A stretch of DNA of 64,000 bases from Rhizophagus irregularis (GCF_026210795.1 NC_089429.1:5332001-5396000), one strand, 5' to 3'. Shown: positions 1 to 64,000, numbered from the stretch's first letter. The notes: a model not told the origin generated them from the letters alone. Made by a program: numbers and translations.

Positions 1-2301
1 AGTATCCTCCTTATATGCTCTTATTAGATCTGCAAGCTCTTTACGACTGGGTGTTTTAGGTAAGTACCCATTATATTCTATCCAGTCCTTGAAGCGGTCT
101 ACTACTTCCCTAAGGTAGTACTGGTACTCGTCCTCAATACGTGTTGTGGGACATTCCTCTACTTTAAACACAAGTATTTCCCAGTCATAGTCGTCTGACG
201 CGTCTTGGTACTTAGCCCATAAATCCTTACCTGTATTGTAGAGATCATTGAAGACCTGGTCCTTTGAATTCTTGACCCATGGATTACGATCCCATCGGTG
301 TCTTTCATGCCAAGCCCAGTGTGCTTGAGTACCTTCCTTTGGTTTAGGGTCCCGGTCAACTTCTAGTTCTGTGTCAGGTTCTGGGATAGGTTGCTCTTCA
401 GGAGCCGGTTCTGGGTCAGGCTTAGTGACAGATGCAGAAGATTCTGCAGGAGACTCAGGTTGTTGCTTAGGAACTTGGTCTGCAGTTGTAGGATCTGAGT
501 CAGATAGCAAGTCATCTAAAACGTCATAGTCATTATCAGCTTTAAGTGCAGGTTCCTCATCAGATAGATAACAGTCTGAGAAGCTATCTATAGTTTCATC
601 AGTATCTGACTCTATAGGAGCTGGAGATTCCTCAGGAATAGGATCCTCATTGATGACAGGTGCGGGTTTTACCTTCAAGCAATCAGGCTTAAGTGGTACT
701 GGTGGTGGAGTCTTTTTGGAAACTGGTTGCTTTTCAGTAGGTTTTTCTTCAACAGGTTTCTCAACAACTAGCTCCACTTTCTCTTGATCTACTTGCGATT
801 TACTAGCTGGATTATATATATTTGCCAAGAACTTCACCAAGGCATTTGGATCAGATGCGGGCTTCTCAGGAGTTTCTACATCTATTCCTTCTATGTCTAT
901 CTCGTCTGTTTCGTGGATCCATTTTTTAGTGAGAAACTTCTTGTAAAGGTCCTCCCTGGATATACTGTAAACTCGTGGTGTTGCCTTACCTACACGTATT
1001 TTTCTGCTATTTATACCCAACTCATTTGATAGGATTCTAGAAGCGTTTATCTTTGATAGGGGTGTAATGCAATGAGTTTCACAATATGAAGTATATACCC
1101 TATAAAATTCTTGAACAGGTAGGTCAGTTATATAAGTGTCCTTTATGAATTGAAATAGGGGTGGGAGAGTTGATATCATGTGATCCTGCTTAGATGTTGT
1201 CATAGGTGGTGGATTTCCATTGAAGTCCGGGTAAGCGTCTGCAATGGCTCTCAAGTAAGCATAGAATGCCTCACTGGCGCCTGGGTATTTCATAGCGTCA
1301 CTGAGTTTCTTAAAGTAGTTGAGGTCTCCCTTGCGGGATGGTGACACATCCAAGAATACTGTGCGCCTATCGTCATTCTCCACTCTGAGAGCATTTTCAT
1401 TGGTGAGTACAATGGTGGATATAAAGTTTTTGTAATGTGTTGGCATCTTGTATTTTTCATGGATTTCCATTATGTCGCCTGTTACCTTATCCTTCAACGA
1501 TCGATACAGATTATTCCACTGGCTTTTTTCTGTAGGCATTTCCTCGAGGAGAAAAAGAACCTTACCCTGTAATTGCCCATTGAAACTTCCAAGAATCGTT
1601 TGAGGATCGCTGGTCTTATAAACAAGTTGAGTACCTAAGACACTACGTTGAATGAAATCTGTTATAATACTCTTACCCCAACCCTGTCCAGATTTCAGGT
1701 AGAGAATCGAATACATTTTCCTTCCAGCTGCCACACCGGCCAACCACTTTATGATATACTCAGTAAGATTCCAATCGCCTGAACACCAGATATCCTGAAT
1801 GTGGGAGAAGATAAATTTAACTGCGAGGTGGGTTGTAGATTCAAAAGTGGATATCGGACGCAGGATATGGAGAAATCCTAGGAAGATATTGAGATAAAGT
1901 TGGCCACCTAGTTTAAAGATACGGGATTTTTGAGGGTCACAGGTAGCTACACATACAGTACTATATTCGATCATAAACCATTTGTTGATATTGAATTCAA
2001 CCTTTTGTGAAGGACCCTGTTCGGATTGTGTGTAAAAGACTTTGGTAATTGGACGGATAAGTTTACTAATATTTTTATCAGGGATGTGCTCAAGGTTTTT
2101 AATTTCTGACCGCCACATGAAGACTCCATGCGGGTTGGAGCAGGGAATAAAGTAACTGCAAAGATAACCTTTAGCTTGATTAAGATCCCTCATATTCTTT
2201 GCAGCGTTAATGAGCCGTTTAAGCTCATCAATACTAAAAGCCTTCTTCTGTTCACCGAACTTGGGGATAACTTGAGCTTGAGTGCTAGTTTGGGCAGTCA
2301 T
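1..2301 (-). CDS. D5-like / superfamily-3 helicase (DUF5906-like), 3'-truncated by window edge, >=767 aa, intronless
   Basis: Manual translation from ATG at 2301 (MTAQTSTQAQVIPKFGEQKKAF...) is open to base 1 with no stop. Walker A SGQGWGKS (~aa 204-211), Walker B VLFLLEE, motif C IVLTNEN, arginine finger DDRR. A winged-helix-like segment follows (LFQFIKDTY...EFYRVYTSYC...RVYSI), then a Pro/Glu-rich linker. Confidence 0.88.
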   Translation of the reverse strand, partial: MTAQTSTQAQVIPKFGEQKKAFSIDELKRLINAAKNMRDLNQAKGYLCSYFIPCSNPHGVFMWRSEIKNLEHIPDKNISKLIRPITKVFYTQSEQGPSQKVEFNINKWFMIEYSTVCVATCDPQKSRIFKLGGQLYLNIFLGFLHILRPISTFESTTHLAVKFIFSHIQDIWCSGDWNLTEYIIKWLAGVAAGRKMYSILYLKSGQGWGKSIITDFIQRSVLGTQLVYKTSDPQTILGSFNGQLQGKVLFLLEEMPTEKSQWNNLYRSLKDKVTGDIMEIHEKYKMPTHYKNFISTIVLTNENALRVENDDRRTVFLDVSPSRKGDLNYFKKLSDAMKYPGASEAFYAYLRAIADAYPDFNGNPPPMTTSKQDHMISTLPPLFQFIKDTYITDLPVQEFYRVYTSYCETHCITPLSKINASRILSNELGINSRKIRVGKATPRVYSISREDLYKKFLTKKWIHETDEIDIEGIDVETPEKPASDPNALVKFLANIYNPASKSQVDQEKVELVVEKPVEEKPTEKQPVSKKTPPPVPLKPDCLKVKPAPVINEDPIPEESPAPIESDTDETIDSFSDCYLSDEEPALKADNDYDVLDDLLSDSDPTTADQVPKQQPESPAESSASVTKPDPEPAPEEQPIPEPDTELEVDRDPKPKEGTQAHWAWHERHRWDRNPWVKNSKDQVFNDLYNTGKDLWAKYQDASDDYDWEILVFKVEECPTTRIEDEYQYYLREVVDRFKDWIEYNGYLPKTPSRKELADLIRAYKEDT

Positions 2302-2521
2302 TTTTTGTTCTATCAAATCGAGTACTAATTTATAGTTACCTAATCTTCAATTGCCGAATATTTTTTCCAAAGATCTGCACTCCTACCAGATTACCCTCCT
2401 GTAGTCCTGTGGTCCTGCGATTCTGCGGTCCTTCGGTTATATCTGGTTATCTTCTAGGGGTAAAAAAAAAACTATAAACCACGAACCTTTACGACTGCTC
2501 TAAATCTTCCCTTCCCCTTTT

Positions 2522-2881
2522 TCAAACTACATATATCTGAAATCCAAACCGCTCAAGAGCTCCTTTTACTATAGTTAGCTCTTTTCTAGTGTCCGTTAAC
2601 TCTTTACAAGCCTTTTGATACGCCTTCCATTCAAGTTCACGGAGGATGCCCTCCTCCTCCAATGATTGGCCAAGAGCATCATTTGCTTTTTCCTTCTTTT
2701 CTACTGCCCTGTCGTATGCCTCTTCGGCTTTTTTATGCCGCTTCCAGAGTACTCGTTCAGCTTCGGCTTTCCAGATTGGGCTGACTTCTAAAAGATGTGG
2801 CCCGAAATTGCTACTTGGAATGTGTTCCAGAATATGGCCTACAAGTTCGGGGATTACTGATACTGCGTGTGAGGTATACAT
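2522..2881 (-). CDS. Small protein with N-terminal F-box-like motif and charged helical/coiled-coil C-terminus
   Basis: 119-aa ORF. IPELVGHILEHI...LLEVSPIWKAEAERVLW resembles the F-box pattern LPxE(l)xxIlxxL...VsxxW...Lw. Same strand and GC level as the helicase. Confidence 0.55.
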   Translation of the reverse strand: MYTSHAVSVIPELVGHILEHIPSSNFGPHLLEVSPIWKAEAERVLWKRHKKAEEAYDRAVEKKEKANDALGQSLEEEGILRELEWKAYQKACKELTDTRKELTIVKGALERFGFQIYVV

Positions 2882-3400
2882 GTTATCTGTTTTTATAGGT
2901 TACTTATGGTATACCCATTGTTCAATTACTTATTTTTTCTGACGGGGATGAGACGGGGTTGGTCTTACTGGCTCTATAGACCTTCTAGGGGCTTACCTGC
3001 TAACTTACCTGGTTTGCTGTCTCACTGCTTCCAACAGATGAATAGACAGAATCCTGACTTGTTCCAGACGTTCCAGATGTGGCGGATCTGGGGGGTAAAA
3101 ATAAAACTTTTTCTGGGGGGATGTCCTCTCATATTTTTTCTGAAACATCTGCCACATCTGCCACATCCGGGACAACCCTCTCATTATATCCGTTATTCCT
3201 TTCTTTTCTATTGTTTTCTAGTTATTTGGTATATATATTTGTTCCATATGTTGTCCCAGATTGTGGAGGATCTATGGGGGATTCCTGAGCCCCATAGGGG
3301 CCATATAGGTACTGCGACGGGTCGTAGACCTGGAGGTGGGTGGTGCTAGCACCACCCACATCCAGCCTGACGACAGCCGGCGTCCTCCTAGTACGCGTAT

Positions 3401-3700
3401 TACAAAAATAAAATAGTGAAAAGAAACGTTAGTTCGTTTCTTAAATTTAAAATAATAATGAAAAGTTCCCTTTCCCCCATTATTTACCTTAAACAAGTCC
3501 AGTTTCATGTTAAAGCTGGTGTCTTACAAAAAAAACAATGTAAAAGAAACGTTAGATCGTTTCTTAACTTCAAAATATTAATAAAGTTCCCTTTCCCCCA
3601 TTATTTACCTTAAACAAGTCCAGTTTCATGTTAAAGCCGGTGTCCTACAAAAAAAAATAATGAAAAAGAAACGTTAATTCGTTTCTTAAATTTAAAAAAA
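3401..3700. repeat. ~122-bp tandem repeat, ~2.5 copies
   Basis: aaaagaaacgtta..cgtttcttaa...aagttccctttcccc(c)attatttacc(t)taaacaagtccagtttcatgttaaagc recurs at ~3420, ~3543 and partly at ~3665. Confidence 0.85.
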
Positions 3701-5210
3701 AAGGATAAAATTAAAAAAAAAAATTAAAAAAATAAGTAAGTTTCGAAATGAAACTTACATTACTTCCAAGAATAAGAGGCGTGAGAAAAGGGGGACGAAA
3801 GGGGAAGGGAAGGACGAAAGGGGAAGGGAGTGACAAAGGGAAAGGGAAGAACGAAAGGGAAGGACGATAGGGGAAGGCAGGATGATAGGAGAAAGGAAGG
3901 ACAAAGAGAAAAGTTTAAAAAAAGATGATCCTTTTTTAAACTTTTAATATGCGTAATGCAATGCGTGATGTTTAATTAGTGCACTATTCGACCAATGTCT
4001 AATCGTAGATCATGGTCGAATTTTTTCCTATTTTGACTAGTGGCTAATATAATAAATTATTTTTATAAATTTATTCACCCATTTGATAAATATTGAATTA
4101 TCATTATTTAATGCTGCACATCATGATAAAAATCTCATTGATGATGCTCATTAATGTTAAATATTACATGTTCATTTAAAATAATGAATATTATAATATA
4201 CATGATCTACAAAAATGTATATATAATAAACATTTTTTCCGTGACTTCCTGATGTTATTAAAATTATCCAACTTTAACCCATAATATTAATTAAAATTCT
4301 TATTAAATTCTATAAAATAATCTGATAGAAATGTTCAGTACATGTTGCTATATCATTTTATCGGTTTAGTTTTTTCTTTTTACTATTCAATTTACAATTT
4401 ATAAAAATTTGAAGTCACTTAATATTAGTGTGGTTTATAGGTGACAGCCACCATACTACAACACAAAATCTCAAATTATAAATTTGAACAAAATATTTTA
4501 ACCAGCGGTATCTTGACATAGTACGTATTTTTAACGTTTGCTTCAAATTGATACATGAAATGATAAAGTTTATCATTAAAAAATATATATAAATATTTTG
4601 TTCAGCAAAATATTTTTTGAGATTGACGTACTACATTGAAGTTTTGAAAAGGAATTCAATATTGAGTGTCATAAAAAAAAACTTCGCCCGCTAATGCTTG
4701 TGCGGTGATGATCAACTGAAGAAATTATACCTGATCAAAATATTTAAAAACTATTAAACATAATTAATTTACTTAAAATTAAATACGTTGAGAACCTCAC
4801 GTATTAGAATATTTCGGGCATTAGTAAAAATTGGTATTATTGATCCAATCATGATACCTGTAACTGTGCTTAAATAATTTTGTTGAATAAATTTTTTTAT
4901 AGGTCTATTACAGCAAAATATACAACCTACAATTGTTAAATTTGAACATGACTACATACATTAATAGGACCACCTATTTACTTGTCTTCATATATCTTCT
5001 TCGCAAATTGATCTATTCTATGTTGCTAAATCAAATAGTCACGCACCTGATGCTAATAATAATCATGTTTGATGTATCCCAAATTTAGTCTTCATAACGA
5101 ATCAATAGCTAATAACCATTAAATACTATCTTACAATAGTCATAATTGTGATTAAGTTTTTTTAGAACATAAATTTTATTATTTCATAATTTCAAATAAT
5201 ACATATATAC

Positions 5211-8200
5211 CAGTGTTGGCCATTGGCCGTTTGGCCAGGCTTGGCTATTGCCTGTTTGACCATTTGGCCATGGCCAAATGGCCAAGTTTTAAATTTTGGC
5301 TGGCCAAAAAATGGCCAAAAATTTATATATATAAATATTAAAAAAAAGTAACTACTTAAAATTTGTAACATTTAAATTTAATTATTTAATTCATTTTTAT
5401 TATAAATTTAGTTAATTTGAAGTATTTTCATTAACAAAAAATGGGGCATCTAAATTATCAATAAAAATGTTTCTTATATTCCATTTAGCTTCATTATCTA
5501 ATGCAGGATGTGTTCTATTTAATAAAAATTCATCAATATCTATATCATCATCACAATGTAAATCAGTTACAGCACTCAACTCTGCTTCTTTTTCCTGTAA
5601 TAATAATTGCCTCCATGTATTAATTAGATTATTCCAATTTAATGAAACCTGGAATTCATTATTTTCACCTTCTTCATCTGAATCATCATCTTGAGTGTTA
5701 GAATTTTCTTTTTGGATTTCTAAGTTAATAGGATTTTTTTCTTAATTCTCTAAATTTGTATTATCATTACTATTAATAATTATAGGAACTATTGGTTCAG
5801 CAATATTTTCTTTCATTTTTTGTTGTTGAATAGTTTTCACTTCATCAACCCTATGTTTATATGAAATTGCAGCACGTAATTTGCTCATTTTAAGTGTTTT
5901 TTCATACTATTTAAAAAATAAATTATTTATTATTACATTAAATTATAATTTTTTTATAGATTTAAAATAATATTATTTTACTTACATTTAATCTATTGCG
6001 CCTTTTGTATGTAGAAATCCCATATTTGACCAAAGCCTTTCTACTGATGCTGCATTAATACAAATTCCAAAAATTCGTTGTGCGACATATCCAAGTTCTT
6101 TTGCTAATGGAACAACAAATCTCCAATATTTTAAAATATCATCTTCAAATTGATTACTTGTTTGTTCATCAAAAGGATATATACCTCTTCTAAAATTTTC
6201 ATATTCACGTAAAATTGATTTTGAAATTGTTTTCATCCAAGCTTCGTAATAATAAATTAGCCACTTACTAAGATATACATGATTTAAATTTGGGATATTA
6301 TCTTTAAATTTTGACATCTTGTATTTAGGATGTAAGAGCCATGATAAAAGTAAAAGTGGTTGTTCCCAACTTTGCCATCTTGTTTGAAGTCGATCAAGTA
6401 TTTTCTCACTAAGTTCTATATCATCATAATCTTTCCAAAATTTTATAAAATATCCAAATCCATGCAGTACTTCATGCAGTCGTGCTTTATCACATTGTAG
6501 AATATCCAAAATTATACAGTATGATTTAAGTATTTTTACAAGTTCTGAAAATGATTGCCACCAGGTTTTGTCAAGTAGAATAGAAGAAATATTATTAGGT
6601 AGATATAATATATTATCAGAACTTTGATGAGATGTTGATTCTCAGGAGATTCAAATTTTGAACCTAAAGTCTTTAGAAAAATAGAAATAAATTATTTTCA
6701 AATGTTATATAAAAATAAATAAAAATATATTATAATACCCGTAATGCCCCTTTTGATTTAATTAAAGTGCGAAAACATTCATAATGGCTATTCCATCTTG
6801 TATCATTTCCAATAGCGATTTGAACATATTTTCCATATGATTCTTTTTGTAAAGTTCGAAGCTGTCTAATAAAATATTTATGAAGTGATGATTTAAAGTA
6901 AAGCACAATTTTTATTGCCTTTATTGATACTTGCTTAAATTTTTCAGATTCTTTAAAGATTTCGCCTACAAAAAGATTCATCTGATGTGCGAAACATGGA
7001 AGAAACGTAATATGCACATATTTAAGTCGAAGCCTACATCTGTTAAAATATAAAATATAATTAATATTTACATAAAATATTAAATAAATATTTTAATAAC
7101 TTAATTTTTAAAAAAATATACAAATATACCGTGCAGCAGCATAACTTGAAGCACTATCAGTTACAACAGAAATAAGATTAACTCCCATTTTATTAATTTC
7201 CTTAAACATTGTTTCAGTTTTTTCAATAACTTCTTTCCATCTTTCTAATTCACTGCTTACATCTACTGCTTTCCAAATTATTACTTTCCCTTCTGATGTA
7301 ATAAAAACAGAGCCAAGAATATTCTGATTTAACACATTAGTCCAACCATCAAAGGCTAAAGTAACACTAACAGAATCATTCATTAATTTCTTAGTCATTT
7401 CATTTTCAAGAATTTTTGATTCATCATTTAATATACGTCCTCCTAAAGTTTTACGTTCTGGTAAAATTAATGCTGGATTTAAAAAATGAAAAAGTTCTTG
7501 AACTTCCTTATTTTCCACCCATCTTAAAGGAAAACCTGCAGAAACTGTTGCTTGAATCATTAATTTTTCAAATATAGTTTGTTCACCCTTTGTAAATGAT
7601 CGAGTTGCAAGTGGTCTAGTAATGAAAGACTAATGAAAGAATCAAGTGTACCAACTGATGAATTATTGCTGCCTATATAAAAAAATATTAATAATAGTTT
7701 TAATATAAAATTATCAAGTATTATTATTAATAAATAAAATAAAAGATAAATACTTCTCAATGATATAGAAGTTATAGCACTATGAATTGAACCAGTTGAT
7801 TCTCTACGCAATCTTTTTGAACTTACAATATTTTCGTCAAATTCATTAATTTCCATTCTTTTTGTTTCCGATGCAAATAATTCAAAAAATATTTCAGGAT
7901 ATTTATTTTTAAAATGTTGACATTTTTTCAAGTAATTTCTAACTCGTTCAGTTTTAAATGGAAATTTTTGAAGCAATGCATTCGGACGGCCATTAACATA
8001 TCTACACGCAATACAAATACAATAATTTCGCCAATTATCAGCTTTTTCTGATAATATTTCCACAAAGGTTTTAAAATTAGCAGCCATTTTATTTATATTT
8101 TATTTGTTTTTAGTTAGTGAGTTAGTCAGTTTTGAACACAAAAATCAAATTATAAATACCGGAAAAAAAAGATGATAAAAAAAAAGATTGCTGATCTTGG

Positions 8201-8377
8201 TCAATCTGGCCGATTTGGCTGTTAGCCAATCGGCCAAATCGGCCAAAATTTGCTATTGGCCGCGGCCAATTTCCAATGAGGTTTTGGCCACCAATTTTGG
8301 CTGTTGCCCTTGGCCAATCAGGCAAATCGGCCAAATCAGGCAAGCTAGTCTTTGGCCGTGGCCAAATGCCAACACTG
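5211..8377 (-). mobile_element. hAT-family DNA transposon, full length, inactive
   Basis: TIRs CAGTGTTGGC (5211-5220) / GCCAACACTG (8368-8377). Dense TTGGCC/GGCCAA subterminal repeats at both ends. Imperfect TSD (atatatac vs atattatatac). Internal transposase. Confidence 0.9.
5412..8087 (-). pseudogene. hAT (DUF659/RNase H-like) transposase pseudogene, multi-exon
   Basis: Motifs: BED-like CxxC, LAFDGWTN, VTDSASS, PCFAHQMNL, DTRWNSHY, NAASVERLWS. Disrupted by an 11-bp duplication (7619-7640), a 1-bp loss near 6640, a 1-bp loss near 6003 (HTKRRNRL read as HTKGAID*) and an in-frame TAA in the last exon. Confidence 0.9.
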
Positions 8378-8396
8378 ATATTATATACTATATATG

Positions 8397-8972
8397 TAGA
8401 GGTAGGCTCTGAATCTGGTCAATCCGGTCATCCTAGGATCAATCCGTCTAATAGGCGGATTCGGATTGATCAGATGAATCCGTCAAATAGACCGGATGGA
8501 TGACCGGATATCCGATCAATCCTATACGGGATCGACAAAAAATTTTCCTTTTTAGGAAATTTTATGTTACACGACCGGAAACTAAATTTAGAAAAACTGG
8601 TTTTTGTGGAACGGGTATCGCCATAAATGGAAACGATCGACATACCCGTGCGTCACGTGACAACAATTAAATACCTAATCATAAATTCCGGCTGAAATTA
8701 AATGATCGGCGAAAAATATCCTTTTTAGGATTCTTGTAAAACCAAAAATTTCATTTTTGCTGGGAAACAAAATTTCCTTTTTTGGATTTGTGTAACGTTA
8801 CTCATACCCTAAAAAGGATAATTCCATGCCGATTACTTAATTCCGGCCGGAATTATAATCAATCCAGTCAATCCGCGGATAATCCAATAATCCGATTTTT
8901 TTAATCCGGATTGATCCGTCACGTGATCATCCGGATGACGGATTGACCAGATTCATCTGGAGCGCACCTCTA
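8397..8972. mobile_element. Non-autonomous TIR element (hAT-like TAGAG termini)
   Basis: tagaggt...tgaatctggtcaatccg(g)tcatcc at left matches the reverse complement of ggatgacggattgaccagattca...acctcta at right. ATCCG/CGGAT subterminal repeats. No TSD found. Confidence 0.7.
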
Positions 8973-8984
8973 CCCGGTTAAATA

Positions 8985-9429
8985 TGGCACACCGGACTGG
9001 ACAGATGTTTAAACGTAAAAGCTAAATCATTTGACGTTTAAGGTTAACTGCAAAATTCAAATGATTTGCTGTACCAACAAACTGTTTGACTTTATAGTTA
9101 AATTCTTTGCCAATACTGTCAAACAGTTTGGCGATATGAAAATAATTTTCCATATTTGGTTAAAATTCAAATGGTGCAATTTAAGTAATAATTTTCTTTT
9201 TAAAAGTCTTGTGAAATCCTATTTCCTTTATAGGAAATTTGTTTATAGATTTGCAAATACTTTGGAATTAATGGCAAATGCTTTGGGAATTAATGACAAA
9301 TGCTTTGGAATTAATGACAAATGGTTTATATTTAACGCCAAATGCTTTGTACTCCAAAGTCAAATGATATGGTGTTAACGTCAAATGATTTAGCTTTTAC
9401 GTTAAACATCTGTCCAGCCTGGCGTGCCA
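8985..9429. mobile_element. MITE with ~55-bp TIRs
   Basis: tggcacaccggactggacagatgtttaaacgtaaaagctaaatcatttgacgtt / aacgtcaaatgatttagcttttacgttaaacatctgtccagcctggcgtgcca, flanked by TA. Confidence 0.85.
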
Positions 9430-9767
9430 TAGTTATAATTGGTTATAATAAAGGATCTACAACAGTCAATTTCGGCAGTTGATCTTAAAATAATACATGT
9501 GTAAGATACTTATTGAATATTTGGTATAGATCAAAGTCGTTTTTACTAGAAAAATAAATTTTTAATAAAGTAAATATCAAATAATTATAGGATTATTGCA
9601 GATCCACTTCAAAATTAAAGACTATAGCGTTAAACTAGCCTGTAGGTCCAGGTGTTGCCTCAGGTTCGTCAACGTTGATGAAATTTTAAGGTTTGGTTTA
9701 TAAAAAATAATTTTTATTATAAATAAATTATAAGAATATTTTTTTAACTTCAAATTTATATAAATAA

Positions 9768-10298
9768 TTGTCTGAAGCGTAAGCGTAGGACACTTCCATT
9801 CTACTCCATACCATGCATGTTGGTGTCTGTCCGCACGCGTGTATGGCCAATAAAATCTAAGGATCAGGTGTAACCTTAGATTTGTTTACGTGCATCTTTA
9901 TGCCCCTGATTCTAAAAATATCTTTATAAAGTCACATGACTACTGTTTATACGTTAAATTTAAAAATTTTTTTATCCCTGATTTAAATTTTCTTATTTCT
10001 TAAAAGTTTTTTATGGCATTCAAATAATAAATTAATTTTTTTTTTACTCATAATTTTTACATTTTGTATTTTTTTTAATTAAATATTAACTTTTTATTTT
10101 TTTTTTTGACAATCATGAGAATAAATTAAAAATTTGCAACACAGTACAAAGTATGAAAGTATGATAATAAAATGACATTTTTTAGTGATACTATTACTTT
10201 TTTTAGCATTTTTAGTGTTATATTTTTAGTGTTCAGTTTAAATTTATAAACATGTAATTTATGATGCTTCGGACGCACCAACGGTTACCGTTTCCTAG
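9768..10298 (+). mobile_element. Helentron/HINE-like non-autonomous rolling-circle element
   Basis: 5' subterminal gtctgaagc (9770-9778) is inverse (1 mismatch) to gcttcggac (10266-10274). A hairpin aacgg-tta-ccgtt (10280-10292) and CTAG|T follow. Confidence 0.6.
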
Positions 10299-10494
10299 TA
10301 TTATTAATTTACTATTATAATTTAAACTTTAAAATCTATTCTTTTTTCTATTATATAAATTTAATATTATGATAAATTTTAAAAAATTTAATTCTAATCA
10401 TTATACTAAAATACTAACCCTAATAATCAACTTATTTTACTTACTCTCCCTAGACCTAACTAATACTAATCCTACCTTAATATAAATCTAATAC

Positions 10495-10640
10495 TAATAT
10501 TAACCTAATAATAACCCTAATCCTAACCCTAACCATAATTCTAACCCTAACCCTAACTCTAACCCTAACCCTAACCCTAACCCTAACCTTAACTTTAACT
10601 CTAAACTTAACTTTAAATTTAACCTTAATTCTAATTCTAA
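10495..10640. repeat. Interstitial telomere-like (CCCTAA)n tract
   Basis: Four perfect CCCTAA at 10563-10586, surrounded by degenerate hexamers (tcctaa, ttctaa, ctctaa, ccttaa, ctttaa). Confidence 0.85.
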
Positions 10641-10684
10641 CTATATCTCCTACTAATATAATTAGTGAAATTAATTTTTGTTAG

Positions 10685-10755
10685 TATAATTTATTATGCA
10701 AAATATCATCTGAACTGCTTCACAGTTCAGATAATATTTTGCATAATAAATTATA
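10685..10755. repeat. Fold-back inverted repeat (33-bp arms, 5-nt loop, 1 mismatch)
   Basis: tataatttattatgcaaaatatcatctgaactg-cttca-cagttcagataatattttgcataataaattata. Confidence 0.85.
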
Positions 10756-11292
10756 ATAAAAGTAACCCAAATAATATTTTATATATGAATCATATCAAAT
10801 ATATAAGAGTTTTGCTAACTTGCCTCTTAGGTTAAATAACCTGGATTAAATCACCTTCTTAAAATTTATAATTTATATTAATCATTTTTTTTTTTAAAAA
10901 AAAAAAATTATTTGTATTATTATTCATTTTACTTTATATAATTTAAATATTATAGAGTATAATGACCAAGTTTTCTTACATTTTTGATAATGTCTTTTGT
11001 TTTTGATTGTGATCATAATTTACATTTTTTTGAAAATTTGGGTAAAATTATATAATTAAATAAATTTTACTTATCAAGAATATATTATTATATACTAATA
11101 TTAGAATTTGTAGTTTTTTTCTAATTTATAATAAATAGTTAAATATATTATATTGATATATTTCTATTAATATGATTATTGTTGTCTTGGTATTTTTTGC
11201 ATTTGATATATAAGAAGTTATATAATGGATATAGTAGTGAATAGTTACATTGTAATATATATATCTGTATTCAGATAAATATTTTTTGACTT

Positions 11293-12830
11293 AGAAGTCT
11301 TATAATCTTGAAAGTTTTTACTGGTTAAAGTGTTAGTTGGATTGTTATTAATCTAAAGTTTAGTGTAATGCATATCAATCTATGTATTTTTTTAATATAT
11401 GATTTTTAATTGGTAATAGTTATTGATTAGCAAATTGAAAATGCAAGTTTAGATAATAGTATTGTTAAAAATTAAATATGAAATTTTTATTTATAAAGTA
11501 TTGTTAAAATTTAAATATGGATTTTTATTTAGAATCTTATAATCTTGTAAGTTTTTTACTGATTAAAGTATTAGTTGGATTGTTATTGATTAAAAGTTTG
11601 GTGTAATGCATATTAATCTATGTGTTCTTCTAATATATAATTTTTAATTGGTAATACTATATACTACAGGTTATAGTACTTCACTATGTATAGTACCCTT
11701 CTTGAAAAATTTCATAGAATTGTATAGTATCTGGGAGTAGAAGTTTGCATTGACCACTATTTTACAACCTGGCCTGGCCTACACTTGGAAATTAATATAA
11801 AGTGCCTGTTCCAGCCCAGCCTGGACTTAATATATCAAAAACCTGGTTCAGATTGGATTCAGATTTTTATTATATCATTTTGTTGTAAAAACAAAAAAAT
11901 TGGCTAACTTAATTTTGGCCAGTTTAATCTCGGTCAGAATTAAAATGATTTTGGCCAGAATTACAAAAATTTAGATTTTATGAAAATTCATATCCAGGTG
12001 AATTTTAAAGAAAATTTGCCAGCCCAAACCCAGATTCAGATCTGAACCGAATTAGGGTTTTCAGGGTTCTGGGACTCATTTGTAAATCTTTACCTAGAAG
12101 GGTATTTTACATTTATTTCGTGATTTAGTAATCAGATTTAAGCCATTTTTTCTTTATTTGATAACTCTCATTGAACTATTTAAAATAAAAAAAGATCACT
12201 TAAATTGAACTGGTAGATTATGAGATATTTGCAAAAAAATAGAATTTTTAAGTTTTGTTTAGTACCTGAAAGTGCAGGGTCAAACCCAATTTTTGCAAGA
12301 AGTACTATAGCTCACTATATATGGTAGTTGTTGATAAATGAATTAAAATATAAGGTTGGATAATAGCATTGTTAAAAAATTAAATATGAATATTATTTAT
12401 AAAGTATTGTTAAAATTTAAATATTGGATTTTTAGTTAGAGTTTTATAATTTTGAAAGTTTTTTACTGGTTAGAATGTTAGTTAAATTGTTATTGATTAA
12501 AAGTTTGCCGTAATGCTAATCATATTCTTTTAATATATGATTTTTAATTAGTAATAATTGTTGATGAGTGAATTGAAAATGTAAGTTTGGAATTTGGATA
12601 ACAGCATTGTTAAAAAATAAAATATGAAATTTTATTTATAAAGTATTGTTAAATTTAATTATTGCATTTTATTTAAAGTCTTATAATCTTGAATTTCTAA
12701 TATATGATTTTAATTGATAATAGTAATAAATAAATTGTTGATAAATTGAAAATGTAAGTTTAAATAATAGTATCATTAAAAAATCATTTTATTTATAAAG
12801 TATTGTTAAAATTTAAATATTGTATTTTAT
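11293..12830. repeat. ~240-bp degenerate tandem repeat (~4 units) interrupted by a ~670-bp insertion
   Basis: tcttataatcttg...gtgtaatgc...atatgatttttaatt...gataatag(t/c)attgttaaaaa recurs near 11298, 11536, 12442 and 12679. The second unit is broken at ~11657-12325 by sequence carrying inverted tatagtacttc/gaagtactata. Confidence 0.7.
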
Positions 12831-14914
12831 TTATATAGCATTGTTAAAAAATCAAATGTATTTATTATAGAGTATTATTAGAAATTTAGATATTGAATTT
12901 TTATTTATATAGTATTGTTAATATTGTTATAGATTGTTATATGTAATATTAAATATTGTATTTGCATAAAGAATTATCGCAGTTTTCAGAATTCTGTGTA
13001 CGTTGTGATGATTAAGTGATTATGATTGCAGGATGATTACAGGTCGATTACAGGACAACATTGTCCGATTTTTGTCCGGTAATTGTCCTGTAATCTAATA
13101 ATTTTTTTATTAGATGATCTATAAGGGGTAGCATAATTTTGAAAAGTGCGATAAGTGATTTGCATAAGAATTTCCTTTTTGAAAATTTGTAAACGTCACA
13201 TGATAGACTTTAATAAATCTTTAATTCCGGCCGGAATTAATGATCTGCATATAATTTTCCTTTTTGGGAAATTTGTGTAACTCAAAATTTCATTTTTCGT
13301 AAAGAACAAATTTCCTTTTTTTGGAAATTTGTGTAACGTCACGTGATATATTGGCTCATCGGTTGGCTGGCTTGATTGGCAGAATCAGCTGATCATGGGG
13401 ATTTTAAGGGATGTGGCAGTTAGCGCATCACACACAAAATGTCACCCTTCTGCGGGGATCACATTATATGTCACGTGCCACATCACATGCCTTCAATTTA
13501 TTAATGACGGAGAAAAGGCAAATATATATAGTGGTGATATATATATATATGTATATACATATTATATATAAGTTGCCTAATTTACATTATTATTTTAAAA
13601 ATTTAAAAATATTATCAAATAAGATTCAACCTATTTGTTAGGAGTCACGAAAATTTTGACATTAATGACATGATAAATAATGCAAAAACTCACTCTAGAA
13701 TTTCACATGTTTCTATGCAAATTCATGTGATATTGTGTGCCTATGTTGTTTTTACATTGAATCCACTTTTTATTTATCGGATACATAAAACGAACGAAAG
13801 CTTCAGAAAAAAATTAAGAATTAGGACGTCTTACTATAAATGTAAATTACCAAAACTAGAACTACTATAGTTGGAAGATCAGATAAATTATTAAGAAATC
13901 CCACATGCAAATCAAACCAACAAAATAAATTTATTATTTATCCATTCGATATCCGGCTGTATATATATAATTAAGTAAAATAATAACTTTCCTGTATTTA
14001 CTTAATTAATTACGAGATTATATATGTTTAATATGTTTAATATAATCTAATCGTTTTATGATATAAATAGCCATAAATAACCGAATAGTTACACTATAAC
14101 ATTATTTCACAGTTTATTGGTTGATTTTACTTTAATTAATAAACCAGTAAATTGATGTTCATATGTAACTTATGCAGCACAAACTTTAAACAATCGTAAT
14201 TTTTTGGTTATGCGATGAAATTTCATTTTTATCCGGTGACCCGGACAATAAATTTTTTTTTTTTTTAAAAAAAAAGAAGTTTTTCCCGGATGGTCGGGTC
14301 AAATTTTATTGATTTTTTTTACTTTTGATAAATAATTTTATATTTTGATTTTCCTAAGTTACGAATTTCGATTGAATAGTTAATACAAAACATCGAGAAA
14401 AATAAATTCTGGTCTTCACCGCACTGAACTTATTAAAAGATGAGATTAAAAGTTTATAATATATATTTTGAGTTATTGTATAAATATTAATTAAAAATCG
14501 TAAAAACTATTATGGAAATGAAAAAATTATAAATATCGATATAATAAACGTAATAATAAACGTTACGTGGAATTTCAAAAATTTATATTTTAAAATTCTA
14601 TTATTAAAGTGATATAATATTATAAGAAAAATTTATTTGTAACTTACTGTATGTTTAAAATTAAGGTGAAATTATATCAAAAATAGAGCTTTAATTGAGA
14701 TGTTTCTAATGATATAAAAATAAAAATATTCATAAGAAAAGTCACAAAAAGTTGTTCCCAATCTCTCAAATTTTGAAAAATAAAGATCGCCTAACTTAAA
14801 AATAGCACGATGATAAAAATTTCTATTATTATTTAAATATGTTATAAGCAAAAAAAGAAATAAATCATATCAAGTCTTAATCCCTTACAATTAATTATTC
14901 CAACATTATTGCGG

Positions 14915-15213
14915 AACCTTCGATAAACGGAACCTTCGATAAAACGTTGAACCTTCGATAAAACGTTGAACCTTCGATAAACCGTTGTACCTTCGATAAA
15001 CCGTTGTACCTTCGATAAAACGTTGAACCTTCGATAAACCGTTGTACCTTCGATAAATCGTTGTACCTTCGATAAACCGTTGTACCTTCGATAAATCGTT
15101 GTACCTTCGATAAATCGTTGTACCTTCGATAAATCGTTGTACCTTCGATAAATCGTTGAACCTTCGATAAATCGTTGAACCTTCGATAAACCGTTCGATA
15201 AACTGGAACCTTC
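14915..15213. repeat. 19-bp minisatellite (W-ACCTTCGATAAA-H-CGTTG), ~15 copies
   Basis: Directly contiguous units without spacers. Explains the 19-aa periodic ORFs in the track. Confidence 0.95.
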
Positions 15214-15698
15214 AATTACCAGAGTCTGGAACGGATTATTATAATACAATAATCGATATATCGGATTTCTTGATTATATCTGATTTTTCTAATGAAACGA
15301 ACGAGTCCGACTGCCTGTGCATAATTAATATACAAATAACATTAAATCGTGATCTACTTACCCATCGAGTTCCGCGTTGTTTTATGGGACGTATTTTTTT
15401 ATTTCAAAGCATGAAGTTGGTTTGAATAAGGAATTGCTCTTTATTAAATTTATTATGACTAAATTATTTACGCCTATTAACCAAATTTTCTATTGTATTT
15501 AATAAATGAAATGTATTTCATTTTTTTAAAAAAAAAAATTGTTATCGTTATTAGTTAAAAAAGAATTGTAAATTTTAACGGAGACATTCAAAAAAATTTT
15601 TCTTGCCCTAATTACCTCCCTGTAAAAATTACTCTTGACATGCATTGAGATTTAGTGATGGGTGATACAGTCAATAAGGTACTCTAACGAAAGTGAGC

Positions 15699-15783
15699 AC
15701 CATATACTGTTCACACCATATACTGTTCACACCATATACTGTTTACACCGTATACTGTATAACTCACACCATATACTGTATAA
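15699..15783. repeat. ~16-bp tandem repeat accatatactgttcac, ~5 copies
   Basis: catatactgttcacac catatactgttcacac catatactgtttacac cgtatactgt... Confidence 0.85.
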
Positions 15784-18770
15784 CAAAGATAACAGAAATT
15801 TATTTATGAAAGATAGAATTTTCTAAATTAAATAAAGATAAATAAAGGAATGCTTTTAATTAAAATGCAACGCAAAGTTTTCGCGTATGGTAACATAAAG
15901 AACGTAATAACGAAAATAAACGAACACAATAAGCACATGTAACGCTAAAATGGCATATAGAAAAAAAATTATGAAGAACCAATCTTATTATGAAAAGAAC
16001 GGATAAACAACAATAAACAAATAAAAATACAAACATATTCTCCTTTATGCCTATCCTCCAAATTTGGTTTTTTATTTATCAACTTTGATCTTCGGTAACA
16101 ATTGACGATTAACGATTAATGATTACACATTTTTACACCTGTACACAAAAATACTTGAATAATTTTAAAATGGGTTTCCAGATTTGTTAATAATAATTTT
16201 ATTAACAATAAAGAATGTTATGAAAATGAATATTATATAAACGTTGTTTGTGTTTTTCATGTTTTTTTTTGTAAATAAATAAATTATTAATAATTTTTTT
16301 ATGTAATTTATAAAGAATTTAAAAAGTCTTAACAAAAAAAGGTAAAATGATTATTCAGCCACATCAAAATATAACAAAATATAACGAATTCAAAAATGAA
16401 ACAATTTGAATTTAATGAATAAAGAAGTGATAAAGAAATATTGAAATTTTTATTATTCATCTCCCAAAAGTCCAGACCTTGTCGAATTTGAAATATTGAA
16501 TTATTTGAAAAAGTTAAAAGTTAATAAAGTAATGAAAGTAATGAAAGTTAATGAAAGTAATGAAAGTAATGGATCACAAAAACCAAATTGAACGCCATTT
16601 TACGTAACGCATACACAATTTTGGAAATTCTTTTTAAAATTTAATCAATTTATTGACAATTAACACACGATTCATGTCAATTTGATAAGGAAAGCGATTT
16701 AAAATTTAAAGTTCTGTTTTTCGTAACGTAATTTGAATGATTTTTATTATTATGTTAAATAATAAATGATTGGCGCGAAGTTCTTTTTGAGAGATCTACA
16801 AAAATTTTTTTTTTTTTAATATATCCTGAATTTATTAAAATATTCTGCACAAAAAATTTTATTTATTATTTTCTGCACAAAATTTTTATTTATAAAAAAA
16901 AAATGTGATTATTTATAATTTCCAAGTTATTACAATTCATTTTAAATTTATTTGTTTGAAAATTTTATTATCTTATATAAATTACATTTATAGAATTAAT
17001 GAAACATTTAACAAAAGAGACAATTCCAATGTTTCGTTTTATTAAATGAACATACATTTTATTATTTTGATAAAATTGTTTTAAAATCCCTAATTTCCTT
17101 TTACAAAAAAATTTATATAAGTATAATATAAAAAAAAAAAAAAAAATTAAAAATTATAAAACTTTAAATAGAACAATATAATTCGAAGATTCTGATTGTC
17201 ATACCGGTCTTTTTTTTTTGAAATTGTGTTTTAAAATTTTTTTATTTATTATAGTTAAAAGTAATTAATATTTAATATATTTTTGGGAATTTATACAATA
17301 CTTTTTTGATCGTATATTATTGTAATTATACGATTTTTTTTTTTAATAACTGATAAAAAAAGATTATATTTGTATCTAATCATAAAATATAATAAATAAA
17401 TAAATACTTTTTAAGTTGATATCAAATGGGTTACAATTTGATAAGCATCAAATCCGTTAATATCCGAAAAAAAAAATCTGTTAAGCTAATGAGCGTTCTG
17501 AGTAGTCAAAATAATCATTACCGAGAATCTAACTAATTTAAAATATTGTGATACATTATATACCTAGAGTTTGGGACTAGAACCAAATCTGGATAATGTT
17601 TGGGATACACTGGGGTCATTATTTTGTATCCCTCCTTATGATATCTTGGTTTTTTTAATATTATTAAAAATTATTTACTGATACATCGGATTTAACTCCG
17701 ATAATATTTAATAAACCAATTACCATGATTATAACCCTCGCTTCTATAGTTTTCTATAATCTTATATTTAGTAAAGATTAAACAATAAAAAGAAAAGGTA
17801 TTAGCCGAGAAAAATAGTGGAATTTCTTTTTAAACCTAAACTTAACCTTGTTTAAATGAACTAACCTTTATAAGTCAATATTTACGTCTTATCTTTTAAT
17901 ATTGTTTGAAAATAATATTGTGAACGAAAAAAAAATCTCGTTTTTCGGTAAGAACGTCCATTGTATGAAATTTTTCATTCACTATATCTTTTAGATTATT
18001 AATAAAATTTGTTTCCATCTATAATCTGCCCCACAATGGTATTTTTGGGCCAAAGTTACTCGGGCTAAAAAAAAAATTAATTATTATTTTCTTTTAAATT
18101 AAAGCACGTGGTATTTTAATTATTCCCCTTATTTTTCTTATTTTAGAATTCCACCTCATTTCCTTTTATATTTGTTTATCATTATTGTACCACTTTCAGT
18201 TTTCACGATCTTTCATCGTCATGAAATAAGTATTAACTGTATAAACTGTGAAACTGTTTAATTTTTTTTTTGCAAACACGTACAATCCAATCAATTTCGC
18301 GTATAAAGAAAGACAATGAATTAGTGAAACGATAAAATGGCATCAAACAAATGATTTTATTATGAACATTAATAAAATGAAATAAATTCGCCGCTCGAAA
18401 TTTTTTCTTTTTTTTTCTTTTTTTTTAGATAAGGTTAATTGAAAAAATTTTATCCACTGTAAATTTTAGTTTAGCCTTATTTAATTCAATATCTCCTGAC
18501 AGGTCAATCAAAAATTTGAACCTACATCAGTTCTCTTTATTTATTTATTTTGTTTTTAATATAAAACTTTAATTTTCATTCATTTATTATATACATATAA
18601 AAAAATTAAAATTACTTAAAGTAATTACTATAAAAATTTTATGTGAAACTATAAAAAAAAAAAAATTATTTATAAAAGGCGATTAAAAAAGGTTATAAAA
18701 AATAAAAACCCCCCAAAAAAAAAAAATATTTTTTCTCTCCCAATAAATAAATAATAAAAAATAATCAATC

Positions 18771-21029
18771 ATGTGGATGTTTTTAGGGTTTTTAATAATT
18801 TTCATTTATATAATTCAAAAGAATTATAATAGAAAACACAATAATTTTCTCGGTAAAGAAGTTCCAAAAATTCCATTTCTTCCTGTAGCATGGTCCATAT
18901 TAACTGGACCTCATGTTGAGGTTTTAGAAACTATACCTGATGAATATTATCAATCAGGAATTTATAAGGTATTTTTTTTAATTATTAAATGAATTTTTTT
19001 GAAAACCTTTTGATTTAAAACGACAAAAAAATACTATTCTTTTTTTTAATATATAGGCTCGTTTAGGGCCAAATGATTATTATACTATCGTAAGTGCCGA
19101 TTTTGCAAGAAAATTATTAACTGAATCAGGTAAGCATTTTACGATAAAACGTGAGACGTAATTATGTAGAAAAAAGGTTACATAAATTTTTTAATAAATA
19201 TTTTTTTTTTCCTTTTTTTTTTTAAAAAAAAAAAATAATAATAAATAAATAAATAAATAAACAGAGGATGTTGTTCCAAAATACAAATTTAGTAGCGAAT
19301 TACCTGTTCTTAAATTTTATGGAACAGGAATTGTATTCTCAAACGGAGAGGTAAATTTTTATTGATTACGTCATCAATTACGTGAAACGTCTCCATGTGA
19401 TGATTACTTACACAGCATCAATCAATCAGCAATGGCGTACCCATAGAAAATTATCTAATCCGGCATTTAATCGTGCATTATCCCCCAAAGTCATGGGGGA
19501 TGTTGTATTGGAATCATTTAAATATTTACGAAAAGAAATTCATCAACCAGTGGATATTTATGAACTTTTGCAACGTATAACAACCGAAGTTTTAGGTCAG
19601 GTTGCTTTTGGTTATTCATTTGGGGTAAGAAAAAAAAAAACTTTTTATCAATCATCATTTTTTTCTATTTCATAAAATTTTTAATATTCTTTATATTTTT
19701 TTCTTTTTTCTTTTTCTTTTAGACTTTAAAGTCCAAGGAATTACCAGATATCGTCCGTAAATATAAAATTATTATGACAAATGTTGAGTCATATATATTA
19801 TACATATTCCCATTCTTGAACAAATTACCAACTAGAAAAAATAAAATATTTAATTCCGCCGTAAAAGATTTTGATAAATTTGTATTTGAAATTATCGACC
19901 TTAAAAGAATCGAACTTGCCAAACGTAAAAAATTAAATGAAAAGAAAAAATGTAATAATGAAGAATTATTGATTAGTATGTTGGAAGCAAGTGAACAAGA
20001 AAATCTTAATATTGGAACCAAGGATTTGAGGGATAATATAATTAATTTTTTCAGTGCTGGCAACGATAGTAAGTATTATTTATGATTCTTATTTCTGTTT
20101 ATAATAATATTTCTTACTCAATATTTATTTATTTTAGCTACTTCGATGTCAGTGAGTTCGTCAATTTATTATCTCGCAAAATATCCAGTAAGTATTGCCA
20201 TTTAATTAAATCATCGCTTTCTTTTTTCTAAATTGACTTTTTTTAAAAAATATATATATATATAAATAGCATATGCAAAAGAGAGCAAGAGAGGAAGTAA
20301 TTAGTATAATCGGCAACGAATTGAAAATACCGACGGCCGATCAGCTAAAGGTATAAAATCAACGAATGACTTTTTTTCTTTTTAATTAATTTATAAAAGC
20401 TTACGAGAAATCTTCTTAACTTGTAGGAAATGAAATACTTAAACGCTGTTATAAAAGAAAGTTTACGTAGATATCCTGCCCCAATGACCTATAGGCAACT
20501 GCTGAAGCCTACACAATTTGGCGAATATGTGCTTCCAGAAAACTCCATAATACGAGTATCGAATTTCGCAGTCCACCATGATCCTAAATATTGGGATAAC
20601 GCTTATACATTTGATCCAGAAAGGTGGCTAACGAATGAAAAGAGAAGCAATCAATATTCTTATATTCCATTTAGCGTCGGACCAAGAAATTGGTAGGTTT
20701 TAAAATTAAATGTGTTTACTTCTTCCTTATGTAGTTGATATTTATAATACGTGCGTATATATTTTTTTTTATAGCGTCGGTCAAAACTTCTCTATAATGG
20801 AACAAAGAATTATAATTGCAATGTTTTGTAAGTATTCTAAAAAATCGATTTTATAAAATGAAATTATTATGTAATTATCATTAATAACATATATTGTTTA
20901 ATTATTGTAGTGCTAAAATATGAATGGAGTTTACCAAAAAACTCGATACATAAAGATGAATTAGTCCTCAGTAACGCATTTCTATTTAGACCCAAGAACC
21001 TTGAAATTAATATTAAAGAAAGGATTTAA
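18771..21029 (+). CDS. Cytochrome P450, 10 exons
   Basis: Exons ~18771-18968, 19057-19129, 19265-19350, 19430-19624, 19723-20068, 20138-20187, 20270-20350, 20427-20692, 20775-20827, 20911-21029, all with GT-AG introns. N-terminal TM anchor, WxxxR (QWRTHR), I-helix AGNDT, KESLR, PERW, heme motif FSVGPRNCVG (Cys codon split by an intron). Confidence 0.95.
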
Positions 21030-22531
21030 TTGGAAGTTTTTTCTTTTTTATTAGATTAACCGCCATAATTATTATTTTCATTATTATTATATATATTAGA
21101 TTTTTATCATTAGTTAGCTTATCTGATATTACAAACTTTTGTAACATACAGTATTGTATTTTTATTTTGCATTAAAATTTCATGGTTGAAATCATTTAAA
21201 TTCATGTATAGTTGGGGGTTGTATATCTAATATCTGCGCAATGATACAACGTATGTTACAACGTTGTATTATCATATTATAATAATACAATAGCATTTTT
21301 TTTTTTAACGTATGATTAAAGAAAATTAACTTTGTGTATTAGTTGAAACATGCGTTACAACGTTGTATTATCGTATTTGTAATAATATATCTAAACAATC
21401 TGTAATAAATTTAATCATACGATCACAAGGGTTCAATCGTAACAATCGTAACAGTGTGACAATTTATGAAACGTAACAATATCTTAAAGTTTGTACACAA
21501 ATATCAAAATTCCTCACGTCATAATTATGTATTTGCACGGCATCGATCATATGAGTAATGATTTTAAGTTATATTAACACATGAGCGAGTGACAGTCCAA
21601 ACTTTAATGTGTTATTGCTTAAAATAACAAAATAAATAATTTTTATTTAAACCATACAAATTAAATAATAGTAACTTAACAAAGTTTCTTAGTTCGATAC
21701 TTTTCCTGGTAATTATGAAAAAAGTTTCAAGTGCGTTCAATTGAATCGTTTGTTTAATAAAGTAAGAATATTATAAACAATCAAATACAACTTTTTTTAA
21801 AAAGAACAAATTGTAGTATGTAATTTTAACGCACAACTTTATTTTAGATCACGTGACATATTATCTTCAGCTGACACTTTTATAATTTCGGCCAAAATTG
21901 AGTTTGGCCCGCACTTTACTTTAGTTCGGAATAACATTAGTTGTTCAAAGAATATGATCGATTCTTAATATATTTTCACCAAGATTCCGTCATAATCATA
22001 TAACGTTATTATTCCTCTATCACGCAAATTAATAATTTGAATCACTTTATTAGATTTTCCGTTTGTTTATAGCTATCAACTATCAGACCGATCCTAAATT
22101 CCCTGATGTTCAAACTTCAAAACCCCGATCAACAAAATCCTGAATTAAAAATTCCCGCAGATCAGACGTTCAACAATCATAATCCTAAAAATCAAAAACC
22201 CGAAACTAATATTTTAAGTTTTTATCACAACAATTTAATACTTCACAAAAAATTAAAATGATTATTATAATATTTTGCGATAATATATTGAGATAATGAG
22301 TATTGTGATAATGAATGTTGGGGATAATTATTGGGATAATGAGTATCGGGATAATGAGTATCGGGATAATGAGTATCGGAATAATGAGTATATTGGGATA
22401 ATAAGTGTTGGAATGATAAGTGTTGGGATTTTGTGATTATGATTTATATAACGAGATTTTGATCTAATAAAATGTATAGTTTGTTCATGAATTTCTTTTC
22501 CGCATACTTAAATTCCCCCTTTATTCCATTC

Positions 22532-23073
22532 GGGGACCCCTTCACATTACCGACAATAGACAGGTCCATTTTACCAACACTCATTTTACCATCAACATTT
22601 ACTATTATGAAAATTAAAATACATATTTAATATAAAAGAATTAACCAATAATATATATAAAAATAAAAAATTGATTAATGTATAACAAAAAATGTGAAAT
22701 ACTATGATATTTAGATATAAAAAAAATAACTTTGGAATTTAATATTTTAATTTTATCAATTTTATTTTTTTTAAAAAAAAAAATTTATTTCAGCTTCATA
22801 ATATATTTGTACTTAAAATTGTTCTTAATAATTTTTCTTAATTTTGTTTATATAATTTGCTTTTTTTTTGTAATGCATTCTAGAATATTTTCAAAATGTT
22901 AATTGAATATAATAATTTACTGTATATTATTTCAATTAATAATAAATAATAAACTAATAAAAGTTTTATTTTAAAACAATAATAAATAAACAATAACAAA
23001 TAAATAAATTATTATTTTCCACATTACTTTATTTTATTACAAATGATGATTGTCGGTAATGTGAACCAGACCC
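22532..23073. mobile_element. MULE-like non-autonomous TIR element
   Basis: ttcacattaccgacaat (22541-22557) is inverse to attgtcggtaatgtgaa (23049-23065). GGG/CCC ends. TSD not seen. Confidence 0.55.
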
Positions 23074-24033
23074 ATTTTTTATTGAAAATTTTTTTTAAAA
23101 AAAAATCGCAAAAAAAAAATAGAAAATTTGCGTTGTTTTTTTTTTGTTATTTTGAAATTATTAAAAAAAAAATAAAATTGTTTCTACATTTTTTTTTTTT
23201 AATTAATTTTTTTTCTTTGGAGGCGTAAATTTATTAAAAAGAAATATTTCCAAAAATTTAAACAAAATTTAATTAATTTGGCGACGTTTAGAATTTTTGC
23301 TTAAAATTTTATCATATGCGGATCGACAATTATGTTTAAAACTTTTAAAATAATTATATTCAGCTTATTTTACTAAAAAAAAACAAACAATAAATTTTAT
23401 AAAATAAAAAATAAAAAAAAAATCATTAAATTTTATTTTTTTTTGCGTATTTATTTTTAAGATTAATGATCCTTCGCTTTTTTTTTAAAAAAAAAACGCC
23501 AAAATTTTTCTAAATACTCAGGTTGTTTATCGCGTCTTCCAGCAGAAATAAAAAAAGAAGTTTCAGAAGACGAAAAAATTGGACAAAAAGCGAGTTAACA
23601 AAGATGGTAAAGATAAAGAAGACAGTGATGATACTCATGATAGTGATACAGATAAGGATCAGGCAATTTTTAAGAAAGGAGTTATAGTTAAAGGAGAGAA
23701 TAAAAATAAAAGTCTAAGAAAAATAAAAGGAAGGTTTATACAAGTTCGTGCAAAGTATTTAGTTTGTTTAGATTTTATTTTTATATTTTTAGACTAGTCA
23801 GAAATTTAGAAGGACCCCGAGCAATATATATAGGTAACAAGAAAGGTCAAATTTTTATAATAGCTCTACGCAAGGTTTCTATTAAGATAAATAAGCAAAT
23901 TCAACATGTAACTTCATGAATTACACAATCAAATCATATGACATAAAAATTTTTTAGTACAATAATAAAATACGTTGATAATTTCCAATTATTGTCATTT
24001 TATTTTTCATTTTATCAATTACTTTCGCGATAT

Positions 24034-24092
24034 CCCTATCCGAGAAGAAACTCAGACACGTGATCATTTTTCCGAAAAATTTTTTTATAGGG
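24034..24092. mobile_element. 59-bp CCCTAT...ATAGGG mini-element with 3-bp TSD
   Basis: tat|ccctat...tttttttataggg|tat. Confidence 0.55.
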
Positions 24093-25159
24093 TATACAAT
24101 TGAACATTTCATCATTTTTTCAATAATGTCATGTCATCCCAACCGAAATATTCATCATATTTCTTTTCATTCCCTATTAGCTTAAGTATATTACCATCAA
24201 TTAAAACTTTGATATAATAAACTATGTTAGATGACACATGTCATTCTTTTGATCTTTATTTTTATAGTTGACGATCTAGAATTTTCATAATTAAATATTG
24301 CCCAATTTATCCAGAAATAACTAATAAGCAATCGTCTTTAAAAATCTCGTCAAAATTAAGCAAAATAAAAAATATGACGTTAACCATATATATCGTTAAC
24401 CTCTAACTGTGGTAGCATGTGGCTAAGCAAATAATATTGTTACCTATTTTATGGTCCTAATTTAGAATAGTTTTTACTTTATAATAACAAAATTTTAGTG
24501 TATTTTGATCTTTGATTTGGTTAATCTCTTCTTGCTGCGCCACAAAGAACTTTGAAATGATGTTTCACAGTATTCCTCGTATAGTGTAAGTTAAATTCAT
24601 CCATGGGTGGTTGTAGGTGATGAACCGTCGTCTGTTGAAGGAAGGGATTTTCGCATACTAATTAATGAATTAATCAAACCCATATACTCCACAGATGTCT
24701 TTTAAAAAGCTTTTCATAATATAAATAATAGTAATTGTTTTATAATAAATAAAGGTGCAAACTTTACCGATGTATCTTACGTTTACTCCATAAATTAAAT
24801 ATATAAAAAAAAGTTCAAAGTTCTTTATATTTATATATTTAAAATTTAAGAATTTATTTTTCTATGAAAATTTAATTTAATTTAATTTTTTTTTTTTTTG
24901 TGAAATTGTGAAAAATATTAGATAATAGAACGATATCTTAAATCATTTCATATCTTTATCTTGTTTTTATATCAGCAAATTTGCCATCACATTTTTTACA
25001 TTTTTTACAATGACGAACGATAGAAATAAATTGTGGTTCGTGATTTATGATATCCATATCAATTTTTCAACAAAATTTTCATTCTTAATTTTAATAAATA
25101 AATTCAAGATCTTTGAAACAAAGTTATATCGAGCTACGTCACGAGTTACAACCTTAGTA

Positions 25160-25358
25160 CCCTAGCCATGGCGAAAAAAAGTGACTGACACGTGACTTTT
25201 GGCCCGCATTACGGCGTTATGCACTAACACGTGAAAATAACCGGTGAAGAATAAGGGGTGACGAATAAGTTTTTACCTACTCGAAAAAAACTAACGCGGT
25301 GGGTGTGACGGTTGTGATGAATAAAATGCAGTCACGTGTCAGTCACTTTTTTTTAGGG
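25160..25358. mobile_element. Small TIR element upstream of the kinase gene
   Basis: Perfect 24-bp inverted repeat aaaaaaagtgactgacacgtgact (25174-25197) / 25330-25353, with outer CCCT...AGGG. Confidence 0.7.
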
Positions 25359-25582
25359 TTGTATTACAACCTAGCTAAAAAAAGAAATAGCATGAAATAT
25401 TTTTTTGATCTAACACATTGAAAGTAAATTATCGTATTACACGAATTGATCAACAGTTACCGATCATGTTGTAACACATTATATACATAAATGTATAATA
25501 AATTAATTTCGTTCGAGTTTTTTTCTTTTTTCTTTTTTTTTTTAAATTAATTTCTAAAAATCATTAAAATCATACAGAGAAA

Positions 25583-28500
25583 ATGGCAAGCGATTCCAGT
25601 AGTAAAAATATTGATACAAATAAGCATACTCAATGGATTGAAAATGGCATTGCTTATAATTATATTAATTACCATGATTATAATGAATTTGAGAATATTA
25701 AATTTATAAAAAGAGGAGGATTTAGTGATGTTTATCGAGCTACTTGGAAAAATTCAAATACTGCTGTTGCACTAAAATATATCGCAGATATTGGCATCAA
25801 AGATATTGTTAACGAGGTATGACTAAATAATATTTATTATAATACCTTCTTATAAATAGTAATTTTTTTTTTATTATTTAGATAAGTTTATTGGTCAAAG
25901 TCAATAATATTCACGTGAATATTATTCGATTTTTTGGTATCGCTAAAAGGCATAGTAAGTATTTTTTTTTTTAAAAAAAAGATCTTTAAAGAAATATATA
26001 TCGTTAAATTAATTTATATATATATATTTTTTTAGATAACGATGATATGAATTCAAGTTATTTGTTAATTTTTGAATATGCAGATAGTGGTACATTGGGA
26101 AATTATTTAAAAGATAATTTCAATAAATTAGATTGGAATATGAAATTGAAGTTTGCTATTCAAATTGCTGATGCGGTCTCATGTATACATGATAAAGATA
26201 TTATTCATCGTGATTTAGTAAGCAATATTTTTTTATTAATTTATTTTTAATGACGTTTATAAATTTAATTTGATCTAACACTTTATAAATAATAGCATTC
26301 AGATAATATATTGGTTCATCAAAATACGCTTAGATTAGCAGATTTTGGACTTTCACGTAGAGTGGCTGAAGTATCAACTCAAAAAGAAATTTTTGGAAAA
26401 ATAGCTTACATTGATCCACAATATTGTCAACCGAAAACAAATAAAGATACTATTGGTTATGAATATAAACCAAATAAGAAATCAGATGTATATAGCGTTG
26501 GTGTACTCCTATGGGAAATATCATCTGGGAGAAACCCATTTGAATCTTATGATAATGGTTATCTAAGAATAAGTTTGATGTTTGAAATCTTAAATGGTAA
26601 AAGGGAAATTCCAATCCCTGGTACACCGAATGATTATATTAACATTTATACAAGTATGACTTTTATTATTTGTATATAACTATATATAATATACTTATAC
26701 TATATATTAAATATTAACGTAATACTTACTATAAAATAATTTTTTTTTTTTTAGAATGCTGGCAAAATAATCAAGATGATAGACCAGAAATGAAACAAGT
26801 ATTAGATGACCTAAAATCGATCAAGATTGAAAATAATAACGAAATTATTATTAATGAATTATTATTCCAATATGATAATTTTAGTAGAAAAGGAATTTAT
26901 AAACGAGTAGATTTTATTAAATTTGTTAAAGAATATATAACATTAAACAATAAGAATGAATATGAAATATTCAATTATTTATTAAATAATAAGGATAATA
27001 ATCCTCAAAATATTTTTCTTTTGGCAATTTTTTATCAATATGAAATTGGTACTGAAAAAAGTGAAATTAATGCATTTGAATTATATAAAGAGGCATCTGA
27101 AAGAGGTTACATTAATGCATTATATCAGTTTGGAGTATGTTATGATTATGGAATAGAAACTGAAAAAAATAAAAGTAAAGCATTTGAATTATATAAAAAA
27201 GCTTCTGAAAAAGGGCATATTAATTCGACATATAAGCTTGGAATATACTATTGTAACGGAATAGGGATTGAAAAAAATGAAATTAAAGCATTTGAATTAT
27301 ACAAGAAATCAGCTGAAGAAGGTCATTTTAATTCTATATATCAACTTGGATTTTGTTATCAACATGGAATAGGAACTGAAAAAAATAAAAACAAGGCAAT
27401 TTTATTATATAAAAAAGCAGCTGAAAAAGGACATATTAAATCAACGTATCAACTTGGAAGATGTTATTATTATGGAATAGGAATTGAAAAAAATACATTT
27501 AAAGCATTTGAATTATATGAAAAAGCAGCTGAAAAAGAACATCTTGATTCAATACATCAACTTGGATTTTGTTATCGATTTGGAATAGGAACTGAAAAAA
27601 ATGAAAATAAAGCATTTAAATTATATAGAAAAGCAGCTAATGAAGGTCACGTTAGTTCAATATATCAACTTGGAGAATGTTATCATTATGGAATAGGAGT
27701 TGAAAAAAATGAATTGGAAGCATTTAAATTATATAAAGAGGCAGCTAATAAAGGTGATAATGATTCAAGATATCATACTGGGTATTTTTACCAACATGGC
27801 ATAGGAACTATAATAGATGAATTTCAAGCATTTCAATTATATAAAGAAGCGGCTGAAAAAGGACATATTAAATCAATGTATCAACTTGGAGAATGTTATT
27901 ATTATGGAATAGGAATTGAAAAAAATAAATTTAAAGCATTTAAATTATGTAAAGAAGCAGCTGATAAAGGTGATAATGATTCAAGAAATTTTACTGGATA
28001 TTGCTATCAATATGGTATAGGAACTATAATAGATGAATTTCAAGCATTTCAATTATATAATAAAGCGGCTATTGAAAGTCACATTAATTCAGTATATAAT
28101 CTCGGATATTGCTACCAATATGGAATTGGAACTGAAAAAAATAAAATTAAAGCATTTGGATTGTATAAGGAAGCAGCTGAAAAAGGACATGATTTTGCAA
28201 TGTATAATCTTGGAGAATGTTATCAATATGGAGTAGGAACTAAAAGAAATGAAACTAAAGCATTTGAATTATACAAAGCAGCATCTGATAAAGGTAATGT
28301 TGATTCAATATATCATATTGGATATTGTTATCAATTTGGAATAGGAATTGAAATAAATGAAGTTAAAGCATTTGAATCATATAAAAAAGCCGCTAGAGAA
28401 CTACTTATTGATTCCGTATATCGGTTTGGATATTGTTATCAGCATGGAATTGGAACTGAAAAAAATGAAACTAAAGCATTTGATTTATATGGAATGGCAG

Positions 28501-29717
28501 CTAATTGGGAGCATATTTCTTCAATAAATAGTCTTGGAGAATGTTATCAATATGGAATAGGAACTGAAATTAATAAAACTAAAGCATTTGAATTATATAA
28601 GAAGGCAACTGATAAAGGTGATAGTCATTTTTCAACATATTCTTTTAGATATTGTTATCAATATGGAATTGAAACTGGAAAAAATAAAAATAAAGCAATT
28701 AAATTATATAAGAAAACAGCTGAAAAAGGTTATATTGCTTCATTAAATAATCTCGGAAAATGTTATCAATATGGAATTGGGACTGAAATGAATAAAGCCG
28801 AGGCATTTAAATTATTTGAAAATGCATCCCAAAAGGGGCACCTTGATTCAATATATCAACTTGGATTTTGTTATCAGCATGGAATTGGAACTGAGAAAAA
28901 TAAAATTAGAGCATTTGAATTATATAAAAAAGCAGCTAATAAAGGTCATATTAATGCAATAAATAATCTTGGACATTGTTATGATTATGGAACAGGAACT
29001 AAAATAAATAAAATAAAAGCTTTTGAATCATATACAGAAGCTGCTGAAAAAGGTCAAATTAATGCAATGTATAATCTTGGATACTGTCACCAATATGGTG
29101 TAGGAACTGAAAAAAATGAAATTCAAGCATCAAAATTATATGAAAAGGCGGCTGAAAAAGGGCATATTAAATCAAAGTACCAGCTTGCACACTTTTATCA
29201 ACAGGGAATTGGAGTTGAAAGAGATGAAGTTAAAGCATTTGAAATTTATAAAGAAACGGCTAAAAAGGGCAATGTTGATTCAATATATCAACTTGGAGAG
29301 TGCTATTTTTATGGCATAGGAACTGAAAAAGATGAAGTCGAAGCATTTACATTATATAGTAAAGCAGCTGTAAAAAACCATATTGATTCAATTCATGATC
29401 TTGGATATTGTTATCAGCATGGAATTGGGACTCTGAAAAATAAGACAAGAGCATTTGGATTATATATAGAAGCAGCTGAAGAAGGCCACGTTACTTCTAT
29501 GAGTAATCTTGCAGAATGTTATCAATATGGAATTGGAACTGAAAAAAATGATATTAAAGCATTTGAATTATATAAAGAATTAGCTGAAAAGGGCCATCTT
29601 AATTCAATATATGATCTTGGATATTGTTATGAACATGGGATAGGAACTGAAAAGAATGAAATTAAAGCATTTGAATTATACAATGAATATGAAAATAAGC
29701 TTGATAATGACCTATAA
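25583..29717 (+). CDS. Tyrosine-kinase-like protein kinase fused to ~25 Sel1-like repeats, 5 exons, ~1269 aa
   Basis: Exons ~25583-25816, 25882-25954, 26036-26217, 26296-26653, 26755-29717 join in frame. RGGFSDVY, VALK, HRDL|HSDNIL, ADFGLS, AYIDP, SDVYSVGVLLWEISSG, then 36-aa A..G...A.Y.LG.CY..GIG.EKN..KAF.LY repeats. Confidence 0.95.
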
Positions 29718-31050
29718 CAATTTTCTATTATTAATAAGATTCCGTTATTTCAGAATGCTTTCTAATTAATAATTCATTTATTTATCTAGCTAGTTTACTA
29801 AGAAATTATATATAAGAAATTTTTTTTCTTTTTTTTATATTTATAATATATAATAAAATTTTATTATTACAGTTTCCAATAAAAAATTTATTCGTTTAGC
29901 GTTCATCGCATTTTTTTTCCCTTGTTTAAACATATACAGTTCACGCTATAGTGAATCCCTCGGGCTGGAGATTAACTTCATTATAGTGAGGAAATTCACT
30001 ATAGCGAATTTTATTTTATTTTATTTTATTTTAAAAATTAAGAAAATTACGGGAGTCATACAAACTTGGGGTTAGGCCCTTACAAAAGGAACAACTATAC
30101 TACACCTATATTAGTAATAACCCAGCCATCTAAACAGTCTCCCTGCCTAATATTGTCTAAACAATACTAAGCATGGCCAGCATTGCAGGAAAAAGATAAC
30201 AAACATGTTTTTTACAATTTTCAACATGTAACTTCTTATTTTCTTTCCTTTTTAACATTTGTATTTCAAACATCAAGAAAATTATCGAGGACGACATATC
30301 ATAGTTTTAGATTAGCAATCAGATAGTAAATAGACAGAACAATTCAGTAAGTAGGTGTAGGTGCCTGATTCCGTCTTTGACGGGTTAGTAGATTAGAATA
30401 ACCAATTAGTTCATAATAGTGTTATGTCTATTGTATTTTTTTAAACATAGTTGTAATTTACCTGTAAAAAAAAAAATAATAATAAATAATTGCTCGCATT
30501 ATTTTGGTAGAATATGCACACAATGTTATAATAACATTGCGTCATTGTTATACCTAATAAATATCGGCCGGTTAAAATGATTAACCTGCTGTGGGGACCA
30601 TCCCGTACCTTTACGTGCATGATTTACCAGATGGTATGTAAAAGGTAAATTTTATTAATTAGTAATATCCCAAGTTCACAAATAAAAATAAAAATTTACA
30701 GAAAGAAAGTAAAATTTGTTCTCTAAAATTAAATTCCAGCGCCATTATTATATATCAACATATAAAAACTAATTGAGCAAAATTTCCTTGTCTGGAATTA
30801 ATTAAAAATTAAACGAACTACTAATTAAAATAAAAATTTCTAAAAATTCGATCCTGGGGCTGAAATTATTGATTTTGGGGCGCGGTATTATATTTAATTT
30901 AGGTAGCGTTTAAAATTTACTGCGTCCGGAATTACGTTAAACTACCAAAGAATTTATGTAGATCATATGAATAAATAAAGTGAAATTTCGGTCACGTGTC
31001 ATCCAGCCAAAAACGAATTTTTTAAAATTAATAAAATACGACTTCCATAA

Positions 31051-31199
31051 CAGGCGGCTACTCTAGGGTTATTTTAGTTTTAAGGTGGTTGGGCGTTCCA
31101 TCTTATTGATTTTTTTTGCTGATACTTTGTAGTGTTAGTGCGATTTTATGTATTTGTTTCTCCCCGCGCATGTTATGTTAAAAATAAATAAAAATAAAA
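31051..31199 (+). mobile_element. 5'-truncated retroposed fragment with A-rich tail
   Basis: Flanked by identical acgacttccataa (31038-31050 and 31200-31212). Ends in aaaaataaataaaataaaaa. Confidence 0.7.
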
Positions 31200-31212
31200 A
31201 CGACTTCCATAA

Positions 31213-32324
31213 TTCCCCAGTTTCAATTTAACTCGATTCATTGGCCTTTAACTAAAGATTGGATTCAGTTCAACCATACAACAGACATATGCAGTGACCA
31301 TAAATCTTCTTTTCAGTCATTCAAAATCAAGAGTCTCGACCATGCATTGCCATGTGGCGACGTCCTTTTTAAACATTATCATGACCTTTACCCCAACTGG
31401 TATTCCTTGCCCGTTCAGCTCTCAACATTTAGACACTAATGACCATTTAGGATTGTGCCCGTCGCTTCGAACCTCTTTGCAATCAAATTTATCTCATTTA
31501 AAGAAAATTCTTCATGACTCGATGGCTTCTCATCTTCCTGATCCAAACTCAATCAAATTTATCATAGACAGCATTAATCGCTTACCATTATTTGCCACCA
31601 TCAATAACAACACACATGATGTATATTTGTTGATTCATCAACTCGTCCCACAAGACCTTTATAATATAATATATTCATACACCCACAAGCATAGTATTAT
31701 TAAGAAAATTATATTCGAATTTATGACTTCATTTTTCAACTATTTCTTAAAGATATTTGGATCCCGCATAACGACAAGCTTCACGCCTGGGAACGAGCCA
31801 GAAATATTCTGCGCAAAGATAAACGTAAACGCCCTCAACTACCGACACTTGATTCTTCTAAAAAACTTACCTCCGCCAGGATTAAGAGCCGTGTCCGCAT
31901 TAATCACGCTTCTAGCGCTCCATCACTCGGTCTTCTTCTCGACAACACCCCTTTTATGTGATCCCGGATGGTATCGACGATGCATCACTCGGTTCTCCGA
32001 TCCCTTTGTGGTTGGTTCTGATCACTTCGAACTATTTGCATTCGGGTGGATGGGCCTCTTTTCTTCATTATAATTCTTATATAGATTTTAAATTAGATAA
32101 TTCTTTTCATGTATATAATTTCTTTTTTTCTTTACGTTCAGTTTTAGACAGTGCTGGCCATACCTAGTATTGTTTTGTCAATAACAGGCGAGGCGATTTC
32201 TTTTTGGGAGGAGGTTGGGTTTAAACGCGTACGGTGGTGTTTGTAGTGCCTTCGTTAAGGCCTCGTTCCATAAACTCGTTTAACCTTGCCTCTGTCTACA
32301 TTTTAAAAATAAGAATAAAAATAA
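31213..32324 (+). mobile_element. 5'-truncated non-LTR retrotransposon (ORF2 C-terminus + 3' UTR + A-rich tail), frameshifted
   Basis: Mixed-frame translation gives SFKIKSLDHALPCGD...IPCPFSSQHLDTNDHLGLC, like the C-terminal zinc-binding region of LINE ORF2. Tail aaaaataagaataaaaataaa, then target copy acgactcccacaa (32325-32337). Confidence 0.75.
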
Positions 32325-33756
32325 ACGACTCCCACAAAACTACTGTATAAGTGAAAAAAAATTTTGTACAATTTGCAACCAAAAAACAATATTATTAACC
32401 GATTAATTAATCGGATAAGGCCTTTGACTATTGCCGTTTTCAAAATGACCGCGTAAGATGATGACAAAAAAAATAATAATTTTAAAAAAATACGAGAAAA
32501 AAATACATGTAATGTGTATGTAATAAAATACAAGATCATAGAAATTTTTTTTTTTTATGCTAAAAATCTTATTACGCTTTCAAAAGGTTGATAAAATATT
32601 ACGTGATTTTTTTTTTAACCTTTAAGCACAAAAGAAAAAGGTTTTCTATGATCCTGTTACACACACTACATAGGTTTTTTCTTGTGTATTTTTTTTTTGT
32701 CACCGTCTAACGTGATCGACGTCAATTTTAACTTTTTTGAAAATGATAAAGTTAGTTCGACGATTCTAATTTCCAACCTCCAAATTAAATATCAGAAATT
32801 TTTATATTCTAGCAAAGTTGAAAGTTTACTGTTTCATCAAGATGTATCGTCACAAAATTTTTGATACTTTAAAATGCAACTTTATATATCATTTCACAAA
32901 ATTGAAAATTATTTAACGTGCAATATCCTTGAAAATAACAAAATAGTCAATTAAAAGAACTAAAATTATGTCAACTTGTAATGTTGGAAATTGTTGCTAG
33001 AATAATTTCTGTTTAATAAAGCGCGAGAAATGGTTTACAATAGCTAACTCTTTATTTTGTTAATAACGATACATATAAATTTTTAACAATTTTAAGTTTG
33101 ACGCATATTGAATAAATTTTTCGAAATTTATAACGAAATTTGAATGATTATGATCGACTTTTTTGATAAATTAACTAGAATTTTAATATAACATAATTAC
33201 TCTCGATATTTCTGCAGTTGAAGAAGTTATTTTTTGTATGATGAAACATTCAAGATTTTAGTATGATATATATACTAATAAATGTGAGGGATTTTTATGT
33301 TGCAAGCAAGCAATATTACCGCGACATTCTGCGATACTTTCAATTGTTCGTTTAACGTTCAAATTTTTTGAAAGAATTGAACAAGAAAGGGTTGGAAAAT
33401 TGGAAAATTATAAGTTTTCGTAAGTGATATTTACATTACTACGGTTCACTCTCACTATAACGAATTTTTGTATAGTGAATAACTTGCTATAATGAAGAAA
33501 AGCTCCAATACAGATTTTTTTATGATCAATAATTTTCGATATAGTAAACCTTTGTACTTTGTAATTCGAAAATAAATGTCAGAACAAATATAGTAAAATG
33601 GCTGAAGATTTTCACTATAGTGAATTTTAAGGAGTTGCATCATTAATAATTTTTATCACATGATACTTGTTATATGCAAAATTTTTACAATGTTAAAAAT
33701 TCATATTTTAATAAGTTAGGTTTTTATGATTCCAAAAAAGAATGTCAGGTTTTTTG

Positions 33757-33915
33757 CCCTGTAAAAAAGTCTATCCATATTTTTTCCGTAAAAGGCTCAT
33801 ATTTCCGGAATTAATAACCTTATATCACGGAATTTATCGAATTATTTACATTTTCCGTGAATAGATCCGTGAAAAGCTCGTTTTTACAGAAATAACGGAT
33901 AAAATTTTTTATAGG
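33757..33915. mobile_element. CCCTGT...ATAGG(G) MITE, 3-bp TSD TTG
   Basis: ttg|ccctgtaaaaaa...tttttttatagg|ttg. Internal sequence homologous to 44534-44682. Confidence 0.75.
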
Positions 33916-34039
33916 TTGCTATATCAATTTGTGCTACTATTTTTAGTCAACAAAAAATAAAGAAAATATATGTAAATCACGTGATTATAATATATTTTGA
34001 TATAGTGAAAATTAATTCGCTATTTGCCATAGTGAATCC

Positions 34040-36109
34040 ATCAAACATCTCAAATACTAAAAAAACATATTCAACCAGACCCTAACGATTACAATTTTTT
34101 CGTTCCTGTCTTTTCTGTTAGTTCAAAAGCACGCGAACGCATCATTAAGACAAATTCTACTATTCCTACAATCCTACCGAGAGCACATCAAGTGATCCTC
34201 CTCCTTCACCCAAATTTATAATTTTAGGAACACAATTCCCTCATGAAAAAATTTTATCACCTTTAACATGCACAGTTGACAACTATGACTCTTTACCGCA
34301 AAGTATTTTCATACCTGAGAATCTTCGCCCTTTTATACCAACTACACCCGTTTACACAGCACCATCAGAAGGTTCGAAATACTTAGCCCCAGGTTCTCCT
34401 GGTTGGTTTAAATATCTCTATGATCAAGAACGGAAAACAGAATACAGACGCCAATGAGATATCCAAGAACAAGAATCCAAGCGTAAAAAACTTGAAGCAG
34501 AGAAACAACACAAAGCTCGCGTTGCGTACTACAGTACAAGTGTAAATAAATTTGACCCTCACTCTCCTACTTCAGCAATGATTTACATCAACAAATGAAA
34601 CGTCGATCGGTTTTTGCCGGAAAACACAAAAATGTTACGAAACCTGATATAACAGAAAAGGAACACGCCCACTTTGAAATCAATTACTTAGACTACGTCG
34701 CACAAACTCATTGGATACACTGTACTCCTCGTTCAGGCACGTCTGATAACACCAAAGAAATTGAAACACGTCAGCGTAAGCGAGACACTACCATCAACAC
34801 TAACCTTACTTCATCCAGATTTCTCCACACGACCCAAAAGATGCATCCGACGACCGGTTCCCACTGACTCCCCAGCTGTTGGACCTTCTAATTCGAAATA
34901 ATTTTGTTTACGATTATTACGTCTTTTACATAATGAGTCAACATACCCTATTACGAGTAGTTATAATACATCCTACATCATTACATTAAAACAATTTAGA
35001 ATAGTGTGAACCACTCCTACCTTTGACATTATTGACAGGCGGCGACATTATGTCGAAAGAAAAATACGGAGCATTTTATGAAACTAAATCTTATTCCAAT
35101 CAGCGGAAACGTATTTCGATACTAAACTATAATTCCTTATATGGGTGGTTAAATCTTATACCTGATGTTCCCAAAATTTTACTTTTCCCAGAAAGGTTTG
35201 TTTGATTAAATGATATCGCTATCGTTATCCCTCGTTTCCTGGATACTCACTGCGCGTTTGTTGTTCTCATTTAATTCTTACTTTTCCAGTTCTACACCTT
35301 TCTCTATTCCTTTGGTAGGGGCTGTGCCTTCGTTTAATTTATTTATGCGTTCGCTAAATGTTGCGTTCAACTTGTTGCAATTTTCTAGCTCTTCTATGCT
35401 CGGTATCCTTGAACCCGATTGGCTATCTGATGCTTCAAAAAATTGTTCATCTTCCGAAGAAGATGATGAAGCGACATTGTTTGACGCCTTTCGGAACTCC
35501 GTTTTCTCGTAAAATCCGTTTTGGCCAATTAAATCGTATCTGGAGACCTTCACCGAGTTTATCGTTCATTGCAAATTTGTATATGTTTAATCTTATTAAC
35601 TATAAGTATAACGATTTTAGCCAAATGACCACCATATGTTTTAACGTAATTTTTGACTATTTCATGATTCTTTATATTCGTTTGAGTTTAATTTTTTCAC
35701 CGCCTGCCAGCTATATCTTTTCTTAATATCTATTGCTTTCAATCTGGCATCAAACATCCTGAAGAAATATTCACGTCCTTTTTTTTGAGCGACAATGTTC
35801 GATCCACTTTGCTCGTATCTGGTTTCCCTTGTTTATATAGGCGGCGTTTGATAAATAATTTTTCTCTGTGTTCAGCTTCCTTTGTAAGTTTTCGTACATG
35901 TCTCATTTTTCCAATGTCGTAAATTTCATATCACGTGTAGTTTCGGATAAATGTTGATCCGAGTCACCGATTTTCGGTTTGTTTGTGTTGAAACATCTAC
36001 ACCAATTTTGTTCAAACTACTCATTTTCCAATTTATGATAATTAACAATGTGTAATATTCAGTGGCTGCAGTGATTACCATTTCCTTTTTGATTATACTA
36101 CATTTTCCT
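34040..36109. pseudogene. Block of degenerate coding-like sequence of unknown origin (probably TE-derived)
   Basis: Higher GC and broken reading frames on + (~34040-34900) and - (~35000-36109). Abuts the 5' end of the Sel1 gene at 36121. Family not recognised. Confidence 0.4.
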
Positions 36110-36120
36110 TTCCTGAACGC

Positions 36121-37167
36121 ATGCAAGACCATCTTAACAAAAAAATGTGTCAACCACCGAATAATACAGGTCCACAATCTATTCAACAAAATACTACATT
36201 AATAAATGACAACTTTAATAACCATTTGAGTGAAGAGGAGCAAAATTCTCTCAAATTAAAACATGGAAAAGTAAAAATACAAATGAATGATAATAGTGAT
36301 AATAATTTTTCAGGATTACGTCATCTTGGATATTGTTATCAACATGGAATTGAAACTGAAAAAAATGAAATTAAAGCATTCGAGTTATATGAAGCAGCAG
36401 CTGAAAAAGGTGATGTTGATTCAATATATCAGCTTGGATATTGTTATCAACATGGAATAGGAACTGAAAAGAATGAAATTAAAGCTTTCGAACTATACAA
36501 AGCATCTGCTGATATGGGTCACGTTGTTTCAACATATAATTTTGGGAAATGTTACGAAAATGGAATAGGGATTGAAAAAAATGATAATGAAGCATTTAAA
36601 TTATATGAGAAAGCAGCAGAAAAGGGTCACATTATTTCAATATATAATCTTGGAAAATGTTATTCTTGTGGAATAGGAATTGAGTACAATAAAATTAAGG
36701 CATTTGAATTATATAAAAAAGCAGCTGATAAAGATCATCTTGATTCAATATATCAGCTTGGATTTTGCTATCTTTTTGGTACAGGAACCGAAGAGAATGT
36801 AATTAAAGCATTTGAATTATATACTAAAGCAGCTGATAAAGATCATCTTGATTCAATAAATATACTTGGATTTTGTTATCATTATGGTATAGGAACAGAA
36901 GCGAGTGAGATTAAGGCATTCGAATTATATAAAAAGGCGTCCGATAAAGGTCATCTTGATTCAATGTATAAGCTCGGGAATTGCTATTTATTCGGTATAG
37001 GAACAGAAGCGAATGAGATTAAGGCATTGGAATTATATAAAAAGGCGTCCGATAAAGGTCATCTTGATTCAATGTATAAGCTCGGAAATTGCTATTTATT
37101 CGGTATAGGAACAGAAGCGAATGATATTAAGGCATTGGAATTATATCAGAAAGTTGCTGGCCGATAA
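36121..37167 (+). CDS. Sel1-like repeat protein (~8 repeats), N-terminally truncated paralog of 45493-47108; possibly a pseudogene
   Basis: 348-aa ORF. Upstream in-frame PER|MQDHLNKKMC matches PKR|MQNHFDKKEC of the 45.5-kb copy. The last repeat is frameshifted (gctggccgataaaggtcat). Shares 3' flank sequence (~37600-37700 vs ~47111-47218). Confidence 0.8.
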   Translation: MQDHLNKKMCQPPNNTGPQSIQQNTTLINDNFNNHLSEEEQNSLKLKHGKVKIQMNDNSDNNFSGLRHLGYCYQHGIETEKNEIKAFELYEAAAEKGDVDSIYQLGYCYQHGIGTEKNEIKAFELYKASADMGHVVSTYNFGKCYENGIGIEKNDNEAFKLYEKAAEKGHIISIYNLGKCYSCGIGIEYNKIKAFELYKKAADKDHLDSIYQLGFCYLFGTGTEENVIKAFELYTKAADKDHLDSINILGFCYHYGIGTEASEIKAFELYKKASDKGHLDSMYKLGNCYLFGIGTEANEIKALELYKKASDKGHLDSMYKLGNCYLFGIGTEANDIKALELYQKVAGR

Positions 37168-38982
37168 AGGTCATTTTATGCCAAGGTTTTTTTAATCAAC
37201 GTGGAACTCAAACTGAAAAAATGATAATAAAATATTAGAAAGAGCAGCAGCATAAAGCACAGGATTATGTCAATATTACTTCAAGATATAATTTTGAAAT
37301 CATTACTATAAAAAACAAAAATTTATAAGGAGAAATATTATTTATTAATAATCTTGATAAACTGAAGTAATATAAAGATATACTAGTTAGAAAATGTCGT
37401 ATTACTTGAATAATTCTTACCTAGTAACTTTCTTTTTTTTTTGAAAAAAAGAAGTTTAAACACGAACATCAGTTGAAATATATAAAATTCACAGAAAATC
37501 GTTAAAGTATATTAATTATATATATTGGCAAATATTTTGACTCTCAAAACCTCCAGTAATATTCAATAATTTAGAAAAATAAATAGTGAAAAGTTTGTGT
37601 AATTTCATAAACATTTTTAGTATTTCTTACGTCATTATGTAGTTTAAGTAATAAATTTATTTTCAAACCCACAATTTTCATACAATGTTGTATTGTACAC
37701 TATACTGTATGCGTTTTCTATAACTTTCGTTGCTATAAATCGGATAATACTAACTAACTGACAATTAGCGGGGCAAAGTTATTGTTTTTAACTTAAACTC
37801 ATTTCCTTGACTATCCATACATCAGGTACATTAAAGACTTTGTGGATGTGGAATTTTAGGTAAGGTTAAGAATTTACGTTACATGTTCGAGCTTTTTACA
37901 TTAGAATAAGAGTATTGGGTTATTTGGCAAAGAATTTTTTTTATGTAAATTAAAACACGGTATTGTTAACCGCTTTGAACTCCAGCGGACTCATTTGCCA
38001 GATTAATAAGATTAATCGATTTCATGTTATTAAATTAAGGATACGATCATGATAGGAAGAAACTAACTACGATTAAGAGTAAATGGGAGAAAAATAATTG
38101 TTATCATTGTTTTGCGACCGGCAGTATAATTTTTTTCATACTTTTATATCTCTTTGAACACCTATACTTACTCATCTGTCGGCTAAATCCTTATATTTCA
38201 TCTTAACAAAATGATAGAGATTTAATTTCATTGTACTTTAGCCGTTTAGCGTACTATTTACAATTTATAGAGACTACCTTCAAAATTCTTTTTCCGTAAC
38301 AATTCCTGATGTTTTATTTTCATGCAAATATTCCACGATCTGGCAAAATATTCTGAAAATCCAATTTAAAAGATTTTATTTCGTATAACTAACTATACCC
38401 ATTTTTTTCGGCAATGGAAAATTGATTTTCCGCTCAGTAAGATGATTTTATATCTATCCAAGATTTATTTTTCACAATTTTACTTTATAAATTTTAGATC
38501 CTTTTAATTTCCGTAATTTAAAGCTTTTAATTAAAATGAGCTACTAACCCAACTCTGTAAGAAACTACCTTGAGCATTGTCGATATCATCTTGTTAATAC
38601 AATCAATTTGAAATTTTCAGTTTTTGAATATCGAGATATACTGCGGCTTTAATTTATGAATCATGTGCCAGCGACCCAAACCAAATGACCCAAATGACTG
38701 GTCACGTGCCTTTGGTCATAAATGATAATCGACCTAGTTATTTAAAAATTACATCATAATTCTGGCCAAAATTATTTTGCAATTTTGATGTTTTCGAGGA
38801 TAAATTATATCACGAGATAATATATGTAATTCTGGCCAGCATCAATTTAGCAATCACTGAATTTAAATTGTCTACTTATTACCAGTATGTGCATTGAAAG
38901 TTTCCAATGACTTTTTATTGAATTGGCCTTCCAATGATTTTTATTCACATTATAATATATTATACTATATATAGACATGTTA

Positions 38983-40475
38983 CCCTATAAAAAAATTGGA
39001 TACGTTTTTTATAAAGTTTTTATACGATTTTTTTTCCTTAGAAATAATAGGATACGGAAAAATGCACCATTCCGTATCACTAAAAATATGGTTTGGATAC
39101 GGAATTTGCACGGGATTTATATGGAATTTACATGATTTGATCATTGATTTTATCACGAAATTTATACGATTTGGTCACTGAATTTACTATTTGTATTACA
39201 GTTTACTATAATTGTATTTACATAAATCTAATTTTACTTTATTAAATTAAATAAAAAATAAAAAATAAACAAAGTACAAATACATTATGAAAATTCCCTC
39301 CTTATTAAAACCACCTATTGCAACCAAAATTATCTATAAGTTCAGGTTCATTTGGAGTCAAACAACCTAAAAGAACAAAAAAAAAGATTGGAAACAAAAC
39401 CTCCCTCATATAATATCTGCAATCGTCCAAGTCACCAAAGGTCAGCATTCCTACAAAAAAAGAAGGAGAACTCTGTCTGACCTACATAAAAGAAAAGAAT
39501 TATGAGGCGTCTAATGAAAAAGAAACCAAAACAACAAAATAAAATCCAAAACTGACCTACAAAAAAAGAAGACTCTGAAGCAACAAAACTGAAACAACCT
39601 ACAAAAAGAAAAGAATCTAAACCCAACTTACAAAAAAACAAGAAAATTTGAACTGACCTAAAAAAAGAAAAAAATCCTGAATCATCCTACAAAAAGAAAA
39701 GGACTCCCAAAATGATCTACAAAATAGAAAAAAGAAACTGAATATTCTCACAAAAAAAAATCTGCTGGCCTATGAAATTAAATATAAATAAAAAAGAAAG
39801 GTGAATAAAGAATAAACCAAAAAAAATATTTTTTTAAAAAGAGGGTAACGAAGTTAGGAAAGTTAAAAAAAAATTTTTTTTTAAAGGGAGGACGTCAAAG
39901 TTAGAAAAATAAAAAATTTTTTATAAAGAGGAAATAGAAATAGAAAGAAGAAATTTTTTTTAAAAAAAAGGAGAGTGGGAATAAAAGAAAAAATTTTTTT
40001 TTCAAAGGAGAGTGACGAAAAAAAAATTTTTTAAAAGTGAGGTACGAAAAAAAAAATTATTTTTAAAAGGGGGTGACGAAGAAAAAAGAAAATTTAGAAA
40101 AAATAACAAAAATAAGACAAGAGAAAGAGAAAGGAAAGACAGAAAGGAAAGATCGGAAGATCAAACTCATCAAAAGTAAGGGTTTACATAAAAAACAAAA
40201 AACGTATCATAACAAAACAATAAACAATCATGTGATCTCGTGTCATGATACGGGATTTTTGTAAATTATCTTCTAAAAATATTAAGTTTAAAAATTCCGT
40301 ATACATTCCGCATGATTAATTTTTTCCGTATACATTTCTTATACATTAGTTTTTTAAAAAAATGTTCAAAAATGAATTGCTTATTAAATATACGGAATTT
40401 GTATACGGAATCTATAGAAACGTACAAAAAATGTATACAAAACGTATCCTTTCCGTATACATATTTCTTATAGGG
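38983..40475. mobile_element. 1.5-kb non-autonomous CCCTAT...ATAGGG element, TSD TTA
   Basis: tta|ccctataaaaaaattggatacg...cgtatacatatttcttataggg|tta. (G)ATACGG/CCGTAT subterminal repeats. Confidence 0.8.
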
Positions 40476-43448
40476 TTAGTATAGTTTTAAAAACTTCCAA
40501 TGAAAATTCTATTGGAATTAGAATTTTCAAAAACTTCCAATCTTATAATGCTTATTACTGTAAAGTTGCTACGTAAAATTTTTTGATTGGTTCAATAAAA
40601 AAAATCAATCAGTAAGAAGCTATTTCATTCGTTCAGTCATTTCTAATGAAAATTCAGAAATACAACTGTATCCTTAAAAAAAAGTTTTATTTTATTTTTT
40701 TTTTTTTTGAAAAGCGACAATAATTATTCACAAAGCATATCTTTAAAGATAATGTTATGCTTTCAACACAATTAAATTAATAATTGCCAATATCTTAGAA
40801 ATTGTCAAAATTTTTTTATAAATTAAGGAAAGATATGTATACAGATAGGAGCAGGAGCGTATTCTTGATCAGTGGTTCCGAATTACAAGAAATTCTCGTA
40901 TAATATGAAATTTTGTATTTTTTTTTAAAAAAAAGGTAATAGTAAAAACTTGTATATCTAAAAAGCCATTTAGTAATGTAAAAAAAAAAGAAATCGATAC
41001 CTGTCTATTATCAAAAAAAATAAAAATTTGACTATCACTTTTGTGTGTAAATGAAGGTTGAGTATTTCACAAAATCAACTAATAACGTAACTTCTGCTGC
41101 AGTTGCTGTTAAAGGAAAACAATAAGTCAAAGAATTATAAATGATATAATCATCACTTAGAAACGTATTCATCTATTTTACGACACCTGTTTTACCGACA
41201 TAAAATTTAATGACTTCGCTTTGTCGACTTGCCATTTCACCGACGCACATTTTCCCATAATCATTTCAACGAATCACCATTTTGCCGATAGCCAATAGCC
41301 ATGATCAACAATAGACAATATCGTTATTTATTTTTACTATATGTAATTAAAAAAAAAATATTTATATTTGGTATTTATCGATTCCCCGATCACTAAAAAC
41401 ACTAAAAACGAATAAGATTTCACTGAATAATTAATAATTATTTATCATGTGATGAAACTAGATTACTAATTTTTTTAAAAAAATTAGATATTGTTTACTG
41501 AATAATTTAATTTTATAATTGTAATTTAAGCCTATAATTTTTAAAAAACATTAAATTTTACTTGAATAATTTGAAATTAAGACGCAGTAAAGAGAGAGGT
41601 GCTCATTTTCAGTAGTAAAATGGCGTTTCAGTGAAATGAAGTTACATGTCGGTAAAATGGCTGTCTGTAAATCGTACCGTAACCCTTAAAAGGATTATCC
41701 GACACACTTATTAATTATTATAAGAACAAATAGGAATAACCGAATAAGTATTATTACAAAAAAAGAATATTCATTAACAATTCATAATTTACCATACTTA
41801 ACGCTAATAATTAAAGAAATTAAAATTAAAAAAAAAAAATTATAATTTAATTCGTTAGGATAAATACATGATCTGCATGGGCGTATTGGTGAACGTCACA
41901 AAGTGGCGTAAATACCACCGTCAACTAAATATCACATTTAAATTAGGAAACGGAACCCGTTATATAGGAAGTCCGAAGCTATTTAAATGTTCATAAATAT
42001 ATATAGTCCTTCGTTACACTTCGGATTAATAAATATATTTAGATATTTATTTATACACAGTATATTATACTCCAAAAATAAATTCCCATTTATGGATTAG
42101 AAAGGAAAAAGAAGAAAAATTTAAAGCATTTGTGTTCTATTACAAACGAAAAAAAACAAGTTTTTTACAATATCTGTTATCGTGCTTTTTTTCACAAGAA
42201 AAATCACTTTTTTTTTTAATTAATAAAATTCAATTACAGGAATATTTACAGTAATTATGCCGTTTTAAAATCGTATCTAACTTGAGTTTTCTCCAATTAA
42301 TTTTCCATATGGGTGGTAAAATTTATATTTATTGTTTGCTATCATTGTAATCATTTCACTCTTTTCCGATTAAACATAGAATATTCCGGTAATGATTTCC
42401 AAAACATTTCAAGTTGACATAAATCACAACTTTAATTTTAATTCTTTTAATCGACTATTTAGTATGTTAAATATGTTGACGATTAAAAAACGTCAATCTT
42501 CAATTTCTTTTTCACACCAATAATTTAGGTATAAAAATTTTTTATTTATTACATAAGAGCAAATAAAAAATTTTTATTTTTAATTTCGTAATGACTAATG
42601 ATATTACTAAATGCATTACCGTAACACAGTCAAATTTAACATGATAATTAACATTGATAATTAACATGATGTAATTGTGTAATTGATTTTCTAATTTCCG
42701 ATATTCGGAGTTATCAATTCCCTATATTGTTCGTATAAGCTGCTATAGATAACAAACTAATTGATAGTAATATAAATTCTTTTTCAAAAAATAAACCAAT
42801 TATTTTCTTACACTTTAATATTTTCCAATAATACAGTACAATTTACCAATTTGTAAAAGTATATGTTAACCACTTTTTGATAAGATGGTGTTAAGATGGA
42901 CTTGAGTAGTATATTAATTAAATATGTAAAAATAAGCAACTGTAGATGTTATTTTCTTAATAAATTTATCTAATTGGAGATATAGAATAAACAAAAACAA
43001 ATTATTGCGCTACCGACTATATTACGTTGTCAGTCAATACTACAAAAAATAAAATAAAATAAAATAAAATAAAATAAAATTGGTATAGTCTAAAGTCTTT
43101 ATGTTAAAAAATAATATATACAGCAGTATTATTTAAATATAATATAAATAAATATAATGAAATACTAATAATATTTTTTATTTTCTTTTTTTGTTACGCA
43201 AAATAATTTACGCAAATTTACATTAATTATTTACACATTATTCGGTCTTTTTCCTAAAGTAAAATATTTATTCATAAGGAAATTTTATTTTATTTATTTT
43301 TGTAATACAGGCAACTAATGTCTCTTGCAATAAATTCTTTTTAGATATAATCTTACTATATTTTAAATACCCTTAGGAATTGTGGGTATGCTTTTACGGA
43401 AATAAGATGTTTAGTTAAATTTCTTTTTGCTTTTTTTTTTATTACTTA

Positions 43449-43602
43449 GGGCAGTGACATTTATTACGTAATATTTTAGGGGTGGGAGGGTATTTAAAGG
43501 TCATATAACATATAAGTGTAACGTAAGATTTTTCATATTACATGGGGGTGGGGGAGTATGGGCTTATAGTAAATGGATATTACGTAATAAACGTCACTGC
43601 CC
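43449..43602. mobile_element. PIF/Harbinger (Tourist)-like MITE, TSD TTA
   Basis: tta|gggcagtgacatttattacgtaatat...atattacgtaataaacgtcactgccc|tta. Confidence 0.85.
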
Positions 43603-44071
43603 TTAGTGGATTCGGATAATGAATTCCTTCGGGTCTGGTACAAAATCACGAAATTCACATTACGAAACAATTAAATCCCGACGGTCGATATTTTAAAACC
43701 AAAAATCACAAAACACAAAATCTAAATTGCCACATAATTATGTCAATACCAATAGAACAAAAAGATTATATATTAATATTATTAATATTGTATTATTCAA
43801 TTTTATATCTATATATTATATATATTATTGGTAGTACTTTCGATCCGTGTACAGATTGTTCCGAAAATCCGGGTAAAAATCCACGGGATTCGTCCGGATC
43901 GTCAAATTCCGAAACCATTAACAATTAATAACTTTTCTAGTAGTATTTAATGTTGCGTAGAGCTGAAATTTTATAACAATTTTTTTTTTAACCGGATTTT
44001 TATTAATTAAAAGTTTTTATCCGGATTATGGATTTCGAACTGATCGAAGCACATACCGCATTAGATTATTA

Positions 44072-44270
44072 CAGCTAATTTCATAATATACGGGACATAC
44101 CGAGAGACGACTCGGTACATTCGGTAAAACTCGGTAAGTTCATAATAAGGTAAAAATTATATTATTAGATTCGGAGCACTGGTTGGTGTAGTTTTTATTT
44201 TATTCTGAGTAATACCGAATCTTACTGAGTTTAGTAAAAATGGGTGCCCCATATATTATGAAATCAGCTG
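44072..44270. mobile_element. Tc1/mariner-like MITE, TSD TA
   Basis: ta|cagctaatttcataatata...tatattatgaaatcagctg|ta. Confidence 0.85.
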
Positions 44271-44533
44271 TAATTGATTTAAATCATTCAGTTCAGTAAT
44301 ATTATCTGTTTGACAGGACCTATAATGCAATTCTTATGCCGCTATCTAATAATTTTGCTACAGTATATGCTAATACATAGTAATATGAGATAACCGAACA
44401 AAATAAAAATATCTATTATGTAAACTTAAAAGAATAACTGAATAAACTGATAATTAATATTGTTTAACATATATAATTCATGAATAAATAATATCAGTTT
44501 CATTAGTGATAACGATCGCCACTACCAAAATTA

Positions 44534-44682
44534 CCCTGTAAAAAGAAGTCGATCCGTGTTTTATATTCCATCTTTTTTTCCGTAAAAGGCGCATATTTCC
44601 AGAATTATTTCGTTAATGGATCCGTAAAAGGCTTATTTTTACGGAATTTTTACAGAAATAACGGATAAGATTTTTTATAGGG
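44534..44682. mobile_element. CCCTGT...ATAGGG MITE, TSD TTA
   Basis: tta|ccctgtaaaaa...ttttttataggg|tta. Same family as 33757-33915. Confidence 0.8.
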
Positions 44683-45492
44683 TTAGGGTGGAGTTCCAGT
44701 CAGAGTTAAAAATCTTGTGAAATTTTGCCTGAAATTTCTCCCTAGTGCTAATATGGTGATGACCACGTCGGCATTAGTACAATAAATTTTAAAATAATGA
44801 GTTTGTGATAAAATTAAATTATTAAATTATTTTTATTATTGTTATTTGTTTTCTATTTTTATTCACAGTTTTATTTCAAATTACAGAATTAGTATATAAA
44901 CAATTATGCAATTTATCTTTTTACCATGCAAGATTTTGTTACGTAATTTCTTTGATTGATTATTATGCAGATCATAAAATGTATTACGAATAATTTAATA
45001 ATCATCATGTAAAAATTCAAGCCAATAAAATTTAATTTATCAAACTATTTATTTGTATTCTTAAAATAATTTTCAGAATTATACATAAAAAGCAATATTC
45101 ATGACATGGGTTATCAATTTTCAATTAAATTTCATTTAAAAGATAAATTTTTTGTTTTTAATAAAACAAAGCGATAACAAATTCCATTTCGTCGTATTTG
45201 CATTTTTGTATCTAGTTCTTTTGAATAGTTTGTTACGAGTAAAATTTTTTTTTTTAATTAATTAATTAAGATAAAAATATATATTAGTAAATACAGTAAC
45301 ATATGTATCGGACAAATCTTCTGAAGTGGTTTTGTTACAGATAGATGATCGTTTGACATTAGTTAAACAACACGACGATAATTAACGCGATAATTAACGT
45401 GATGACCTAATGTCAATTTTTTTATATATAGTCTCTTCATACGCATTTACTTTACGCTGTTATTATACACAATCAAGCAATAAATTATATAA

Positions 45493-47108
45493 ATGACTAA
45501 AAAAAAGGCCCCGTTTGGAATCATTTTAAAATAATTGGTAATGTTGGCGACCCACATCCTCACGTACGATGCGAATATTGTCCTAAAGAATCTAAACGAG
45601 CTGTTCCTAAACGAATGCAAAATCATTTTGATAAAAAGGAGTGTCAAGGACTGCAACAATATATTAACCGTTTGAGTGAATCTTCAAAGTTATCAAATAA
45701 AGATGATAGCAATAATCTTTCAGGAATACATCATCTTGGATATTGTTATCAGCATGGAATTGAAACTGAAAAAAATGAAATTAAAGCATTTGAATTATAT
45801 GAAGCAGCAGCTGGAAAGGGTCACCTTGATTCAATACATCAACTTGGATTTTGTTATCAACATGGAATAGGAACTAAAAAAGATGAAATCAAAGCATTTA
45901 AATTATATACAAAAGCAGCTGAAAAGGGTTATATTGTTTCAAAATATAACCTTGGAAAATGTTACGAAGATGGAATAGGAACTATAAAAAATGAAATTAA
46001 AGCATTTGAATCATATAACACAGCAGCTGAAGCGGGTCACATTGTTTCAATATATCATCTTGGGTTATGTTATGAAAATAAAATAGGAACAGAATATAAT
46101 GCAAGTAAAGCATTTGAATCATATAACACAGCAGCTGAAAAGGGTCACATTGTTTCAATGTATCATCTTGGGTTATGTTATGAAAATAAAATAGGAACAG
46201 AATATAATGCAAATAAAGCATTTGAATCATATAACACAGCAGCTGAAAAGGGTCACATTGTTTCAATGTATCATCTTGGGTTATGTTATGAAAATAAAAT
46301 AGGAACAGAATATAATGCAAATAAAGCATTTGAATCATATAAAGAAGCAGCTGAAAAGGGTCACATTGCTTCAATGTATCATCTTGGGTTATGTTATGAA
46401 AATAAAATAGGAACAGAATATAATGCAAATAAAGCATTTGAATCATATAAAGAAGCAGCTGAAAAGGGTCACATTGCTTCAATGTATCATCTTGGGTTAT
46501 GTTATGAAAATAAAATAGGAACAGAATATAATGCAAATAAAGCATTTGAATCATATAAAGAAGCAGCTGAAGAGGGCCACATTGTTTCAATGTATCGTCT
46601 TGGGATATTTTATGAAAATAGAATAGGAACAGAATGTAATGGAGATACAACATTTGAATCATATGAAGCAGCAGCCGAAGTAGATCACATTGATTCAATG
46701 TATCATCTTGGATTTTGTTATCAACACGGAATAGGAACTAAAAAAGATGAGGTCAAAGCATTTCAATTATATAATGCAGCAGCCGAAGTAGGTCACATTG
46801 ATTCAATGTACCATCTTGGGATATTTTATGAAAATGGAATAGGAACAGAATGTAATGTAGATAAAGCATTTGAATTATATAAAGCAGCAGCTGAAAAGGG
46901 TCACTTTGATTCAATGTGTTATCTTGGGATATATTATGTAAGTGGAGAATGTAATGCAAATGAAGCATTTAAATCATATAACACAGCAGCTGAAGTTGGT
47001 CACATTGATTCAAATTCTGAGATATATGAAGCATTTGAATCAAATAAAGAGGCAGATGAAGAAAAGGGTCATGATTGGTGGTCAAGGTCCATTAATTCTT
47101 TTCAATGA
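45493..47108 (+). CDS. BED-type zinc finger fused to ~12 Sel1-like repeats (1-bp shift in an A8 run just after the ATG)
   Basis: The frame of the 497-aa ORF extends upstream: KKGPVWNHFKIIGNVGDPHPHVRCEYCPKESKRAVPKRMQNHFDKKEC (WxHF...CxxC...H...C). The ATG at 45493 is one base out of frame across A8 (45499-45506). Confidence 0.8.
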
Positions 47109-47409
47109 ATAATTTCATAAACATTTTTAGTGTTTCTTGCGTCATTATATAGTTTACTAAGTAATAAATTTGTTTTCAAAAACAAAATTTTCATACAATA
47201 TATTGTATTGTGCACTATATGAATTTGTTACTCCACTTGAAATTCATAGTATAAATCAATATTTTTATCTTATAGTTTTAAAATATCAATTTTAATTATA
47301 TAATCTCATATATCCAGAGATTAACATTTTAAAAAGTTGTTATTACATGTACACTGTTTATTTTTATAATACACAACTAATGATTACGTTTTTAACATAT
47401 AGATAAAAC

Positions 47410-47599
47410 GGGTGCCGTTCAAAATCCTGAAAATCAAAATCCCGAAATCCAAAATCTCGACAGGTTCAAATCCCGACAGATACAGGTCAAAATCTTACAG
47501 AGCGACTTTCGGGCAGTAATGTGGGCCGATTTTTCGGGAATTTGAACCTGTCGGGATTTTGGATTTTGGGATTTGAGTTTTGGGATTTCGTACCATACC
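47410..47599. mobile_element. MULE-like MITE with long imperfect TIRs
   Basis: aaatccaaaatctcgacaggttcaaatcccga is inverse to tcgggaatttgaacctgtcgggattttggattt. Confidence 0.65.
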
Positions 47600-47627
47600 T
47601 AGAATCAGCCAAAGTTAAGATTTACAA

Positions 47628-47663
47628 CTAGAATATGCGATTTGCTGGGGGACTTCGTCCCCC
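47628..47663 (-). mobile_element. Helitron-like 3' terminus
   Basis: Minus strand reads GGGGGAC-GAA-GTCCCCC agcaaatcgcatatt CTAG|T. 5' end not located. Confidence 0.55.
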
Positions 47664-49692
47664 AAATATAACATTTATAATTAAAAAAATTCTTTGATAT
47701 AAATAAATTGAATTGTTATTCAGGAAAATTAAATACTTAACTTACTTAATACTTAGGATATGGTGAAAAAATGGTGCTAATGGATTATCTAACGAAGAAG
47801 TTCAAAGTCCAAAAAGTTTTAAATCATATTCTGATAGTTAGACCACACCGCGGCGATCATTACTTAAGAGTTTTTTTATAACGCAATATTATTAGGTTTA
47901 CGTGGAGAGCATTTTATTTGATGGCTGAAGATGTTAAAAAACGTGAAGCTTAAGATATAATGTACTTATATTTCAATCAAAGACAAATCAACAAGTGGAA
48001 ATTGGAAATCATGGAAAAGTTGACAAACTTATTTTACCAAATAATCCGTATATAATTGAAATTTATGAGAAATAATTGTCTTATCGTCCTCGACTAGCTG
48101 AACCAAATTTTTTATCTTCAAGAATTTGGTGAACAAATTGTTTTTACTTTGTTAAATCATTTTAATAATTAATTTTAATTAATTTATAATATTAGCTTTA
48201 TATACAGGATGCTAATATAAATTTTGAATCGGATGAAAAATTTTATGAATGAAATATGCAAAGAGCATAAAATACGAGCTTGACTTTTTCAAGCTAGAGC
48301 CGAACTGGGCTAAGTAAAAGCTCAGCCTTGAGCCGAGCTAAGCTGGCTCGAAAAAAGAATTTGACTAGATTTATTCTAATAAAAATATAAAAAAATTGAT
48401 TATTAATAGAAACGACCTAGAATCAATTTTTAATAAAAAAAAAAAGACTTTAAATTTTTAGATATTGATTTTTTCAATCGTACAGAGGGCTTCACCATTG
48501 ATATTTGATACTATTTAAGAAATTTCAGCAACGTTTTTACAAACATGGTAAACAGGATTTTTAATGTAGGCCAGAATTATAGTGTTACCGATAAAAAGAA
48601 AGAATGCTATGATTGATGTCATTATTTAATTATCGCTATTATAATTATGACATAATATTTCTTTCTTCTTTATTACTCCATAATAATGTATTCGCCATTT
48701 GATAAATGAACCGTTAGAATTTGATCCATTTGTAAGAAAATTTTAAAAATTGTACACTATATCATACCGTAGTAATACCTAATCAAACCGCCCATTACTA
48801 AAGGAAATAAAAAGACGTTAAATAACGTTCTTAAAAGAAGTTATTAAATGAAACCTTTAAAAATAAAGGAAAAGGAAATGAAATTATTTTAAAAGAAAAC
48901 AAATATGATATTGGAATTAAGGTTGATTTAGAGTGATGCTTATTCATCACGAATCATTCGAGGTATAGTCGTAAGATGACTATATCTCCAATTTAAATCT
49001 GTAGATTTTAATATACGCTGAAAAAGACAATTTACACGAATCGCATGGATAAAAAGAAAATATAAAATCATTTTCAATTACATGACTTCGCAAATGATGT
49101 ATAAAAAGTAGCAATTCTATTAGTATAAAATAAAATAAAAAATAAACAAGAAAATAAAATACATAGGCAAATATATTGGTTTATAATTAAGATTGCTAGC
49201 TGTAATTAATGATTTCAGAAATTTCGAATTAAGTGACCTTGGTTTCCTAAGATACAAATATGGCATATCGCACCTCAACAATTAAAAGATATATAGTATT
49301 TAAATTATTGACGGTAAATAATATTCTCACTTCCCGCTACATTTTCGTTTAATTTTACGTTGTTAAAGTAAATTAATATGTAATAATAAAAAATCTTAAT
49401 ATTCCTATGTATTTAAATACGGTATGATTGGCTTCTTTTGTATCTTATTTACAAGAGGGATCCAAGTTTGATAGTATATATTATAATATATAGGAAATTA
49501 AAGACGTCAGAATTGTTAAGAAGTATTATAGCAATAAATTCTGGCTGTTACCACGGTCACAATTCTGCGGTAAATATTGGAATAGTTTAGTTATAAGTTT
49601 AAGGTCACCGATATTAATGTGAAATGTGAATTAAATATTTTTACTTTCGTGTACATATCCCAAATTACGTACGATGACCGAATAATTTCAAA

Positions 49693-49861
49693 ATGCAAGT
49701 AAAATTAGGTACATACGATTTATCAAAGTACGTCATAATCCTTACTGGCGCGTCTGATGGTAAAAATTGAATTTTTTTTTCTTCAAAATTAAATTTTACT
49801 TTCATTAAAATAATATAAAAATAATATGAACTATATTTTTATTTTACTTTAAGGCGGCATC
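49693..49861 (+). pseudogene. SDR relic (exon 1 + intron 1 only)
   Basis: MQVKLGTYDLSKYVIILTGASDG|gtaaaa...tttaag|gc, nearly identical to the first exon at 50418. Homology stops afterwards. Confidence 0.85.
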
Positions 49862-50417
49862 ATTTTAAATTTTTTGTTTATTTCTTAAAATTTTTTTTTT
49901 TGTATAAATAATCTTTATTAAATAACTTTTTCATCTAATAAATAAATTAATATTTCCATAATTAGATAGAAACCCTAATTATATTGAGCAATTACGTAAA
50001 GATGATCAAAAAAAATAACGTATTTTATATTCCCAGATCACCATTTGGCATTAATTTTTTACCAAAATTGGAAATTGCAAAATTTCATTATATATAAATA
50101 ATTATTAATTCCATCAATATACCAGTGGTCACTCAGTATCCAATTATCCGTAAATAAAATAAATAATAGTGATTTTTTATATTTATATTTATTTTTCAAG
50201 AATTTTTCGAGGATTTCCAAACCCATAATTTGTAGTATTCTTATAAAAATAGATCCTTATAGACACGCTTTTTTGATTGGTCACAACTTACGGTGTTACG
50301 GTCGATCTCCCATTTTTTTTATATAAGGCAAGCTGTGAACGGTGGCGTGATTTCGTTCACATTTCATTTTATTCATAAAACATTTCAAAAAAAAAGTTAT
50401 TGAATTAATTCAAAATA

Positions 50418-51752
50418 ATGCCAGTAAAATTAGGTACAATTGATTTATCAAGACATGTCATAATCCTTACTGGCGCAACTGATGGTAAAAGTTTGAATTT
50501 TTTTTTTTTTTAAAGATAAAAATTTTTTTATTCTTCTATTTTAAATAATACTAAATATATATTTATTTTATTTTAAGGCATCGGTAAAGAAATGGCAAGG
50601 ATTTTAGCTGGATTTAATCCAAAACGATTGATTTTACCAGCACGTAATAAAGAAAAAGGAAATAATTTATTAGAATATATTAAATCTTCAAATGGAAATA
50701 CAAATAATGTTGAAATTTGGGAATTGGATTTAGCAGACTTACAAAGCGTAAAAAATTTTGCAAATAAGTTCATTAATGAAGTTGGAGAATTGCATATTTT
50801 AATTAATAATGCGGGTAATTAATAATATTAAAATAATCGATTAATTGTTTGAATGTTTCGTATATTTATATATTCGATATATATATTTGTAGGTATTTGG
50901 AATAATAAAGAAATCATTAAAACGAAGGATAATTTGGAGTCACAATTTCAAGTAATTTATCACTTTCTTTAATTTTTGCAATCGTTTAACATATGATATT
51001 TGAATTTTTTTTTTAACATATAATTTATTATAGGTTAACCATTTAGCACCATTTTTGCTTACTTTATTGTTATTGGATACAATAAAAAAATCAGCTTCAG
51101 TTGAATTACCTGGAAAAATTGCATTTACTAGTTCAAGATCTCAGGGATATGGAAAAATTGATTTTGATAATTTAAATCTTGAGAAAGGTGCTTACTTTGG
51201 TCCTTTTCATGGTTATGCAAATACTAAATTGATGGTAAGATTTTGTCTAAGTTACCTATTTAATTATAAATGCTTTAAAACTGACTAAATATTTTATTTA
51301 TTTGGAAAAAAAAAATAAAGAACGTAATTATTGCTCAGGAATTAGGGCGTATTCTTCAAAACGAAAGTAAGTAGTAATAAAGGAAATAAACAATTTTTTA
51401 TTTTTATAACGTGAAGAAAAAAAAAGATTAATTAACCCTTTGTTCCTTTAAATATGTAGATATTACAACATATTCACTTCATCCTGGTATAATTCTAACA
51501 AATATATCCAATGCAAAAGGTGTTTTCATGGAATTTGTCGTGAAAATAGCTACGAAAATAATTGGGATATCAACTGAACAAGGCGCCATCAATACTCTTT
51601 ATCCCGTGCTTTCTCCTGAAAATAAAGAAACAGGAAAATATTATCATGAAGGTATTGAAAAGGAACCAAATGAAATTGCAAATGATCAAGAAGTCGTAAA
51701 AAAGCTATGGGATATTTCTGAAAAAATGTTAAAAGATCGTGAAATGATTTAA
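50418..51752 (+). CDS. Classical short-chain dehydrogenase/reductase, retinol-dehydrogenase-like (copy 1), 6 exons, ~300 aa
   Basis: Exons ~50418-50484, 50578-50814, 50893-50951, 51034-51234, 51321-51366, 51460-51752. TGATDGIG, LDLADL, NNAG, QFQVNHLAPF, FTSS, YANTK, LHPG. Confidence 0.93.
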
Positions 51753-52183
51753 GTTCGATTTTTGGAAAAAAATTTATATGATAAATTCATTTTCTTATTT
51801 TTTTTTTTTTGTATCTACTGTACATTACGTATCGCGGTACGCAAAATAACTTTTTATCCGATAAATAAAAAATAATTTCTAACCGCTTACAAATCAGAAA
51901 GCGGATAAATTAATTACGTGATGCTATCAAAATTGGAAATTATTAAATGTCGATTCATTGCTATGTATATCAGCTGATGTACCCCACTAAACAAATTTAT
52001 CGATAACTACGGGGAAAAATCAACCGGTGGGCAGAATTACATAATTCCTACTCAAGTTCTAAACTGGATTGTATCAAATTAACGTAATTCCTTCCCGGTT
52101 AAGATTAGTAATAATCGATAGAAAAAAACATAAAAAGACTTAAAATCCAAACTATCAAAATAAATTTTTTTTTAAAAAAAAAA

Positions 52184-53498
52184 ATGCCAGTTAAATTAGA
52201 TAATAATTGTGATTTATCAAGACATGTTATAATTCTTACTGGGGCTACTGATGGTAAATAAATTCACAAACATTTCCGTTTCAAAATAATTCAATCACTT
52301 ACATTTTATATTATTTAAGGCTTCGGTAAAGATATGGCAAGAATTTTAGCTGGTTTTAATCCAAAAAAATTGATTTTACCAGCACGTAATAAAGAAAAAG
52401 GAAATAATTTATTAGAATATATTAAATCTTCTAACGGACATGCAAACAATGTTGAAATTTGGGAAATGGATTTAGCAGATCTACAAAGTGTAAAAAATTT
52501 TGCTAATAAATTCATCAACGAAATTGGAGAATTACATATATTATTTAATAATGCAGGTAATAAAAATAATTATATTGTGTTTTATTAGGTTTCGTATTTA
52601 TTGTATATACCGTATTTATCTATTCGATGTATTTTCCTCCATAGGAATAATGATTAATAATCAAGTCATTAAAACGAAGGATAACTTGGAATTACAATTT
52701 CAGGTAATTAATTTCTTTTGTTTTTGGTTTTTTTTTTGCAATTTCGTTTGTTTGAATTCTCTTTTTAACATTTATATAATATTTTAGGTCAACCATTTAG
52801 CACCATTTTTACTTACTTTATTGTTATTGGATACAATAAAAAAATCGGTTTCTGCTGAATTACCCGGAAAAATTGCATTTACTAGTTCAGGAGCTCAAAG
52901 AAAAGGGATTATTGATTTCGATAATTTAAATCTTGAGAAAGGTGCTTACTTGAGACCTCTTCAAGGTTATTCAAATACTAAATTGATGGTAAGAATTTCG
53001 ATCATAGTTTATTTATTTATATTTTATATTTTATTCAATGATAATGAAATTTATAATTGGTACCTTTTTTTTTTAAAAAAAAAAGAATGTTATTGTTGCC
53101 AAGGAACTAAGTCATATAGTTCAAAACGAAAGTAAGTATAATAAAAAAAAAATTTATCTTTTTACTAGTAAATGTAAAATTGACTCCTTTTTTTTAAATA
53201 TGAAGATATTACGACGTATTCGCTTCATCCTGGTGTAATTCAATCTAACATAGGTCACATGAATAGCGGCATATCAAATTTTTTCTTGGGTTTATTTGTA
53301 AAAATGTATGAAATAACATCTGAACAAGGTGCCACCAATACTCTTTATCCCGTGCTTTCTCCTGATAATAAAGAAACTGGAAAATATTATCATGAAGGTA
53401 TTGAAAGGGAACCAAATAAAATTGTAGATGATCAAGAAGTTACAAAAAAACTATGGGATATTTCCGAACAAATATTAAAAGATCATGAAATGATTTAA
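52184..53498 (+). CDS. SDR, retinol-dehydrogenase-like (copy 2), 6 exons
   Basis: Same intron positions as copy 1. TGATDGFG, NNAG, YSNTK, LHPG. No disruption seen. Confidence 0.92.
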
Positions 53499-54052
53499 AG
53501 TTTCAGCTTTTTTTTAACAATTTCTCGCATTATACAGCAACATTTCTTGATAATCATATTGTATTATTTTTTTTAGTATTAGTTAAATAATTTCTGTTAG
53601 ATGTACTGTACTTATATTATGAGAATAATCCTAAATAAATCATTTATCCAGTAATATTGCGAATTAAATGAATCTTATTTAATGAATAGTATTATTTCAC
53701 GCACGTGTCGATAAATATCACGCTTGATTCAAGAAAAAAGACGTGAATTGCATACAACAGTATTTTATAAACATAACACCACTGACGACGTGATTCACAG
53801 TATAATTTTTGTTGCCTATAAAGAAATTTACGGAAAAATCTTTAAAATTGTATTAGTACCAATTTATACTGGTTGTTAAACCGACTATATTTACATTTTA
53901 CATAACATAAAAATATCCACATAAAATATCCAAATGAATTATCCTAAATTATTCATAGGATAATTCGATGAAAAACTATTAATATTCAGATATCCTGTCA
54001 AAAATGGGTAATCCTTCCAGAATAATCCGAATTATTATGAAATTATTATGAA

Positions 54053-54140
54053 AATAATGGTGTAGTTAGCCGACGATCTACGCCTGAGCCGGGTCCGGAT
54101 CACGTTGCGGCTAATTATTTTTCGGCTAACTACACCATTA
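54053..54140. mobile_element. 88-bp micro-MITE, 9-bp TSD (MULE-like)
   Basis: Perfect TIR taatggtgtagttagccga / tcggctaactacaccatta. tattatgaa is duplicated at 54044-54052 and 54141-54149. Confidence 0.8.
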
Positions 54141-54615
54141 TATTATGAATATCCAAATTACGTTGAATTAATGAATAATATATGATATGTAATAGTTTTA
54201 TGTATATATGAATTTATTTCTAATTTGGAATATGAACAATATTAAGATTATTAATAGGATTATCTATTTCACAAATTTATTTAACCGAATAATAAACCCG
54301 GATGATATGATAATCCGGATAAATCCTAGGATCTTATCCGTTCAAGGAAAAACTATACAAAATAATATATAACAGTGGAATCCGGGTAAAGAATTTTATT
54401 TAACCGCTTTAATCCAGTATTCGGACAATCAAAATATTTTTAATTGATCATCATATTTGAGTGATTTACGCATGTACATGGTCAACTTTACCATTAACCA
54501 CATGGTACTATTTAAGAAATCGGTAAATAAATGGCAGTTTAACCGCGTTTTGAATGCTTTGTATATTCAATATAATTATCTTCGTAAGTGTTTATAAGTG
54601 TTTAAAATAGTAGAC

Positions 54616-54765
54616 ATTCATTAAAACGAAGGATAACTTGGAATCATAGTTTCAAATAATTTATCTAATTTTTTTTTTTTGTAAATTGTTTGTATGCCAT
54701 TCGTCTTTTACATAAATAAACCTTAAATATTTCTGAAAAAAAAATATTAAAAGATCATGGAACGA
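54616..54765 (+). pseudogene. SDR relic (exon 3 piece joined to 3' end of last exon)
   Basis: tcattaaaacgaaggataacttggaatca...tttcaa and atatttctgaa...aatattaaaagatcatg match the paralogs. Confidence 0.7.
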
Positions 54766-55166
54766 ATTACAGTAAATATTCGAATTTCATTATTCAGTGA
54801 AAATAATTCCCGATCGACACTAATCCCTATCAAAATTGGAAATATTGGAAATTATGTAACGACGCTATTACTTTTTACTTGTATGAAATACCATATCAAA
54901 TATTGAAAATACTGAGAGAGTTGATTTTTTTTAATTGATTTTATGTAATATATATTTGCTCTTTGCATTTTTTAGCCCAAAATGGCAATCTTCTTTTAAA
55001 CGAAGAAAAGAATAGGGGCGTCGACGTATCCACAACAAATTTATCAATTAACATTTTCCGTAAAACAACGTATTCCAAAAGACTCGTAATCGATAGAAAA
55101 AACATATAAAAAGAAATTAAAATCCTTTAAACTGTCAAGAATAATTTTTTTTTTAAAAAAAAAACA

Positions 55167-56687
55167 ATGCCAGTCAAATTAAATAATAATTACGATTTAT
55201 CAAAACACGTATAATTCTTACCGGAGCTACTGATGGTAAATAAATTCAACTTATGTATTTTCAATTCAAATAATTCAATCACTTACATTTTATATTATTT
55301 AAGGTATCGGTAAAATTGTAGCAAGAATTCTAGCTGGTTTTAATCCAAAAAAATTGATTTTACCGGCACGTAATAAAGAAAAAGGAAATAATTTATTAGA
55401 ATATATTAAATCTTCTAACGGACATGCAAATAATGTCGAAATTTGGGAAATGGATTTAGCAGATTTACAAAGTGTAAAAAGCTTTGCTAATAAATTTATC
55501 AATGAAATTGGAGAATTGCATATATTATTTAATAATGCAGGTAATAAAAATAATGATATTTTATCCCATCGGTATTATGTATACACCGATGGATTTTTTT
55601 GTAAATTATTCCACCGGTATAAAAAAAGTATAAAAAAGTATAAAATCCATCGGTGTATACGCCATACACAATGAGATAAACCTGTTATTCCATGGGTATC
55701 TAATAAATACTCCATATACACCGATGCCTTGGGGCCCCCCGAAGGGAGGGGAGCATCGGTGAATATTTCAGTTATTCATTGATACCCATGGAATAACAAG
55801 TATGTATTTTATTACGTTTCGTATTTATTGTATATATTTATCTATCCCCTCCATAGGAATAATGATTAATAATCAAGTCATTAAAACGAAGGATAACTTG
55901 GAAATACAATTTCAGGTAATTTATTTCTTTTTTTTTGCAATTTCGTTTGTTTGAATTCTCTTTTTAACATTACATTATTTTAGGTCAACCATCTAGCACC
56001 ATTGTTACTTACTTTATTGTTATTGGATACAATAAAAAAATCGGTTTCCGCTGAATTACCTGGAAAAATTGCATTTACAAGTTCGGGAACTCAAAGATAT
56101 GGAAAAATTGATTTTGATAATTTAAATCTTGAGAAAGGTGCTTACTTTGGTCCTTTCAAGGTTATGCAAATACTAAATTGATGGTAAGAATTTCGATCAT
56201 AGTATATTTATTTATATTTTACTTAATGATAAAGGCTCTAAGATTTATAATTGGTATCTTTTTTTTTCTTCAAAAAAAAAAAGAATATTATTGTTACCAA
56301 GGAACTAAGTCGTGTAGTTTAAAACAAAAATGAAAGTAAGTATTATAAAAAAAAAGATTTTTTTTTTACTAGCATTACTTTAACTCTTTTTATAAAATAT
56401 GCAGATATTACGACGTTTTTGCTTCAACCTGGTATAATTCAAACAAATTTAGGCCATATGAATAGCGGCTTGTCAAATTTTCTCCAAAATTTATTTGTAA
56501 AAATGTATGAAATACCAGCTGAACAAGGTGCCATCAATGTTCTATATCCCGTGCTTTCTCCCGAAAATAAAGAAACTGGAAAATATTATCATGAAGGTCT
56601 TGAAAAGGAACCAAATGAAATTGTAGAAGTTATGAAGAGACTATGGAACGTTTCTGAACAAATATTAAAGATCATGAAATGATCTAA
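55167..56687 (+). pseudogene. SDR copy 3, pseudogene
   Basis: 1-bp loss just before the YxxxK codons (~56155), CAA>TAA at 56320-56322, LHPG>LQPG, 3' frameshift, and a ~240-bp insertion in intron 2. Confidence 0.9.
55562..55800. mobile_element. Two adjacent fold-back mini-elements in SDR3 intron 2
   Basis: gtatacaccgatggatttt/aaaatccatcggtgtatac, and tgttattccatgggtatc/gatacccatggaataaca with inner caccgatgc...cccgaaggg...gcatcggtg. Confidence 0.75.
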
Positions 56688-59156
56688 AAATTCAAAATCA
56701 GTTCTCTGTTTCACACGACAACATTTTATAAAATAAATTTAAAAGATTTTTTTTTTTAGTTTCAGTATATTATTTTATTAATATTAGTTTAAGTTCCTTA
56801 TAGATACTAGTTTCTATACGTGTATAAATGATTTAATTAAATCCTTTATCGGCGAATTAATGAATATCTTATTATTCACGTGTTGATTATATAAAATTCA
56901 TATCACGCTTGATTTAATGATTCTATTTTATCTTTCAATATTAATATATAAATTTTCTTTCTCCACGATGTAATTGCGATCAGCCTTATTGATTTATTTA
57001 TTATTTACCGTTTAAAACACTCGCATCCCTTTTTTGTGTGCCAGGTTCGTGGCAAAAATGTGTGGCGCAGCTGCGCCCACGCCTCACGGCGTTATATGTA
57101 GATTTTGATTTGTGTCGCAAATACTAATAATTTTATTTAAAGATGAGCTTAATTTCAAAAAGCTTAAGATACACCATGTAACCTTCTCAGTGGCCCTTCG
57201 AAATTCTTTGAAATGATATCCCTTTTTTTTTTAAAATAAATAATAAATAATTCTACGAAACTACTTGAACGATACAAATACTTCGCGATTTTATGTAATT
57301 ATGTAATCGGATACGAACAAAATTACGTTTATAAACTTTTCTTTCTTTTCCAAAATAAAATTAAACCAATGGATAATTAAACAAAGAATATAAAACCTTC
57401 TTGAAATCCTTTATTAAATGAATTTGGAATTGGTGAAATACGTCCACTTACTTAAACTCAAAATAAACTTAGACTCATAGTTTATTTATTAAATTCATAT
57501 TTTATTCGTTCGTTAAAACTAACAAAATGAAATATATCTGATTAAATAAAATCTCAAAAATTTAATCATTATTTCATTGTGATTCTTTATCGGTAAACTT
57601 TTCATCATTTATTTATTTTAAATAGTATCCAATTCAAGATTTTTTTTGCTTCTAACTATTCTTCTTGATAGCATTAATTTTTGTTAATTTATATTTCTGG
57701 TTAGATTAGGCAAAATTTTGATTTCTATTAACAACTTTTTTTAAAATAAAAAAATGGATTTGTATTACTGTATAAAAGTGGTAGAAATGCTGTAATAAAA
57801 GCATCATTTTTTAACAAAAGTTAAAAGCGTTCAGATGTTACTTTCTTCTCCCGATTTCATCCCCATGAATAAACTTTAAGATGCCGCTTTCCTGTAGCAA
57901 TTGTATCATTAAAATTCTTTAAAATACATATTAATGTATTATAGTACAAATTAAAAATACATTTTTCAATCATATCGCTTTTAAAAAATATGTTCCGCAT
58001 TTCGAAATCAAAAACTATTCCAGAACTACCATATATTTTCTTGTTTTTTTTCCGAAAAAGCAAGTTATATGTGTTTTATTGAATGAACCTAACTTTCCAT
58101 AAATGATCCTTTTTCTTAGGAACTTTCAGGGCGAAACCTTTTTTTTTTTTAGAGTTTGAATTCGTTATCCGTATGAATAATATCAATATTGTAAAGCTTC
58201 ATGCTCTACAATATCTGTCCGGAATTTCGTAAAATAAATTTTAATCATGAGTCGGTATAATAAAACCAAGGATGTTGTTATACTTAAGTTTTGAATTAAA
58301 ATTTTGTATTGATAGTCATTTCGTACAAAATTGCTTAGTGATATTTTAGAAATTTGAAATAGAAAAAGACACTTCGTTATAGAAAAAATTTTATACCATT
58401 ATTAACCGACTCCACTAATTTAATTCCAATGTTCTGATTGGACGGTGAGATACTAGGGATGTCAAATAGGATTTTATTATTGAAAAAACGGAAGTGATGA
58501 GACAGGACGTGATTTGATGTGCTAAATAACATCCTAACCCTTAATCCTAATCTAATCATAGATCAGTTTGTTTCTTCCTCCGGGCCAACTAAAGTCTTGC
58601 TTTGTTTTTATCCCTCCAGGATCCACAATTATTTTTTTACAGCCTTCCTTCCTGCATTTCTATACTCCTCTTATTTTGAAATATTACTATATATATTTGT
58701 AATTCATAGTTTATTAAATTTATCGATAAAACAATTCGATTTTTATTTAAAGATATTACAACTTCTTCCTCCTCACCAGTCACCACCTGCATAAGATTAG
58801 GTTATATAATTTTTTGATCTATCATAGTTTTAAAACTTTTACGTGTATCATCAACATATAAATAATCGCTATAGACCTCGTCCCCATCTTTTTCTGATAT
58901 CTTTGTCACGTTAATAACATAATAACAATTATAATTACATCCAATAGTAAATTTCGTGGTATCACTCTCGTCGAATTTTAATTATTATCTACTTCACAAG
59001 CATCCTCAAGTAAATAATATTTTCTGAGAAAAGTTACTCGCATTCTTTATACTAATATAAGGAAAGATTTATATAATTTCGCTTGTAAAAAAAAAATGAT
59101 AATTAAAAAATAAAAAATAAAATCGATAATTTTGATGCATGTACTGTAGTTCACAT

Positions 59157-59477
59157 TGATGGTAAATAAATTCAAGTATTCAACTTATACACTTTCTTTT
59201 CAATAAATAAATCATTTATTAAACAAATGGCAAGAATTTAACCCGACTACAAACACGTACTAATAAAGAAAAAGAAATAATTTATTAGAATTTGGGAAGC
59301 GATTTACAAAGTGGAAAAACTTTGATAATATATTCATCAATAGAAATTAGAGAATTACAAATAATAAAAACGGTGATTTAATATTATTAAGGTTCGTATT
59401 TTTTGTATATTTATATTATTATTCGATGTATTTTTCTCCGTAGGAATTATGATCAATAATCAAGTCATTAAAAACGA
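59157..59477 (+). pseudogene. Heavily deleted SDR relic (exons 1-3)
   Basis: gatggtaaataaattca..., atggcaagaatt, taataaagaaaagaaataatttattagaat, gatttacaaagtg, gtaggaattatgatcaataatcaagtcattaaaacga. Confidence 0.85.
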
Positions 59478-59582
59478 CCAAGTTACATAGTAGTAGTTAC
59501 GTAGTGATAAAATAGTTTACGACCAAAAAGGGTAACAGTTTGTGCGTATCAGTGTATCATGAGGTAAATCTAAAACGATGAG

Positions 59583-60280
59583 TATGAAGCGCCATACTAA
59601 TCAAAAGTCTGGGTTACCATACTGATCAAAAAATCCCGGATTTATCTGGGTGAAAACGGATTAATCCCATATTTCATCCTGGATTTTCCTATATTTGAGT
59701 ATTATTTCATCCCGGATCTTCCCATATTTTATCATCCACACATTTTATCCCGGATTAATTCCTTAAATTTCACCAAAAATTACATCACCAAACCCTGGAT
59801 TATCCATATTTTATCCCAGATTTGATCTATATTTCATATATAATAATATATATTATATATATAATATTTATAATATATATATCGGTATTTATTTATTTAT
59901 TTATTTTATGTGAAGTCGGCAAGACTGTCAAAGAGAACATATAACCCTCCAAAAGGAGGCCTTCGTCCTACATTAAATATATATATATCGGTATTATATA
60001 CAGTATATATAATCCTGATCTTATATTTATCACTAAGTCATGTGATCAGATTTTTGTTTATATTTTAGAAACTTCTTAAAATAAAGAAAATTTTTGTTTA
60101 CACGAGATGCTCCTGGAATAAAATATGGATCAGATCCAGGATAAATATTGGAAAATCTGGGATAAAATATAGGAAAATCCGGGATGAAATATGGATTTAA
60201 AAATCTATTTTCACCCCGGATAAATCTAGGGTTTGATCCAGGGTTTAGTTCCAGACTTTGGATCAGTATGGCGCTTCATA
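59583..60280. mobile_element. Non-autonomous TIR element (30-bp TIR, 2 mismatches)
   Basis: tatgaagcgccatactaatcaaaagtctgg / ccagactttggatcagtatggcgcttcata. Internal ATCC(C/T)GGAT repeats. Confidence 0.85.
59890..59978 (-). mobile_element. ~89-bp retroposed insert with (AAAT)n tail and 17-bp TSD
   Basis: atatatatatcggtatt at 59873-59889 and 59979-59995. The minus strand ends ...gacttcacataaaataaataaataaata. Confidence 0.75.
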
Positions 60281-60777
60281 GAACATCATTATTAAGCACC
60301 ACATTAATCTTCATTGTACAATTGATATAATAATTCAAAACAAATATGACAAATATGACGTCTACCTGAACAAAATCATTGCAAATTTCCTAAAAAAAAA
60401 AAAAAAATTATTGAGATCTAAATTAAACAATGCTATTAATGTTCTTTATCTTGTACTTTAGAAAAATACTATTACTAATAATTGAAATAAATTTTATGCC
60501 AATATTTATTAATAATATTCGATATCTGCGAACGAAACCATAAATTATCACGTATTTTTGTAAAAAATTAAATGTGCTAAGAATTTTATCCGGACACGGA
60601 TCGTGACACTAGTCTGGGTCGAATCAAATAAAGTTAGTTATTCGTTGAATTAAATTTCCATAATGAGTTCACTGTCTATGGAGGAGGTACTTATAAAAGA
60701 AATCAAAATTTTCAAATAACAGACTATCAATAATAAACTTTTTTATTTTTTTTAAAAAAAAAAATAAATAAAAAACA

Positions 60778-61551
60778 ATGCCAGTCAAATTAAATAACAA
60801 TTACGATTTATCAAAAAACGTTATAATACTTACTGGCGCAACTGATGGTAAATAAATTTAACTTAATACAATTCCGCTTCAAATAATTCAATCACTTACA
60901 TTTTATTCTATTTAAGGTATTGGTAAAGAAATGACAAGAATTTTAGCTGGATTTAATCCAAAACGATTGGTTTTACCAGTTCGTAATCAAGAAAAAGCAA
61001 ACGATGTATTAGAATATATTAAATCTTCTAATAGACATGCAAAAAATGTTGAAGTTTGGGAAATGGATTTAGCAGATTTACAAAGTGTAAAAAACTTTGC
61101 TAATAAATTCATCAAAGAAGTTGGAGAATTACATATGTTATTAAATAATGCAGGTAAATTAAAAAATGATGATTTAGTTAATATTGTTGCATTTTTTTTC
61201 TGTATTTATTTATTCGACGTATCTTTCACCGTAGGAGTAATGTCTAGCAATCAAGTTATTAAAACAAAGGATAACCTTGAAATACAATTTCAGGTAAATT
61301 TATTATTATTATTTTTTTCTACAAATCGTTTGCATAGTATTCGCTTTATAACCTTATATATTATTATAGGTCAACCATTTAGCGCCATTTTTACTTACTT
61401 CATTGTTATTGGATACAATTAAAAAATCGGTTTCTGCTGAATTACCCGGAAAAATTGCATTTACTAGCTCATCTGTTCATTTCAATGGTGAGATTGACTT
61501 TGACAATTTAAATCTCGAAAAACATTCTAGCTACTGGAATCCTGTTAAAGG
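60778..61551 (+). pseudogene. SDR copy 4, cut off in exon 4 immediately before the catalytic Tyr
   Basis: TGATDGIG, NNAG and FTSS are intact. Homology ends at YWNPVKG (paralogs YFGPFHG-YANTK), followed by unrelated repeat-like sequence. The remainder is not in the window. Confidence 0.85.
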
Positions 61552-61865
61552 AACTTTGCTAACAATGCTAAATTTTCATAATGCATTGTGCAATCATTGT
61601 ACAAGTCTTGTACAAGGTATTTTAAATCTGAAAATATATAGTACGATATTTCTAACAATACATTTTTAATATTAATTTATTCACAATCAATTGTAAAATA
61701 TATAATTCTGATACATTTTCCAATGAATCTTATAATCTTTTACAATGTTTTCACAAGATTTTACTTATATATATATTGTACAAAATATTGTATAATGAAT
61801 TTTCACAATTAATTATTTATAACATAATCTACAATAAATTTTGCAATTAGTAGAATTGCCATTAA

Positions 61866-63411
61866 TCTATCTATAACTAAAAAAATACCGTAATGTTTAG
61901 ATTAGCCTGTATAAATTAATTTTGAATTGCTGATCCGTATTCTTTATAGCTAAGACCCGCTTGATCAGCAAGTAATGTTGTATATCTAATAATCCGAATC
62001 GATCTTTTACTTTCGGTTCTGGTTCTTTCCTCTTTTCTTTTTTGAACCACCTTTTTTCCATTTTTTTTTTCCTCTTTCTTTTTCGGTTTGGTTTTTTTTT
62101 CCAACCCGAGAATTTTTTTGGTTTTTTTATTCTTTCCCTGTTTGGTTTGGTTTTTTTTTCCAAACTGAAAATTTTTTTTTTATAAATAATCCTATTGTTT
62201 GGTCTTTTAAGACCGATTTTTTTTATATTATTATTTTTTTTGGTCTTTTTTTAGACCATATTATTAATTTATTTTAAAATTTTTTTTTCAGTCTTTTTGG
62301 ATCAGATTATTGTTCTTTTTTTTCAGAATTTTTTTCGGTACTTATTTTTTTTTCGGTTCTTTCCTTATCCTTTTTCTTTTCCCCCAAATTTTATTTTTTG
62401 CTTTTTTTTTCAATTTTCTTAATTGTTATTTTTTTTTCCCAAACCACATTCTTAAACCATTTAGATTTAGATCAGTGATCGGATTGACGCTGTGGCACCA
62501 CGGTAATTGCCTTTTTTCCCGATTCTTATTATTATTAGTAATATTTTCCTAATTATTTTTTAGGCTCAATATAAATAGACTGAAATAATTTACTTATTTA
62601 TTTTTTGTAAAAATAGATCGGTTTAGTAAATTCTATGGGAAAATGTTTTTTCATGACAATAGATTGTTATAATTGATTTTTGGGGGATTGTGAAATATTT
62701 TTTTGGGAGGATTGCTAACTGACGCCTGGGCGGTTTTTTATCAAATATGTCACATGATGTACAAATTTATTAGTCGGCTGATGGCTGATTTTTTAACTTG
62801 GCTATTTTGATCGGTTAAACTTAAATTTTATTGCGATGATATTTATAAAAAAAAAATTTTTTTGCATATTTATTCAAAATAATCTTATTTGATAAAATTT
62901 TATTTGCAAATATTAAAATTTAAGCCACACATTTACGATTTTAAAGAAAAAAATCACTGTATTTAAACAATAACAATAAATAAAAAGATAAATAAATTAC
63001 AATGACCAAGGAGAAAGATGCTAATAAAAAAATGAAATAACAATGGAGTAATGGAAAGTAATAGAAGATGAAAGAGAAAAAAAGAGTAATGAGAAGCAAA
63101 AAGGAGAAATAGGATATGATGAGAGATGAAAAGTAGTGATAGGAAACGAAAAGAAGTGACGGGAGACGAAGAGGAGTGATGGGAGGTAAAAAGGAGTGAT
63201 GGGAGACGAAGAGGAGTGATGGGAAGTAAAAAGGAGTGATGGGAGACGAAGAGGAGTAATGGGAAGTAAAAAGGAGTGATGGGAGACGTAAAGAATTGAT
63301 GAGAAGATGAAGAGGAGTGATGGGAGACGTGTGTTATTATTACTCTCTTTATTACTCTCTTACTTGATGGGCAAGTATCATTCCCGCTGCAACGCGACAG
63401 GTTACATCTAG
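61866..63411 (+). mobile_element. Non-autonomous Helitron-like element
   Basis: a|TCtatctataactaaaa at the 5' end. 3' end has the degenerate hairpin cccgctgc-aac-gcgacagg, then ttacat CTAG|t. Inserted between A and T. Contains a 20/40-bp purine-rich tandem repeat (~63140-63330). Confidence 0.65.
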
Positions 63412-64000
63412 TATATACTATTAAAATTTAATATTGACAATAGTATATAATCTATAATGTGATGAACAATAATTTTTAATGTTAAGTTTCGGAGAAATCC
63501 CCCTATTTATATAAAATTATGTATCACGTGTATGTGATATAATCCGCAGTTCGATCAACTAAATTTTTTTTAACCTTTTTTTTAACCTTTTTTTTTAACA
63601 TTTTTTTTTTAAACTTTTTTTTTGAACCTTTTTTTTCATTTTTCCCTTTTCTTTCATTCGCCCCTTCATTTCCCTTCATACCCTTCTTTTGTCTCTCCTT
63701 TATTCTTTCCTTTTCCTTCCCTTCTCTTTTCCCTTTACTTTTACATTTCCCATTTCTTTTTTTTCTTTTTTCCGACCTTTTGTTGAAAAATCTTACTAGC
63801 TATCTCTCCTTAGATGCGAACTTCGGTAAATTTGTCTTTTTTTTTAATTGTTTATTTTTTAACTAACGATTTCTAATAGTTGTTTTTCTTACTTTTTTTT
63901 AGACGATTTAGTTCTTCGGCTATTTTGACACGTGGGAATAAGGTGGAAATTTTTTTTTTTCTTAATTATCTATTTCAATGAAACGTTTTTAACATTTCAA

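What the first reader, a model, noticed from the sequence alone, without database searches (positions are those of the whole stretch)
1..3391. Hidden D5-like/SF3 helicase gene on a GC-richer, intronless, virus-like island missed by the ORF track
Seen: a 2301-nt minus-strand frame with no stop, carrying SF3 motifs (SGQGWGKS, FLLEE, LTNEN, DDRR). It is intronless, unlike the flanking P450, kinase and SDR genes, and lies in a compositionally distinct block with a sharp right boundary. Established: SF3/D5-like helicases are typical of DNA viruses, virophages, Polinton-like elements and phage satellites, not of core fungal replication; endogenous giant-virus sequence has been reported in Rhizophagus. 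Inference: this is the end of an intact, probably young, self-replicating or virus-derived element. I recognise no primase or HUH motif in the ~200 aa before Walker A, so the initiation function may lie left of the window or be unusual.
Basis: partly seen in the sequence, partly recalled or inferred. Interest (0 to 1): 0.88.

Follow-up and report, generated by a model that had tools for sequence, protein, structure and literature searches.

The report
End of virophage-derived fungal transposon
This is a primase-less helicase gene of a high-copy repeat family in a mycorrhizal fungus; its relatives sit next to a mavirus-type protein-primed DNA polymerase, so it is likely one end of an already reported, virophage-derived element that is predicted to copy itself and integrate without making virus particles.

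Summary
The ORF, its SF3 motifs and the GC step (0.42 vs 0.27, change point 3397) are real. The gene is neither hidden nor unique. About 80 of 92 hits are Rhizophagus-type copies, many already named 'highly derived D5-like helicase-primase'. The protein has no primase: it matches the NrS-1 C-terminal region and starts where AEP-fused relatives end their primase. In relatives the next gene downstream, which would lie left of the window, is a ~620-aa protein-primed PolB whose best structural hit is mavirus pPolB (E 3e-34). This fits the capsid-less fungal lineage of pMVRE group 1 (Wei et al. 2026; ~14-kb TIR elements in Rhizophagus), probably the Glomerales 'Mavericks'. 'Young and intact' is doubtful, with 16 private substitutions and two small deletions. 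Position 3391 is probably not the terminus, because other copies continue into the same AT-rich repeat. New here: a conserved head-to-head 9-bp repeat block (3059-3225) that looks like a helicase-loading origin, and a hypervariable winged-helix wing. Integrase, TIR partner and target-site duplication were not seen. Verdict: new member of a known kind.

The parts
1..2301 (-). Primase-less SF3 (D5/NrS-1-type) helicase ORF, aa 1-767 of 829; continues 62 codons left of the window
1363..1698 (-). AAA+ core (DUF5906, aa 202-313) with Walker A, Walker B, motif C and DDRR
895..1155 (-). Predicted winged-helix DNA-binding domain (aa ~383-469); its wing is hypervariable among close copies
   Evidence: weak Pox_D5 hit, E 0.019, below cut-off; above cut-off in P0015 and P0016; model; wing variants
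1..804 (-). Acidic/Pro-rich disordered linker (aa ~500-650) followed by a helical domain of unknown function (aa ~659-764)
   Evidence: AlphaFold pLDDT below 50 for 500-650 and block means 76-92 after it
2522..2881 (-). Accessory 119-aa ORF, multicopy and next to the helicase in other copies; optional cassette; F-box likeness not shown
   Evidence: cluster of 9 with adjacent accessions and a fused model; joints skipping about 2367-2968; no Pfam F-box hit; E 0.11 to an F-box ORF
3059..3225 (.). Head-to-head arrays of 9-bp repeats (3061-3087 and 3147-3173) around an A/T-rich spacer; candidate helicase-loading origin
   Evidence: aligns with the L004 upstream region, score 65 vs shuffle maximum 59 of 200; 0 of 300 shuffles; statistic chosen after seeing the data
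3321..3374 (.). GC-rich palindrome / hairpin
   Evidence: z about -5; 0 of 200 shuffles for 3260-3400
3388..3397 (.). GC-to-AT step with CTAG at 3388-3391; probably inside the terminal region, not the end
3397..3700 (.). About 2.5 copies of a ~122-bp AT-rich tandem unit; candidate outer part of the terminal inverted repeat, or a separate repeat
3988..4041 (+). Second hairpin followed by CTAG|T (Helitron-like 3' end by recalled consensus); membership in the element unknown
   Evidence: z -3.97

Best explanation
The block is a primase-less SF3 helicase gene with its upstream region from a high-copy Rhizophagus repeat family, likely one end of a capsid-less, mavirus-derived self-synthesizing DNA transposon (pMVRE group 1, probably the Glomerales 'Maverick'), predicted to replicate by protein priming and to integrate with an rve integrase. 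Shown: the helicase fold without primase, the high copy number, and a same-strand protein-primed PolB directly downstream in relatives, with mavirus pPolB as its best structural match. Inferred from Krupovic et al. 2024: the PolB (TP-vOTU-palm, exonuclease reduced) would cut off its terminal protein with the vOTU protease and prime at the ends of an excised linear copy, while the hexameric helicase unwinds the duplex. My hypothesis: the helicase would load through its winged helix on the head-to-head 9-bp repeats at 3059-3225. Inferred from published domain counts: an rve-chromo integrase elsewhere in the ~14-kb element would insert new copies. This particular copy is probably methylated, nearly silent and starting to decay.
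For: 92 helicase hits, about 80 of them Rhizophagus-named or closely similar. Summed contig depth is 37,551-210,890 over 1-3400 against 171-612 over 4601-6000 in run X2, with the same contrast in X3 and X7 (not a copy number). Helicase then pPolB in both metagenome loci long enough to show it (L001, L002; 2 of 6 loci). Fused helicase-PolB gene models. Adjacent public locus tags: OCT59_002844/002843, 011664/011665, 019712/019711 and 018626/018624. The L001 PolB model hits mavirus pPolB best (617 aa, E 3.4e-34; next hit 2.3e-15). Motif C reads R[IV]HTDG in 94 of 119 PolB relatives; both vOTU motifs are present in 71 of 119. The helicase model aligns with the NrS-1 C-terminal region over 453 columns. 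115 of 123 distant relatives start at the helicase and 2 carry an AEP primase in front. All three IMG/VR loci with 27-31% identical PolB carry an rve-chromo integrase and a helicase ORF (DUF5906 in L008 and L009; in L007 a fragment judged by eye); L009 has a virophage capsid. dN 0.13 vs dS 1.27 against L001. Wei et al. 2026 describe a capsid-less fungal lineage in group 1 with DUF5906, list 128 Glomeromycota elements of 169, and count pPolB with rve 109 times.
Against: The PolB tested is from a relative (L001), not from this copy. No integrase was found for this family: none of the 120 listed of 464 hits carried a Rhizophagus name, none appeared in the unmatched parts of fused gene models, and in L001 and L002 no integrase lies between helicase and PolB, unlike L007 and L009. 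The TIR partner, target-site duplication and empty site were not seen. I could not map the published Rhizophagus coordinates onto this subfamily. Wei et al. call the fungal lineage 'likely plasmids'. The PolB model is mediocre (pLDDT 67, pTM 0.39).
Confidence: 0.8

Rival explanations
1. An integrase-less linear plasmid (helicase plus pPolB) whose chromosomal copies arise passively, by repair or by capture in other transposons such as Helitrons, rather than by its own integrase.
For: Wei et al. call the fungal lineage 'likely plasmids'. I found no integrase. Hairpin-plus-CTAG motifs lie at 3321-3392 and 3988-4041.
Against: Their own table counts pPolB with rve 109 times and DUF5906 with rve 79 times in a group with only 41 non-Glomeromycota elements (assumes the counts are per element). 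About 100 chromosomal copies in R. clarus, many near 14 kb and with mostly 92-100% identical TIRs, suit active integration. No HUH or PIF1 domain was found.
Confidence: 0.1
2. A complete provirophage that keeps capsid, penton, packaging ATPase and protease left of the window and is activated by a fungal giant virus.
For: The closest viral relatives (L007-L009) carry an rve integrase, and L007 and L009 show a packaging ATPase or capsid by Pfam. A32-like ATPases are reported in Glomus and Rhizophagus.
Against: The fungal lineage is reported as lacking structural genes. pPolB with MCP is counted only 25 times in group 1. Small unknown ORFs and an F-box ORF follow the PolB in L001.
Confidence: 0.07
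3. A relic of an endogenous giant virus (NCLDV D5 primase-helicase).
For: The best BFVD hit of the helicase is from a giant-virus bin (Satyrvirus, 38%, E 7e-38).
Against: There is no AEP primase. The partner polymerase is protein-primed and mavirus-like. The block is dispersed in many copies. The Satyrvirus gene may itself belong to an inserted or co-binned element (inference).
Confidence: 0.03

Closest known systems
pMVRE group 1, capsid-less fungal lineage (Wei, Liu, Gong, Han 2026, PMC13215967)
   Same: Palm-retaining truncated pPolB related to mavirus; DUF5906 SF3 helicase, specific to group 1 there; Glomeromycota hosts including R. irregularis (6 complete elements, 14.7-34.9 kb, TIRs 277-924 bp) and R. 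clarus (103 rows).
   Different: In the parts I read the paper gives no gene order, origin, target site or activity for this lineage and calls it plasmid-like. I could not match its coordinates to this subfamily.
Mavirus and low-GC EMALEs (Krupovic et al. 2024, 10.1101/2024.03.18.585575; Hackl et al. 2021, PMC8547959)
   Same: TP-vOTU-palm pPolB of about 617 aa with the first Asp of motif C missing and a remnant exonuclease; a separate SF3 helicase gene.
   Different: No capsid module is seen or reported. Helicase and PolB are adjacent with no integrase between them. The helicase has a long acidic linker and an extra C-terminal helical domain. It is a high-copy nuclear repeat, GC-richer than its host.
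Glomus/Rhizophagus Polinton-Maverick (Kapitonov and Jurka 2006, Pritham 2007, both not read; cited in PMC7805220, PMC11952901, PMC8647823)
   Same: A capsid-less Polinton reported in G. intraradices; Mavericks recently expanded and specific to Glomerales.
   Different: Whether those annotations are this family was not tested. Canonical Polinton pPolBs keep the exonuclease and are longer.
NrS-1 primase-polymerase C-terminal region (PDB 6k9c, 6k9e, 6lrb); D5, C962R and SaPI primase-helicases
   Same: N-terminal collar domain, AAA+ SF3 core and winged helix align over about 450 columns.
   Different: The AEP primase-polymerase domain is absent; priming is delegated to a separate pPolB (inferred).

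Membership tests
pMVRE group 1 | pPolB related to mavirus pPolB (palm kept, exonuclease lost) | tested here: met
   Tested on relative L001, not on this copy: best Foldseek hit is mavirus, E 3.4e-34; Pfam matches only profile positions 209-401 of 468; collinear by eye with the first 400 residues of the mavirus row in supplement 7. No formal tree with mavirus was built.
pMVRE group 1 | DUF5906 SF3 helicase | tested here: met
   E 9e-17, above cut-off
pMVRE group 1 | Terminal inverted repeats at both ends | not testable with these tools
   The other end lies outside the window and no genome is held
pMVRE group 1 / self-synthesizing transposon | rve-chromo integrase and target-site duplication | tested here: inconclusive
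   No Rhizophagus-named hit among 120 listed of 464; none in fused models; published counts imply rve in many Glomeromycota elements
Mavirus-like virophage (EMALE) | Capsid, penton, packaging ATPase, maturation protease | not testable with these tools
   They would lie left of the window; absent from the 2.2-2.7 kb after the helicase in L001 and L002; reported absent in the fungal lineage
Canonical Polinton/Maverick | Full-length pPolB with proofreading exonuclease | tested here: not met
   619-649 aa with about 140 residues between the vOTU His and the palm match; adintovirus PolBs score E 7e-5 or worse. Exo motifs were not scanned one by one.
NCLDV D5 / C962R primase-helicase | N-terminal AEP primase | tested here: not met
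   AEP only in two relatives with 290-300 extra N-terminal residues
Helitron | HUH Rep fused to PIF1 SF1 helicase | tested here: not met
   No such Pfam hit in the ORF or in 18 relatives; only hairpin-plus-CTAG motifs

The most novel reading that the evidence does not exclude
A virophage that lost its capsid became an autonomous nuclear transposon in mycorrhizal fungi. Its subfamilies are kept apart like plasmid incompatibility groups: each helicase winged-helix wing variant reads its own head-to-head 9-bp repeat origin near the element end, which would be an iteron-type origin in a protein-primed eukaryotic element.
Probability: 0.25. Interest if true: 0.65.

Novelty: new member of a known kind. 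Interest (0 to 1): 0.3.

Why it matters
The family is reported but barely characterised. It is a candidate for the recently expanded Glomerales 'Mavericks' in a culturable fungus, so one could test there whether a capsid-less virophage derivative still replicates and transposes without a helper virus. The conserved repeat block gives a concrete binding site to assay. The locus itself is one ordinary, slightly decayed copy. A practical point: public gene models splice, truncate or fuse these intronless genes, and the name 'helicase-primase' is wrong because there is no primase.

Tried and rejected
No whole genome is held, so the left part, the other end and empty sites could not be read. Helicase scans of viral contigs and prokaryote genomes (for PolB) found nothing. 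The integrase profile search listed only unnamed or 'hypothetical' proteins among 120 of 464: inconclusive. An F-box in ORF2 was not supported. My first idea that Walker A GKS is a private defect was rejected: 16 of the 58 hits with the motif share it. CpG depletion (0.53) is not unique to the block: 2 of 17 other windows give 0.48 and 0.54. A helicase tree (25 rows; L008 skipped because the motif pattern missed it) puts the window copy in a supported R. irregularis clade, but deep joins are long-branch and were not used. A Helitron reading was rejected for the protein; the CTAG motifs stay unexplained. No RNA holder was listed. The protein atlas gave no result. Earlier scan findings were unrelated or absent. 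PMC3671162 held none of my terms. The PDB sequence search with the PolB found nothing useful.

Full report
Observation. The minus-strand frame 1-2301 has no stop and runs off the left edge. Pfam gives DUF5906 at aa 202-313 (E 9e-17) and a sub-threshold Pox_D5 winged helix at 383-469. PHROGs primase families match only from aa ~158 onward. GC is 0.423 against 0.269, with the change point at 3397. A stored model identical over aa 337-767 shows the ORF is 829 aa.

It is a known, high-copy family. The search returned 92 proteins, about 80 of them Rhizophagus-named or closely similar, many called 'highly derived D5-like helicase-primase'; the best is 91% identical. Two clusters hold 81 and 103 member sequences across assemblies. 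In three DNA runs the summed contig depth over 1-3400 is far above that of 4601-6000 (X2: 37,551-210,890 vs 171-612). The tool warns that this is no copy number; I use it only to say 'highly repeated'. The host is therefore most likely Rhizophagus irregularis (inference).

There is no primase. The AlphaFold model (pLDDT 71) aligns with the NrS-1 C-terminal region, residues 305-718, over 453 columns (E 3.6e-14): collar, AAA+ core and winged helix only. A profile search of 1.84 billion representatives found 1,315 at E up to 1e-30. Of the 141 new ones listed, 123 match from the profile start; 115 of these have under 50 extra N-terminal residues, 6 have 50-150, and 2 have 290-300, which are C962R-type AEP primases. 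After the winged helix come a disordered acidic/Pro-rich linker and a helical domain of unknown function.

The initiator is the next gene. Gene models P0011, P0012, P0015, P0016, P0069, P0075 and P0082 extend the helicase, by splicing, into a downstream polymerase-like region; Pfam PF03175 is seen, below cut-off, in P0075 and P0082. Of 6 metagenome loci, the two that extend far enough show an intact same-strand PolB, 60 bp (L001) and 101 bp (L002) after the helicase stop. Four pairs of public locus tags place helicase and PolB side by side or two apart. ORF2 sits just upstream of the helicase in other copies (GBC38929/GBC38930; OCT59_002846/002844; fusion P0341), and some copies skip it (joints 2366-2401 to 2969). 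The L001 PolB model hits mavirus pPolB best (E 3.4e-34, next 2.3e-15). Motif C lacks the first Asp in 95 of 119 relatives (24 have no match), and both vOTU motifs are present in 71 of 119. Krupovic et al. 2024 (passages read) describe this TP-vOTU-palm architecture for mavirus, with a separate S3H. Three IMG/VR loci with 27-31% identical PolB carry an rve-chromo integrase and a helicase ORF (DUF5906 in L008 and L009; an L007 fragment judged by eye), and L009 has a virophage capsid; the L009 helicase is 23% identical to the window's.

What is in print. Wei et al. 2026 (PMC13215967; I read parts 1-3 of 6 of the text, term passages, supplement 3 parts 1-2, supplement 4 part 1, supplement 5 parts 4-5 and two rows of supplement 7; figures, mmc1.docx and the deposited sequences were not visible and may bear on gene order and origins) define pMVRE group 1 around mavirus. 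[quoted passage not shown] Their table lists 169 complete group-1 elements, 128 from Glomeromycota, 103 from R. clarus and 6 from R. irregularis (TIRs). Their co-occurrence table counts pPolB with DUF5906 116 times, with rve 109 times and with MCP 25 times. With only 41 non-Glomeromycota elements, at least 68 fungal ones would carry rve if counts are per element, so I read the lineage as transposons rather than plasmids (inference). Passages from other papers: a capsid-less Glomus Polinton (PMC7805220); abundant helicase homologues in R. irregularis (PMC11296320); Rhizophagus in a pPolB tree legend (PMC4409740); A32-like ATPases in Glomus and Rhizophagus (10.64898/2026.06.19.733378); recent Maverick expansion (PMC8647823, PMC11952901); EMALE anatomy (PMC8547959). 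Kapitonov and Jurka 2006 and Pritham 2007 were not read.

The right end. 3321-3374 is a strong palindrome and CTAG lies at 3388-3391. However, 57 RNA-seq reads that match from 3404 onward carry an upstream consensus agreeing with 3375-3404 at 24 of 30 letters (my count), so other copies have the same GC-to-AT junction. Against this, depth drops several-fold across 3400, and other reads join the AT-rich unit to different sequence, so that unit may also be an independent repeat or a preferred target. I put about 60% on the true end lying right of 3397. It is unresolved.

The candidate origin. Three 9-bp repeats at 3147-3173 face an inverted array at 3061-3087 across an A/T-rich spacer. The region aligns with the upstream region of L004, a divergent family member (65% over 130 nt; score 65, shuffle mean 26.7, maximum 59 of 200), which has its own different 9-bp unit. 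Both beat 300 of 300 shuffles on a statistic that I designed after seeing the data. The wing of the winged helix comes in about seven variants among 30 close copies whose flanks are near-identical. Iterons read by the C-terminal domain of P4 and SaPI primase-helicases are a recalled parallel, not tested. Covariation could not be tested because L004 ends before its winged helix. Searches for such an origin in print: one search gave one paper, on a phage satellite (listing only); two searches gave none; in Wei et al. 'origin' occurs only outside the results. The library lacks most subscription papers.

State of this copy. Against 30 close copies it has 16 private substitutions, 9 of them single C-to-T or G-to-A changes from a codon of the majority residue (my reading), including P141L where 29 of 30 have P, and deletions of 6 and 5 residues after aa 390 and 581. 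CpG o/e is 0.53. One polyA library gave a mean depth under 3 across the ORF, with most laid reads under 95% alike. The family is under purifying selection (dN 0.13, dS 1.27 against L001), but this copy may be inactive.

Verdict. A real feature, correctly recognised as virus-derived, but one copy of a family already reported in this genus. New member of a known kind; interest 0.3. The origin-and-wing hypothesis is the part worth following.

Noticed in passing
window 5412-8099 (-): Decayed, intron-broken hAT-type transposase: DUF659 (E 1e-8) and a weak Dimer_Tnp_hAT hit.
   Followed up: partly
window ~4092-4600: A further repeated segment begins near 4092-4103 by loose ends and ends by about 4600 by depth; identity unknown.
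   Followed up: no
window 26718-29714, 36046-37164, 45501-47105 (+): Long stop-free Sel1-repeat arrays (24, 8 and 5 passing repeats). The frame at 45501 begins with a Cys/His pattern resembling a BED finger by eye.
   Followed up: partly
window 8100-9000: Second GC-richer block (0.40-0.41) with short repetitive frames; possibly a small non-autonomous repeat.
   Followed up: no
L002 3970-4575 (-): A 201-aa ORF converging on the PolB whose C-terminal part resembles the helicase winged helix by eye (DUF3874, E 0.1); possibly a stand-alone origin-binding or regulatory protein.
   Followed up: no
L001 4557-5233 (+): A 138-aa ORF after the PolB is conserved in the family (cluster of 19; similar tails in fused gene models), followed by an F-box ORF (E 8.8e-6). 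The L001 helicase is frameshifted near aa 100.
   Followed up: partly
BFVD hits: Giant-virus bins hold the closest viral helicase (Satyrvirus, 38%) and the second-best PolB (Harvfovirus, 25%); these may be related elements inserted in or co-binned with giant viruses.
   Followed up: no
window 3775-3945: Purine-rich ~19-bp tandem tract followed by an 18-bp perfect-like hairpin at 3909-3945.
   Followed up: no
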